Shown here: positions 1 through 64,000 of the stretch, in pieces
Layout of the letters: each line of letters opens with the position of its first letter
Position numbering within the stretch: the first letter of the stretch is position 1
Virus record (IMG/VR): IMGVR_UViG_3300037467_003067
Span: 234,604 to 298,603 of that record
Length of the DNA stretch: 64,000 nucleotides
Direction: 5' to 3' (one strand)
Source of the DNA: a virus
Lineage: Duplodnaviria > Caudoviricetes
The notes under the pieces: model-generated
The model's database searches: none
Told to the model about the DNA's origin: nothing
Seen by the model: only the letters and a program-made list of their open reading frames with translations
Made by a program: the position numbers and the translations under genes

Positions 1-390
1 CCTGAGATGGGATAAGGTTTGTACAAGCCTAGACTCTTGGCATATTTGCCTATGTATATCTACCTTGATTTTATTTTCGTGAGAGAACTGGCTGGCCAGG
101 TCTAAGGAATGAAACGTGACGACTGTACTCCTGGGGGGTGCGTCATCGTAGAATTTCACGTTGACAGGCGAATCTTTGTAGAATAAATTCAGGTAGTGAT
201 ACTTTTTATCATGATTCATCGATGTGCCATCGACTAATTTATTCATGAGGGTTGGGTTGATTGTCGTGTCGCTCTTGAAGATGTATTCTTCCGGAGCATT
301 CTCGTAGGATCTGTGGTCGAGAGTCCAAAACATAGATTGGAATTCTTTAACCATTTCGTCGAGAAATGATTGTTTCGCGAACGTCAACAT
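1..390 (-). CDS. Hypothetical protein, truncated by window edge
   Basis: Manual translation from ATG at 390 (MLTFAKQSFLDEMVKEF...) stays open to base 1; overlaps the stop of the upstream ORF. Confidence 0.7.
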   Translation of the reverse strand, partial: MLTFAKQSFLDEMVKEFQSMFWTLDHRSYENAPEEYIFKSDTTINPTLMNKLVDGTSMNHDKKYHYLNLFYKDSPVNVKFYDDAPPRSTVVTFHSLDLASQFSHENKIKVDIHRQICQESRLVQTLSHLR

Positions 391-824
391 GTTAAATCCT
401 CTAGAGTATCAAAAACTTGTACCTGAGACACCATGTATGCCAATTTCCATGCCGCAGTGATTTCCTGGTCATCAAAGAAATCACTGGCATGAAAATCAAG
501 TTTTATTTCGGTGTTTTCAAAAATCCATTCTTCACAGATATTGCCGAAACCATCACGCTGAGACAATGTGGCTGTCTTGGTGCTGAGGACTTTCTTGGTC
601 GCCTGATCGAATTCCTTGCAAGTCCCGCCAATGCCACCTGGAGTTGGAAAGGTCTGAGTAAATGAGATATTGCCCGGTAATGGGAATAGTCGACCTCCCA
701 CAGCCATGTTAGGCATATCGGGGCGATAATCCAGGATAATGCCCGATAGAGGGAATGTGGTATTTCCATGGGCATCTTTGCCTTCGAAATACCACCGCAA
801 CCTTGACTTAGTCGTGAAATTCAT
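384..824 (-). CDS. Hypothetical protein, possibly T4 gp19/tail-tube-like fold
   Basis: RLRW...RP...KTATL..RDGFGNICEEW.F...LDF pattern resembles tail-tube proteins; start at 824 overlaps the upstream stop (ATGA). Confidence 0.35.
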   Translation of the reverse strand: MNFTTKSRLRWYFEGKDAHGNTTFPLSGIILDYRPDMPNMAVGGRLFPLPGNISFTQTFPTPGGIGGTCKEFDQATKKVLSTKTATLSQRDGFGNICEEWIFENTEIKLDFHASDFFDDQEITAAWKLAYMVSQVQVFDTLEDLTC

Positions 825-1336
825 GCTTTGTATTCTTCCCATCGCATCAGCATCTTCATGATCCCGTGTTCGGGTACGCCGTGTGTCGTGGTCTCGGCGA
901 AGACCTTAGCACACTTCTTGAGTTCGCTCTCTTGCCGCTTGCCTCGGAGCAAGGGCTTGACCTTATGCCACCACGGCGTGCCGGGTTCCCTGATCTCCAC
1001 CGTGTAGCCGTATTTCTTCGCCAAATCTAAATAAAACTGAAAGTCGCGAATTCGAATATTAGTATTGTCGATGATCACGAGGTCGAGTTCGCATCGCATC
1101 GCCGATTCTGCCTGCTGCTGACAGGATCGGTGGGCGGCTCCGATCTGATTGGGGTCGTATTTGTAAACGGTCTTAATGACCCCCGTGCCGTCCTCGACAG
1201 GTCTAATGAAATAATTATCGGCTGAAGCGATCATCGCCTTCAGACCAGCCTGGGTGGCGTCGTAACACAGGGCTTGCGCCATGGTGCTTTTGCCAGCCCC
1301 CGGTACGCCCCTGCATACCAGCATACGCTTGCTCAT
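821..1336 (-). CDS. P-loop kinase, AAA_33 / polynucleotide-kinase-like
   Basis: Walker A RGVPGAGKST, SADNYF, IIDNTN, C-terminal HGVP. Confidence 0.8.
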   Translation of the reverse strand: MSKRMLVCRGVPGAGKSTMAQALCYDATQAGLKAMIASADNYFIRPVEDGTGVIKTVYKYDPNQIGAAHRSCQQQAESAMRCELDLVIIDNTNIRIRDFQFYLDLAKKYGYTVEIREPGTPWWHKVKPLLRGKRQESELKKCAKVFAETTTHGVPEHGIMKMLMRWEEYKA

Positions 1337-1348
1337 TGAAATATTCCT

Positions 1349-1573
1349 TTATCGCAGCTTATCCTTCAGAGCCCGGTCCATGATTTCCATCACTTCCTGG
1401 TACTCCTTGGATTCTCCAAAAGACGCCCGTTCTTCGGGTGTCTTGAACAACTTCCAGGCGATGCCGATACCCGGCGAGAAAATATGATTTCGTATCGTGT
1501 GAAGCCGAAGACAGGACGCATCCATGTTCCTCGCCTTCTCGACCACTGCCTTTAATTTTTGTTCAAAAGTCAT
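1349..1573 (-). CDS. Hypothetical protein
   Basis: 74-aa ORF in the co-oriented gene run. Confidence 0.65.
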   Translation of the reverse strand: MTFEQKLKAVVEKARNMDASCLRLHTIRNHIFSPGIGIAWKLFKTPEERASFGESKEYQEVMEIMDRALKDKLR

Positions 1574-1581
1574 GATCGTAT

Positions 1582-1980
1582 TTACTGTGGTTCGTCTAAA
1601 TTCTTAATTGGTCCCGGTTCGTAGGTCTTACCGGTCAATTCGTCAAGCTTTAGCCTGACCTCGGTAAGCTTCGTCAAAAGAGCCGATCTCTCCTTCTCCA
1701 ATGCCTTAATTTTCTCTTGCTTGATCGACTCCTTGTCGATTTTCTTGACCTTGGGAATCTTGGCTGGCTCTACCGAGCCGCCACGACCCCACGAGAAGAA
1801 ACCCTTCAGGGTAAGGGCATACTCCACTGCTTCCTCGTAGGTCCCTTCCACCAGTCCCAAATTAGGTCTAACATGAGGTCCGCTTAAATCTGCATTGGGG
1901 TCTTCGCCCTTGATCCGCCAGATCCCCTTGGTAGAAGGGGATCTCTGGGACAGCAACCGTCTTCGGATATCGTCAGACAT
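1582..1980 (-). CDS. Hypothetical protein with C-terminal coiled coil
   Basis: ORF in co-oriented run; RBS-like AGGA before MSDDIRR. Confidence 0.7.
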   Translation of the reverse strand: MSDDIRRRLLSQRSPSTKGIWRIKGEDPNADLSGPHVRPNLGLVEGTYEEAVEYALTLKGFFSWGRGGSVEPAKIPKVKKIDKESIKQEKIKALEKERSALLTKLTEVRLKLDELTGKTYEPGPIKNLDEPQ

Positions 1981-1994
1981 AGAATCCTGCTTTC

Positions 1995-2672
1995 TCACGC
2001 AACATCGACAACCGGTATCATTGAATCAATGGATGATTTAATAAATTCTTTGACATTAGAAGTTGTATTCATTTCGGAGGCAATTTTCGCATAATCGATC
2101 TTCTTGTGGTAATCACAGAGGTCGATCCTGGCATAGGACCCCCACCGGCTCCCGAACTTCTTCTCCAACATCCTGAGTTGCTTGGAATACTGGCGATACA
2201 TCCCCGTAGAAGCTTCGAGGACCGTACGCTCTTCCTGTGTGATCAGGTGTTCGCCGAGGAAGAACAGGTTGGAATGGGTTCCGGGAGAGATGACGTAGAT
2301 CTCGCGATCCTTGGGAAGCGTGCTATTCCACTTGATGTTGTTGGTCTTGGCACTCTTGAAGTTCAGGGAAAACAGGCAATTCGATACCACCCAGAAGGCG
2401 TCGGGATTCGACTGCGTCCCGAACGGCTGGAAGCAGAACCCGTCCTCAAGACCAATCGCCGACCCGATCGCATCCTCGTAGTTGTTCCGGTCAATCCCGC
2501 AGGTCTCAAGGATGTAACGGAAGTTTCTCGGCACATACTCTTCGTATCCCAGGTCGATCAACATCGCGCGAGCGATATATTCCTGCGTCGAGATGTTCTT
2601 GGCGATCTCGGTATTCTTTACGTTGAGCTTAGTTAAGGAATCAACAAATTTAAAGGCTTTTTCAATAGACAT
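1995..2672 (-). CDS. Probable type II restriction endonuclease (PD-(D/E)xK-like)
   Basis: QPFGTQSNPD...NFKSAK...WNSTLP motif; directly downstream of an N6-adenine MTase. Confidence 0.6.
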   Translation of the reverse strand: MSIEKAFKFVDSLTKLNVKNTEIAKNISTQEYIARAMLIDLGYEEYVPRNFRYILETCGIDRNNYEDAIGSAIGLEDGFCFQPFGTQSNPDAFWVVSNCLFSLNFKSAKTNNIKWNSTLPKDREIYVISPGTHSNLFFLGEHLITQEERTVLEASTGMYRQYSKQLRMLEKKFGSRWGSYARIDLCDYHKKIDYAKIASEMNTTSNVKEFIKSSIDSMIPVVDVA

Positions 2673-2691
2673 ATTAATAGTTAATTCTAAC

Positions 2692-3894
2692 TTAAAGGGA
2701 TTTTAAAGGGATTAGTTTTTCTAGTTCGGTCTTAGAAATCTGCGTATTGCCAGTGAGGCACTTAATGAGATCGGAAGTTTCACGCGAACGAAGTTGGTCA
2801 CAAATATCGTTATAATATTTTATATCTTTACACTTATTATGGGTGATGACATTCACGTGGTTCTCGGCGAGGAACTCGAAATCCTCGTCCACCACCGCTG
2901 CCCTGAGTGTCCCGCCATTCACCTTGCCCGTAATCCTGTTGACCAGGATCGCTGGTCCTTTTTGTACGGCAAACTTGTTGCCATGCCGGAAGAACTGAGG
3001 CTTCTTATCCTTGGCAACGATCGCCCCGCTGTCGTCGATGTTGTGCGCCCAGACCAGGAATGAGGTGTCGTCTCCTCGCTCCGACGCCAGTCTTTCCTTG
3101 TGCTGGTTCCAGACGACTTGACCAGTCTTGACCTTGAATCCATAATCACTCAACGTCTCCTTGCCCTTGAAGGCTTGCTGGAGATGATGGGCGTCTTCCG
3201 AGAAGATCAAAAGGTCATCTTTCTGGAAGATATAACTATTCCGTTTGATTCCTTTCTGGAGGATCAAAACCATGACAGATTGTTGGGCGTCCTGGAAGGC
3301 GTCCGACGAGTAGACTTTCAGGAAGTAAATCCCGGCTTGGTCCACGATGTACTGACGGAGTTTGCGGAAGTAGGCTCCGTTATTCATCGAGGGCGGGATG
3401 ACGAATGCCAGGTAGCCCCCTTCCTTCAGGGCATCCAAGCCGACCTTGAGGAAGAGCGAATAGATGTTCGCCCTCCCCGAGATCACGTCGGAAAAACGGT
3501 CCTGAAGGGTTTCCTCAAGGTCGTACATTTCGAAGTACGGCGGGTTGCCGACCACGAGGTCGTAATGGTCCTTGGGGAATTCGCTCCTCAGGGTGTCTGT
3601 GTTTTGGACCGATACATTGGGGTTGTTTCCGAATCGTTCTTTTAAAATATGACAGAGGTTTGGATCGATTTCGGTTGCATCTACCAAGGCATCGGGATAG
3701 AGGTCTAAAAGGTCCTTGACGAACTCACCAGTCCCAGCGGATGGCTCCCATATCCTCGGTTGTTCGAGGGCGGGAAGCCGCTCAGTAATCTCTTGTCTCA
3801 ATGACTTCTTAGTGAAATACTGACCTAATTCTTTCCGGTGGGAAAGGGTCGTATTCTGATAGTAAGAAAGCGAATAATTACTTAGCTCGGACAT
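2692..3894 (-). CDS. N6-adenine DNA methyltransferase, gamma class (TaqI/Eco57I-like)
   Basis: LGQYFT, WEPSAGTGEF (motif I), VGNPPY (motif IV), C-terminal target-recognition region. Confidence 0.9.
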   Translation of the reverse strand: MSELSNYSLSYYQNTTLSHRKELGQYFTKKSLRQEITERLPALEQPRIWEPSAGTGEFVKDLLDLYPDALVDATEIDPNLCHILKERFGNNPNVSVQNTDTLRSEFPKDHYDLVVGNPPYFEMYDLEETLQDRFSDVISGRANIYSLFLKVGLDALKEGGYLAFVIPPSMNNGAYFRKLRQYIVDQAGIYFLKVYSSDAFQDAQQSVMVLILQKGIKRNSYIFQKDDLLIFSEDAHHLQQAFKGKETLSDYGFKVKTGQVVWNQHKERLASERGDDTSFLVWAHNIDDSGAIVAKDKKPQFFRHGNKFAVQKGPAILVNRITGKVNGGTLRAAVVDEDFEFLAENHVNVITHNKCKDIKYYNDICDQLRSRETSDLIKCLTGNTQISKTELEKLIPLKSL

Positions 3895-3925
3895 GATTTA
3901 TTTATTATACCATTTATTATGATTG

Positions 3926-5326
3926 TTACAAGGTCAAAAACCCAGAGATCAGATTTTCTACTTGATCGCATTGGTCATATTTTATTTCTAGGAATCGTAT
4001 GTTGTTTTCGTGACAAAATTTCTTCTTTATAGCATCTCGAAGTTGAATTTTCCTCAAACCTTCTGACCCTTTCCAGGCATCGATTGGTTCATAGTGTTGT
4101 ATACCTTGGTACTCTATCAGTCCAATTAGAAACCCTTCTTCATTGAAAATTGCGAAATCAAAAGGCAATGGCAGTATATTTTTACACTTGGGTATTTTAT
4201 ATTCTTCGGAATATGGAATTTGTTTACTATCTAAAAAATACTTTATTTTATTTTCACCTTTTGATTTACGGCAACAGGGGCAGCCTCTATTTCTAGATGT
4301 TCTGCTGCCTATTGAAGCATGCCAATAATGAGTTTTTTCCTTGGAACACTTCCACCAGACCTTTATACCAGATCCAGCACTTACATTGGTAGGTTTAAAA
4401 TCTCCATTTCTTTCCCAATCCCATTCTTCGCTTAGTTCTGGGTGGGTGGTTAAAAGGCAATTTGAATTTACCACCTGATGTCCACTACAGCAAGAACATC
4501 CATGGTTGAGAATTGCTATATTGTAGATTGCAGCTTTGTATCTGTGATCTGACTCTACATCGCACTTCCACCAAACTTTTCTAGGCGTCCTAGCAGGCAC
4601 ATCTTTAGGAGTCAATCCTTTATTTCTGTCAAAGTCCCATCTAGAAATCATGTCTGGGTGTGTTGTTTCCAAACAATTAGAATCATCTATCTTTTTATTG
4701 ACACAATATGGACAATTACTTCCGTTTGTTCTGTTTTTTACTTGGACTTCCCATGTATGATCTGAATTAATTCTACATTTCCAAAATACACGCTTATCAC
4801 TATGTGGAGTTACATCAAAAGGAGTAAATTCATTCTTATCGTAGTCCCATTCATCCAAAAGATCCGGACGCATTGTGGCAAAACAATTAGACCTAACAAC
4901 TTTATAACCTTTACAACAAGGGCATCCTATATTGTTGGTTGCAATCCCTCTAAGGACCGATACAGTTCTCGCTTCCCATTTATGATCGTCAGCCTTATCG
5001 CATTTCCACTTGATCTTTTTATTTGAAGATCTTGTAACATCAAAAGGTGTAATCTCATTTTCTTCATGATCCCAAAACTCCAAAACCTCGGGATTAGTGG
5101 TAGCAACACAATTTGAAAACGAAGCCTTTTGCCCAACACAGAAAGGGCATTTGCTTTTTTGGTGAACTCGGCTATGCATAGAAGATTGCCAGCGATGGTC
5201 AAAAAATACATCACATTTCCACCATATTTTTTGACCATCTTTGACATGGGTTTCGCAAGGATTAATACCAGAGTTGGCTTCGTAGTCAAATTCAGCTAAG
5301 AGAGTTGGATAATTAGAAATTAACAT
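3926..5326 (-). CDS. Putative homing endonuclease: tandem zinc-ribbon repeats plus C-terminal PD-(D/E)xK (Vsr-like) nuclease
   Basis: Five WWKC...H.W...CP.C-type repeats; SKGE...LPFDF...IEYQGIQHY...RD..KK; AT-rich. Confidence 0.8.
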   Translation of the reverse strand: MLISNYPTLLAEFDYEANSGINPCETHVKDGQKIWWKCDVFFDHRWQSSMHSRVHQKSKCPFCVGQKASFSNCVATTNPEVLEFWDHEENEITPFDVTRSSNKKIKWKCDKADDHKWEARTVSVLRGIATNNIGCPCCKGYKVVRSNCFATMRPDLLDEWDYDKNEFTPFDVTPHSDKRVFWKCRINSDHTWEVQVKNRTNGSNCPYCVNKKIDDSNCLETTHPDMISRWDFDRNKGLTPKDVPARTPRKVWWKCDVESDHRYKAAIYNIAILNHGCSCCSGHQVVNSNCLLTTHPELSEEWDWERNGDFKPTNVSAGSGIKVWWKCSKEKTHYWHASIGSRTSRNRGCPCCRKSKGENKIKYFLDSKQIPYSEEYKIPKCKNILPLPFDFAIFNEEGFLIGLIEYQGIQHYEPIDAWKGSEGLRKIQLRDAIKKKFCHENNIRFLEIKYDQCDQVENLISGFLTL

Positions 5327-6750
5327 TAAAAATCTATCTCATCTTTAATTGTAACTTCATGTCCTTCTTCTCTGAGTATTTTCACTCTATGGACACTGTG
5401 CTTGGTTAGGTATTCATTTATATGAAAAAAGAAGTCGTAGTAATTTAAAACTTCTTTATCATTAGCTTTACGTAAGCCTCGTCCTAATCGTTGTATCAGA
5501 AGATGGTCAGCCTTACTTGAAGCACAACAAATTAGATTGTGTACAAATACATTGATACCAGCCGAGATAAGTTTCTGTTGAACTATACATACGCAATTCT
5601 TAGACTTCTGTAAGAGTTCTATGACTTCCTTGCGAGAATCGGCATTATCTTTGCCAAAAACCCAATGAGATCCTGGAATGAGTTGATTGAGCATTTCACC
5701 TTGAGCAACTCGCTCCACAATAATTAAGGTTCGACCTTTTAACTTCTTGGCTAATCGAGCAACGGTCTTATTGAAGTATATGCTTTCGGCTATTCCTAAT
5801 GTCACAGCATCCATGTAGGTTTCATACGGAAGTTGCGGTTCGTCGATTGGATAGAAGACACAATTGGTCGGAGACAATGTTCCTCTTTCCTGAAGTTCTT
5901 TGGTGGTTAAAATTCTTCCCTGATATTTAACTACAGGACCAAAAAACCCTTTAGTCTCAAGTTTTTGACATTTATCGGTTTCTCCAAATTTGAAAGGAGT
6001 TGCCGATATGCCAACTCGAACTGAGGCTCGGGTCATTTGCCTATAGACATCCCTCGGCTTCTTGCTCATCATATCGTGGACTTCATCCACGATCAAGGCT
6101 CGGAAATGAGGCAGTAGGCTCTGGATCTTGTGAGTTGAATCGATGTTCGCGACGGTGATTATATTAGGGCAAAAATCCTTCTTCTTACTTCCTATACACT
6201 TGCCCAATCCTTCGAAACCCCAAGCGGCGATATCTTCGTATAATTGGTGGGTCAAATCCGTGGACTTGGTCATTACCAAGGTCGGAGTTTTAGGAGGTAA
6301 ATTCTTTAATATCCCAACAAGCACCCAGGACTTACCTGCACCTGTCGGCGCACGAACAATACATCGCTTGGTCTTGGCAACTTGGTTGATATAATCAACT
6401 TGGTAGTCATGTAAAGTAACAGGATTGCGACCCGGCTGGAGCCATTGGTTCAGGAATTGGTCGTCGATATTATCGGAAATAAACGAAATTATATCTCGTT
6501 CATCTATAATGTGATAAGGGACGGATTTAAATTTGAGTGCGAGTTGAATCTCAGGAAGGAGACCGGTCAAGAAACGACCAGTTTCTCTCTTGTAAAAATC
6601 TATGTTGCCATCCCATTTCTTTTGTTTGTATAAAGGACTAAAGAAATAACCCTTCTGTTTGGCTCTCAGAGCCTTCCAGAGAAGCGTCTTCAGTTCCTCG
6701 TTATCGCTGTTTAACCAAGAATAATTATTTTGTAATTTTAATGTAGTCAT
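5326..6750 (-). CDS. SF2 DNA helicase, UvsW-like
   Basis: LHDYQ, APTGAGKS, IVDEVH, GISATP, QRLGRGLR. Confidence 0.85.
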   Translation of the reverse strand: MTTLKLQNNYSWLNSDNEELKTLLWKALRAKQKGYFFSPLYKQKKWDGNIDFYKRETGRFLTGLLPEIQLALKFKSVPYHIIDERDIISFISDNIDDQFLNQWLQPGRNPVTLHDYQVDYINQVAKTKRCIVRAPTGAGKSWVLVGILKNLPPKTPTLVMTKSTDLTHQLYEDIAAWGFEGLGKCIGSKKKDFCPNIITVANIDSTHKIQSLLPHFRALIVDEVHDMMSKKPRDVYRQMTRASVRVGISATPFKFGETDKCQKLETKGFFGPVVKYQGRILTTKELQERGTLSPTNCVFYPIDEPQLPYETYMDAVTLGIAESIYFNKTVARLAKKLKGRTLIIVERVAQGEMLNQLIPGSHWVFGKDNADSRKEVIELLQKSKNCVCIVQQKLISAGINVFVHNLICCASSKADHLLIQRLGRGLRKANDKEVLNYYDFFFHINEYLTKHSVHRVKILREEGHEVTIKDEIDF

Positions 6751-6847
6751 AATTAACGCCCATTACTTGCGTCATTATACCATAGAAGGCACAACGACAC
6801 AAGTAATGGGCGGTGATATTTTATATTTTGGTCTAAATCAACAAATA

Positions 6848-7117
6848 TTACTGTCTGTTGAAGACCCTGATCGGATCGATAGAAGACGTGCCCTCGGAGT
6901 CAGTGACCTCACGCATACGGGTCGTAGTGCTGACAGGTTTTGTGTAGTAGATCCACTCGCCAGCGTCGGCGAATCGGTAGACCTTGACGCCATCGTGCTC
7001 GAAGAGCAGTTCAGCCGTATAGTCCTTGTTCGTGGTCTCGCCGACGGACTGCGCCTTTCTCTGGTCGCAACCGGTCAGCAGAAGCAACAGCATCGCACCG
7101 CAAATCAGCTTCTTCAT
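6848..7117 (-). CDS. Small lipoprotein (DUF4884-like)
   Basis: Signal peptide with lipobox LLTGC; LLFEHDGVKVYRF motif. Confidence 0.65.
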   Translation of the reverse strand: MKKLICGAMLLLLLTGCDQRKAQSVGETTNKDYTAELLFEHDGVKVYRFADAGEWIYYTKPVSTTTRMREVTDSEGTSSIDPIRVFNRQ

Positions 7118-7127
7118 CTCAATTCCC

Positions 7128-7988
7128 TCAGTTGGAGTGATCGGACATCAAAAGAGTCAAACACTTGCAGGCACCACCCGACTTCATGAACTGGTCCATA
7201 GGCGTACTGTACGTCTTGAACCCGTAGAACGTCGTCAGATGGCTTTCGACGGCTTCACAGCCGCTCGGGAGGATGACGTGGATGGAATCTCCATCCCGCA
7301 TCGCTACCGCATTACAGGCGAACCGCTTCGCTTCTTGGTCATCGACCGGGACGAATCGGAATCCCGGAGCGTTCTTCGGAACATCCGTCGTCGGGAGTTT
7401 GATCTTGCTAAACGAGTTCAGGGTCTCGGGCGAGAACGCTCCGGGGTGATACAAGATCGTGTCATCGTCCAGCGGACAGAAACACGTATCGAGATGGTAG
7501 AAGTAAGGATCAATCAGGTCGCACAAAATCAAACTACGAAGTCCCAAGAAATCCATGATATCATGGGCGACTCGCTTATTGGTCCTGAATCCAGTCCCTA
7601 GGAACAAGGTGTCCTTGACCACGAAGGCATCCCCAGCACCTTCGAAGTGGACCTCTGGTACGAAGACATCATATCCCTGGTCCTGGAAGAACTTCTTGAA
7701 GTGCTTTTCCTCCTGCTGGCGTTCGGCGTGCTTGAACCGAGAAAGTACGACTTTGTTGTTGTGGAAGAGACCGGCGTTGGCTGTGAAGCAGAGGTCGGGG
7801 AGGTTGGGAATCGGTTCGACATATTCCACGTAGCTACCCAGCCGTAGGATCAAGTGATGGAGGTCGATCCACTGCTTGATTGCGGCGGCGTTGTTGGGCT
7901 TATTCTTCTCGGGGTCCATCCAGGGGTTGATGGTGTAGGTCACATCGAAGTAACTCGGACGGCACATCAAAAGCTTACGATTAAACAT
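7128..7988 (-). CDS. Amidinotransferase / dimethylarginine dimethylaminohydrolase family
   Basis: INPWM, PDLCFTANAG, FEGAGD, FYHLDTCF, GGACKCLT (Asp/His/Cys triad). Confidence 0.88.
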   Translation of the reverse strand: MFNRKLLMCRPSYFDVTYTINPWMDPEKNKPNNAAAIKQWIDLHHLILRLGSYVEYVEPIPNLPDLCFTANAGLFHNNKVVLSRFKHAERQQEEKHFKKFFQDQGYDVFVPEVHFEGAGDAFVVKDTLFLGTGFRTNKRVAHDIMDFLGLRSLILCDLIDPYFYHLDTCFCPLDDDTILYHPGAFSPETLNSFSKIKLPTTDVPKNAPGFRFVPVDDQEAKRFACNAVAMRDGDSIHVILPSGCEAVESHLTTFYGFKTYSTPMDQFMKSGGACKCLTLLMSDHSN

Positions 7989-8961
7989 AAATTGTCTCTT
8001 GAGAAATACGGGCATTCGCTTCTGTCACGTAGTTCTGGCAGAGTTCGAAGCCGATGAACTTTCGGTCGCAGTTCAGGGCAGCCAAGCCTGTGGTTCCCGA
8101 TCCCATGAAGGGGTCGAGGACGATCCCGTTCTCCGGGGTCGTGATACGGATGAACCGCTCCACGATCTCCTGGGGATAGATGGCAGGGTGCTTGCCGCCT
8201 GCACACGATCCCACGGCAGTTTCGATGACATCTTTATGCATCTTCCTTCCGTGGATTTTGATAATTGTATAACCTTGATTATTGATCTGATTGAGACGCC
8301 CTCCCGGTTGCCCGCCGAACGGCAGCGAGTGGATTCCGCGTATCTTCATGCGGAACCCGGCTATGCTCCCGCTGAGGACGTCCTCGATGGTCTGAGACAG
8401 GGCATTCTTGGCATTTGCCTTCTCTTCATGGGAAAGTCCCGAGGTTTCGATCAGGTCAAAGTATTTCTGCCCTACGTTCTTGCCGACCGGCTTGACTTCA
8501 TTCTGATCGTAGTAGGACGGATCGTAGTGATACTTCTTATCCTTGACAAAATGAAAGAACGGTTCGGTTGAGGAGACCATCCGTTTCTGAAATTGCCGAG
8601 GCGTCGGATTAGATTTTACCCAAGTCACGTTATTGATCAAGGTCGATTTCGGCACATTCCGGGCACGGAGGGCGAATTGGAACGGCACGAGTAGCAACGA
8701 GCCGTCCTGGTATTTATCACCTAAATTGAAGACGACACTCCCGGTGGGCTTGATCACTCGGAGGCATTCCTTGAAGACGGTGATGAGGTTGCCGAGGTAA
8801 TCGTCCAGGTTGGTTTCCCTGCCGATCTCGTCGGGATTGTCGTAGAACCGCTGGTTGAAGTAGGGGGGGCTGGTAATGACGAGGTCGATCGAGTCGTCTT
8901 CGAGTTGCGATAAGAGGTCTATGCAATTCCCTTGCGTTACCCTGTTAATCAATGCGTTCAT
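7981..8961 (-). CDS. N4-cytosine/N6-adenine DNA methyltransferase, beta class
   Basis: ITSPPY N-terminal; HPAIYP and VLDPFMGSGTT C-terminal. Confidence 0.9.
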   Translation of the reverse strand: MNALINRVTQGNCIDLLSQLEDDSIDLVITSPPYFNQRFYDNPDEIGRETNLDDYLGNLITVFKECLRVIKPTGSVVFNLGDKYQDGSLLLVPFQFALRARNVPKSTLINNVTWVKSNPTPRQFQKRMVSSTEPFFHFVKDKKYHYDPSYYDQNEVKPVGKNVGQKYFDLIETSGLSHEEKANAKNALSQTIEDVLSGSIAGFRMKIRGIHSLPFGGQPGGRLNQINNQGYTIIKIHGRKMHKDVIETAVGSCAGGKHPAIYPQEIVERFIRITTPENGIVLDPFMGSGTTGLAALNCDRKFIGFELCQNYVTEANARISQETIYV

Positions 8962-8963
8962 GC

Positions 8964-9242
8964 TTAATCAAATCCACCCATATTATAGCTTTCGCCGGTC
9001 GCAATGTCGACCAGGTCGCCGACTGTCCCGTTGCCCTGTGCGATCCGGTTCAGGATTTCTTGCTGCTGGGGCGGGCTGAGGTTCTGGAACTCCGAGGTAT
9101 GTACCAGGCGGTTGGTGTCGAACCCTTTGAGGTTCTTGCTCAGACCGTCCTGGTTCTTGTCGAGGGACCATATCCCCAAGAAAAACCGTTCCCAATAGTC
9201 ATGATTACGTTCGATAGTTTCGAGCCAGAGAGAAAATTTCAT
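8964..9242 (-). CDS. Small protein with capsid-targeting-like N-terminus
   Basis: MKFSLWLETIE; GATATATA upstream. Confidence 0.7.
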   Translation of the reverse strand: MKFSLWLETIERNHDYWERFFLGIWSLDKNQDGLSKNLKGFDTNRLVHTSEFQNLSPPQQQEILNRIAQGNGTVGDLVDIATGESYNMGGFD

Positions 9243-9254
9243 AATAGGTATATA

Positions 9255-9674
9255 TCAGTCCCATTCGTCGTCTTCGTCGTATTCTTCCTGATCATCGGTA
9301 TATGCTAGAAAGATCACGATGCAGATGTAGAACACGAGGCAAGGGATCGCCAGCCAAGAAGGACCGTATCGCAAGATCAGTAATCGCCATAAAGTGACCA
9401 AGAAGAAGATCCAGTTGAGCGAGTTAAAGACCCATGTTTGGAGGAATGAAACTGCAGGATATTTGTCCTTGATGAAGATCACGAAGGGGTCTTCGGCGTA
9501 ATTTTCATCATCGATCTTCTTGAATTCGAGATGATCGGCGATTGTGATAACCAAGGAGAAAATGACCAGTAGATAGAAGAAAACATCTCTGAATTTGTCT
9601 GTGTTGCCGAAGACGACTGCCATATTGGCAAATATCAATGCGCAACGAGACAGCAGGGTAAAAGTATTTTCCAT
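9255..9674 (-). CDS. Membrane protein (about 4 TM) with acidic tail
   Basis: Hydrophobic segments; C-terminus DDQEEYDEDDEWD. Confidence 0.65.
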   Translation of the reverse strand: MENTFTLLSRCALIFANMAVVFGNTDKFRDVFFYLLVIFSLVITIADHLEFKKIDDENYAEDPFVIFIKDKYPAVSFLQTWVFNSLNWIFFLVTLWRLLILRYGPSWLAIPCLVFYICIVIFLAYTDDQEEYDEDDEWD

Positions 9675-9750
9675 GCGAAAAACTCCATCCTTGGATTTTG
9701 AAAAACTCTTTCCTGAGTATAGCACAGTTCCGGCAAAACTAAAAGAGATT

Positions 9751-19341: not shown

Positions 19342-19409
19342 ATCAATATGACTAAATACAAAGCCATGAAAATGATTTAGAATTTAACATAAAATAAGGG
19401 AGGTAAGCT

Positions 19410-19799
19410 ATGGTGAAGGTTAATGAATTATTCTCACAGGTTGCCTCCAAAACGACGCATTTTGCTGGTAGTCATTTCGCCTTTCTTGGTGCCTCCATAT
19501 CGATTATAATCTGGCTCGGATTCGGACCAGCTTACCACTGGTCCGACAGCTACCAATTGGTAGCGAATTCTGGGACCACAATCATCACCTATCTCATGGT
19601 CTTCCTGATTCAGAACACCCAGAATCGGGAGAATCGCATTCAGCAACTAAAACTTGACGCGATCCTGTGCGCCCTCAAGGACGCCGACCATCGCCTGGTC
19701 GGCAGTGAAGACCTTTCGGAGAGCGATCTCGCAGAGATCGACCAATTTTATCGCGATATCGCCGAGAGAATTCGCGATAAAATTGACCTTAACAAATAA
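19410..19799 (+). CDS. Low-affinity iron permease (Fet4-like) family protein
   Basis: WLGFGP..HWSDSYQLVANSGTTIITYLMVFLIQNTQNR...QLKLD. Confidence 0.88.
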   Translation: MVKVNELFSQVASKTTHFAGSHFAFLGASISIIIWLGFGPAYHWSDSYQLVANSGTTIITYLMVFLIQNTQNRENRIQQLKLDAILCALKDADHRLVGSEDLSESDLAEIDQFYRDIAERIRDKIDLNK

Positions 19800-19824
19800 T
19801 CAAATTGTAGTATAATGTTTTTTC

Positions 19825-20067
19825 ATGGAGGGAAATGACATGGTGACGATACTTGGAGCTTTTCTTCTTTATGTAATTTCATCCTATGTAATCGGTTATT
19901 TTGTGGCTAAGCGGCTTTACCAGAAACATCTCTTGGTAGATGCTGATGATGTGACGGATTTCTTGACCTGGGCACCTCTCAGCGCATGGATTGGGCTTGC
20001 TGTCCTAATTTCTGATAAGTTTAAGGATTTTATAACTCCCAATGTCGATAATTGGAAGCGAGATTAA
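19825..20067 (+). CDS. Small membrane protein
   Basis: Two hydrophobic segments; TATAAT just upstream. Confidence 0.6.
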   Translation: MEGNDMVTILGAFLLYVISSYVIGYFVAKRLYQKHLLVDADDVTDFLTWAPLSAWIGLAVLISDKFKDFITPNVDNWKRD

Positions 20068-20567
20068 TGACATATTTTAATTATGTGCTTGCTGGAGTCT
20101 TCGGTAGGTACCGGCATAAGATGCTCTTCATCGAGAAGGACCGTCCCAAGAGCCAAGCCGGGCGGATCAACCTGCCCGGTGGCAAGATCGACCCCACCGA
20201 CGCCTCTCCCGAAGATGCGATTCGCCGCGAGCTCAAGGAAGAATGTGGCATCGACCAGTTGGATTCCCTGAACTATCTGGGACGGATTACGGGGCGTTGG
20301 ACCGAAGATACGGCTTATAACATCCACTGCTTTAATGCTAGTATTGCATCCTACAGCAACGACTTCGAGATCAAGCCTCGGGAGGGCGAGACCGAACGGG
20401 TTTTCTGGGAATGTACCCGACTCCCTCAGGTTGACCCCCGATGCCTCCCCAACCTCAGGCTGATCGTGCCGCTGATGAAGGCGGGTGCGTCGAATTGGGT
20501 CATCACGGACGAGAACGACGGGTTCAATGTCCGACCTTATTCTGTGGAATTTAGATTAGAAAGCTAA
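20067..20567 (+). CDS. Nudix hydrolase
   Basis: Nudix box GGKIDPTDASPEDAIRRELKEECGI. Confidence 0.88.
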   Translation: MTYFNYVLAGVFGRYRHKMLFIEKDRPKSQAGRINLPGGKIDPTDASPEDAIRRELKEECGIDQLDSLNYLGRITGRWTEDTAYNIHCFNASIASYSNDFEIKPREGETERVFWECTRLPQVDPRCLPNLRLIVPLMKAGASNWVITDENDGFNVRPYSVEFRLES

Positions 20568-20568
20568 A

Positions 20569-20847
20569 ATGAGTAAAGCTGAGTGTCGGTTAGATGAAGA
20601 GCTTTTTTATGATGTAGAAATTCCTCTTGTAGAAGCATTCAGAGAGATATTTTGTGGGAAATATGTAGATTGCGATAGCGAAGGATGGGATAACAACGAA
20701 TTTAACGCTGTTTTATCTCTTCCCTTGGAAGGTGTTCGCCCTGAAGAATATTTAGAAGCCATGGACCTCATCAGGGAAATGGGTCCTGTGTCTTTTAATT
20801 GGGAAGTGGGTGATGACGACCAGGTTTTGGTGGCAATTGGATTCTAA
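20569..20847 (+). CDS. Acidic hypothetical protein
   Basis: ORF within operon. Confidence 0.65.
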   Translation: MSKAECRLDEELFYDVEIPLVEAFREIFCGKYVDCDSEGWDNNEFNAVLSLPLEGVRPEEYLEAMDLIREMGPVSFNWEVGDDDQVLVAIGF

Positions 20848-20849
20848 TT

Positions 20850-21395
20850 ATGTCTGAAATAAATACATTGGATGAGTATCAGCAGGAAGCATTGAAGACC
20901 GCGATGTTCGGTCCCGTCGACCATCCTTCCGTCCCTTACCTCATGCTTTGCTTTGATTCGATGGGCAAGATCGCAGAGAAAGCCAAGAAGGCTTTTCGCG
21001 ACAAGGGAGGTGTCTTCGATGATTTCGACAAGGAAACCATCAGAGATGATTTCGTGTCGATCGATTTTCAAGGTAGTATTGCTCGACATGAAATCAGCTA
21101 TGGGAAGCCAGGCTCCTTTGAACCGAATTCGATCCTCTATCCCTTGTTCGGCTTGATCGGTGAGTCGGGAGAGGTTGCCGGAAAGCTCCTGAAACTGGTC
21201 ACGGGTAAGGACCGAAAATTGACGGATGAGGACAGGCTTGAGGTAGCTAAAGAATGCTCGGATGTGTTATGGTATATTTCTGCCCTTGCCAATGAACTTG
21301 GTTACAGCCTCAGTGATATTGCTGAGATCAATTTGACCAAACTTCGCTCACGACGTGAGCGGGGGACTATCCAAGGAAACGGGGATAATAGATGA
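20850..21395 (+). CDS. MazG-like nucleoside triphosphate pyrophosphohydrolase with internal duplication
   Basis: EYQQEA.KT, GLIGESGEVA, KECSDVLWY, NLTKL.SR..RG...G.GDNR. Confidence 0.85.
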   Translation: MSEINTLDEYQQEALKTAMFGPVDHPSVPYLMLCFDSMGKIAEKAKKAFRDKGGVFDDFDKETIRDDFVSIDFQGSIARHEISYGKPGSFEPNSILYPLFGLIGESGEVAGKLLKLVTGKDRKLTDEDRLEVAKECSDVLWYISALANELGYSLSDIAEINLTKLRSRRERGTIQGNGDNR

Positions 21396-21610
21396 CGACG
21401 ATGATTGCGAGTGTGGCGATTTTTTACGTGGTGTTGGCTCTTGCCGGAACCTTGTTCGGAAATACGGCGGCGACCTACTCACGCTCATTGGTCAATCCGA
21501 CCAAGTTGCAGCGGGTACATTTGTTTATGCTGGACGCCATCATGACGGCGTGGTTTTATTTGGTTTACGTTCCTGCCTCGTGGATCGTAGAATTCCATGA
21601 TCAACCCTGA
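21392..21610 (+). CDS. Small 2-TM membrane protein (paralog 1)
   Basis: FYVVL...W...VPASWIV. Confidence 0.6.
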   Translation: MTTMIASVAIFYVVLALAGTLFGNTAATYSRSLVNPTKLQRVHLFMLDAIMTAWFYLVYVPASWIVEFHDQP

Positions 21611-21625
21611 CCGGGAGCGAGTTCT

Positions 21626-21850
21626 ATGATCATATTTGCGATTCTGGCAGTCTTATATTTCCTGTTGGTGACTATAGGCACGTTCATTGTCTACGGGAGC
21701 CACGATTGGTTCAACTACGGCTTGGACCGAGATACATGGTGGAAGGTATCTATTCTGTATCCTATTGATGTCCTACGTCTTGTCTGGTTTTTCCTGGTTT
21801 TTGTTCCGGCATTATGGATCGTCCAAGAACGAAAGAGGCATGTTAAGTGA
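21626..21850 (+). CDS. Small 2-TM membrane protein (paralog 2)
   Basis: LYFLL...W...VPALWIV. Confidence 0.6.
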   Translation: MIIFAILAVLYFLLVTIGTFIVYGSHDWFNYGLDRDTWWKVSILYPIDVLRLVWFFLVFVPALWIVQERKRHVK

Positions 21851-22134
21851 TTAATATGATTTTTTATCTGATTATTTTCTACTTGTTCTTCGCCGTCGTT
21901 GTGAGGGTCGTCGGGGACTGGTTGGACAATATCCAACAATGGCTCATGTACGACCAAGATTATCTGGGAGATTGGCTGACCCTTTTCTTGGTTTATCTTA
22001 TCGAAGTGATCTTGAGCGCATGGGTCTATGCAGTTCTTCTGCCTGTTATTTGGGTTTTCGTAGGTGTCACAGAAACCGGACCTCGTATCTGGAGAAATAT
22101 AAGCGAAAGAATCAAGTCGTTATTTCGTAGCTGA
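21847..22134 (+). CDS. Small 2-TM membrane protein (paralog 3)
   Basis: FYLFF...W...LPVIWVF. Confidence 0.6.
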   Translation: MINMIFYLIIFYLFFAVVVRVVGDWLDNIQQWLMYDQDYLGDWLTLFLVYLIEVILSAWVYAVLLPVIWVFVGVTETGPRIWRNISERIKSLFRS

Positions 22135-22153
22135 CATCCTATGACATATACCG

Positions 22154-22189
22154 ACAGGAATCCAAGAATATTCTTGGATTCCTGTTTTT
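22154..22189 (+). terminator. Perfect 32-bp palindrome followed by T-run
   Basis: ACAGGAATCCAAGAAT|ATTCTTGGATTCCTGT then TTTT. Confidence 0.7.
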
Positions 22190-22272
22190 AAATAAAGCAG
22201 TTGATCTTGATGCGAATAACTAATTCCGTGTATTATAGAGCGATTAAGATAAAATAGGAAGTCGGTAAACTA

Positions 22273-23826
22273 ATGACGGAAGAGACCAAGCCAAAAACTG
22301 TAGTGACTCCGGAGCAACTCGCCGCATTCGAAGCCCTCCAGGACATCGACGACCATATCGGCACCACCAGCGCCGAAACGACTCAGCCCACACCGCAATT
22401 CGATTGGGGCGAAGACTATCAGCGTAGCCTCCTGGCGATGCTCATCGCTGATCGCACCTTCTTGCTCGAAAGCGTCGACCTTGTTCGTTATGACTATTTC
22501 ACGAACAAGGCACACAAGAAGATTGCCGAGATCCTGTTCGAGCATTTCAAGGAATATCGCAACATCCCGAGTCGATCCATTTTTATCAAGGAAATGCGTG
22601 ACCGATTCAAGGATGACGACACCAAATTCTTCTACTTGTCGGAATTACAACTTCTCTACGACAGCTACGAGCCGGGGATCGACAGCCGGGAGTACCACCG
22701 CAAGGAGATATTCAACTTCGCCAAGATGGTCGCCTTGAAGAAGGCGTTCCACAAGAGCATGGAGGAATTGAAGAAGAAGCCGGACGAGAACAACACCTGG
22801 ACAAAGATCGACAAGTGGCTCGACGAGGCTCGGGTTGTCGATATCCGCTTTGATACGGGTCTCGACTACTTCGGATCGCTCCTCGACCGCTACGTTCGGA
22901 TGCGGGCAGAGCGGGAAAATGCAGAGGTATTCACAACCGGGTTTAAGGACCTCGATGACGAATTGACCAGCGGCGGTGCAAGACGCGGCGAAATATACTC
23001 CTTCATGGGTCCTCCCGGCGTTGGCAAGTCCCTCTGCTTGGTCAAGACCGCCGTTGAGAACGTCAAGCTCAACAAGAAAGTCCTCTACATCTCGCTCGAA
23101 ATGAGCCAGGATGACATCGCGACCCGTTTCGACGCGCAGTTCGCCGACGTCAATATCAAGGCTCTGATCGATAATCAGGACACGATTTTCAGCACCCTGA
23201 ATACGTACACGGAGGACATGGACGACAAGCGATTGCTCCTGGTCAAGCAGTTCCCCTCGGGGACCGCCGACGTCAACACGATCCGTGCCTACCTCCAGCA
23301 GCTTCAGATGGTCGGCTGGGAACCCGATTTGCTCATCGTGGACTATGTCGGGGAAATGAAGGACCTTCCCGGCGTCCCGCTCTACGAATCTAGGGAGAAA
23401 TTGGTCAAGGATCTGCGTGGTCTCGCCGTCGAATACGACATTTGCCTGTTCACCGCGATGCAGCCGAACCGTGCCGCCAGGGAGGCGATGAAGGACGGCG
23501 GCGTGATCTCCGACGACAACCTCGGCGACTCCTACGGGCAGCTTCGTCCCCTCGATGGTCTGTACACGATCAATCAGACCGACGTTGAGAAGAAGGCGTG
23601 TGTGGCGAGGATCTACGTGGCGAAGCAGCGTGCTGGCAAGTCGAGGTTCACGTTCTTTGTCTCGGTGTCGCCGCTGACACTCAGGTTCGATTCGATCTCC
23701 GAGGCTCGGTATCGAGTCTACATGAGCAAGGAGACCGAGAAGGCGGCTGATGAGGTCAAGATGGATGATATCTTGGAAAGAAAAGTAACTCGATTTAAAC
23801 CACCGGAAGAGGAAGAAAGGGGCTGA
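22273..23826 (+). CDS. Replicative DnaB/T4 gp41-like helicase
   Basis: TGFKDLD, GPPGVGKS, YISLEMS, LIVDY, TAMQPNR, KQRAGK. Confidence 0.9.
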   Translation: MTEETKPKTVVTPEQLAAFEALQDIDDHIGTTSAETTQPTPQFDWGEDYQRSLLAMLIADRTFLLESVDLVRYDYFTNKAHKKIAEILFEHFKEYRNIPSRSIFIKEMRDRFKDDDTKFFYLSELQLLYDSYEPGIDSREYHRKEIFNFAKMVALKKAFHKSMEELKKKPDENNTWTKIDKWLDEARVVDIRFDTGLDYFGSLLDRYVRMRAERENAEVFTTGFKDLDDELTSGGARRGEIYSFMGPPGVGKSLCLVKTAVENVKLNKKVLYISLEMSQDDIATRFDAQFADVNIKALIDNQDTIFSTLNTYTEDMDDKRLLLVKQFPSGTADVNTIRAYLQQLQMVGWEPDLLIVDYVGEMKDLPGVPLYESREKLVKDLRGLAVEYDICLFTAMQPNRAAREAMKDGGVISDDNLGDSYGQLRPLDGLYTINQTDVEKKACVARIYVAKQRAGKSRFTFFVSVSPLTLRFDSISEARYRVYMSKETEKAADEVKMDDILERKVTRFKPPEEEERG

Positions 23827-23935
23827 CCAGATGGACGCGAAAGGCAAAGAACTTAATGAATGGTTCAGGAAGACGCCTGATTATTGATCAAGGGGTTTGG
23901 CATGATAGAACGGGTCGTGTTGCTGAAAAGTTGCA

Positions 23936-24628
23936 TCAAATACTCATGGTATTTGATGCAACTTTAAAACACCATTGTTTAAATTCTTCATTTAGCAAAT
24001 CTTGTTTCATTAAGTTTATATGTTTATGAACCCATTGAATGTTTGATTTATTATAACCGCCATCACTATCAATTCGGTCTACCGAGGCTGTTTGTAATGT
24101 TCTATAGTGCCTTGCTTGTGTAAGTGGAAAATCAATGGGTTCTCCGCTCAGGGCGCACTTTCTTTCCTGTGTAATATACAGATCCCAAAGTTCTTCTAAC
24201 GTGACGTCAAATTCAATCCCACGCTTTGATGCCTTTAACTGTAAACTTCGAAAATAACATCCCGGTATTTCCATAAATCCAGTTCTTTTAGGAGATGGAA
24301 CATTACGGGCGCAGCCACAAGAAGATATCGCTTCAGATCTAAGGTGTATTCCATTGACTACTTTCATAGATCCACACTTACATTGACAAAGCCAATAAGT
24401 AGTTTTTTTAATTGTATATTCATATTTTATAACTTCCAAGTTGCCTACAATTCTTCCTGTCAAATCAACTCTGGAGGGGCTGGGTCTGCTAGGCATTTCA
24501 ATGTTGTATTTGCGACAATATGTCCAAACATTAGATTGACTACACTCTAGCTCTGTGGCAATTTGTTTCTGTGTTTTTCCCATGTTTACTTGTTGTCGAA
24601 GATAGGATTCTTCAATTTTGGTCGCCAT
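23936..24628 (-). CDS. Homing-endonuclease-like protein (N-terminal HTH, zinc-binding C.C...SCGC, HNH-like C-terminus)
   Basis: DLTGRIVG..WLCQCKCG..SSCGC; CALSG..ASVDRIDS..GY..NIQWVH..N.MK; AT-rich, inverted in a + strand operon. Confidence 0.8.
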   Translation of the reverse strand: MATKIEESYLRQQVNMGKTQKQIATELECSQSNVWTYCRKYNIEMPSRPSPSRVDLTGRIVGNLEVIKYEYTIKKTTYWLCQCKCGSMKVVNGIHLRSEAISSCGCARNVPSPKRTGFMEIPGCYFRSLQLKASKRGIEFDVTLEELWDLYITQERKCALSGEPIDFPLTQARHYRTLQTASVDRIDSDGGYNKSNIQWVHKHINLMKQDLLNEEFKQWCFKVASNTMSI

Positions 24629-24712
24629 AGTATTTCCTTTATAATCGGTACATATCATATGAGTAATTGGCGTCATGTTATGATATCTAAATATTAGGAC
24701 AAGGTATAAAAT

Positions 24713-25198
24713 ATGATAGAGAAGATTACATCTGGATTTCAGAGCGGAGCAGATATTGCGGGAATTCGCACGGCACTCAAATTCGGAATCGCGACAGGCG
24801 GCTGGATGCCTCGGGGTTTCAAGACTCTGGACGGTCCAAGACCCAAGTATCAGTATTTCGGAGCCATGGAACACCGCTATGCGACCTATCCGCCGCGAAC
24901 CTTCGCCAACGTCAAGGACTCGGACGGCACCATGCGGTTCGCCGCGAATTGGGAATCACCGGGGGAGATATGTACCTTCAGGGCGATCCTCCAGTATGTC
25001 AGACCCTATTTTGATGTTGACCTGATCAACCTTGACCCTAAGTCCATGGATAAAGCCGTGACTTGGATTGAGGAAAATAATATCAAGATTCTGAACATCG
25101 CTGGAAATGCGGAGAAGACCCACAAGGGATGCGAGCAGAAGGTTAGTCTTTACTTGGAAAAGTTGTTCACGAGATTGGGACATGAGAAGATAATGTGA
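24713..25198 (+). CDS. Putative molybdenum-carrier / YpsA SLOG family protein
   Basis: SGFQSGAD, GGWMPRG, YPPRT..NV.DSDGT, LNIAG. Confidence 0.85.
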   Translation: MIEKITSGFQSGADIAGIRTALKFGIATGGWMPRGFKTLDGPRPKYQYFGAMEHRYATYPPRTFANVKDSDGTMRFAANWESPGEICTFRAILQYVRPYFDVDLINLDPKSMDKAVTWIEENNIKILNIAGNAEKTHKGCEQKVSLYLEKLFTRLGHEKIM

Positions 25199-25204
25199 AA
25201 TAGG

Positions 25205-25233
25205 TTTACAGATGACCCTGATTTTGGTATAGT
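25205..25233 (+). promoter_or_regulatory. sigma70-type promoter
   Basis: TTTACA-N17-TATAGT with extended -10 TG. Confidence 0.6.
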
Positions 25234-25272
25234 GTTGTCACCTGTGGTAACCTAATTAATCTAAGGAATAAA

Positions 25273-25788
25273 ATGTCGGAACCTAATTACGATAAGATTA
25301 AGATTGTGGTCGGTGGGGAGGAAGTGATTTTAGACCCTGAAAATCTCAAGTTCAACGAAGCCACCCTAAGCCGGTTCCTCGAAAACGAAGGAAGTTGGTA
25401 CGACTACTTCGGCAGGCACCTCGCCAACGCCGAGATCGAACTGGCGTCCTACAAGGAACTGTCCGAGGTCACCTATCTCCGCGCCTTCGACGGCTACAAG
25501 GCTGAAGGGTCGAGCGACAAGCGGGCTGAGGCACAGGCACGCATCGAGAACGCGGTGATCGACGCCCGGCAACGGGTCCTCGAAGCCGAGAAGAATGTGA
25601 AGTTGCTGAAGTCCCACCTGAGGTCTTTCGACCAGTCGCACAACAACTCGATTTCTCTGGGCTACACCCTTCGCAAGGAGATGGACAAGCTTCAGCCGAG
25701 GATCTACGGCGATACGACGGATACCAGTAGCAATGCTAGTTGTGATTACGAAGCCAAATTGGAACAGGTTATAAGGAATAGTAAATGA
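25273..25788 (+). CDS. Probable UvsY-like recombination mediator
   Basis: Helical coiled-coil protein of UvsY size; replication-gene context. Confidence 0.5.
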   Translation: MSEPNYDKIKIVVGGEEVILDPENLKFNEATLSRFLENEGSWYDYFGRHLANAEIELASYKELSEVTYLRAFDGYKAEGSSDKRAEAQARIENAVIDARQRVLEAEKNVKLLKSHLRSFDQSHNNSISLGYTLRKEMDKLQPRIYGDTTDTSSNASCDYEAKLEQVIRNSK

Positions 25789-25946
25789 TCTCACTCAGTA
25801 ATAGAGCATTGTTTTTCATTGGCTGGAGTGCCATATTTATCGCAGTGGTCTTGGCTAGACGTGGTTTCTCGTTGAATGTGATCTTGGGTTTGTTTTTGTT
25901 TTATTTCCTGACCTTCTTGGTCAGGATACTCCGTTACGATACATGA
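25785..25946 (+). CDS. 53-aa 2-TM membrane protein (not in ORF track)
   Basis: MISLSNRALFFIGWSAIFIAVVLARRGFSLNVILGLFLFYFLTFLVRILRYDT; ATGA overlaps at both ends. Confidence 0.6.
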   Translation: MISLSNRALFFIGWSAIFIAVVLARRGFSLNVILGLFLFYFLTFLVRILRYDT

Positions 25947-26782
25947 AGAGGAGGTGTGAGATCGGCTACCTAAAAATCCCAAACCTTTATCATCGCGCAG
26001 ACCTGCTTGAGTGCTATGCCCTTGAAAAATGTCATGGCACAAGCAGTCACATTCTTTATAAGAATGGCGAGTTGATTTTCTACGCGGGCGGTGCATCGCA
26101 CGCGGTCTTCGTGGCTCTCTTCGATGTCGAGGCACTGAAGGCATATTTTACGTCCAAGTTCCGTCCCGACCAAACAATCTTCGTCTACGGCGAGGCGTTC
26201 GGTGGCAGCATGCAGGGCATGTCGGCAGTCTACGGCAAGGAACTCCGGTTCATTGCGTTCGATGTCAAGATCGACGATGTCTGGCTCGATGTCCCCTCGG
26301 CTGCAGGCTTCGTTGAAGGTCTGGGACTCCAGTTCGTCCCTTATGAGCGGGGACCGATGACCGTGGAGTGGCTCGACGAGCAGCGAGATCGTCCGTCATT
26401 GGTCGCAGTGGTGGAGAACGCGACCCGAGAAGGGATCGTGATCCGCCCGATCTATGAGTCGACCACCAACGACGGCAAGCGGATCATCGCCAAGCACAAG
26501 CACCCCAAGTTCCGCGAGACCAAGACCGTGCGGGAAGTCGACCCCGCTAAGGCAGTCGTCCTCTCGGAAGCCAAGGAGGTTGCAGATGAATGGGTCGTGC
26601 CGATGAGGCTTGATCACGTCCTCCAACGGACTTCATATGGTGGTCCCCAAGACACGCATGCCGTGATCGTCGCCATGGTTGAGGATGTCAAGGCTGAGTC
26701 GGCGAACGAGATTGTTTGGTCCAAGGAAGTTGAACGAGCGATCGGCAGGGCAACCGTCGATCTGCTTCATAAGATTCGATAG
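25943..26782 (+). CDS. RNA ligase, Rnl2-like
   Basis: Motif I EKCHGT, VYGEAFG, FIAFDV, REGIVIRP, IAKHK. Confidence 0.85.
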   Translation: MKRRCEIGYLKIPNLYHRADLLECYALEKCHGTSSHILYKNGELIFYAGGASHAVFVALFDVEALKAYFTSKFRPDQTIFVYGEAFGGSMQGMSAVYGKELRFIAFDVKIDDVWLDVPSAAGFVEGLGLQFVPYERGPMTVEWLDEQRDRPSLVAVVENATREGIVIRPIYESTTNDGKRIIAKHKHPKFRETKTVREVDPAKAVVLSEAKEVADEWVVPMRLDHVLQRTSYGGPQDTHAVIVAMVEDVKAESANEIVWSKEVERAIGRATVDLLHKIR

Positions 26783-26817
26783 GAAATGTTCGCAAAAAAA
26801 CATAGATGTAAATTACA

Positions 26818-26840
26818 CCCCTAGACTTTTGGTCTAGGGG
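26818..26840. terminator. Hairpin, probable terminator
   Basis: CCCCTAGAC-TTTTG-GTCTAGGGG. Confidence 0.5.
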
Positions 26841-26873
26841 ATTTAAATAAGTAAAGTATCTTAGAGAAGATTA

Positions 26874-27494
26874 ATGATCGATCCTCGGAATATGACGCGG
26901 TATAACCAGAAAGATTGGGAACTTGAAGAGACCCTTTTGTTCTGCTGCTGCGTAGCTGGCAAGAACGCGGTTGTAACTGCGGAACGCCTCGATGGTTTCC
27001 TCAAATATTCACATCAATTATGCTACGGCAAGAGTAGCCAGCCTCCCCACTACAAACCCTTCTCCGTCCTGAGGAAACTGTTCGACTGGAACTACAATGT
27101 TCCGGAGATACTCAGGGATTGCGGTCTAGGTTGCTACAACCACCGCGCCCGAACCTTCAAGGCGATCATCGACAGCGACCTGGACCTCAGGAATTGCACC
27201 GTCGATGAACTGGAGAAAATCCCCGGCATCGGCATGAAGACCAGCCGGTTCTTCATCCTGCACAGCCGTGAAGGTGCTGAAGTCGCCATCATCGATACCC
27301 ACGTCCTGAAGCACCTGCGTCACGTGGGATACCCGATCCCTGAGAAGGTGACGTTGACCTCGAAAAGATACCGTCAATATGAGCAATGGTTCTTGACGAC
27401 CTGGAGGTCAGAGTCGACCTGTACTCTTGCCGAGTACGACCTTGCTGTGTGGAATTACTATGCCGGTCATGGTGCATTGGAGGATATATCATAG
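26874..27494 (+). CDS. HhH DNA glycosylase/AP lyase, 8-oxoguanine (Ogg)-like
   Basis: HhH LEKIPGIGMKTSRFF (catalytic Lys), IIDTHVL (Asp), YDLAVW. Confidence 0.75.
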   Translation: MIDPRNMTRYNQKDWELEETLLFCCCVAGKNAVVTAERLDGFLKYSHQLCYGKSSQPPHYKPFSVLRKLFDWNYNVPEILRDCGLGCYNHRARTFKAIIDSDLDLRNCTVDELEKIPGIGMKTSRFFILHSREGAEVAIIDTHVLKHLRHVGYPIPEKVTLTSKRYRQYEQWFLTTWRSESTCTLAEYDLAVWNYYAGHGALEDIS

Positions 27495-27805
27495 TGTCTA
27501 AATACGTAGTATTTGAGAGTAGTGGTGCGACCGAATTCACCGAATTCGTTTTATACGCTGATGGCTTGAAGGCGGCTGAAGGCGATGTCCTCGATATGCC
27601 AGACGAAGGATATTTCTCATATCCCTACAATCTAGTGACAGCATCCGACTTTGATCGGGTCAAGGAACATTTCGGAGGTTCTTTTCTTGAAGCCCTAGAA
27701 GAGATGCGATCAGCGTTGGCGAGCCTGAAGACTATTAGGGAGGCGTTGGAACGGCTGAAGAAGAATGCCATGTCCGACGAGGAAATCGAGGAATTTCTGA
27801 AATAA
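27494..27805 (+). CDS. Hypothetical protein
   Basis: GTG start overlapping the upstream stop; GGAGGA RBS. Confidence 0.6.
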   Translation: MSKYVVFESSGATEFTEFVLYADGLKAAEGDVLDMPDEGYFSYPYNLVTASDFDRVKEHFGGSFLEALEEMRSALASLKTIREALERLKKNAMSDEEIEEFLK

Positions 27806-27921
27806 TTTTGATTCTCCTTACTATATTATGATGTAATCACGTCGATTACAGCCTAATGCGGTGTAGTCCGGTTAGGTCGCCTTGTGCAATAGAGCAAAGG
27901 TTTTAGTTAGGAGAATTAAGT

Positions 27922-28461
27922 ATGTCAGATCTACGTAAGTACATTGCAAACCCTTCCCACGTCCTCAATGCGAAATCCCATCTTCGCGACAATTTATTCG
28001 GGCCGTTTGAGTCTGAATTTAATCGTTTCTTCGATGACTTCTTTTCTGTTCCCCGTAAACCGTCGAATGCTGGGTATCCCCGCGTCGATGTCTACGAACG
28101 CGGCAATGAATTCGTAGTCGAGTTCTCGATAGCGGGCGTCGACCCAGCCGATATCTCCGTGGAGATCGAAGACAAGCCGAGTGAATTCCGGTCTTACGGC
28201 AGCGAATACGCCAAGCTCCTCAAGGTTTCCGGCAAGATGTCCCAGGAGTTCGAGAATAAGGCTGACGCGAACTACCACGTCAAGGAACTGACCAGAAAGA
28301 GTTTCAGCCGATCGATGCTGTTGCCCGATCATTTGGTCGGAGATCCTAAGGCAACCCACAAGAACGGTATGCTGACTCTGACCTGGACGACCGTGTCGGC
28401 TACAGAAGAAGCCAAACCTCAGGTAAGGTCGATCCCGATTCTTACTGAGGAGAGCAAGTGA
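27922..28461 (+). CDS. Small heat shock protein Hsp20
   Basis: YPRVDVYE, AGVDP.DI.V, KSFSRS..LP, A..KNGMLTL. Confidence 0.9.
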   Translation: MSDLRKYIANPSHVLNAKSHLRDNLFGPFESEFNRFFDDFFSVPRKPSNAGYPRVDVYERGNEFVVEFSIAGVDPADISVEIEDKPSEFRSYGSEYAKLLKVSGKMSQEFENKADANYHVKELTRKSFSRSMLLPDHLVGDPKATHKNGMLTLTWTTVSATEEAKPQVRSIPILTEESK

Positions 28462-28632
28462 TCCCAACATTATCGGAAGTTTGCACCGCTCTTCAGGAGC
28501 GGTGCAATTCTTGGTGGCAAGAGCGGAGAAAAGGGGGATATTTGTTCATACGAGATGGATCGGTTGGGAGCGGACGGCACTTAAGTTATATCATTCAAAA
28601 TGCCAATTTGGTTGAAATTACTCTTTTAAAAT

Positions 28633-29265
28633 ATGAACCCTAAATTGGATATTTACCAGGTAAAATCAGAGGTCGAGTCCAAACTACGACAAGGCTACAT
28701 TACTAGCCGCGTTCTCTTAGGGCGTGCCAGATTCATCGAAGAGGGTTCGACCAAGACCTCTTCGTTCAATGACCCAGCCCATCTGCCTTTTTTTTATCAT
28801 TTTGCTACTTTGATCAAGCCGAAGACCGTGGTCGAGTCCGGCGTTGGTCTCGGCTTGCGAGCAGCTTGTTTGGCACAGGGGACGGAGATAACCCGATTCC
28901 TTGGACTCCAGGAGGTCCCGAATTCGAAGTATTATTCACCCCGCCTAGCAAAAGGGAACGTCGGCGACCATTGCAAAGGGAAAATTAATATCCATTCCGG
29001 CTTAATAACGGATTCTTCCTTCATAGATAGCCTGAACGCCATCGAGTGGGATCTCGCTCTTATTAGTGAGAAATTGCCTTATGAACGGCAGATGCTCCAC
29101 ATGGATTTGCTATGGTCGCGGGTCAAGTTGGGTGGGATGATGTTAATAGACAATCAGGAATCTCACGAGGCGAGCCAGAGAGCTTTCAAGGAATTTTGCA
29201 AAATTAAGAATCGAGACCCGGTAGTCATTAACACTCGGTATGGTGTAGGTGTCATCCAAAATTGA
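28633..29265 (+). CDS. Class I SAM-dependent methyltransferase-like protein
   Basis: PKTVVESGVGLG, WDLALI, VKLGGMMLID. Confidence 0.6.
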   Translation: MNPKLDIYQVKSEVESKLRQGYITSRVLLGRARFIEEGSTKTSSFNDPAHLPFFYHFATLIKPKTVVESGVGLGLRAACLAQGTEITRFLGLQEVPNSKYYSPRLAKGNVGDHCKGKINIHSGLITDSSFIDSLNAIEWDLALISEKLPYERQMLHMDLLWSRVKLGGMMLIDNQESHEASQRAFKEFCKIKNRDPVVINTRYGVGVIQN

Positions 29266-29282
29266 ACAAGAAAGTAGGGAAA

Positions 29283-30056
29283 TTGGGTTACGAAATTTGC
29301 TATTCATATCACGAACGTCTTGAGGATGGAAGCTACGACAAGGAGACGGTCAAGACGATGAAGCGTCGTCTTGGCAAAGCCGAAGAAGAGGTCACGCCGG
29401 ACAAGTTGGCGGGGACGATCATGGCACAGCTTGCTCGCCGCGATATCTGGGTCTTAGACGTGGAAGTCTATGAATTTACCAAGAAAAAACTGAGCTTCAA
29501 GGAAACCAAGGGTGGTCTCGTCATCGGCGGCAAGAAGTACCTGCTCGACGAGTGCGGACATCTTGCGGTTCAGGAAGTCCCCGAAGCGGTGCCGCAACCG
29601 GTCGTCCATCAGCAATTGCCGGTGTCGCACAGCCTCCATCCGTTCAAGCCTTCATTCCAGAGCCGGGTTCCCCAGCAGATGGTCGAGGAAATGGTCAAGG
29701 CGAGTGGCGGCACGGTAAATGTCGCGGACATGCACCTTCTCAAGAAGAAGCCGATGCGGTATGAGATATTCCAGCCCGACCCGGCGTTTGTCGATATGGT
29801 CAAGGCACGGACCTTGGCGTTTACCGTGGGCGAGAAGTATCCGATTTACGCGGAGAAGTCGGCAGGCAGTGACCACCGTCTTGGGATGAATTACACGACG
29901 GTTGACAACAACGGACAGAAGCAGGTCCTTAACGACAAGCATTTCGTCCCGACGACCAGCCTCATCGGGGGATTCGACGAGGAATCCAGGCAGGATATTG
30001 CTCTGGATTACGGGGACACGGGCGGATTTGGGGCGAATATGCCGAAGTTGAGGTGA
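29283..30056 (+). CDS. Hypothetical protein
   Basis: Long ORF; TTG start MGYEICY. Confidence 0.75.
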   Translation: MGYEICYSYHERLEDGSYDKETVKTMKRRLGKAEEEVTPDKLAGTIMAQLARRDIWVLDVEVYEFTKKKLSFKETKGGLVIGGKKYLLDECGHLAVQEVPEAVPQPVVHQQLPVSHSLHPFKPSFQSRVPQQMVEEMVKASGGTVNVADMHLLKKKPMRYEIFQPDPAFVDMVKARTLAFTVGEKYPIYAEKSAGSDHRLGMNYTTVDNNGQKQVLNDKHFVPTTSLIGGFDEESRQDIALDYGDTGGFGANMPKLR

Positions 30057-30268
30057 TAGTTGTGGGCAAGACAGATGTTTATTGTCCTTCATGCGATGAA
30101 ATGTTTGAAGCGAAGGAGTGGGAAGTCGGTGCGTGTCCGTTCTGTTCTCGGGGCTATTCCTGGGATGAGGCATGTACCGATGATTATTCTGATTGCTGGA
30201 CAGTCGTTGAGTGGGACGAAGTAAAAACGGAGATTGATAGTGAGAAAATCAGATCAGAAGAAGCGTGA
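30053..30268 (+). CDS. Small zinc-ribbon protein
   Basis: CPSC...CPFC. Confidence 0.6.
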   Translation: MIVVGKTDVYCPSCDEMFEAKEWEVGACPFCSRGYSWDEACTDDYSDCWTVVEWDEVKTEIDSEKIRSEEA

Positions 30269-30662
30269 TCGCAAGGTCAAGAATGCAGAGAAGCAACACA
30301 AGCACCAAGCTCAGGTCCGAAGTGCCCTGATCCGTAGGGATGCCAAGCAGCGACATTATTACGACAAGATGGTGAACCGGGTTCGGAGGGAAGCAGCCAC
30401 GGAGACGGAGGACGAGGCGATCAAGAAGCAACTGGCTCACAACCTGGAGATTCTTGAAGCTCTTGAGAAAGAATATGATCAGGAGCAGGAAGCTAAGAAG
30501 AAGTTGAATGTTGATCTCGAAGGGCAGGGATTCAGCACCCTGGAAGAGAAGATGGAGTATCTCCAGCAGATCGCGGTGGATGAGCAGAAGCTAGAAGCCA
30601 TGGGCGTCGGCGGCTCGGCTGACGTGGAACTTCGGGTAAATACTGAAGAGAATGCTTCTTGA
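30240..30662 (+). CDS. Coiled-coil hypothetical protein
   Basis: Basic N-terminus, acidic C-terminus. Confidence 0.7.
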   Translation: MRKSDQKKRDRKVKNAEKQHKHQAQVRSALIRRDAKQRHYYDKMVNRVRREAATETEDEAIKKQLAHNLEILEALEKEYDQEQEAKKKLNVDLEGQGFSTLEEKMEYLQQIAVDEQKLEAMGVGGSADVELRVNTEENAS

Positions 30663-30711
30663 TTTGCTTCTTTGTAATTTCTAGAAAATGTCAGAAAATT
30701 GATTAAAGTTC

Positions 30712-30740
30712 TTGCAATAACTTCCGATATCTGATATAGT
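30712..30740 (+). promoter_or_regulatory. sigma70-type promoter of the SSB gene
   Basis: TTGCAA-N17-TATAGT with extended -10 TG. Confidence 0.7.
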
Positions 30741-30854
30741 GGGTCTTGTTAAATGGTGGTTGTGCAAATCCTTCATTGGTTAGTGGAGGAGAAAGCACAG
30801 AGGAATCAATAAGACCTTTTAACTAAGTAAAACTAAGTAAAACGGAGAAAGCTA

Positions 30855-32012
30855 ATGGGACTTAACCTTGCTGAGTTGATGGAAGATGCTGACGGTGGTT
30901 CGCAGAACACTAATTCGGTTGCCACCGGGAGTTTCTTGGATAATTTCGTTCTGATGCCCCAAGGAGAGGGGTTCGTGACTGTCCGGATTCTGCCACCGGG
31001 CAATGACCTGCCGATGATGGCTGGTGGGCTTTGTATGTTCACTCGGGTCCATTCGATCAATGGACGCAAGGTCCATTGCCCCCGCGAGAAGTCGCGAGGT
31101 CGGAATGGCAAGACCTATTTCAACGGCGATTGCCGCATTTGCGACCATTACAACTGGCTCTATCGCCAGGCTGACGAAGCGAAGGCTCGTGCTGAGGAAG
31201 CCAAGACGTCGGCTGACGCTGCCAAGAAGCGGGGCGAGGACGCCTCGGTTTACGAGGCGAGATACCACGAAGCCAAGGCGAAGCAGGCTGGCTTTGTCCG
31301 CGAAGCCCGCGACATCAAGCCGGTCGAGCGGATCTACCTGAACGCGATCGTTCGCAAGATTGTCAAGGATGGAGTCACCACGACCAATGTTGGTCCCAAG
31401 ATTCTGTCGATTGGCAAGACCCTCTGGGAGCAGATCCGTGCGGCGATCCTTGGTGACGAGAAGTTCGGACGAGCGGCGTTGGGCGATGTGACCCATCCGA
31501 CCACCGGACGCGACTTCACGATCGTCAAGGAGATCAAGAAGTCGGAAGAGGGTGACTTCCCCAACTACGACAAGAGCTATTTCTCCGAGCCGAGTGCATT
31601 GGGCAACCCCGACCAGGTGAAGGAGTGGATGGCTAATCTCCATGACCTGGCTGCCTTGCGGGTTCTCAAGACTTCGGAAGAGATCGAGGCTGAGGTTCGC
31701 GAGTACGTGACCGGCGAAAGCCCCCGAAAGGTCCCCACCTACGATCCTTCGATGTTGACTAACGAGCATTCGGTTCCTGCCGAAGGTTCTGTGCCGCCTC
31801 TTGATCCGGTTTCCGTGAACGATGAAGTCAGTACGATTATCCCGGTTGAGTTCTCCTCTATCGCATCTCGACCGTCTTGGATGTCGAACGCTGAACCTGT
31901 TAATAGTACCTCGACAGGAACAACTGAACCCTTCAACGAGATTGAGTCAGATCCGGTTCCCAATGTAGCGATGGACAATGATGCATTCTTTGCTACTCTG
32001 CAGAACATGTAA
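30855..32012 (+). CDS. Single-stranded DNA-binding protein, T4 gp32-like
   Basis: VRILPP, H..N....HCP...CRIC (Zn), GPKIL..GK, GRDF.IVK, FPNYDKSYF, acidic tail ending DAFF. Confidence 0.85.
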   Translation: MGLNLAELMEDADGGSQNTNSVATGSFLDNFVLMPQGEGFVTVRILPPGNDLPMMAGGLCMFTRVHSINGRKVHCPREKSRGRNGKTYFNGDCRICDHYNWLYRQADEAKARAEEAKTSADAAKKRGEDASVYEARYHEAKAKQAGFVREARDIKPVERIYLNAIVRKIVKDGVTTTNVGPKILSIGKTLWEQIRAAILGDEKFGRAALGDVTHPTTGRDFTIVKEIKKSEEGDFPNYDKSYFSEPSALGNPDQVKEWMANLHDLAALRVLKTSEEIEAEVREYVTGESPRKVPTYDPSMLTNEHSVPAEGSVPPLDPVSVNDEVSTIIPVEFSSIASRPSWMSNAEPVNSTSTGTTEPFNEIESDPVPNVAMDNDAFFATLQNM

Positions 32013-32019
32013 TCTTTGA

Positions 32020-32051
32020 GAAAAGCCCGGCATTGATTTGCCGGGCTTTTC
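32020..32051 (+). terminator. Hairpin terminator
   Basis: GAAAAGCCCGGCA-N6-TGCCGGGCTTTTC. Confidence 0.65.
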
Positions 32052-32189
32052 CATGCGCCTCAACGGGCGTTTGGAGTGGTCCTATCTCAGGTCAAAAGCG
32101 GGATTACGGAATATCCTTATGTGTTTTTTACAAACATTCTTCTGGCATAGGAGTCGCTCCATTTACCTTTGTATATTACAGACAGGCAA

Positions 32190-33389
32190 ATGGCTAAGAA
32201 AAATAAGGAAAAGAGAGAGAGCAGTCAGCTAGACATTTTCCAGGCGTTGGCAGAGCAGACGAACGGCGAGTTGCTGGGGCAGATGAAGGCAGCCAAGTAT
32301 TTCATCGACACGGGCAACCTCGCGTTCAACTTCATCGCTAGCGGCAAGTTCATCAATGGCGGTCTCCCCGGTGGTCGTATTTCTGAGTTTTATGGTCCGA
32401 GTTCATCGGCGAAGTCGCTCTGGGCGACCAATCTTCTTTTCGGTTGCCAGAAGCTCGGCGGCTACGCGATCCTGCTGGATTGCGAGAATGCTTCCAACCC
32501 CGAGTGGATCAGGAAGGCGTCCCACCTCGATGTCGACCGCGTGGTCCGGTACACTCCAAAGACCCTTGAGGAAGCGTTCCTCAAGATGTACAACGTGATC
32601 AAGGTCATTCGTAGTCGGGATACCGAAGTTCCCATCATGATTGTGTACGATTCGATCACGGTATCGCCCACGGCTCGCGAACTCCGTGAAATTGACCTTC
32701 CCGAGAATTACACGGAAGCCGAGTTCAAGCGGATCGTGCAGCGACACGAGCAGCCAGGCGAACGTGCCAAGGTCATCAGCACTGAACTCCGCAAACTGAA
32801 CGGGCTGATGGAGGAGATGGATGCCACGATCTTGATCGTGAACCAGGTCCGAGATAAGATCGGGGTTTCGTATGGATCACCTGAGACGGTCTCTGGCGGT
32901 CGGGCGTTGGAGTTCTACTGCTCCCAGCGGTTCCGCACGAGTTCCCATGCGACCATCAAGAATCCCAAGCTGAACAACATGATCACGGGCGTCAATGTCA
33001 AGATCACGAACAAGAAGAACCGCTTCTTCCGTCCCCATGCGTGGGCTGAGGGCGTCCAACTGCTGTTCGATCGCGGCATCAATCCCCTGAGCGGTCTTCT
33101 CGATGTCCTGATCCAGGCTGAGCGAATCGAGGCGAAGAGCAGCGGCAATTACGTCGTCCTTCCTGATTATCTCCCCGAAGGGAAGGAGAGCTACGGCTTC
33201 AAGGGTTCCAAGGCTCGCGGCGATGTTCCTCGGGCTTTGGTCTTGGATTGTCCCCGGTTGATCGACGCTGAGAGTCGCGAGGAAGTTGAGGATTACCTGT
33301 CGCCTTACGCCGACTTTGAGCAACTCCAGGAAGAGGGGTCGATCATGGAAGAGGCGATCACCAATGGATTGAACGAAGAGGAACTTTGA
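32190..33389 (+). CDS. recA: RecA/UvsX recombinase
   Basis: IDTGN, GLPGGRISEFYGPSSSAKS, LDCEN, IVYDS, VNQVRDKIG, GGRALEFY. Confidence 0.9.
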   Translation: MAKKNKEKRESSQLDIFQALAEQTNGELLGQMKAAKYFIDTGNLAFNFIASGKFINGGLPGGRISEFYGPSSSAKSLWATNLLFGCQKLGGYAILLDCENASNPEWIRKASHLDVDRVVRYTPKTLEEAFLKMYNVIKVIRSRDTEVPIMIVYDSITVSPTARELREIDLPENYTEAEFKRIVQRHEQPGERAKVISTELRKLNGLMEEMDATILIVNQVRDKIGVSYGSPETVSGGRALEFYCSQRFRTSSHATIKNPKLNNMITGVNVKITNKKNRFFRPHAWAEGVQLLFDRGINPLSGLLDVLIQAERIEAKSSGNYVVLPDYLPEGKESYGFKGSKARGDVPRALVLDCPRLIDAESREEVEDYLSPYADFEQLQEEGSIMEEAITNGLNEEEL

Positions 33390-33401
33390 GATAGTTGAAA
33401 C

Positions 33402-33449
33402 AAAAATCCCGTTCAAGATCGATTCGAATCGATCTTGAACGGGATTTTT
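33402..33449. terminator. Perfect 48-bp palindrome, bidirectional terminator between convergent genes
   Basis: AAAAATCCCGTTCAAGATCGATTC|GAATCGATCTTGAACGGGATTTTT. Confidence 0.75.
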
Positions 33450-33467
33450 TGGTGTCTAAAATTGGCG

Positions 33468-34142
33468 TCACGGGTTGAGATTTTCCATGATGACTGCCAT
33501 GGGCGTGGTCGTTACCACATCCGGAACCTCGACTGCCTCAACGTTGACCTCGGCAGGTGCGTCGAAATCGGCGTGGAATGGATTGAAATCAGTAAATTGG
33601 ACCTGAAGTTGGTACCGACCCAATCCAATGCGTTCGGTCGTATTGCCTTGCTCTTGGAGTTTGGAACGGACCGTGGAGATTTGAGCGCTGATCGAGGTGC
33701 GAGGTAGGTCATCGAATTCCTGGCACAATTCGTTCAAGGACACGACCGAATAGGAGAGGAAGAGGGACCGAATTCGTTGTCGCGCCTGCTTCTTGCGTTC
33801 CCTGATCATGTCGGGCGTCATGACCGGCTTGACCGGGATAACGACCTTATGTTCGATCGGCTCGCTATCCCCCAGCGGGACGACACGCCCCAGATCGGTA
33901 TATTTAGCAGAAACGCGGTAGTTGGCATCACACAGGGCACTCGGCAGAGACGCCAGGTCCAAGACACAGTTTGTGTTGTTGCCGATGTTAATGCGATGAA
34001 TTTCGGCGTCAAATGTTTTTGCGAATTCGATTAGCTGTAGGAGATTTTCTTGTGGGACGATATACTCTTTGCTGTCCTTCATACGTAGCAGTAGGGCGAC
34101 ACGAGAGCCAGAGGATTTAGCCTTGAGAATTTTGGCAGGCAT
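33468..34142 (-). CDS. Hypothetical protein, possible C-terminal winged HTH
   Basis: VSLNELCQEF...SISAQISTVRSKL...RIGLGRYQL. Confidence 0.6.
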   Translation of the reverse strand: MPAKILKAKSSGSRVALLLRMKDSKEYIVPQENLLQLIEFAKTFDAEIHRINIGNNTNCVLDLASLPSALCDANYRVSAKYTDLGRVVPLGDSEPIEHKVVIPVKPVMTPDMIRERKKQARQRIRSLFLSYSVVSLNELCQEFDDLPRTSISAQISTVRSKLQEQGNTTERIGLGRYQLQVQFTDFNPFHADFDAPAEVNVEAVEVPDVVTTTPMAVIMENLNP

Positions 34143-34307
34143 TAATCGGTTTCCTTATTTTTAGCGGTTAAATTTGGGATTACGATAACGATCTTGAATC
34201 GACCTCTTTTGGCGACTTCATTGAGTACCAATATAACACAATTCGGCTTGACGTTAAAGACGAATATGCTAAGATGGTTGTCTGATCGGGACAGGTCGAA
34301 TTAGGTA

Positions 34308-35378
34308 ATGCGAGGAGTCTATTTCATGGATGATACGAGCGTCGGCAGACCTCTTAGCTGGACTACGGATCGCCGTTTCGGCGTCGAGTTGGAACTGAAC
34401 GCATTCGACGGGAGGAATCGCCCCGAGAAGAAGGAGGAACTGCCCAAGGGCATCGACGTGGTTGGCGACTTGGTAGGGTCGGCGTTGAAGACATCGGTCT
34501 CGGTCCGGTCATGGGAACACACTCACAACAACGATAATTGGGTCATCAAGCCTGATTCGAGTTGCGGCATGGAAGTCTGTTCGCCGGTCCTCAAGGGTTG
34601 GCTCGGGCTGAGCCAGGTGGTCAAGTGCGGCGAGGTGTTCCTCAAGCACGACCAGGTGCAGTCGGACGGGCGATGCTCGCTACACGTTCACGTCAATGTT
34701 GCGGATTGTTCAGTGGTAGAGGTAGCCAGCATCGTAACGCACTGGATCAAGAGTGAAGCGGTGTTTATGGACTCGGTCCCGGCGAACCGCAAGCGGAGTC
34801 GTTACTGCCAAATCGTCGGCATGTGCGATATGTTTGACACCAAGGAATTTCCTGATCCTAAGGAGATTCTGAGCCGCATGGGGCAGTCGAAGTATTTCAC
34901 TCTGAATAACCTCCATTATTCCCGCGACCGAAGAAAGACCATCGAATTCCGGATCGCCGAGAATGCTGCCTGTACCGATCCCGTGTTTATCAAGAATTGG
35001 GTCCGACTAGTGGTCCACTTCTGCGACATGGCGAAGCAGCTTCCGCTCCCCGGTAAGTATGCTGCTGGCGATCCCTGGACCTCGTTCTGCTGGCTTGACC
35101 CGGTTGATGTCTTCGGCATGCTGGGATTCCTTCCGGGGCAATATGATCTATCTCCAGGATTGAAACAGGTCCGGGATTGGTTCATGGCTCGGATGATGGT
35201 CAATATGAAGGGGACGGGGTTAAACGGGGTCTTCTCCGATATTGGTCGCAGTTATTCGTGGGAAGAACTCCAGCGAATCGCCAAGGCAGCCAACTTCGAG
35301 ACTCCACTGGAGCGACACCTGCACGGGGCGGGCGAAGACCTGGAGCATTGGCTGTACAACAAGGAGTTGAGAACCTAA
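34308..35378 (+). CDS. Putative amidoligase (COOH-NH2 ligase family)
   Basis: RFGVELE, W.IKPDSS, MEVCSPVL, CSLHVHVN, KY..LN, TIEFR. Confidence 0.88.
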   Translation: MRGVYFMDDTSVGRPLSWTTDRRFGVELELNAFDGRNRPEKKEELPKGIDVVGDLVGSALKTSVSVRSWEHTHNNDNWVIKPDSSCGMEVCSPVLKGWLGLSQVVKCGEVFLKHDQVQSDGRCSLHVHVNVADCSVVEVASIVTHWIKSEAVFMDSVPANRKRSRYCQIVGMCDMFDTKEFPDPKEILSRMGQSKYFTLNNLHYSRDRRKTIEFRIAENAACTDPVFIKNWVRLVVHFCDMAKQLPLPGKYAAGDPWTSFCWLDPVDVFGMLGFLPGQYDLSPGLKQVRDWFMARMMVNMKGTGLNGVFSDIGRSYSWEELQRIAKAANFETPLERHLHGAGEDLEHWLYNKELRT

Positions 35379-35400
35379 AGAAAGACGCTCGTTTAAGATT

Positions 35401-35850
35401 ATGACTAAATTAGATAAGACCGTTTTCGATATGAGGAACTTGGGTGACCTGCTTGCTGAATTCGACTTTCCGCAAGTCCAGGGCGGGGCTGAGGACGATA
35501 TTTCGCCGCTAAAAGCGAGGGATATCGTCGTGGACGGCTACGAGGTCGCCATCTACTACAGCAAGTCGATCCTTTCCGACGACAGGGCAGTCGAGTGCCT
35601 TCAATGCCTTGGGCAGAGAAGTCCATTCCTGCCCTTTCACGTCGTGGTCAAGATCGCCAAGGAATTCTTGGGAGACAAGTATCTTGGCTTTGTCGATGTC
35701 TTCATTAATAACAAGAAAGTCTATTGCTGGATCGTCCACACCGACGGCAACGGCAAGCCGGTGGACAACGACCATTTCGTGGTCCGAGAGATCGAGTTCG
35801 AAGGGACCAGGATCGGTTATCTCGACCCGGAAGTGGTTAGGTTTTTCTGA
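35401..35850 (+). CDS. Hypothetical protein
   Basis: 149-aa ORF. Confidence 0.7.
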   Translation: MTKLDKTVFDMRNLGDLLAEFDFPQVQGGAEDDISPLKARDIVVDGYEVAIYYSKSILSDDRAVECLQCLGQRSPFLPFHVVVKIAKEFLGDKYLGFVDVFINNKKVYCWIVHTDGNGKPVDNDHFVVREIEFEGTRIGYLDPEVVRFF

Positions 35851-35946
35851 TCTCTCTCGCGGCAGCGTCCCGTAGATTGTATTTGCCTCCTCATATATAC
35901 ATCGGATGGTGATTTCGCCACCCGACACGTATACGAGGACCAAAAG

Positions 35947-36249
35947 ATGACAAAACAAGCCAAGATTCAATCGTTGATCATCAAGCACCTCAAGGACCAT
36001 GGGACGTTGGACCTCCTCCTCCCAGACGGAATTATGCTTGAAATTGGTATTACCCAATTGAACAAAAAAGGCGACCTTGTAAAGAGCGACGATTATTGCT
36101 ATGTCAGTGCCTCTAGGGAAGACAAGAAGACGTTGTTGGATTCCTACAATCTGGGCTTGTCCTTTGGCGACGATGAGGACGCTATCGTGTTCGAAGAAAA
36201 AGGACACGACGAATATGGTCAGCCCATTCGCCGTGTCGATGTAATCTGA
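35947..36249 (+). CDS. Hypothetical protein
   Basis: GAGGA RBS; CATATATA upstream. Confidence 0.7.
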   Translation: MTKQAKIQSLIIKHLKDHGTLDLLLPDGIMLEIGITQLNKKGDLVKSDDYCYVSASREDKKTLLDSYNLGLSFGDDEDAIVFEEKGHDEYGQPIRRVDVI

Positions 36250-36296
36250 AGCACTCCTCGACAAACGGCATTGGTCATAAAACCTGAAAATAGGTC

Positions 36297-36325
36297 TTGA
36301 CGTCCAGTGCCGTTTGTGATATTAT
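36297..36325 (+). promoter_or_regulatory. sigma70-type promoter
   Basis: TTGACG-N17-TATTAT with extended -10 TG. Confidence 0.65.
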
Positions 36326-36375
36326 TGTTTTCACTTAACCCGCCGTGGGTTATGAATAAATAAAAGTTTGAATTA

Positions 36376-36648
36376 GTGACGGATAAGGAAGTCCTAGCTA
36401 TGAAAAAAGACGTAATCCTTAAAGAGTTCGTTCGTTCCCTTTCCGATGACGATATCCGCTTCGTCTGCTTCCGCCTGTCAGAGAAGAAGTCCGGCGACCT
36501 TGGCGAAGTCGTGGAATTCATCCAGCAAGACCCCGAGATCGACCGGGTCCTGGCATCGGCTAAGGATTCCACCGAACTCTACGACTTAATAGATGAAATC
36601 TACGACCAACTCGATCGCGAGTGGAAACGCCGGGTCATGCCTCGCTAA
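36376..36648 (+). CDS. Hypothetical protein
   Basis: 90-aa helical ORF. Confidence 0.65.
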   Translation: MTDKEVLAMKKDVILKEFVRSLSDDDIRFVCFRLSEKKSGDLGEVVEFIQQDPEIDRVLASAKDSTELYDLIDEIYDQLDREWKRRVMPR

Positions 36649-36712
36649 ATATTTGCTTGTGAAATAATTAACTAATTAATTTAAACTATGCTGCTGGCTA
36701 AAGGGATGTGAA

Positions 36713-38782
36713 GTGGCTGAAGTAATAAAGATAAAAGACACGCAAGACCTAGTCCCGACCCGACTCTTCCCCTGTGCTACCTTCCCTTTCGAGCATTTCA
36801 ATCCTGTCCAGAGCAAGGTGTTCGACATCTATGACCGCGATGCAAATTTCTGCATCGCGGCGTCCACCGCTGCGGGCAAGACCTGCATGGCGGAAATGAT
36901 CCTTTCCCACTCGATCCGCAACGGTCACGGGAAGGGCGTTTACCTTGCGCCCCTCAAGGCACTGGCACAGGAGAAGATCGACGATTGGACCGATCCCGAG
37001 CACCATTTCGGCGATTTGAAGCTCAGTATTTGTACGGGCGATTACATCCTTACCAAGGCACGTCAGAAGGAATTGGCTGATGCCGACCTGATCCTGATGA
37101 CCTCGGAAATGTGCGCGTCCCGAGTCCGCAACGCCAAGTCGGAAAAGAGCGAGTTCCTCAAGCAGATCGCCTGCGTGGTCGTGGATGAGAGCCACCTGCT
37201 CACCGTCCCCGGTCGTGGCGACCACCTTGAGGTTGCCCTGATGAAGTTGACCCTGATCAATCCCAACATCCGGATATGTTTCCTCTCTGCGACCATGCCG
37301 AACGTGGACGAGATTTGCGGATGGATGTCGCGACTCAACGGCAAGAACACCTACTTGCTCGAATCGACCTATCGTCCGACCAAGTTGAACATCCATTACG
37401 AGTCCTATTTCGACGGGTCGAGGGACTACGACGACACCGAGGGCGAGAAGATCGCGACCGCCATTCAGATCGTCAACCATTACAAGGACGACAAGTTCCT
37501 CATCTTCGTCCACACCAAGCGGACCGGCGAGTTGATGAAGATGGCTCTGGCGAAATACGGGATTCAATCCGAGTTTCACAACGCCAACCTGACCAAAGAC
37601 AAGCGGGTCGATCTTGAGAAGAAATTCAAGGATGCTGGGGGGCTTCGCGTTATCGTTGCCACCAGCACATTGGCTTGGGGGTGTAACACCCCGGCACGCC
37701 GGGTGGTGGTTCTGGGCGTCCATCGCGGCATGAGCGAGGTCGCAACCTACGATATCTTCCAGGAGATCGGTCGTGCCGGTCGTCCCAAGTATGACCCTGC
37801 TGGCGATGCCTATATCCTGCTCCCGGAAAGTAAGTTCAACTACCAGAAGCAAAGACTTCAGACCCCCGACCGCATCAATTCCCAATTGCTGGAATACGTC
37901 GGCGGCAAGGATGAGGACGGTAACGAGGATGAAACCAGGAGAAACTACAAGACCCTGGCGTTCCACCTGGTCAGCGAGATACACCAGAGGAACATCAAGA
38001 CCCACAGGGACTTCCACGAGTGGTATTCCCGTACGCTGGCACACCACCAGAATCAGTGGTTCGACAGCGACATCGTTGACAACGTTATCGACCTCTTGAT
38101 GAGGTGTGGTGCGATCAAGGAAGAGGGCGGCGAGTTCAAGGTGACTTCGGTCGGCACGATCGCCAGCATGTTCTATTTTTCTCCCTTCGATGTCGCCGAT
38201 TACAAGAGGAATTTCACGAGGTTGTTCGAGAAGCGATACGATACCAATGACATTGCGGTGGCTGTGGCGTTGGGCAATATCGATAGTAGCCGGTTCGGAA
38301 TCGTCAGTAAGTTGGAACGAGAGGAGATGGGTTCGTTCACCTCCAAGGTCCAGCAACTCTTCGGAATCTATGCGGTCTCGGAGCCAGCAATTAAGACCGC
38401 ATTCGCCTACTGGAATCTCATGAATGGTAGGTCGAATGCCGCGTTCAACGGGCAGATGCGGGGACTCCAGTTTGACTTTCCCCGAGTCGCTCAGGTGATT
38501 CAGGCGATTGACCAGATGGGGTCAAAATGGGGACGTGCCGAGTGGCTCAGGCAACTCAAGATGCGGGTCCAGTATGGGGTCAAGCCCGAATTGGTTTTCC
38601 TCTGTCAGTTGCCGAATATCGGGGCTGTGAGAGCGCAAAGACTGTGGGACAACAAGATACGCACCCTGGCTGAAGTCGCCACCAACCCTGCAAAGGTTAA
38701 AAAATTGACCAACTTGGGACAAGATAAGATAGACGAGATTATTGCCGAAGCGAAGTCTCTTAGAATGAAAGAGGAATTATAA
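36713..38782 (+). CDS. Ski2/Hel308-like SF2 helicase
   Basis: FNPVQ, ASTAAGKT, APLKALAQEK, VVDESH, LSATMPN, ATSTLAWG.N.PAR, QEIGRAGRP.YD, C-terminal HhH. Confidence 0.9.
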   Translation: MAEVIKIKDTQDLVPTRLFPCATFPFEHFNPVQSKVFDIYDRDANFCIAASTAAGKTCMAEMILSHSIRNGHGKGVYLAPLKALAQEKIDDWTDPEHHFGDLKLSICTGDYILTKARQKELADADLILMTSEMCASRVRNAKSEKSEFLKQIACVVVDESHLLTVPGRGDHLEVALMKLTLINPNIRICFLSATMPNVDEICGWMSRLNGKNTYLLESTYRPTKLNIHYESYFDGSRDYDDTEGEKIATAIQIVNHYKDDKFLIFVHTKRTGELMKMALAKYGIQSEFHNANLTKDKRVDLEKKFKDAGGLRVIVATSTLAWGCNTPARRVVVLGVHRGMSEVATYDIFQEIGRAGRPKYDPAGDAYILLPESKFNYQKQRLQTPDRINSQLLEYVGGKDEDGNEDETRRNYKTLAFHLVSEIHQRNIKTHRDFHEWYSRTLAHHQNQWFDSDIVDNVIDLLMRCGAIKEEGGEFKVTSVGTIASMFYFSPFDVADYKRNFTRLFEKRYDTNDIAVAVALGNIDSSRFGIVSKLEREEMGSFTSKVQQLFGIYAVSEPAIKTAFAYWNLMNGRSNAAFNGQMRGLQFDFPRVAQVIQAIDQMGSKWGRAEWLRQLKMRVQYGVKPELVFLCQLPNIGAVRAQRLWDNKIRTLAEVATNPAKVKKLTNLGQDKIDEIIAEAKSLRMKEEL

Positions 38783-39408
38783 TGCCACAGGATGATTTTG
38801 AGACCAACACCGGAGAGATCGGGAAGAAGATGACCAAGAAGGTTGTTTATGATCCTTGGCCACCTTTGCCTCCAAAATCTGCTTACTATTTCTCTGCCCC
38901 CCTCGATAGCTGGACAGACAAGGGCGGCTACAAAAGGGAATATAAAAATCTATATGGTGCTGATGTCATACAGACCCCGGTGGTCGCAGATCCGAACTGT
39001 GCCGAAGCAGCCATCCCCGATCAGGAGATGAGTCCGATCGAGCAAGAAAATGCGGACCTCAAGAGGCAGTTGTCAGACCTCCAGGACGCATTCACCGAGA
39101 GTCAGCGATGTGTCGCTGAAGTGACCGACAAGTATGACCGACTCCGAGCCGACTACCAATCGGTAGGAACCTGGGACTATGTCCGCAGGCTCGAAATGGC
39201 TCGTGCCAGGATCGAGGAACTCGAAAGGCAACTTGAAGGACAGAAGAAGCCGTCCGAAGGACAATTGCTGACAAGCATTCCTGCCGGGAAATCAGCGACC
39301 GCTGTCGGCAATACAGGTTATGCTCCTTATACCGGGGGTTATTACACCCTGAGTTCTTGGGACTCTGGCAGCGTCATGCTCGGCGGGTGTGCGGCGTCCT
39401 CGAATTAG
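38782..39408 (+). CDS. Coiled-coil hypothetical protein
   Basis: Heptad-rich centre. Confidence 0.6.
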   Translation: MPQDDFETNTGEIGKKMTKKVVYDPWPPLPPKSAYYFSAPLDSWTDKGGYKREYKNLYGADVIQTPVVADPNCAEAAIPDQEMSPIEQENADLKRQLSDLQDAFTESQRCVAEVTDKYDRLRADYQSVGTWDYVRRLEMARARIEELERQLEGQKKPSEGQLLTSIPAGKSATAVGNTGYAPYTGGYYTLSSWDSGSVMLGGCAASSN

Positions 39409-39683
39409 CCTTTTCCGAAGAAGTCCTTGTCGTATTCGATGAGGACTTTTCCATTCCCTTTGGTTGGTTCGCCCGTGATGGGGTCAACAACTCTAAATCG
39501 CGTTTGTTTAATGTTTTCTGCGATCCCTAATTTTTCCCAGAGACAGGGATCTTGGGGGTCGACCGGGACATCGCGGATCACCTCTCCCTCGATCAGCAAT
39601 CGCACCTGGCACGTGCTGCTGGGACCGTCATATAATTGACAAAACTTACAAATATGTTTTGGCTCTTTGTTTTTCCGTTTCAT
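39405..39683 (-). CDS. Hypothetical Cys-containing protein
   Basis: CKFC..Y....C...C. Confidence 0.6.
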   Translation of the reverse strand: MKRKNKEPKHICKFCQLYDGPSSTCQVRLLIEGEVIRDVPVDPQDPCLWEKLGIAENIKQTRFRVVDPITGEPTKGNGKVLIEYDKDFFGKG

Positions 39684-39704
39684 AATATAAATTAGTTTAA
39701 TTTT

Positions 39705-40514
39705 ATGAGTAATACAAAAAAAGATTTAACTTGTATCGGGGCATGTGGTCAACGGCGGGCAGGTAAGAACGTCCTGGCGGATTACCTGTGCGGCAAGCTC
39801 GTCAAGAGAATTCCCGTGCCTGCCCACGGCGGCGGCGTCTACAACAAGACGGTGTGGGGTCAGCGATCTTTCGCCGCTCCCGTCAAGCAGATATTCTGCG
39901 AGACCTTCCAGAAGGACCTGGATTTTGTTGAAGAATGGAAGGTCAAGGATGAGGTCCCGGAAGGCATGGCGATGCCGGTTCGGCAAGCCCTGACTTTCAT
40001 CGGCGACGGGTTCCGCAAGATACAACCCGACATCTGGATCGAACTGGCGTTCCGTCCCGAGAATGATCCTGATAGCAGCATCTTCACTGATGTTCGCTAC
40101 ATCAACGAAGCCAGGAAGATCAAGATCATGGGCGGCATGACCATTTTGGTCTACCGAGAAGGTCACATGAATTGGGACGACAACGGCTCCGAAGCACAGA
40201 TTCGCCCCTACATCATGTGGTGTATCGAGAAGAATCGGGAAGGTCACATCGCGTCCTGGGAAGAGTTCCAGAATCGGGACCTTAGTTTTAAGACCGATAA
40301 AGACTTCGAAGCATTCTTCAATTCCTTGCCCGAAGAGATGCGGTCGAACGGCAATCAGCACCTCAAGGATATGTTCTTTGAGAATCTCGGACAATTCGAC
40401 CTGTTCATTCGCGCCCACGACGGCGTTGAAAATATCTATCACAAGGCAGACCAAGTCGTCATGCCCTATATCAGGGACAACTATACCGTTGAGGAGATTA
40501 TTTTAAATGGCTAA
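39705..40514 (+). CDS. Deoxynucleoside monophosphate kinase (T4 gp1-like)
   Basis: GQRRAGKN, SFAAPVK, RQAL..IG..FR, IFTDVRYINE. Confidence 0.85.
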   Translation: MSNTKKDLTCIGACGQRRAGKNVLADYLCGKLVKRIPVPAHGGGVYNKTVWGQRSFAAPVKQIFCETFQKDLDFVEEWKVKDEVPEGMAMPVRQALTFIGDGFRKIQPDIWIELAFRPENDPDSSIFTDVRYINEARKIKIMGGMTILVYREGHMNWDDNGSEAQIRPYIMWCIEKNREGHIASWEEFQNRDLSFKTDKDFEAFFNSLPEEMRSNGNQHLKDMFFENLGQFDLFIRAHDGVENIYHKADQVVMPYIRDNYTVEEIILNG

Positions 40515-40875
40515 GATTGCGATCGAAGACATGCATTTCGTCCCCAAGGCGTGGGGCTTCGAGCGGTGGATATGCAACAGCGACAAGTATTGCGGCAAGT
40601 TGCTCCACATCAACTCGGGACATTTTTCAAGCTGGCATAAGCATAACATCAAGGACGAACACATGGTCGTCCAGAGTGGCATTCTGGAGATCCTGTACGG
40701 AGACGACGACGATATCGACAAAGCGACCAGTGTCCTGGTCCATCCTGGTCAAGCCTTCCACATCCCGGTTGGGCTGAGACACCGCCTCAAGGCGACGTAC
40801 GGCGACGTGGAGTTTCTAGAAGTGTCTACGACCCATTACGATTCGGATTCGATCCGCGTGATTCCGGGACAGTAA
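40507..40875 (+). CDS. Cupin domain protein (sugar-isomerase-like)
   Basis: VPKAWGFE, YCGKLL, SWHKH..KDE, RHRL, EVST. Confidence 0.8.
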   Translation: MAKIAIEDMHFVPKAWGFERWICNSDKYCGKLLHINSGHFSSWHKHNIKDEHMVVQSGILEILYGDDDDIDKATSVLVHPGQAFHIPVGLRHRLKATYGDVEFLEVSTTHYDSDSIRVIPGQ

Positions 40876-40884
40876 GTCGAGAGA

Positions 40885-41574
40885 TTATTGTTTGATCCAA
40901 CGATTATGGTCAAACACTTCGATGTCTCGGATTTGAAGCGATTTTTCGCCGACGTATTTTATGGCAATTCCTGGTCGGAGGTTGTCGAAGAAGATGACCT
41001 TGAAGTCGTGAACAACTTGGGGGTTTCTTTTCGCCAAGCCTTGCATCAGTTGCGAGAAGAGTTCCCCATCGGCAGCACTCCCTCCATCGGGGCTGATGGC
41101 TCGCCCGGTTCGTCCCCCACTTCCTCTTTGGAACATAATCCCCGAAACCCTTTGGCTGAGACCGGTGACGGAGAACGTATCGCCATTAGCCGGGACCGTC
41201 ATTCCCTCGAATTTATCGATGTGGTCTCGGATGAATTGGATGACTGCGTTGCGGTTCATCTCATAATCGATGTCCCAATCTTCGGGATGGAGGAAGCCCA
41301 ACACGGAGACGACCATCGGCTCGCCCGAGGTTTCGGCACCGGTTGCGAAATTAGCCACATCGGCATCCATTAGTCTCAACGCATGGTGTCTGGCTGAGTT
41401 CCGGTCGGCGAAGACGTAGAAGCCGTGTCCTTGACCGTAGCCGGTCGCTCGTTTCGGATCGATGCCGGTACGAAACGAGCGGATGTTGGCACCGTTGATT
41501 CCCGTGTTGGAGCCGTGGTAAAGTTCTCGAATGCTTACAACTTCATTCAAGATAAAATCTTTGAATCTTAGCAT
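40885..41574 (-). CDS. ADP-ribosyltransferase-like fold protein with capsid-targeting-like N-terminus
   Basis: MLRFKDFILNE; LYHGSN...GQGHGFYV...A..HA. Confidence 0.55.
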   Translation of the reverse strand: MLRFKDFILNEVVSIRELYHGSNTGINGANIRSFRTGIDPKRATGYGQGHGFYVFADRNSARHHALRLMDADVANFATGAETSGEPMVVSVLGFLHPEDWDIDYEMNRNAVIQFIRDHIDKFEGMTVPANGDTFSVTGLSQRVSGIMFQRGSGGRTGRAISPDGGSAADGELFSQLMQGLAKRNPQVVHDFKVIFFDNLRPGIAIKYVGEKSLQIRDIEVFDHNRWIKQ

Positions 41575-42236
41575 TATTGCCTTTTAATTTGTCTCTTTAG
41601 TTTACCAAATCCGACTTCGGTCAGGACCATGAATTCCCAGCCCCGATTCTGACAGTAGGTGTTGGCTGCAGTCCACTTGGCTTCATTGACCGGCAACGCT
41701 GTCTGGGTTGCCGGTTTGATCTCCCAGATTTCCTTGTGACCGTCGGCGAAAAGGATGCTCAGGTCGGGACGATACCTCTTGGACTTGCCATTAAACAGGT
41801 AGGGGATTTCTAGGGGTTCTGCATCATACGTTACGACATCGGGCAGAGCCTCCAGGACTTCGTAGACCTCGGCTTCGAACCCGCTGCGATAATACAACTC
41901 TTTTCCATTCATCTTGTTGGAGATAAAGGTCCCTTTGCGAAACTTGACGCCGGTCGATCTTTTCTTGCCCCTGCTGCTGAAGTCGTTCCATACCGTGGTC
42001 TTGTGCTGGATTCCCTTGGGGACTTCCCAACCCGGATGCTTGGCTTTGTAGTGCATCTTGATGTCTCGGACAGGACCCTGGCATTTCGGGCAAGTCAAAT
42101 ATTCTCGCCCTTCCTCGTGGGATTCGATGATGTGCGACTTGAATTCGTCGTATTCCTTGAATTCCTGACCACACACGAAGCAAGACCACCTACGTTTACC
42201 CCGCGATTCCTGGTCGTCGTTGAAAGGCAGTGTCAT
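41574..42236 (-). CDS. TnsA-like / T4 gp4-like head-completion nuclease with N-terminal C2H2 fingers
   Basis: CFVC..H...H, CPKC..H...H; YRSGFE..EP..IPY..YRPD..EIKP..KWTAA..YC..GWEF.VLTE. Confidence 0.8.
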   Translation of the reverse strand: MTLPFNDDQESRGKRRWSCFVCGQEFKEYDEFKSHIIESHEEGREYLTCPKCQGPVRDIKMHYKAKHPGWEVPKGIQHKTTVWNDFSSRGKKRSTGVKFRKGTFISNKMNGKELYYRSGFEAEVYEVLEALPDVVTYDAEPLEIPYLFNGKSKRYRPDLSILFADGHKEIWEIKPATQTALPVNEAKWTAANTYCQNRGWEFMVLTEVGFGKLKRQIKRQ

Positions 42237-42237
42237 A

Positions 42238-42618
42238 TCAGTCGTCCTCTTTCGCTTTCTTTCCTAGTTTCTCGGCGGCGGTTTCTTTATCGATAACATG
42301 AATTTTGCCGACATCCTTGATGCCGAAGATCCGCTGCGTCCCCTGACCTTCGATGATCTTGTCCAGGTTCACGGCGATGAAGTTTGCCTCTTCCTTGGCT
42401 TTTCCGACCATGTCCTCGTCGGGATGCTTCAGCTTGGCGAAGACGATCCGGCTGTCTTCGGGCGCGCCGTAGACCGACTTCTCGAATTCGAAGAAGAAGA
42501 CGAATTCGCCAGTCCGGTCGAGAAGCTGGTGAACCTTGCTGATCTGTTCTCGCTCTTCGCACACCAAATCCCATTTGTCCATTAATGATCGGAAGCTTGA
42601 GAATCCTAGTGATTCCAT
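42238..42618 (-). CDS. Hypothetical protein
   Basis: GAGGGA RBS before MESLGFSSF. Confidence 0.7.
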   Translation of the reverse strand: MESLGFSSFRSLMDKWDLVCEEREQISKVHQLLDRTGEFVFFFEFEKSVYGAPEDSRIVFAKLKHPDEDMVGKAKEEANFIAVNLDKIIEGQGTQRIFGIKDVGKIHVIDKETAAEKLGKKAKEDD

Positions 42619-42661
42619 ATGTCCCTCTCTCATAAAGTGATTGCTGCTAATATATAGAGTT

Positions 42662-43117
42662 ATGGCAACAAACATGTCTGGGTTTAAGAAGTTCTTTGAG
42701 GATGCCTGGGGCGGCTCGACACCTCCCGACCAGAAGGCTTTCGGTCACGGCAAGGATGGTGCCATGGACTCGCTCAGCGTCCAGTCGATGGAACTCGATG
42801 TCCCCGAGAAGTCGTTCGATTCGATCCCGTTCGTGGGGGCGAACTATCAACTCGGCAAGAGCAAGATACTGGGGGGGTTATCCTCCTGGACCGTGGTCAA
42901 TATTGGTCCCAAGACGGTGACCCTGGAGTTAAGGGATGAGGGCAGCAAGCGGTTTATCAGAGCCAAGAGCGGCGCACTCTACAACGACCCGTCGAAGCCC
43001 GACACTCCGAAACGAATCACGGTGCCGAGGGCATACTACATGCGGATGCTCGACGACCAATATGGCGGGGCGGCGGGAGCGATGGCGGGTCCTCCAGGCG
43101 GCTTGCCCCCGATGTAA
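42662..43117 (+). CDS. Hypothetical protein with capsid-targeting-like N-terminus
   Basis: MSGFKKFFEDAW; AATATATA upstream. Confidence 0.7.
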   Translation: MATNMSGFKKFFEDAWGGSTPPDQKAFGHGKDGAMDSLSVQSMELDVPEKSFDSIPFVGANYQLGKSKILGGLSSWTVVNIGPKTVTLELRDEGSKRFIRAKSGALYNDPSKPDTPKRITVPRAYYMRMLDDQYGGAAGAMAGPPGGLPPM

Positions 43118-43144
43118 CCAATAGAGTAGGTGAATACAGTGAAT

Positions 43145-43339
43145 ATGGAATTCAAAAAGTGGCTTAATCTTCAGGAAATTGGAACAACAACTGGCAGTAT
43201 CGCCGTCTTCTCCCGGCAAGTCATGCCGATCGTCACCCGAATTTGGCCGACTTGGGGAGGCAGCATCCTCAATGATGAGGAAGAGAAACCGAAACCGAAG
43301 CATAAGAAGAAAAACAAAAAGAAGTCTAAGAAGAAGTGA
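43145..43339 (+). CDS. Small protein, capsid-targeting-like N-terminus and Lys-rich tail
   Basis: MEFKKWLNLQE...KHKKKNKKKSKKK. Confidence 0.7.
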   Translation: MEFKKWLNLQEIGTTTGSIAVFSRQVMPIVTRIWPTWGGSILNDEEEKPKPKHKKKNKKKSKKK

Positions 43340-43857
43340 AATATTCGATCTTTTTAGATCTGGATAATACGTTGGTGCGATCTTATCCCCAAGGTTCGCT
43401 CCCTTGGAGATTGATGGACCGAGCATGTCCTACCTACAAGGACCAATTAACTGTTCTCAGACCAAAAACCAGGCAATTCCTGAGCCGGTTGAGTAAGATA
43501 TGCGATCTTTACTTGTTCACTGCGGCTGAATGTGAGTATGCCACGGCTGTCCTTTCCGTATTCGGCATCGATCGTTACTTTCTAGAGGTCTACTCGGGAC
43601 AAAAAGAAAGACCTAATTCCATCAAGCAGGAATTAGGTCTTTCTGATTCTTGGATTTTGGTGGACGACAGCCACAGTTCGAACAACCTGACCCGGCACAA
43701 ACTCTCCTGTCTAGGGAGCCAAAACATTCCTCTCAAGAAGTGTTTTTTACATGCTAAATCCTATAATCCTCGCCAAGAAGATAAAAATGACCTGAGGTTG
43801 CTATACCTCCAGATACGGAGTCGGATCGCGATGAACATCAAACATCTTCATCTTTGA
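43336..43857 (+). CDS. HAD phosphatase, FCP1/SCP (NIF)-like
   Basis: FLDLDNTLV (DxDxT), LRP...FL, YLFTA...YA..VL, ILVDD. Confidence 0.75.
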   Translation: MKYSIFLDLDNTLVRSYPQGSLPWRLMDRACPTYKDQLTVLRPKTRQFLSRLSKICDLYLFTAAECEYATAVLSVFGIDRYFLEVYSGQKERPNSIKQELGLSDSWILVDDSHSSNNLTRHKLSCLGSQNIPLKKCFLHAKSYNPRQEDKNDLRLLYLQIRSRIAMNIKHLHL

Positions 43858-44023
43858 TTTTTATATGGTAGATATAGTTTTTCATGCCGTTATCCCGGAG
43901 ATATTCGTAGAAAGACTGGAGCATCTCCTGGGCTTCAGCGGGGTCGGTCGTGTACCATTTCCCCAATTTGGGGAGGGCAAGATGCTTGTTGGTAGCATCA
44001 TTGAATAAAGTGTAGATTTTCAC
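43838..44023 (-). CDS. Small hypothetical protein
   Basis: 61-aa ORF in - strand run. Confidence 0.55.
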   Translation of the reverse strand: MKIYTLFNDATNKHLALPKLGKWYTTDPAEAQEMLQSFYEYLRDNGMKNYIYHIKIKDEDV

Positions 44024-44314
44024 TTATTTACTCTGGAAAGGGTTCGGCAGGTATTTCGGGGTCTTCGCGGTCGGGTTGTGTATCTTGGAGATGGTCTTGT
44101 AATCTGGGCCACCGATGTCGATGCCTTTGAAGGTCTGACCGGCTGGATTGGTAGTGGGCGTCTTCGAGAGGTTGGCTGGGTTGACCGGAGCCGCGATGCC
44201 GCCACCACGGCGTGCTGCCTTGGCTGACCCCGTGACCGCACCGAGACGACGCTTCTTGTAGCGTTGCCAGTTGTAGGCTTCATTCTGGTCCAGCCATTCC
44301 TTGAATTCCATCAC
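44024..44314 (-). CDS. Small basic protein, capsid-targeting-like N-terminus
   Basis: MMEFKEWLDQNEA. Confidence 0.7.
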   Translation of the reverse strand: MMEFKEWLDQNEAYNWQRYKKRRLGAVTGSAKAARRGGGIAAPVNPANLSKTPTTNPAGQTFKGIDIGGPDYKTISKIHNPTAKTPKYLPNPFQSK

Positions 44315-44607
44315 TTCTTCTTCATCCCTTTCCTCATCATCTTCGGCTGAGGCTGTCCTGGGTTCTGAGGATTCAGTGCCTTGATTGCGTTGCCAGGCGT
44401 CACCTTGCCCGTGAGGACCGTCTTCTTGGCAGCCTGGTTCAGGAGTTGGTCGGCATTCAATGACTGGCTCTGGGGAGCGGTCGACATGCTCTGGGCGGTA
44501 TTCAGGATCGCCTTATTGGTCATGAGGATATTAGGGTCCATATTCGGCTGGACGATGCCAGCCTCGGAGAGCCGCAGATATTCCTTGAAGCTTATTTTAT
44601 TTTTCAT
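44311..44607 (-). CDS. Small protein, capsid-targeting-like N-terminus
   Basis: MKNKISFKEYLRLSEA; exact TATAAATA 5 nt upstream of the start codon. Confidence 0.7.
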   Translation of the reverse strand: MKNKISFKEYLRLSEAGIVQPNMDPNILMTNKAILNTAQSMSTAPQSQSLNADQLLNQAAKKTVLTGKVTPGNAIKALNPQNPGQPQPKMMRKGMKKK

Positions 44608-44612
44608 AAGCT

Positions 44613-44620
44613 TATTTATA
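44613..44620 (-). promoter_or_regulatory. T4-type late promoter TATAAATA
   Basis: Exact match to the T4 late consensus just upstream of 44607. Confidence 0.5.
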
Positions 44621-44927
44621 GCGATCGACCATTTTCTTCGTATTTGGATTTGTATTCGTTGTGTTCCCAATAATAGACAATCGGGACTGCCCGGCTGGTC
44701 TTGTACTTGCCCTCGATGACGATTTCTCCCGAATGGACCAAACGATGACAGGTTGCACACAGGGTGATCGAATTCATTGGGGTGTACTTGCCGCCCTCGG
44801 CACCGGGGACGATGCGGTGGACATCCAGCACGTTGTAGTTGGATTCTCCGCAGAACAGGCACTTGCCGGTAACTCGCTTTTTGACTTCTTGGAAAGATGG
44901 TCTTTTGGATTTAGTTTCTCGACACAT
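44616..44927 (-). CDS. Small HNH endonuclease
   Basis: CLFCG...LDVHRI.P...GG...N...LCATCHRLVH. Confidence 0.8.
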   Translation of the reverse strand: MCRETKSKRPSFQEVKKRVTGKCLFCGESNYNVLDVHRIVPGAEGGKYTPMNSITLCATCHRLVHSGEIVIEGKYKTSRAVPIVYYWEHNEYKSKYEENGRSL

Positions 44928-44987
44928 AAAAATAGATACGGCTAAAGTATATAACAAGTATCTATTATAACATGTCAAGGGGGAAAC

Positions 44988-45149
44988 ATGAAGAATTTTT
45001 TCAAGTCAGTCAAGGATTTTTTCGCAAATCTTTTCAAGAGCGAATGTTGCCTGGATTGTGACTGTTTCTGCGACCACTGCATCGACCATTGTTGTATCTG
45101 TTCTAAGGGCTTTACTGTTTGCTGCGACGATTGCGAGTGCTGCAACTAA
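44988..45149 (+). CDS. 53-aa Cys-rich, metallothionein-like protein (not in ORF track)
   Basis: MKNFFKSVKDFFANLFKSECCLDCDCFCDHCIDHCCICSKGFTVCCDDCECCN; AAGGGGG RBS. Confidence 0.7.
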   Translation: MKNFFKSVKDFFANLFKSECCLDCDCFCDHCIDHCCICSKGFTVCCDDCECCN

Positions 45150-45163
45150 GGAGAAAGTAAGGT

Positions 45164-45484
45164 ATGCGGAGCTTCCAGGAATTCGTTCAGAATCATGAAA
45201 GTAAGCGTGGTCATTTCATGGACTATTGGCGGTCGCTCCGCAATACCGACCCCCTTTACATGGACCCTATCTCCAAAGGTCATGTTGGTCATACCAAGGG
45301 CGAAGATACGATTCGCCTCACCGGCAGTCCCAAGTTTATCGCCTCAATCGTCAGCCGCCTCAAGGAACTGATGATTTACGAGAATGATCGAACCAAGCTC
45401 GACATCAGTTACAAAGAATCCACCTATACCAAGGAAAATGGGCAGAGGAGCTACATCCTTTACCTCAAGTTGAGGGAACGTTGA
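45164..45484 (+). CDS. Hypothetical protein, capsid-targeting-like N-terminus
   Basis: MRSFQEFVQNHE; AAGGAG RBS. Confidence 0.7.
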   Translation: MRSFQEFVQNHESKRGHFMDYWRSLRNTDPLYMDPISKGHVGHTKGEDTIRLTGSPKFIASIVSRLKELMIYENDRTKLDISYKESTYTKENGQRSYILYLKLRER

Positions 45485-46886
45485 AATTACACTTCTCGAT
45501 AATTTTGGTCGTGGATTGGTCAGATTGGTAATCATAAATGAAGACTTCTTCAACCAAATCATGCCCCACAACTTCCTCCTTGCGGTAATCTCCGCCCTTC
45601 ACGATATAATCGGGCTTGATTGTCTTGATGATTTCCAGGGGCGTGTCTTCGTAGAACGCACAGACGAAATCGACGCAATCCAGTGCGGCGACGATCTCGA
45701 TTCGCTGTTTCAAGGGGACGATCGGTCTCGATTCGCCCTTGAGTCGTCGCACGCTCGCATCACTGTTCAGAGCCACGACCAATTTGTCGCCCCTGGACTT
45801 GGCGAATTGGAGCATCTTGACGTGATTAGCATGTAGGATGTCGAAGCATCCATTGGTAAAGACCAACTTGCCCTCACCCCTCTCTGGCATCATGTACTTG
45901 GCTTTGTAAGGGTCCTCGGTCCTCATCAGGTCGTAGAGCGAGATGGGGTGATTGTGGATATTGTCTACGTAGGACGCCGCTGCCTTGAAGGCGATCTCGG
46001 CACATTCGCAAATGTTGAATTTGTGGGCAAATGCCAACGCAAGGAAGGCGCAGAAGCAGTCGCCTGCGCCGATGACGCTTCGCGGGATCTTCTTCGTAGG
46101 GTTGACATATTCGAAGAAATCACCGGCAATGCCGTCCCATCCGACCACGCCCTTGCCGCTCTGGGTGATGACTACGCTCTGGCATTGGAGGATGTTTAGA
46201 AAATAGATAGCTTGATCCTTCCAATTCGACAAACTGCTCAGCTTCGCGGCTTCCTGGGAGTTGGGCTTGAAGATCGTACAACCCTTCCATTTCTCTATCG
46301 GACCATTCTTTGGGTCGATGATGGTCGGAATCCCCAATTGGGTCCATTCTTCGCTGTTCTCCTTGAAGAAACCCTTGTCGTAGTCGGAGAGGATCAGATA
46401 GTCATTACTCAGGTCTTTTGTCGTGGCAGAGATCTCTGTTTTGCAGTCATTGATGAATTTGTTTCTTATACTTTGTAATGCGAACTCGTGAAGTCCGTAA
46501 TTTTCCTGCTCGATGTCGTGGCGACAGAAGGGAGAATCGCCATCGTAGTACCTTCGCTTGATTGGGATGCGAATGTCTGTGTATTTGGCACAGGGGTCGG
46601 TATTGATGTTGTACTGGTTGAGGGTTTTCTCGACTTCGAAATTGAGCAAGGTATTGAGGGCGGCATCGACGTTGAGGTGCTTGAATTGGTAGCAGACATT
46701 GGCAGCCCCACCGGGCAGCGTCTTGGTAGGCTTGGTATTGCTCGACTTCATGACCGGGATCGGGAATTCCGGCGAGATCCTCTCTACGGAAATGTCGAAA
46801 TATTGGTCAAGCATTGCATCTCCTACCACGGTGATACGGGGGCGATTCTTTTCACATTTTCCGATGAATCTTTCAATTAAACTCAT
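45465..46886 (-). CDS. hldE: Bifunctional heptose-7-phosphate kinase / heptose-1-phosphate adenylyltransferase
   Basis: VVGDAMLD, RISPE.P.PV, GGAANV, LSDYDKG, KPN..E, GAGD; FTNGCFDILH, LNSDASVRRLKG.SRP, VKGGDY, STT. Confidence 0.92.
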   Translation of the reverse strand: MSLIERFIGKCEKNRPRITVVGDAMLDQYFDISVERISPEFPIPVMKSSNTKPTKTLPGGAANVCYQFKHLNVDAALNTLLNFEVEKTLNQYNINTDPCAKYTDIRIPIKRRYYDGDSPFCRHDIEQENYGLHEFALQSIRNKFINDCKTEISATTKDLSNDYLILSDYDKGFFKENSEEWTQLGIPTIIDPKNGPIEKWKGCTIFKPNSQEAAKLSSLSNWKDQAIYFLNILQCQSVVITQSGKGVVGWDGIAGDFFEYVNPTKKIPRSVIGAGDCFCAFLALAFAHKFNICECAEIAFKAAASYVDNIHNHPISLYDLMRTEDPYKAKYMMPERGEGKLVFTNGCFDILHANHVKMLQFAKSRGDKLVVALNSDASVRRLKGESRPIVPLKQRIEIVAALDCVDFVCAFYEDTPLEIIKTIKPDYIVKGGDYRKEEVVGHDLVEEVFIYDYQSDQSTTKIIEKCNFNVPST

Positions 46887-48010
46887 TTGGTCTTTCCTTC
46901 AAGATCGGTCTTGATTCTCGTAAAGACGCTTGACCAATCGCCAAGCGTGTCCTGGCGATAGAGCCGGACCGTATCGTACCACGGGGTCGTCTCTCCCTCG
47001 CCTCCCCATCTCCACTCGCCGAAGTAAGAGAGTATTCCCCACGTTTCTCTTCTTAAGGACCCCGCCAAATGTAATATAGCTGTGTCGACCGATATGACCA
47101 GATCGGCTCCGAGAATATAGCAGGCAGTGTCGGTGAAGTCCTTGATCTCCATGGACCAGTCGAAAAAGTGAGGAGTACGCATTCCCCACTTGTCATTGCT
47201 GGGATGGAGTAGGTGGAGATTGACTCCGGGAACCGATAGATATTCAAACAGACTCAGCGGGCAAGACCTGTAGAAATCGTTCCGGTGTGCCGGGCATCCC
47301 GAATTACACACGATGATGTTGAACCCGTTCGGCAAGATTTTCTTGCCAATTCGGTCGAGACAAATCTCCAACGGGACCGATATTCCAGGGTCGTCCATGC
47401 CTAATAGATACGGCAGGCTCATGAGTGAGGCGAAATAATCGAACCTGGGGAGGCTCACACGCCCTTCGGGATCGCCGACGATGATTTGGTCGATATCGAG
47501 CCGGGAAGCCATCAGAACGTCGCGTAGGGGCTTGTAGGCGATGAGGATGATGTAGCACCGGTATTTCTGCTTAATACACTTCAGGTAGCGGGCGAATTGG
47601 ATGGTGTCGCCGCTGCCTTGCTCGCAATGGATTAGTATGGCTTTGCCGTCGAGGCTGGTCCCCTTGGTCCATAACTTCCGGATTCCGAATTGCTTGATAT
47701 AGAAGCCAAGGGGCGTGAAGAGGTGGAATCGTTGCTCGAATCGCTCCCATGCTTCCTGGTATTCCCGGCGATAGAAGTTGAGGTAGCAATATTCGAAATC
47801 GGCAAGTAGAAAATTGGGATCGAGGGCGAGTGCCTGGTCGAAATATTTCTGAGATTGGTCGAAGTCTTTGGTGTAGAGATAGAGACTCGCCAGACGGGTC
47901 AAATTTCTTGGGGTGGGATGTTGTGCAATAGAAGCGAGTGCAAGGTCGATTGTTTTATCGACCTTGCACTCGTGAAAGGCGTGGCGGGGATTACCCGATA
48001 ACGTAGTCAT
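46883..48010 (-). CDS. TPR-containing glycosyltransferase family 9-like protein
   Basis: TPR helices, EQGSGDTIQFARY, LMSLP, DF.DTA..I...DLVISVDTA.LHLAGSL, WRW....TPWY. Confidence 0.85.
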   Translation of the reverse strand: MTTLSGNPRHAFHECKVDKTIDLALASIAQHPTPRNLTRLASLYLYTKDFDQSQKYFDQALALDPNFLLADFEYCYLNFYRREYQEAWERFEQRFHLFTPLGFYIKQFGIRKLWTKGTSLDGKAILIHCEQGSGDTIQFARYLKCIKQKYRCYIILIAYKPLRDVLMASRLDIDQIIVGDPEGRVSLPRFDYFASLMSLPYLLGMDDPGISVPLEICLDRIGKKILPNGFNIIVCNSGCPAHRNDFYRSCPLSLFEYLSVPGVNLHLLHPSNDKWGMRTPHFFDWSMEIKDFTDTACYILGADLVISVDTAILHLAGSLRRETWGILSYFGEWRWGGEGETTPWYDTVRLYRQDTLGDWSSVFTRIKTDLEGKTK

Positions 48011-48848
48011 TGTCGAATTGGTCGAGGGTGGCGTAGTCGAACTTCTCGTAGCAATGCTCGGGGAGAGTTTGGCGATACTGGACCCAGCCGTGGAAGTTGC
48101 CCGAACGGAAATTGGGGTCGTTGGTGGCTTGGGCACAGTGCTCGAAGGGCGAGAAGTGCTTATCGACCATCAATTGGTCGTGGAGGAAGAAGTCTTTCTC
48201 GGGTTCGGCGGGCTTGCCTTCCATGGTCAGATAGCTGACCCGACAACAACGCGCCGTAGACATCTTGAGTTGGAGGTCAGTGGGATAAAGGTGATGTTCG
48301 GCGGTCGTGATGTAAGGAAGGTGCCAAGCGCCTTCGGGCAATACCATGGGCTTGGAGTCGCGATAGGCGCGAGCCATCATGACCGCGAGCTTCTGGATTT
48401 CGGGCTGGGCATCCTTGTGACAGCGGAGCGAGAAGAAATTGTCGAAGGTGGTGGCGGTCAGGACGACATTGATGTGTGACCAAGGTTCGAGCATGCGGTT
48501 GACGATCTGCTTGTGCAGACCCAGACCGTTCATGACCTTGGCGAATCCCAGCACGGCTTTGAACGCCCCGAGCCAGCAGAGTTCGGCGAGCGACTTGTTG
48601 GCGATCTCTTCGCCTGCTTGCATGCCCCGTTTCTTCGACCCCCAATGGACTGGCATGACGGGGTCGGCTTCGACCCACTCCATCATCTTTTCGATGGGGA
48701 TGGCGCGAGATGACGATGCATTGCGTGAGAACGCACGGTGAGTTAGGGCTTCCGAATGGATCAGGCGGGGATACTTGAGTTGAAATGTGGTGATGCGGAC
48801 CTTATTCGGACCGATCGAGTCTGCAATAATCTTAACTTCATAGGACAT
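47991..48848 (-). CDS. thyX: FAD-dependent thymidylate synthase (phage ThyX-like)
   Basis: HSEALTHRAFSRNASSSRAIP, HKQIVNR.LEPW, LR.H.DAQPEI, STARCCRVSY, H.SPFEH. Confidence 0.85.
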   Translation of the reverse strand: MSYEVKIIADSIGPNKVRITTFQLKYPRLIHSEALTHRAFSRNASSSRAIPIEKMMEWVEADPVMPVHWGSKKRGMQAGEEIANKSLAELCWLGAFKAVLGFAKVMNGLGLHKQIVNRMLEPWSHINVVLTATTFDNFFSLRCHKDAQPEIQKLAVMMARAYRDSKPMVLPEGAWHLPYITTAEHHLYPTDLQLKMSTARCCRVSYLTMEGKPAEPEKDFFLHDQLMVDKHFSPFEHCAQATNDPNFRSGNFHGWVQYRQTLPEHCYEKFDYATLDQFDNDYVIG

Positions 48849-48879
48849 TAATTACATTTTCCTTAATTATAAACTATCG

Positions 48880-48914
48880 AGACTATCTGTACCCATAGTG
48901 GGTACAGATAGTCT
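48880..48914. terminator. 16-bp perfect inverted repeat, 3-nt loop
   Basis: AGACTATCTGTACCCA-TAG-TGGGTACAGATAGTCT. Confidence 0.55.
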
Positions 48915-48958
48915 TATATTAGTTACTTAAAAATTTTATAGAGCAAGTTCTTGAAGTT

Positions 48959-49729
48959 TCAGGGGGGCGTTCCCATCTCGACCTCTGAGCAATCGCCGAT
49001 GTACTTCTCCTTGAAATACTGGAGAAGCTTGCGGGACGAGGACTGTTCTTTGTAGTCGTATTCCGGGTGCCATTGGCAAGACATCCACCGCTCCTCGGGG
49101 CATTCCATCAACTCGACAATATTCTTGTCCTTGTTGACGTAACTGACGCCCAAGACATGGGGATCTTTTTCATGGGCAACTTCGTACAGGAGACCTTGGT
49201 GGTGGAAGCTGTTTACCCACAAAGGACGCACCGGGGCTTCCTTGGTCACCGGTCTATTGAAAAGAGTGCGATCGGTGAGGATTTCTACCTTGTGGATGGG
49301 TGAATTGGGGTCGGGAGAGAATTTCGGTTCCTGCACCGAAGGGCAGTGGATGATCGATGAGTCGTCGCAGAGATCCGTGATTAAAGTCATGTCCTTACGA
49401 CAGACCCCTAGCAACTGGTGACCCCGACAGATGCCGAACATCGGAACTCTTGACGCAAGACAACGGTCGATGACCTTGATTTCTCGTCGGTCTCGTCTGA
49501 GGTCGAAGAGCTTCATGTTCTTGCGAGACGGGAAACTCCGATTGTAGGTCATCGGATGGAGATCAACCCCGCCGCAAAGAAAGACGGCACTGACCTTGGA
49601 GACCCAATAATCAAGGTTGGCATCATCGTCCATGTAGAGCAGCACGGGGTTTGCCCCCATGAACTTCTCGATCATGTTGATGACGTCGCCAGTGAAAGTG
49701 CTTGGACCTGTGATACCAATGAGCTTCAT
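48959..49729 (-). CDS. Class I glutamine amidotransferase / peptidase C26 (PuuD-like)
   Basis: GGVDLHP..Y, RD.RE, GICRGHQ, VNSFHHQ, QWHPE. Confidence 0.9.
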   Translation of the reverse strand: MKLIGITGPSTFTGDVINMIEKFMGANPVLLYMDDDANLDYWVSKVSAVFLCGGVDLHPMTYNRSFPSRKNMKLFDLRRDRREIKVIDRCLASRVPMFGICRGHQLLGVCRKDMTLITDLCDDSSIIHCPSVQEPKFSPDPNSPIHKVEILTDRTLFNRPVTKEAPVRPLWVNSFHHQGLLYEVAHEKDPHVLGVSYVNKDKNIVELMECPEERWMSCQWHPEYDYKEQSSSRKLLQYFKEKYIGDCSEVEMGTPP

Positions 49730-49831
49730 TCGTCCATCCTTAGACGTGCCTTTTGAGTTTAGACACTAAAGCAGAAATGCGAATTAAGAAAACCAATCGA
49801 CAAGACACTATCTTAATCAAAGGGGACCAAT

Positions 49832-50407
49832 ATGTCAACGCAAATCAATCAATTCGGCAACGGTCTACAGGTCCTTATTCTCTGTGAGGCAACCGGAGCC
49901 GACAACTTCCTGGCGTTCGCGTCCGTTTATTCGCTCCAGAAACATTTGCCTGATGCCCAACTTGCCATTGCCTGTAAAAGACCAGAGCAAATGATGTTCG
50001 ATGTCTTCCCGTGGGCGTACAAATTGGGCATTCCGTTTTTTTACTACCAAAAAAATGAACCGACGGCTGTCGCGATCAAGCGAAATTATTTAAAGTTGCC
50101 CATACTCACCCTCTCTTGTGATATAATGTGCCTCTCGCCCTTTGACCAAGAAATTCTCGATCGCATCGACCCTAACGGCATCACCGACGGTTGCTCCCTT
50201 GCAAATTCGGTGAAGAGCCAAGACCTAAGTTCTCTTTGTTCAATTCAGGAGGGATGTGGATCATTTGTTCCCGCTTCCTGGATACATAAAGGTGGACATC
50301 CTTTCGGTCAGACCAATCTCTACGGAAGAGGAAATCTGACCAGGAATGAAAAAAGAGTTTTTGACCTATGGAAAAAACTCTGTCCAGTGTATGATGGCAT
50401 TCTCTAG
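49832..50407 (+). CDS. Hypothetical protein, possibly degenerate glycosyltransferase
   Basis: N-terminal ASVYSLQKHLPDA resembles GT-A N-termini; weak. Confidence 0.5.
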   Translation: MSTQINQFGNGLQVLILCEATGADNFLAFASVYSLQKHLPDAQLAIACKRPEQMMFDVFPWAYKLGIPFFYYQKNEPTAVAIKRNYLKLPILTLSCDIMCLSPFDQEILDRIDPNGITDGCSLANSVKSQDLSSLCSIQEGCGSFVPASWIHKGGHPFGQTNLYGRGNLTRNEKRVFDLWKKLCPVYDGIL

Positions 50408-50420
50408 GAGATATGTAATA

Positions 50421-50750
50421 ATGAAAAATCGCTTTAATTTCGATGACGGAGATTTCTCGGAAGACCTTTTCGACGAGTATGAAGACGGGGGGGACGGCGA
50501 GGAATATGGCGATGATGATCCTAGGGATTATCACGATCATCCCGGAGATGAGATCGCTAAAGCCATCGAGCTGGAAAGGAAAGACCTTAATCACCAGATA
50601 CTCTTCGAAACCATCAAGAGCCTGAGGAAGTCGTGGTTCTGGAATTTCCGAAGCCATAAGAGTCAGCAAAAATTAATCGCCGAAACTTATTTAACCTATC
50701 AGAGGCTCATCATCCTAGGCGAATTCGAGCGGATCGAATACCACGATTGA
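50421..50750 (+). CDS. Hypothetical protein with acidic N-terminus
   Basis: AGGAG RBS. Confidence 0.65.
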   Translation: MKNRFNFDDGDFSEDLFDEYEDGGDGEEYGDDDPRDYHDHPGDEIAKAIELERKDLNHQILFETIKSLRKSWFWNFRSHKSQQKLIAETYLTYQRLIILGEFERIEYHD

Positions 50751-50806
50751 GAGTCCGGATTTTTAGATAGGAAAATCGTGCTCACAATAGCACAGATAGG
50801 AAAAAT

Positions 50807-51145
50807 ATGCCGACTTATGATTTTGCCTGTAACGATTGCTCCGAAGAGTTCACGGAATTGACTCCCTTCGACTCTTCGGGAGCTTATTCCGGTGTCCATT
50901 GCCCCAAGTGTGGGTCGTCCCACAAGACCAAGGTCTTTGGTTCTTTCTGCTTTAGTTTCTCCAATCCTGAAGGAACTGATCGCTGGAGTAGCGACTCGCA
51001 TGGACACGACTACCGCTTCAAACACAACCTTCCCAAGGTCGTTGCTGAACGTGCCGCTGCAGAGATGGCGTCCCACATGGGAGGCTCTCCTTATAACGAG
51101 ATCGACGATATCACCAGCGGCGAGCATTTCGGCGATATCAAGTAA
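50807..51145 (+). CDS. FmdB family zinc-ribbon protein
   Basis: MPTYDFACNDC...CPKCGS. Confidence 0.8.
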   Translation: MPTYDFACNDCSEEFTELTPFDSSGAYSGVHCPKCGSSHKTKVFGSFCFSFSNPEGTDRWSSDSHGHDYRFKHNLPKVVAERAAAEMASHMGGSPYNEIDDITSGEHFGDIK

Positions 51146-51162
51146 TGCCCTTAAACAAAAAA

Positions 51163-51200
51163 GCTTGTAATGACCTGAGTAATCGGATATAGTATGACCT
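51163..51200 (+). promoter_or_regulatory. sigma70-type promoter, copy 1 of a 38-bp direct repeat
   Basis: TTGTAA-N17-TATAGT; 35/38 identical to 51484..51521. Confidence 0.75.
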
Positions 51201-51416
51201 ACGTGGAGAGCGGCGATTATTCTCGTTGTTCGGTTCCATTATCCTATAGGTTGCAAATATTGTGGGTGTCGCGAATTCCGCTCGGCTGGCTATTCAACGG
51301 ATCACATCGAGGCGAAGCACGCTGAAGATCGATGTGTTGTCCCTGAATGCAAAGCAGAATCGAGCGGATCATCTCCCACTTGTCTCGATCACCGACTCGG
51401 CTGCCAGTGATTTTTT
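51200..51416 (+). ncRNA. Candidate ~215-nt structured small RNA
   Basis: Own promoter; 5' hairpin, ~118-nt interrupted rod, 3' hairpin plus T-run. Confidence 0.55.
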
Positions 51417-51483
51417 AGGTAGCAAAATTGAGGCTGGTGAAAATCGGGAATTTTTTCAAATAAGTAAGTTAGCGAATAAAAGG

Positions 51484-51521
51484 GCTTGTAACGACCTAAG
51501 TAATCGGGTATAGTATGACCT
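51484..51521 (+). promoter_or_regulatory. sigma70-type promoter, copy 2, upstream of prkA
   Basis: TTGTAA-N17-TATAGT. Confidence 0.75.
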
Positions 51522-51653
51522 GTTGGGAAGAGCAGTGGTGACCCTCACCACTCAATACCCGAGACAATCACAAGCGTCTGAAGGGAACCCGAGACTAATC
51601 ACTTCTTTCCCACCGATTAGTTTCCTTATCTCTCATTTGAGGAAGGCGGAAGC

Positions 51654-53759
51654 ATGGATAGCTTGACGACGAAGACCGCGACGGCCCAGACGGATTTCCT
51701 GAACGAGTTTCTCGGTGAAGGGAACAAGGACGAGTTCCAGATCCTCAACGAGGAGATGTCCTACGCTGAGTACATTCAGCGGGTCCAGGAGAATCCTCGG
51801 TGGGAGCGGAGTGCTCACCAGCGGGTCTACGACATGATCATGGATGCGGGGTCGAAGACCTTCGTGAAGTATCGCAAGACCCTGACCCATTACAACTTCT
51901 TCGACAACGGCGAGGAAGCGATCTTCGGTCTCGACGAGACGCTCCACGAACTCGTCCAGCATTTCCGGGGGGCGGCAGGACACTTCGGGACTGAGAAGCG
52001 TATCCTTCTCCTCCACGGTCCGGTCGGCTCTTCCAAGAGCACGATCTGCCGCGCCCTGAAGCGGGGCATGGAAGACTACAGCCGCACGGACGGCGGGGCG
52101 TGGTATACCTACAAGTGGGTCGACCTCCCGACTGGTCCCGATGGCGTTTACAACAAGGAGACCGAGTTGGCGGCGATGTTCGAGTCGCCCCTGCACTTCC
52201 TGCCTCCCGATCGCCGGAAGCACCTCTACGCTCGCCTGAACGAGGTCATGCTGGAGCAGGTCCCTGCCGCCGACCGGACCAGCCAGTACACCTTGGTCCC
52301 TGAAGGGGAGTTGAATCCTCGCTCGAAGTTCTTCCTGAACTTCTTGCTCGCCAAGTACGACGGCGACCTCGCCAAGGTGTTGAACAACCACGTCCGCGTC
52401 GTGCGGATGGTCTACAGCGAAGCCGATCGCGTCGGCATCGGCACGTTCCAGCCGAAGGACGAGAAGAACCAGGACGCGACCGAACTGACCGGTGACGTCG
52501 ATTTCGCCCAACTGAACTACTTCGGGAGCGATTCCGACCCCCGTGCGTTCAGCTATAACGGCGAGTTTAACATCTCCAACCGGGGCGTCTTCGAATGCAT
52601 CGAGATGCTCAAGCTGGACAAGGAGTTCCTGTACGACTTCCTCGGTGCCTCCCAGGAACACGCGATCAAGCCGAAGAAGGCTCCGCAGGTGACGATCGAC
52701 GAGGTGATCATCGGTCACACCAACAACCCCGAGTACGAGAAGCTGATCAACGATCCGACGATGGAAGCGTTTCGCGACCGTACCGTCAAGATCGACGTGC
52801 CGTACCAACTCCAACTCTCGAACGAGATCCGGATCTACCAGCGTGACTACGGCAAGGGTCGGGTGCGTCAGCACGTCGCTCCCCACACGCTGGAAACGGC
52901 GGCTCTCTTCGCCGTCATGACCCGTCTCCAGGACGACAAGGACGGCAAGCTCGACCTCGCCGACAAGGTCAAGCTCTACGACGGCAAGGCTCTCCCCGGC
53001 TATACCGAGGACATGGTCAAGGAGTTCCGGGACAAGTCGGTCGGCGAGGGGATGAAGTGGGGTCTCAGCCCCCGATTCATCCAGGACCAGATCAGCGCCA
53101 CCCTGAGCGAGCGGCACGATTACATCAACCCGTTCATGGTCCTTGCCAAGCTCAAGGACAAGCTGCACACCAGCAGCCTGATCACCAACAAGGAGGACGT
53201 CGCCAAGTACGAGGTCTGCATCGACAAGGCGATCAAGGAGTTGAACAACATCCTCAAGACCGAAGTCCAGAAGGCTCTGGTCTCGGATGAGAACGCCATC
53301 ATCCGGCTCTGCAGCAAGTACATCGACAACCTCATGGCGTACATCGAGGAACGCAAGGTCATCAACCCCTTCACCAAGGCTGACCAGGAGCCCGATGAGC
53401 GGCTCATGAGGGAGATCGAGGAGAAGCTGGACATCCCCGAGCAGGGTGCCAACGACTTCCGCCGTCAGATCGCGATCTTCATCGCCGGTCTGAGCCAGAA
53501 GGGTCAGACCTTCGCGTGGGATTCCAATCCCCAACTGAAAAGGGCGTTGGAGGCGAAGCTGTTCGAGGACACCAAGGACACGATCAAGCTGTCCGCCCTG
53601 TCCCAGAACTCGCATGCCGCCGATCCCGACCAGCAGAAGAAGATCGACGCGATCAAGGACCGCCTCGTCAAGCAGTACGGCTACAACGAGCAGTCGGCGA
53701 CCGACGTGCTGAATTACGTTTCGTCCATCTTCGCACGGGGCGACGTGTCCGAAGACTAA
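51654..53759 (+). CDS. prkA: PrkA/YeaG AAA+ serine protein kinase family
   Basis: LLLHGPVGSSKST, GIGTFQPKDEKNQD..ELTG, SDPRAF...GE...NRG, IIGHTN..EY, AFRDR, G.SPRF, YGYN. Confidence 0.93.
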   Translation: MDSLTTKTATAQTDFLNEFLGEGNKDEFQILNEEMSYAEYIQRVQENPRWERSAHQRVYDMIMDAGSKTFVKYRKTLTHYNFFDNGEEAIFGLDETLHELVQHFRGAAGHFGTEKRILLLHGPVGSSKSTICRALKRGMEDYSRTDGGAWYTYKWVDLPTGPDGVYNKETELAAMFESPLHFLPPDRRKHLYARLNEVMLEQVPAADRTSQYTLVPEGELNPRSKFFLNFLLAKYDGDLAKVLNNHVRVVRMVYSEADRVGIGTFQPKDEKNQDATELTGDVDFAQLNYFGSDSDPRAFSYNGEFNISNRGVFECIEMLKLDKEFLYDFLGASQEHAIKPKKAPQVTIDEVIIGHTNNPEYEKLINDPTMEAFRDRTVKIDVPYQLQLSNEIRIYQRDYGKGRVRQHVAPHTLETAALFAVMTRLQDDKDGKLDLADKVKLYDGKALPGYTEDMVKEFRDKSVGEGMKWGLSPRFIQDQISATLSERHDYINPFMVLAKLKDKLHTSSLITNKEDVAKYEVCIDKAIKELNNILKTEVQKALVSDENAIIRLCSKYIDNLMAYIEERKVINPFTKADQEPDERLMREIEEKLDIPEQGANDFRRQIAIFIAGLSQKGQTFAWDSNPQLKRALEAKLFEDTKDTIKLSALSQNSHAADPDQQKKIDAIKDRLVKQYGYNEQSATDVLNYVSSIFARGDVSED

Positions 53760-53877
53760 AAGAACATGGGGGAAGGGCGGCGGACTTCCCCCATCTGAAT
53801 CCCGCCTTAGGAGTGTCTCACGCGACTGGCTCCCGCCAATCCTCCAACACGGTCGCGTGAGACATTTCTTTTGATTT

Positions 53878-54087
53878 CAATTTGATAGAGATTACTGGCA
53901 CGGTAATCCAAAAATATTTACAAACCCAAATGAAAGACAGTTGAACAGAAGATATCTGGATGAAAATCAAGATTCGGTCATAGAATCAATGGGATGGAAA
54001 GTCTTGAGGATATGAGAATCGGATTTTTACAAATTACGGGACACCACTTTAACTGAGTGGTTGTTGACGCAACTCCAAGGAGGGTAA
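53878..54087 (+). pseudogene. Remnant of a Vsr/DUF559-like endonuclease
   Basis: QFDRDYWHGNP...MGWKVLRI*ESD with in-frame TGA at 54013 where W is expected; no start; AT-rich. Confidence 0.7.
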
Positions 54088-54091
54088 GAAC

Positions 54092-55309
54092 TTGCCAAAA
54101 CGGATCGGTGAGGACCACAGTGACTTCCTTGACGTCATCGGCGGCAAGAAGCGCAAGCAGTTGAAGAAGTTCATTTCACGGGGGTCGATCGTCCGTAAGC
54201 GTGGGAAGAATGGCAAGATCAGCATCGCCATCCCTCGCATCGACACTCCTCGTATCGTTTTCGGTGACAATGACGAAGGGGTGGGACGTGGACCAGGCAA
54301 GCCCGGCGATGTCGTCGGTCGCGACCCGCAGCCTGGCAAGGGGAAGGGTAAGGGGAATGCATCCAACGATCCTGGCGAGGGGATCACCATCAACGTTGAC
54401 CTCGAAGAGGTTCTCAACGAGATGGAAAAGGAGTGGAAGCTGCCAACCCTCAAGCCCAAGCCGAATCAGGTTCTTCAGGAAGAGCGGATCAAGTACAACG
54501 ATATCGCTCTTGTCGGTCCTGAATCCTTACGGCACAATCGCCGGACCTTCCAGCAAGCCCTCAAGCGGTCTTGCGCGATGGGCAACCGTGAATTGATTTA
54601 TCGCCCCGGATTTGTCGATCCAACCCCGGCAGTCTCGATCATCCGCTCAGACAAGCGATATCGCCAGTACAAGGTAGTCCAGGAACCGTCCAGCAACGCC
54701 GCGATCTTCTTCGCTCGTGACTGGTCGGGATCGATGGATGAGACCAAGTGCGAGATCGTCTCCGACATGGCGTGGTGGATGGAGCAATTCATCAGCCGTC
54801 GCTATAAGCGGACCGAACGAGTCTACGTCGGTCACGACACGATCGCCGAGGAGTGCAGCCAGAAGAAATTCTACAACTACCGATATGGTGGTGGCACGAA
54901 TTGCTCTTCCGCTTTCCGGTTCATTTCTCAGCAGTTTGAGAACCGGTTCCCGCCGAACAACTGGAACATCTACATTCTCTACTTCACGGACGGGGACAAT
55001 TGGTCCGACGACAACGAGAAACTGATCGGTTGCCTCAAGAACGACTTCGGTCCTGAGGTCGTCAACATGGTCGGCGTCACGCAGATTCTCTCGTGGCGGT
55101 ACGCGAATTCGGTCAAGGCTCGCATCGACGAGGAACTTGAGAGCAAGGGTCTCAAATCCAGCGTCGTCCGTACGACGTTCATCGGCAACGAACAAAAGGA
55201 CGGCAATTACGGCGGCGGGACCTTGACCGAAGATGACAGGAACGAACAGATCATGCGAGCGATCGGCGACCTTTTCGGTGCTGATCGGAGTATGGAGAAG
55301 GTCGCATGA
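54092..55309 (+). CDS. yeaH: YeaH/YhbH (DUF444) vWA-like protein
   Basis: Gly-rich GVG.G.G..GD, L.LP.LKPK, RY, MIDAS DWSGS, GGT..SSA, WNIY..YFTDGDN; AAGGAGG RBS with TTG start. Confidence 0.9.
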   Translation: MPKRIGEDHSDFLDVIGGKKRKQLKKFISRGSIVRKRGKNGKISIAIPRIDTPRIVFGDNDEGVGRGPGKPGDVVGRDPQPGKGKGKGNASNDPGEGITINVDLEEVLNEMEKEWKLPTLKPKPNQVLQEERIKYNDIALVGPESLRHNRRTFQQALKRSCAMGNRELIYRPGFVDPTPAVSIIRSDKRYRQYKVVQEPSSNAAIFFARDWSGSMDETKCEIVSDMAWWMEQFISRRYKRTERVYVGHDTIAEECSQKKFYNYRYGGGTNCSSAFRFISQQFENRFPPNNWNIYILYFTDGDNWSDDNEKLIGCLKNDFGPEVVNMVGVTQILSWRYANSVKARIDEELESKGLKSSVVRTTFIGNEQKDGNYGGGTLTEDDRNEQIMRAIGDLFGADRSMEKVA

Positions 55310-55319
55310 TCCGATTCTT

Positions 55320-55359
55320 CGCTGATACGAAGTAGGTTTTTTCCTACTTCGTATCAGCG
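55320..55359. repeat. 17-bp perfect inverted repeat between yeaH and spoVR
   Basis: CGCTGATACGAAGTAGG-T6-CCTACTTCGTATCAGCG. Confidence 0.8.
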
Positions 55360-55461
55360 GACACATCCATTGGGCAAACACAGATACGGATATTCCAGTG
55401 GTTAACCTGATAGCTCATCTGTATCTCTCACCGGAAACGATCGAAATCAAGGAGCCTGAAG

Positions 55462-57087
55462 ATGGCGAAAAGTAAGATGATGAGTGGTTGCCCGGTCCTG
55501 ATGGGCGACAACACGATCCCTGGAGTCCGCATCCCCAAGGAGGTTCAGGATCAGATCCCGATTATCATGAAGGCGGTCAAGGACTTTGGATGCGATTATT
55601 ATCCTACTGTCGTGGAGTTCTTGACCTACGACGAGATTAGTGAGGTCGCAGCCTACGGTGGTTTCCCGGTTCGGTATCCGCACTGGCGATTCGGGATGGA
55701 ATACGAGGAGTTGTCCAAGGGTTATGAATACGGGATGCACCGCATCTATGAGATGGTTATTAATACAAACCCTTGCTACATCTATTGCCTTGACAGCAAC
55801 ACCCTGGTCGACAACGTGACCGTCGTCGCCCATGCTCTGTTTCACAACGACTTCTTCAAGAACAACATCCACTTCGAACCGACCAACACGAACATGCTCA
55901 ACAAGTTCGCCAATCACGCGACCAGGATTCGCGAGTACATGGCGCGCTGGGGCAAGGAGCGTGTGACCGAATTCATCGATTACGTGCTCCGGATCGAGAC
56001 TCTCATCGACCCCGTCAAGGGATGGAGCAAGAAGAAATACAAGGACCCTCTGATCAAGGACAAGCGGTCCTACAAGTTCCCGAGCCGTCGCGACGTCGGC
56101 GACCACACCTACATGGAGGAGTGGCTCAACCCCAGGCGGGAGCAGGACCGCAAGTGGAACAAGATCCACGAGCAGGAAGCGGCTTTTGAGATCGGCGCGT
56201 TCGGGCGTCCCGACAAGGATATCTTCGGTTTCCTCAAAGACCACGCCCCGCTCAAGCCCTGGCAGCAGGATGTCATCAGCATGCTCTACGATGAGAGCAT
56301 GTACTTCCAGCCCCAACGCATGACCAAGGTGCTGAACGAGGGCTGGGCGAGCATGGGTGATTCCAAGATGATGGCTCACTTCGGGCTGATCTCCTTGGGT
56401 CAACCGTCCCATGACGCCGGGATCTTCGAGTACGCCCAACACAAGATGGGGGTCCTCGGCGGCAAGTACAGCACTAACCCCTACAAGCTGGGCTATTGCC
56501 TCTTCCAGGACATCGAGGAGCGGTGGGACAAGGGTCAGTTCGGCAGCGAGTGGGAGGATTGTGAAGACCAGAGGGAGAAGGAGCGGTGGAACAAGAAGCT
56601 CGGTCTCGGTCGCGAGAAGATCTTCGAAGTTCGGAGGTGCTACAACGACCTGACCGCGATCAACGAGTTCTTCACGCAGGAGTTTTGCGACAAATACGAG
56701 TATTACGACTGGAAGCGATTCCCCAATGGGGAATACAAGATCGTGTCGCGTGACGCCAAGGAGATCAAGAAGAAGCTGATGCGTCGGCATCTCAACGGCG
56801 GTCTCCCCGACATTCGCATCACCGACGACAACCACTTGGGCAAGGGCTGGCTCTGCCTGGAACATAAGTGGGACGGTCGGACGCTCTACGACAAGTATGT
56901 GCGGGATACCCTCGTCGCTCTCAATTTCCTCTGGCAGCAGCCGGTGGTCCTCAGTACCAAGGACAAGAACAACGACGAGTTCGTTTACGTGTGCGAGGGA
57001 ACCGATTCCAAGCAGGTCTACCTGGCATCGCGTTCCGATTACGACAAGCATATCGTGAACAAGAAGCCGCAAGAGTCGGAAGCTTGA
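55462..57087 (+). CDS. spoVR: SpoVR/YcgB family protein
   Basis: AYGGFP.RYPHWRFG, IYEMVIN..PC, AH..HNDFFKNN, WQ.D......E.YF.PQ..TK..NEGWAS, NPY.LG. Confidence 0.93.
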   Translation: MAKSKMMSGCPVLMGDNTIPGVRIPKEVQDQIPIIMKAVKDFGCDYYPTVVEFLTYDEISEVAAYGGFPVRYPHWRFGMEYEELSKGYEYGMHRIYEMVINTNPCYIYCLDSNTLVDNVTVVAHALFHNDFFKNNIHFEPTNTNMLNKFANHATRIREYMARWGKERVTEFIDYVLRIETLIDPVKGWSKKKYKDPLIKDKRSYKFPSRRDVGDHTYMEEWLNPRREQDRKWNKIHEQEAAFEIGAFGRPDKDIFGFLKDHAPLKPWQQDVISMLYDESMYFQPQRMTKVLNEGWASMGDSKMMAHFGLISLGQPSHDAGIFEYAQHKMGVLGGKYSTNPYKLGYCLFQDIEERWDKGQFGSEWEDCEDQREKERWNKKLGLGREKIFEVRRCYNDLTAINEFFTQEFCDKYEYYDWKRFPNGEYKIVSRDAKEIKKKLMRRHLNGGLPDIRITDDNHLGKGWLCLEHKWDGRTLYDKYVRDTLVALNFLWQQPVVLSTKDKNNDEFVYVCEGTDSKQVYLASRSDYDKHIVNKKPQESEA

Positions 57088-57095
57088 CGGGTGAA

Positions 57096-57128
57096 CAAAC
57101 AAGAGGGCGTTAAACGCCCTCTTGTTTG
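57096..57128 (+). terminator. 16-bp inverted repeat ending the prkA operon
   Basis: CAAACAAGAGGGCGTT-A-AACGCCCTCTTGTTTG. Confidence 0.65.
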
Positions 57129-57146
57129 CTTATGACAGGATCGACG

Positions 57147-58310
57147 ATGCCAAGAATACGATTAAAGAATTCGTTGAGATCTGCCATGTACGACGATCGA
57201 GAGCCGCACTACCTCTACGTCAACCCGCTTCGCCCCATCATCAAAAACCCCTATTCGCCAGAGTGGGATATCGCGTATTTGAGAGAGCATTATCCCGGAA
57301 TATTTCCCAAGCAGATCAGTGCCTATATTGACCCGTTTCTCGGCGATGGCGACATGTACTTCCACATAGGGTGCCGCGACAAGAGGGTCAATGATTATTC
57401 GATGGAACTGATCGAATTGTATTACTTGGTCAAGAATCGAGACAAGGAATTCCTCAGTATCATCGGCAACATGACTGATTTATGGTCGATATTGGGCGAC
57501 TTAGCCGATCAGGAATCACTCAGGCTTTACATCGCCGGGGATGACGAAGGTCTTGCCAGGAAAATATACACTCATCGGGGAACCATCTACGACTCTCTTT
57601 TCACGCGAGAAGCTAGCGAAAATCTCATTTTTGGGATGCAACTTACGGTCGTCGCTGGAGCCAGGAGACTCAGAAGGATCGAGTACCACAACGATATCGA
57701 AGACGATGAGCGGCTGCTTTACTTGACCGCAGCATTTCGAGCCGGGATTTACAACCACGTTCGTACCGTGTATAATTCCATCTCGGGTCGGCTGGGGACA
57801 CTCAGGACTGCGTGTTACTACTTCCTGCGGCGATACTCCTACAAGGGGATATTCCGCCAGAACCACATGAGGCATTTCACGACGCCGTTTGCAGGTGTCG
57901 CCGCAAATTCCTTGGTCCCGGACATCGACATTGATTACTGGTATAACAGTGATCTTACCTGGCAATTGACGACGACCACTTTCGAGAGTGCTAATTGTTT
58001 GGATTTCTTGATGAATGAAGACCTTGTGAACGACGATTTCATTTTCCTCGACCCACCTCATCCGTACCGGTCCAAGGCGTTCTCGGAATTCCCCTTCACG
58101 ATGCAGGACCACGAGCGACTTGCCGATTGGCTGATCGATAACTGTAAATGTCAGTGGCTATTGCTCCTGAAGCCGAGCCGCGTTATCGAGTCGCTGTACT
58201 GGAAGGGCAAGTCGAGAGGTATCCACTTCAACTACTTCACCAAGGGATTCCGCATCAGGAAGAACTTCATGGATTACGAGACCAAGCACGTCCTGATCAA
58301 GAACTATTGA
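57147..58310 (+). CDS. Divergent Dam-like (D12) DNA methyltransferase
   Basis: YIDPFLGDGDMYF, VND, FIFLDPPH, HERLA, VLIKNY; catalytic DPPY is DPPH. Confidence 0.7.
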   Translation: MPRIRLKNSLRSAMYDDREPHYLYVNPLRPIIKNPYSPEWDIAYLREHYPGIFPKQISAYIDPFLGDGDMYFHIGCRDKRVNDYSMELIELYYLVKNRDKEFLSIIGNMTDLWSILGDLADQESLRLYIAGDDEGLARKIYTHRGTIYDSLFTREASENLIFGMQLTVVAGARRLRRIEYHNDIEDDERLLYLTAAFRAGIYNHVRTVYNSISGRLGTLRTACYYFLRRYSYKGIFRQNHMRHFTTPFAGVAANSLVPDIDIDYWYNSDLTWQLTTTTFESANCLDFLMNEDLVNDDFIFLDPPHPYRSKAFSEFPFTMQDHERLADWLIDNCKCQWLLLLKPSRVIESLYWKGKSRGIHFNYFTKGFRIRKNFMDYETKHVLIKNY

Positions 58311-58572
58311 TGGTCTTGGGCGGATGGTCGCCGCGTTCCGGGTTGTCGATGTTCCTGTCGGAAGCCGTCCTCAGGGTGGCTGCCAAGGTGCGGAAGGATC
58401 GGAGGAAGTGCTGGGTCGCGTGCCGGACCGCTTCGTCCCCGTGGGTGAGCCGGTCCGATAGATCGGAAATTTCCTTCTCCAGGTCGCCAATCTTGGATTC
58501 GATTCGCTCAATTAATTCGAGATTGGGCGAGTTGTCCCAGGCATCCTCAAGATATCGCATAAAAGACTTCAT
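58297..58572 (-). CDS. Small coiled-coil protein, capsid-targeting-like N-terminus
   Basis: MKSFMRYLEDAW; GATACATA upstream. Confidence 0.65.
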   Translation of the reverse strand: MKSFMRYLEDAWDNSPNLELIERIESKIGDLEKEISDLSDRLTHGDEAVRHATQHFLRSFRTLAATLRTASDRNIDNPERGDHPPKTINSS

Positions 58573-58590
58573 GAATTATATGTATCAAAA

Positions 58591-59565
58591 ATGATCAAAG
58601 CTTTTACGAAACAGACCAAAAATATCGATGTATTGGTCCTGGTGGTCGGACACAAGAACCCCGATTTCCTCGCCGACACTGCCGAATCATTCGCCCATCA
58701 CCATCCTGCCGAATTCCCCTCGTACCAACTCGCGTTCGCGGTCGACCATAATGCCGACTGTGCCGCCGTGCTGTCTGAGCGATACGGTCCTAAGGTGGTC
58801 TACAACTCTCCTTCGTCGAACGGCTGGGGTCGGGGCATCCTGAGGACGATCGCCCACGCCCTCGACCATTTCCGCCGCAATGGCTTGCGGTGGGAACACC
58901 TTATCACCATCGATTCCGACACGTTGATAGTTGGTCCATGCCTGGACCATTATCTGGGATTGATCGAGGACGACACCTGCTTTGTCGGGCAGAAGTGGGG
59001 CGGAGAACAACCCTATTCGTCGGCGAATCCCGGTCCTGATCACAAGTGCATCCGGCAGATCAAGAAATTGGTCAAGCTCGGCATCGTTGATGAGACGAAA
59101 TGGCAGCCGTTGGATTATATGGTCGCCGGTCCCTTCATGCTTTGGACCAGAAAGACTCTGGATTTCATGGAGCGGGCTGAGTTGCTCCCCGGCGTAGTCC
59201 TGGACAAAGTCTATCCCTACATCATGTTCCCGCACGACCAGATATCCACGTTAATTCTCGGGATGGAGGGACACGGATTCAAGGATGCCGGACCGATCTC
59301 GATGCTCCATTGCGGCGATGTCGGAGGCGACCAATCATGGAAGCAGGGGTTGCCTTCCTGGAAGAGCAACGTTTTCGGCGAAGTGCCGGTCTTCCCCAAG
59401 GGGGTAGGCGTCATTCACCCGATTCGTTCGAAGAAGTTCGAAGAAGGCAGGGTTAGGGCATTTTTCAGGACCATGCGTTCCGAATCCCAGCCCGCAACGC
59501 TTGAGCAAATCTGGGACATTGCGGGCTGGAATTACAAGAGATTGCCAACTGTTTCTTGGGATTAG
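58591..59565 (+). CDS. GT-A fold glycosyltransferase-like protein
   Basis: AVD, N.WGRG, LITIDSD (DxD), AGPF, HDQ, HP. Confidence 0.6.
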   Translation: MIKAFTKQTKNIDVLVLVVGHKNPDFLADTAESFAHHHPAEFPSYQLAFAVDHNADCAAVLSERYGPKVVYNSPSSNGWGRGILRTIAHALDHFRRNGLRWEHLITIDSDTLIVGPCLDHYLGLIEDDTCFVGQKWGGEQPYSSANPGPDHKCIRQIKKLVKLGIVDETKWQPLDYMVAGPFMLWTRKTLDFMERAELLPGVVLDKVYPYIMFPHDQISTLILGMEGHGFKDAGPISMLHCGDVGGDQSWKQGLPSWKSNVFGEVPVFPKGVGVIHPIRSKKFEEGRVRAFFRTMRSESQPATLEQIWDIAGWNYKRLPTVSWD

Positions 59566-59574
59566 GAGATAAAA

Positions 59575-60012
59575 ATGGATTCTGGATTTCTTTCGCTGAT
59601 TTTTGCGTTGTCGTTTATGGGTAGCCTATTCACGGGGCTTGTATTTCTTTTTGAGTTATGCGATGGGCAGAAAGAGAAATCGCTGGTCTTGGCGAGATGG
59701 ATTTCGTGGACGAGCATGATTCTGACTTTCGTTTGGCTTTATGGAGCCCTATCCCAACCGCTCAAGATTCGCAGGGAATTGATGCTGACGCCCGCAGTGA
59801 TGCACAATGACGACGGCTCATTGGTCCAGATCGTGACATACACCGATCAGCACGGCAAGCAGGTCATTGTGAACCTTAACGAGAAATTCAAGGGATATCT
59901 GCCCGAGAAGAGTCGAATCAAGGTAACGGAATATCGGGAAGAATGGTACTGCGGCGTGTCGTTCGAAGATCAGAACCATTCCCAGCCTACCTACAAGATT
60001 GTCAAGGACTGA
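59575..60012 (+). CDS. Membrane protein (2 TM)
   Basis: AGGAG RBS; two hydrophobic helices. Confidence 0.7.
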   Translation: MDSGFLSLIFALSFMGSLFTGLVFLFELCDGQKEKSLVLARWISWTSMILTFVWLYGALSQPLKIRRELMLTPAVMHNDDGSLVQIVTYTDQHGKQVIVNLNEKFKGYLPEKSRIKVTEYREEWYCGVSFEDQNHSQPTYKIVKD

Positions 60013-60015
60013 ACG

Positions 60016-60058
60016 AACAAAGGCTGGTGTGTTTGTCGCGAACACACCAGCCTTTGTT
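60016..60058. terminator. 18-bp inverted repeat between convergent genes
   Basis: AACAAAGGCTGGTGTGTT-N7-AACACACCAGCCTTTGTT. Confidence 0.7.
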
Positions 60059-60076
60059 TGACTATTTCAGGATCGA

Positions 60077-60295
60077 TTACTGAGCGACGACGAAAGAGTC
60101 GCTGGCCCAGGTCGGGATGGTGTCATTGAAGGTGTCGCCGTCCTTGAGTTCCAACATCTTCTTGTTAGTGCCATTGTAAACCTGGATGAAACCGGTTCGC
60201 TGAATGGAAACGCCATTCAGAATCGAGGTGTCCAGAGACCCCTCAGTAGTCGCATTGATCATAGTGGGGGTGATCTTAAACTGGTAGTTTGCCAT
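60077..60295 (-). CDS. Small beta-rich hypothetical protein, possibly virion-associated
   Basis: AAGGAG RBS; CTATATAA upstream. Confidence 0.65.
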   Translation of the reverse strand: MANYQFKITPTMINATTEGSLDTSILNGVSIQRTGFIQVYNGTNKKMLELKDGDTFNDTIPTWASDSFVVAQ

Positions 60296-60388
60296 GCCTT
60301 CTCCTTACCTAAAGGGGTAAAATCAATTTATATAGTGTTTAATTTATTCATTTTTCACAATACAATGAAAGGATATTAGGATATAGAT

Positions 60389-60640
60389 ATGCCCATCACA
60401 CTCTATACCTATGAAATTAATCTTCCGACCGGCAAGATAGAGGAAAGCGTCCACGTCTTTGACGACGGTGACTATGACGAAAGCGTCACCGGCTATGCAT
60501 CCTATAACGACGATGGCTGGGAGAATGTCTACGCCGAATCGCTGGTCTCGGCTGAGGACGCCAAGTTATTGGTGTTGAATAAATGTAAAGAATTTGTTAA
60601 GTTATTTACTGATGCGGCGCTAAAGATAGCTAAGTCTTAA
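60389..60640 (+). CDS. Hypothetical protein
   Basis: 83-aa ORF with AGGA RBS. Confidence 0.6.
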   Translation: MPITLYTYEINLPTGKIEESVHVFDDGDYDESVTGYASYNDDGWENVYAESLVSAEDAKLLVLNKCKEFVKLFTDAALKIAKS

Positions 60641-60678
60641 AAATATTTAAACGATAGCTTCTAGGTAGGTCAAATTAA

Positions 60679-62037
60679 ATGGAAATAGTAGGATATGAAA
60701 ATTTGCATGCACACTCCGATTTCAGCCTCCTTGACGGCTTTCAGACTCCAGAGGAGATGGCAGAGCGGGCATCAAAGATAAACCAGAGATTCTGCTGCAT
60801 TTCGGACCACGGGGCGATGGGAGCCATTCCTAGACAAATTAAAGCATGTGAGAAATATGGAATTGATCCGATTTTCTCCTGCGAGTTGTTTGTTAATCCT
60901 TGGCAAGTTAGTCTGACTTCCGAAGAAGAGCGTAAGAAATACCTAGCAGATTTATCGGATGAAGAAAAATTAAGGCTCCGCAAAAACTATCATCTCCTTG
61001 CAATTGCCTACAATGAGGTCGGCTATAGCAATCTGGTTCGCCTGTCGTCGTGGGGTTATATCCACGGCTGGGGTGGTCGTCCGGCTCGACCCCGCGTCAA
61101 CTACGAACAACTCCTGGCACACAAGGAAGGCATTGTCTTCACTTCGTGCTGCTATGCCAGCCAAATCGGCTACACGTTCGACACGCTGGGCGAAGACGCG
61201 GCGATGGACATGGTCGCCAAGTACCTGGAGATGTTCGGGGAGAACTTCCGCCTCGAAATCATGCTTCTGGACTTCCACAAGCAAAAGCCCTACGACCAAT
61301 TTATTCTCAAAGCTCACGACAAGTTCAAGATTCCTTTAATTGTAACGCAGGATAGTCACTACGCTTGTCCGGAAGACAGCACCTACCAGCGATACATGTT
61401 GATGGTCCAGACCAAGCGGACCTTGGCTGAGATCGAGAAACTCCAAGCCGAGGGCGCGGATCTTTTCGAGCTCCAGGACCAGCAGTTGTGGCTGAAGTCT
61501 GAGGAGGAACTCAACTGGTTCTGGAAGAACAAGTATTCGGACGTCGTTGACTATGACCTCTTCAAGGAGGCGAAGCGAGGGACGGTCTTGCTCGCCGAAA
61601 AGGCAAAGGGCGTCACCCTGGACCGAAGCAACAAGCTGCCAGAGATCCCGCACGACAAGGAGAGGTTGAAAGAGGCTGTGATCCGTGGAGCGATTTCCAG
61701 AAATATCCCCAAGACCCTGGAATACCAGAAGCGGTTGGTGGAAGAATACGACCTAATCTGCCGCAAGGGGTTCGCTAGTTACTTCTTGATCACGAAGATG
61801 TTGACTGACGAAGCAAGGAGAATTTGCCCTCAACTCTTGGGTTGGGGCGATGGCACGGAGGCAGTCGGTAGCGGACGAGGGTCGGGTGTAGGCTCTTTGA
61901 CTTGTTATTGTCTCGGTATCACTGACGTCGATCCGGTTAAGCACGGACTTCTCTTCAGTCGATTCTTGTCAGAGGCTCGCGGCGGCAAGACCATGAGGAT
62001 CAGGTTCTCCAATATCGACCCCGTCCCGATCGACTAA
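60679..62037 (+). CDS. dnaE: DNA polymerase III alpha subunit, N-terminal fragment (PHP plus start of palm)
   Basis: LHAHSDFSLLDG, ISDHG, HLLAIAYN, QDSHY, GRGS..GSL.CYCLGITDVDP...LLFSRFL; stops before PDIDxDF. Confidence 0.9.
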   Translation: MEIVGYENLHAHSDFSLLDGFQTPEEMAERASKINQRFCCISDHGAMGAIPRQIKACEKYGIDPIFSCELFVNPWQVSLTSEEERKKYLADLSDEEKLRLRKNYHLLAIAYNEVGYSNLVRLSSWGYIHGWGGRPARPRVNYEQLLAHKEGIVFTSCCYASQIGYTFDTLGEDAAMDMVAKYLEMFGENFRLEIMLLDFHKQKPYDQFILKAHDKFKIPLIVTQDSHYACPEDSTYQRYMLMVQTKRTLAEIEKLQAEGADLFELQDQQLWLKSEEELNWFWKNKYSDVVDYDLFKEAKRGTVLLAEKAKGVTLDRSNKLPEIPHDKERLKEAVIRGAISRNIPKTLEYQKRLVEEYDLICRKGFASYFLITKMLTDEARRICPQLLGWGDGTEAVGSGRGSGVGSLTCYCLGITDVDPVKHGLLFSRFLSEARGGKTMRIRFSNIDPVPID

Positions 62038-62041
62038 AGAA

Positions 62042-62078
62042 AAATCCCTAGGTCAAGACTATCTTGACCTAGGGATTT
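62042..62078. terminator. 17-bp inverted repeat, bidirectional terminator
   Basis: AAATCCCTAGGTCAAGA-CTA-TCTTGACCTAGGGATTT. Confidence 0.75.
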
Positions 62079-62085
62079 ACTTGAC

Positions 62086-63171
62086 TCACGAATTCAGAGC
62101 TTTCAGGAAGTTGCGGAGGGCAGGCGACTTGTTTTCTTTCGCCATCATCCTGGACATCATGGAGGGTTTGGGTCCATCGAAGCCGTGGTGTGGGGGTCGA
62201 TGAAGACCAACACCGGCACCGGGTCGGCGAGACATGCCTTCTGGTCCTAGATCGGCAGCACCCTGAGAGGGGTCGTCCATTCCGTCCATGTCTTCGTCGT
62301 CGATGCCCATGTCGTCCTGATCGTCCATGCCTTCGCCATCCATGTCGCCCATATCGTCGTCATCATGGAATTCATCATCGTCCATGTCATCCATGTCGTC
62401 GTCATGGAACTCGTCGTCATCCATGTCGTCGTCATGGAACTCGTCGTCGTCCATGTCGTCGTGGTCGAGAGGATGAGGGTGACCGCCACCCATGCCATGA
62501 GGACCGCTCATGTCGTCGGGACCACCATGAGGATCGCCCATTCCATGACCTTCATCGCCCATCCCGAGACTTCCTCGCTTCATCTGGTGGGCTGGAGGAC
62601 CGACCATTTCGTTCATGGCACGACACAAAGAACGGCAGGTGCTTTCGCCGGTCTTACGGTCAGCCATCATCTCGGCGAGGATTTTGAGACCTTCGTTCTG
62701 CTTGAGGGTGAACTCGACCAATTGGCGATAGATCCCGGCTCGGCGGGCTTCGGCAACGAGGGCTTCGACCTGATTAGGCTGGCTCTTGAGCAACTTGCAG
62801 GTCGCGTTGATGGACTCGTGGATCGCACCGCAATTCCCCTTGGTCCGAGCCAGGTACTTGGCAAATTCGGCGGGATTCATGTGCTTGGTGGTATCGACGA
62901 ACTCCTTGACCGAATCGACATGATCGGAGCAGCACTTCTTGGTGCCGGGTACGGCGGTCTTTGGCTTGTAAACAAGGTCCTTATCTCCCTTGTCTGTCCA
63001 ATCGGAATCGACCTTGCTTTTGGGGGCTTTGCCGCCTGCTGCGGCGTAGGGTTTCCCGCCACCGGGAGGGGCATTCTTGATAGGACCGGGATAGTCGGCG
63101 ATCTGTTTTACGGGTGCCTTCCCCTTGTCCTTATCCTTAACGAACTCATGAAATTGCTTGAATCTAGGCAT
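62086..63171 (-). CDS. Hypothetical protein with Asp/His/Met/Gly-rich low-complexity region and capsid-targeting-like N-terminus
   Basis: MPRFKQFHEFV; DDDMDDDEFH repeats; AATATATA upstream. Confidence 0.8.
   Translation of the reverse strand: MPRFKQFHEFVKDKDKGKAPVKQIADYPGPIKNAPPGGGKPYAAAGGKAPKSKVDSDWTDKGDKDLVYKPKTAVPGTKKCCSDHVDSVKEFVDTTKHMNPAEFAKYLARTKGNCGAIHESINATCKLLKSQPNQVEALVAEARRAGIYRQLVEFTLKQNEGLKILAEMMADRKTGESTCRSLCRAMNEMVGPPAHQMKRGSLGMGDEGHGMGDPHGGPDDMSGPHGMGGGHPHPLDHDDMDDDEFHDDDMDDDEFHDDDMDDMDDDEFHDDDDMGDMDGEGMDDQDDMGIDDEDMDGMDDPSQGAADLGPEGMSRRPGAGVGLHRPPHHGFDGPKPSMMSRMMAKENKSPALRNFLKALNS
62355..62463 (-). repeat. 30-bp-period coding tandem repeat (DDDMDDDEFH)
   Basis: GTCATGGAACTCGTCGTC(A/G)TCCATGTCGTC repeated on the + strand. 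Confidence 0.85.
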
Positions 63172-63341
63172 TATAGAGGCTCCAGTCCTTGAATATTACC
63201 AGTGTAACTGTGTGAGTTATATATTATCAATCGATCAATTAGTTCCAGGACCTAAAAAATTGTCGATTGACCTTGAATAATTTTCTTAATTTGATATTAT
63301 ATATCGTATAGAAACTGATAACTTTCAGTTTCTTTTTAAAC

Positions 63342-63695
63342 GGGGGCGACACAGGATCGACAGACAATCGATTCCCTGAGATTGCGTGCAGGAGTTGGTC
63401 AAAGGCTCCTTAAAAATTGACCACACGCTTTAGTTGGCGAAAATAACTATAAAATGGCTGCCTAAGGGCAAGCCGAAGACTTAAGAAGCTCTGTCAGCGC
63501 GTCTGAAAGTCTTTCGTAAATCTGACTGGTTTCGGGTCGATGCGGGTCACGCCCAGAAACGAGATATGCTACCGGCTGGTCCAAAGAAGGCTTTGTTACT
63601 TGAGCCTCGGCGGGCGAGAAAGAATCAATTAACTACGCACGTAGTAATCCTAGGATAGTTTGGACTGGACCGGGTGGCAGTGACCCGCGCCTCCA
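63342..63695 (+). ncRNA. ssrA: tmRNA, one-piece; tag (A)GENNYKMAA at 63436..63465
   Basis: Acceptor stem GGGGGCG/CGCCTCC-A with G3.U70; GGATCGAC D-loop; TAGTT before resume codon; T-arm CGGGT-GGCAGTG-ACCCG. Confidence 0.92.
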
Positions 63696-63700
63696 CTTGC

Positions 63701-63735
63701 AGCCCAACTCCACCCCCAGAGAGTTGGGCTTTTTT
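63701..63735 (+). terminator. Intrinsic terminator of tmRNA
   Basis: AGCCCAACTC-N10-GAGTTGGGCT followed by T-run. Confidence 0.8.
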
Positions 63736-63757
63736 CGTGAGCCATAAGGAATTTGCC

Positions 63758-64000
63758 ATGGAAGTGCGATACTGTAGGTGCGATGGTTGTGGCGCTAAAT
63801 ACAGTAGATCGCTCGGCAAATATGCAAATGGCAAAGGCGAAATCATCGATCTGTGCGAAATGTGCGTGAAGCAAATCATCTTAAAAGCACTTAAAAAAGA
63901 TATTTTTATTCTTAGAACCCACTGCGTCCACTGTGGTGGCAAGGGAATCCTTCGCCAGACCAACAAGGGATACCTGCCCTGCCCCCACTGCGGCACCTAA
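63758..64000 (+). CDS. Small double zinc-finger protein
   Basis: AAGGA RBS; CDGC..CEMC and DnaJ-like CVHCGGKG..CPHCG. Confidence 0.7.
   Translation: MEVRYCRCDGCGAKYSRSLGKYANGKGEIIDLCEMCVKQIILKALKKDIFILRTHCVHCGGKGILRQTNKGYLPCPHCGT

Follow-up and report, generated by a model that had tools for sequence, protein, structure and literature searches.

Why does a huge soil phage carry what looks like the promoter of its prkA operon twice, and what is the 283-nt spacer that separates the two copies? The locus lies in a window of 64,000 nucleotides (the whole stretch of DNA analysed here), which forms the end of an IMG/VR record 298,603 bp long; the record is classed as a provirus, and CheckV puts its completeness at 59%. 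A 585-kb contig on record encodes a PrkA identical to that of this phage, and the best GenBank phage match comes from an uncultured 595-kb phage (59% identity); the record is therefore that of a huge soil phage. The operon belongs to a six-gene neighbourhood (window 49832-57087) formed by orf191, the acidic orf134, a Zn-ribbon gene, prkA, yeaH and spoVR, which recurs in huge-phage contigs, and orf191, orf134 and the Zn-ribbon protein may be further members of a phage PrkA module. The elements around the repeat are the following.

50807-51145, plus strand: Zn_ribbon_8 (FmdB-like) gene, 112 aa (Pfam PF09723, E 1.6e-10)
51154-51200, plus strand: putative promoter copy P1, with -35 TTGTAA at 51165-51170, a 17-nt spacer and -10 TATAGT at 51188-51193
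51475-51521, plus strand: putative promoter copy P2, before the prkA leader, with its -35 at 51486-51491 and its -10 at 51509-51514
51522-51653, plus strand: prkA 5' leader, with a hairpin AGTGGTGA/TCACCACT at 51534-51552 (repeat search and fold)
51654-53759, plus strand: prkA (Pfam)
54092-55309, plus strand: yeaH/DUF444 (Pfam)
55462-57087, plus strand: spoVR (Pfam)

The arrangement could reflect an extra promoter acting on prkA, a scar without function, a stand-alone RNA acting in trans, or a small protein gene, and we weighed each of these against the same set of analyses.

An earlier note on this DNA had described two promoter copies identical at 35 of 38 positions and 321 bp apart, and both a degenerate 38-mer match and a repeat search recovered this core at 51163-51200 and 51484-51521. 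The direct repeat reaches 47 nt (51154-51200 and 51475-51521, 87% identical, spacing 321), and none of 100 shuffles matched the pair. Each copy consists of an A-rich stretch, TTGTAA, a 17-nt spacer and TATAGT, and agrees with the sigma-70 consensus at 9 of 12 positions. The repeat begins 9 nt past the stop codon of the Zn-ribbon gene and runs from about -47 to about +1, which is exactly one promoter cassette, the similarity ending at the predicted start site; for P1 this site would lie at about 51200-51202. With up to 9 substitutions allowed, no third copy was found in the window or in the whole 298,603-bp record. A unique repeat that coincides with one promoter cassette argues for a tandem promoter before prkA. 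Both copies are plausible promoters because relatives carry a single sigma-70-like promoter directly before prkA. None of the other local direct repeats of the record is a promoter pair. A 51-nt direct repeat (92%) at 10391-10441 and 10610-10660 lies inside a minus-strand ORF (9751-10761) and is an internal protein repeat, not a regulatory duplication.

The divergence of the two copies can be read in more than one way. They have drifted 13% apart, which would suit a fairly old scar, but the hexamers and the 17-nt spacing are intact in both, which a functionless relic does not readily account for. None of the six differences falls in a hexamer; chance would produce this about once in six. Conservation of the stretch between the hexamers had been ascribed to a shared regulator site or to recent duplication; duplication fits equally well, and the regulator site is unproven. 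In and before P1, motifs recur in steps of about 25 nt, GTAATGCCCT at 51142 (over the Zn-ribbon stop codon), GTAATGACCT at 51167 and GTATGACCT at 51192, and P2 retains two of the three, the first as GTAACGACCT. This series at 51142-51200 could be a protein site, or could have arisen by chance.

We compared the locus with 80 IMG/VR loci (L002-L081) whose PrkA is 55-65% identical to that of this phage, the nearest relatives compared at the DNA level being only 64-65% identical in PrkA. The order orf191, orf134, Zn-ribbon, prkA, yeaH, spoVR is kept among these relatives, in which tblastn detected orf191 in 51 loci, orf134 in 24 and the Zn-ribbon gene in 70 (35-54% identity for the latter among the 30 best listed and the tabulated loci). 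Between the stop codon of the Zn-ribbon gene and the start of prkA lie at most 241 nt in 64 of the 70 loci (median about 65 nt), versus 508 nt here. In the short gaps of the relatives one typically finds a strong terminator, a single sigma-70-like promoter and a leader. Many relatives have the strong terminator just after the Zn-ribbon gene, whereas none is present here between the Zn-ribbon stop codon and P1. The extended -35 element CTTGTAATG or close variants of it precede prkA in L072, L011, L067, L060, L063, L080, L045 and L069, and L072 also shares the -10 TATAGT of this phage, which suggests a conserved promoter class for the prkA operon across the relatives. None of them carries this promoter in duplicate.

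The spacer is equally isolated. Searched with blastn, nhmmer and tblastx against the 80 PrkA loci and the rest of the record, it gave chance-level matches only, and no counterpart was found in the 80 viral loci, five whole relative records or three metagenome loci. Exact-pattern scans of IMG/VR with the promoter and with the apical hairpin returned 0 matches, and blastn of 50800-51900 against GenBank phages returned none. A metagenome scan with the Zn-ribbon protein found at least five relatives at up to 54% identity, none closer among the matches listed. In a genome scan with PrkA the best match, at 65% identity, was on a 546-kb contig that had been binned as a Bacteriovoracaceae MAG; none of the other 79 loci exceeded 54%, and all of these are filed under bacterial genome records. 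Closer PrkA proteins are on record, at 75%, 70% and 67% identity. Judged by these comparisons, the 321-bp unit, made up of the spacer and one copy of the promoter, is an insertion or duplication specific to this lineage, since the relatives have a median gap of about 65 nt, a single promoter and no match to the spacer. The enlarged gap, the similar but never duplicated promoter of the relatives, the missing terminator and the matchless spacer all favour a tandem promoter added to the operon. Confinement to one lineage also suits functionless debris, and the absence of a homologue in relatives counts against a stand-alone regulatory RNA.

At least part of the stretch is present in ten public sequencing runs. 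Copies identical to it occur in four DNA runs from soil or rhizosphere. Contigs of the runs X4, X5 and X8 cover 51073-51479, 51070-51342 and 51166-51467 with zero differences; over the parts covered, these three show neither variants nor a joint that skips the 321-bp unit. The phage population is thus clonal. Identity across four independent soil or rhizosphere runs weighs somewhat against functionless debris, although what it demonstrates is merely a clonal population. Covariation in related phages, which the earlier note had put forward as a check, found nothing to work on: the relatives have no counterpart of the spacer, and the other copies are all identical and so offer no variants on which covariation could be assessed. 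The single metatranscriptome run (X10) has contigs over prkA-like coding sequence only and is uninformative on the spacer either way. One of these rhizosphere contigs, of 203 nt, is 95.6% identical to the 5' part of prkA (window 51684-51886), which places a close relative of this phage's prkA in an RNA library.

The predicted folds of the spacer were then considered. The 5' hairpin, the four stem pairs of a long rod and the 3' hairpin with its T-run that had been noticed by eye were all recovered, and the elements can be listed as follows, together with the terminator-like sites that serve for comparison.

51203-51239, plus strand: 5'-terminal hairpin of the predicted P1 transcript, 14 pairs of which 4 are G.U (-15.2 kcal/mol, z -2.3 to -2.5)
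51262-51379, plus strand: irregular 118-nt hairpin, or rod, about 42 pairs with small bulges, symmetric on both strands
51377-51416, plus strand: weak hairpin followed by U6 (51411-51416), candidate leaky terminator (-6.6 kcal/mol, z -0.7)
51434-51456, plus strand: second weak hairpin of 5 bp followed by T6 (51451-51456), within an AT-rich tail of 34% GC (fold and direct reading)
47935-47972, minus strand: perfect 16-17-bp terminator-like hairpin
48879-48915, plus strand: perfect 16-17-bp terminator-like hairpin
62042-62078, minus strand: perfect 16-17-bp terminator-like hairpin

The 5'-terminal hairpin does not form on the minus strand; it is specific to the plus strand because four of its pairs are G.U. 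Both predicted transcripts open with such a stable hairpin (z -2.5 for P1 and -2.9 for P2), and the prkA leaders of relatives tend likewise to a 5' hairpin (mean z -1.3, n=12). This shared tendency speaks for P1 being a real start site, in favour of a tandem promoter, and a hairpin located at the predicted start is awkward for a mere scar.

The rod is built from the perfect 8-nt inverted repeats TCCGCTCG 51277/CGAGCGGA 51361 and CACATCGA 51303/TCGATGTG 51329, and from GTGGG 51262/CCCAC 51375 and ATTCA 51292/TGAAT 51344, the latter two seen by direct reading. Folded over 51255-51385 (131 nt), it gives -48.2 kcal/mol (z -3.0) on the plus strand and -45.8 kcal/mol (z -3.1) on the minus strand. 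Since the minus strand folds as well as the plus strand, the rod is simply an imperfect palindrome. Its rank among 7,462 genome-wide windows of 131 nt is in the top 2.4% after correction for GC, so as modelled it is structured and not exceptional. As a whole, the 220-nt candidate RNA (z -1.2) folds no better than its shuffles. When a covariance model of the rod was run against 85 sources (708 kb of loci) and the five whole relative records, one of which is complete at 572 kb, it matched only the rod itself.

The 3' signals of the spacer are weak. The hairpin at 51377-51416 went uncalled in the terminator scan, and it is stronger on the minus strand (-11.6 kcal/mol), where no U-run follows it. 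The 3' hairpin of the spacer is far weaker than the phage's clearest terminator-like sites, which are perfect 16-17-bp hairpins that in some cases lack a clean U-run.

Taken with the comparisons above, these results lead us to prefer, tentatively, a tandem-promoter arrangement in which a non-coding P1 transcript partly reads into prkA and whose role would lie in cis or in the doubling of the promoter itself. An extra copy of the prkA promoter and a 283-nt non-coding spacer would have been added to a normally short gap between the Zn-ribbon gene and prkA, the probable origin being a duplication of the cassette (about -47 to +1) or a recombination event at the promoter. The host sigma-70 polymerase would read P1 and P2 simultaneously. 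The P1 transcript would start with a protective 5' hairpin, continue through the 118-nt irregular hairpin, and then meet the two weak hairpin-plus-U6 signals. Because the signals after the rod are weak, a mixture is to be expected: some P1 transcripts would stop at a length of about 215-255 nt as non-coding RNA, and the remaining ones would cross P2 to give a long-leader isoform of the prkA-yeaH-spoVR mRNA. The weakness of the 3' hairpin relative to the 16-17-bp stems and the unsupported ORFs of the spacer (see below) both agree with this.

Any function of the unit is most likely in cis. P1 could provide extra or buffered transcription into prkA; the Zn-ribbon gene has no terminator of the kind found in relatives, and the spacer could provide its read-through transcription with a 3' structure and insulation; and the rod might be a processing hairpin of the RNase III type. 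Some results sit less well with a tandem promoter of this kind, namely the z of -1.2 for the whole unit and the accessibility of the prkA ribosome site, which was 0.33 unpaired with the spacer against 0.34 without it, and therefore shows no visible cis effect on translation. A purely neutral relic fits nearly as well.

Such a relic, a fairly old duplication or recombination scar whose spacer is a decayed insert, perhaps a defunct small gene or a piece of foreign DNA, and whose P1 product has no role, is accordingly the closest competitor, possible in our judgement and somewhat less probable than the tandem promoter. Besides the lineage restriction and the drift of the two copies, it gains from the modest structure statistics (z -1.2 for the whole, top 2.4% for the rod); the intact hexamers and spacing, the placement of the 5' hairpin and the identity between runs pull the other way.

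The original proposal for this locus was a discrete structured RNA (51201-51416, about 216 nt) that shares the regulation of prkA and acts in trans on a protein or on mRNAs, and we consider it unlikely. Such an RNA would have its own predicted promoter copy, the strand-specific 5' hairpin, a rod with z -3.0 and a hairpin followed by U6, and the spacer is without coding signal and has a GC content of 50% as compared with 44 +/- 4.5% in ORF-free gaps of at least 200 nt. Against it stand the weak 3' hairpin (-6.6 kcal/mol, passed over by the terminator scan), a rod that folds equally well on either strand and ranks no higher than the top 2.4% of genome-wide windows, and the lack of any Rfam match worth the name. 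Predicted duplexes of the spacer with the prkA leader and with the start regions of prkA, yeaH, spoVR and the Zn-ribbon gene were no better than those of shuffles, the unrestricted duplex energies not being meaningful in themselves. A variant in which a copy of the prkA promoter came to lie before foreign or de novo sequence, giving rise to a young, lineage-specific, structured regulatory RNA of about 215 nt made in step with the PrkA-YeaH-SpoVR starvation module, appears to us similarly doubtful; such an RNA might be a processed partner, serve as a protein decoy, or attenuate under RNase III control.

The rod with its bubbles had also been likened to 6S RNA, and this likeness was not borne out. 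6S RNA binds the sigma-70 holoenzyme and templates pRNA, and it is marked by a closing stem that joins its 5' and 3' ends and by a large central bubble flanked by long helices. As in 6S RNA (RF00013 and related models), the spacer RNA would be about 200 nt long, largely double-stranded and provided with a promoter. Unlike in 6S RNA, there is no pairing between its two ends, and the rod is a single hairpin inside the molecule: in both the minimum-energy and the centroid fold, the 5' end forms a separate hairpin and the rod is internal with small bulges, and neither fold contains the closing stem or the large central bubble. A cmscan of 51000-51800 with 4,227 Rfam families at E<=10 yielded only a spurious uc_338 and no 6S, and a scan of the window at the Rfam gathering thresholds found a tmRNA at 63342-63698 and nothing at the spacer. 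With no 6S model match and with the end-to-end stem and the central bubble lacking, the comparison is unsupported, and we rejected a 6S-type RNA for the spacer. Nothing in these analyses shows the spacer to be a 6S-like or otherwise functional RNA; it may be a small RNA or a long leader.

Finally, the coding potential of the spacer was assessed. The gene caller picked an 83-aa GTG ORF at 51262-51513, which runs through P2 and, on direct reading, has no good ribosome site. It had no match in Pfam or PHROG, and HMMER against 1.84 billion representatives returned the ORF's own record and one borderline match (E 9.7e-4); an 83-aa entry 99% identical to it exists. Its codon score of 0.08 falls between those of real and off-frame pieces. 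Its periodic-Markov score is -0.027; 29% of spurious ORFs do at least as well, and only 3.7% of real-gene pieces do as badly. The possibility that this ORF is itself the conserved element, raised at the outset, thus finds neither a homologue nor a coding signal behind it. A second, stop-to-stop frame on the plus strand (51198-51410) has 70 codons with 7 Cys and 4 His, arranged as CxxC ... HxxxxH, then Cx4C and Cx6C, a richness in Cys and His equalled by 1.1% of spurious frames. This frame contains no ATG, GTG or TTG, has no Pfam match and no homologue, gave one PHROG match at E 0.059, and its coding score of -0.065 is like that of a spurious frame. It could at most be a dead zinc-finger microgene, as would befit functionless debris, or a product of chance. 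Open frames of both lengths are expected from the composition of the spacer (p 0.13-0.29), and tblastx of the spacer against relatives gave nothing. From this evidence the spacer is most likely non-coding.

A small protein gene, whether the 83-aa ORF or the 70-codon frame (perhaps initiated at ATT 51216 behind GGAG 51205), is therefore very improbable, the gene call, the intermediate codon score and the Cys/His spacing being outweighed by the overlap with P2, the missing start, ribosome site and homologues, and scores typical of spurious frames. A leader-peptide attenuator was likewise rejected, as direct reading found no short ORF in the spacer with a ribosome site and a canonical start.

The tandem-promoter arrangement can be set beside known systems. 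Promoter-early stem-loop (PeSL) cassettes of T4-type phages consist of repeated sigma-70-like promoters with an AT-rich upstream part and a stem-loop. A genome has about 50 of them, clustered in hyperplastic regions and usually before ORFans. They flank small lineage-specific inserts, and recombination between copies explains indels between related phages (Arbiol et al. 2010, PMC2839356; Comeau et al. 2014, PMC4122927). The present locus resembles them in its repeated sigma-70-like promoter with AT-rich upstream part (87% over 47 nt) and in that the copies flank an insertion or deletion relative to other phages (508 nt versus at most 241 nt in 64 of 70). It differs in having only two copies in 298.6 kb of a record that is 59% complete, in that the two copies are followed by stem-loops without sequence similarity to each other, and in an insert that is apparently non-coding.

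Phage morons are extra transcription units with their own promoter and terminator that carry a protein gene between two conserved genes. Like them, the P1 unit would run from a promoter to a weak terminator between genes that are adjacent in relatives; unlike them, it lacks a supported ORF, and its promoter duplicates that of its neighbour. RNase III cuts long leader hairpins in T7 early transcripts and in the rnc and pnp leaders of E. coli. The rod resembles such hairpins in its length, its irregularity and its intergenic or leader position upstream of an operon.

As it stands, the stretch mainly shows promoter cassettes marking insertion sites in huge-phage genomes. More general is the conserved six-gene neighbourhood with its conserved prkA promoter motif across about 70 huge-phage contigs. 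If the P1 product were a working RNA, it would be a phage regulatory RNA born of promoter duplication beside a horizontally acquired bacterial stress module, and it would give a handle on how huge phages time the expression of prkA-yeaH-spoVR.
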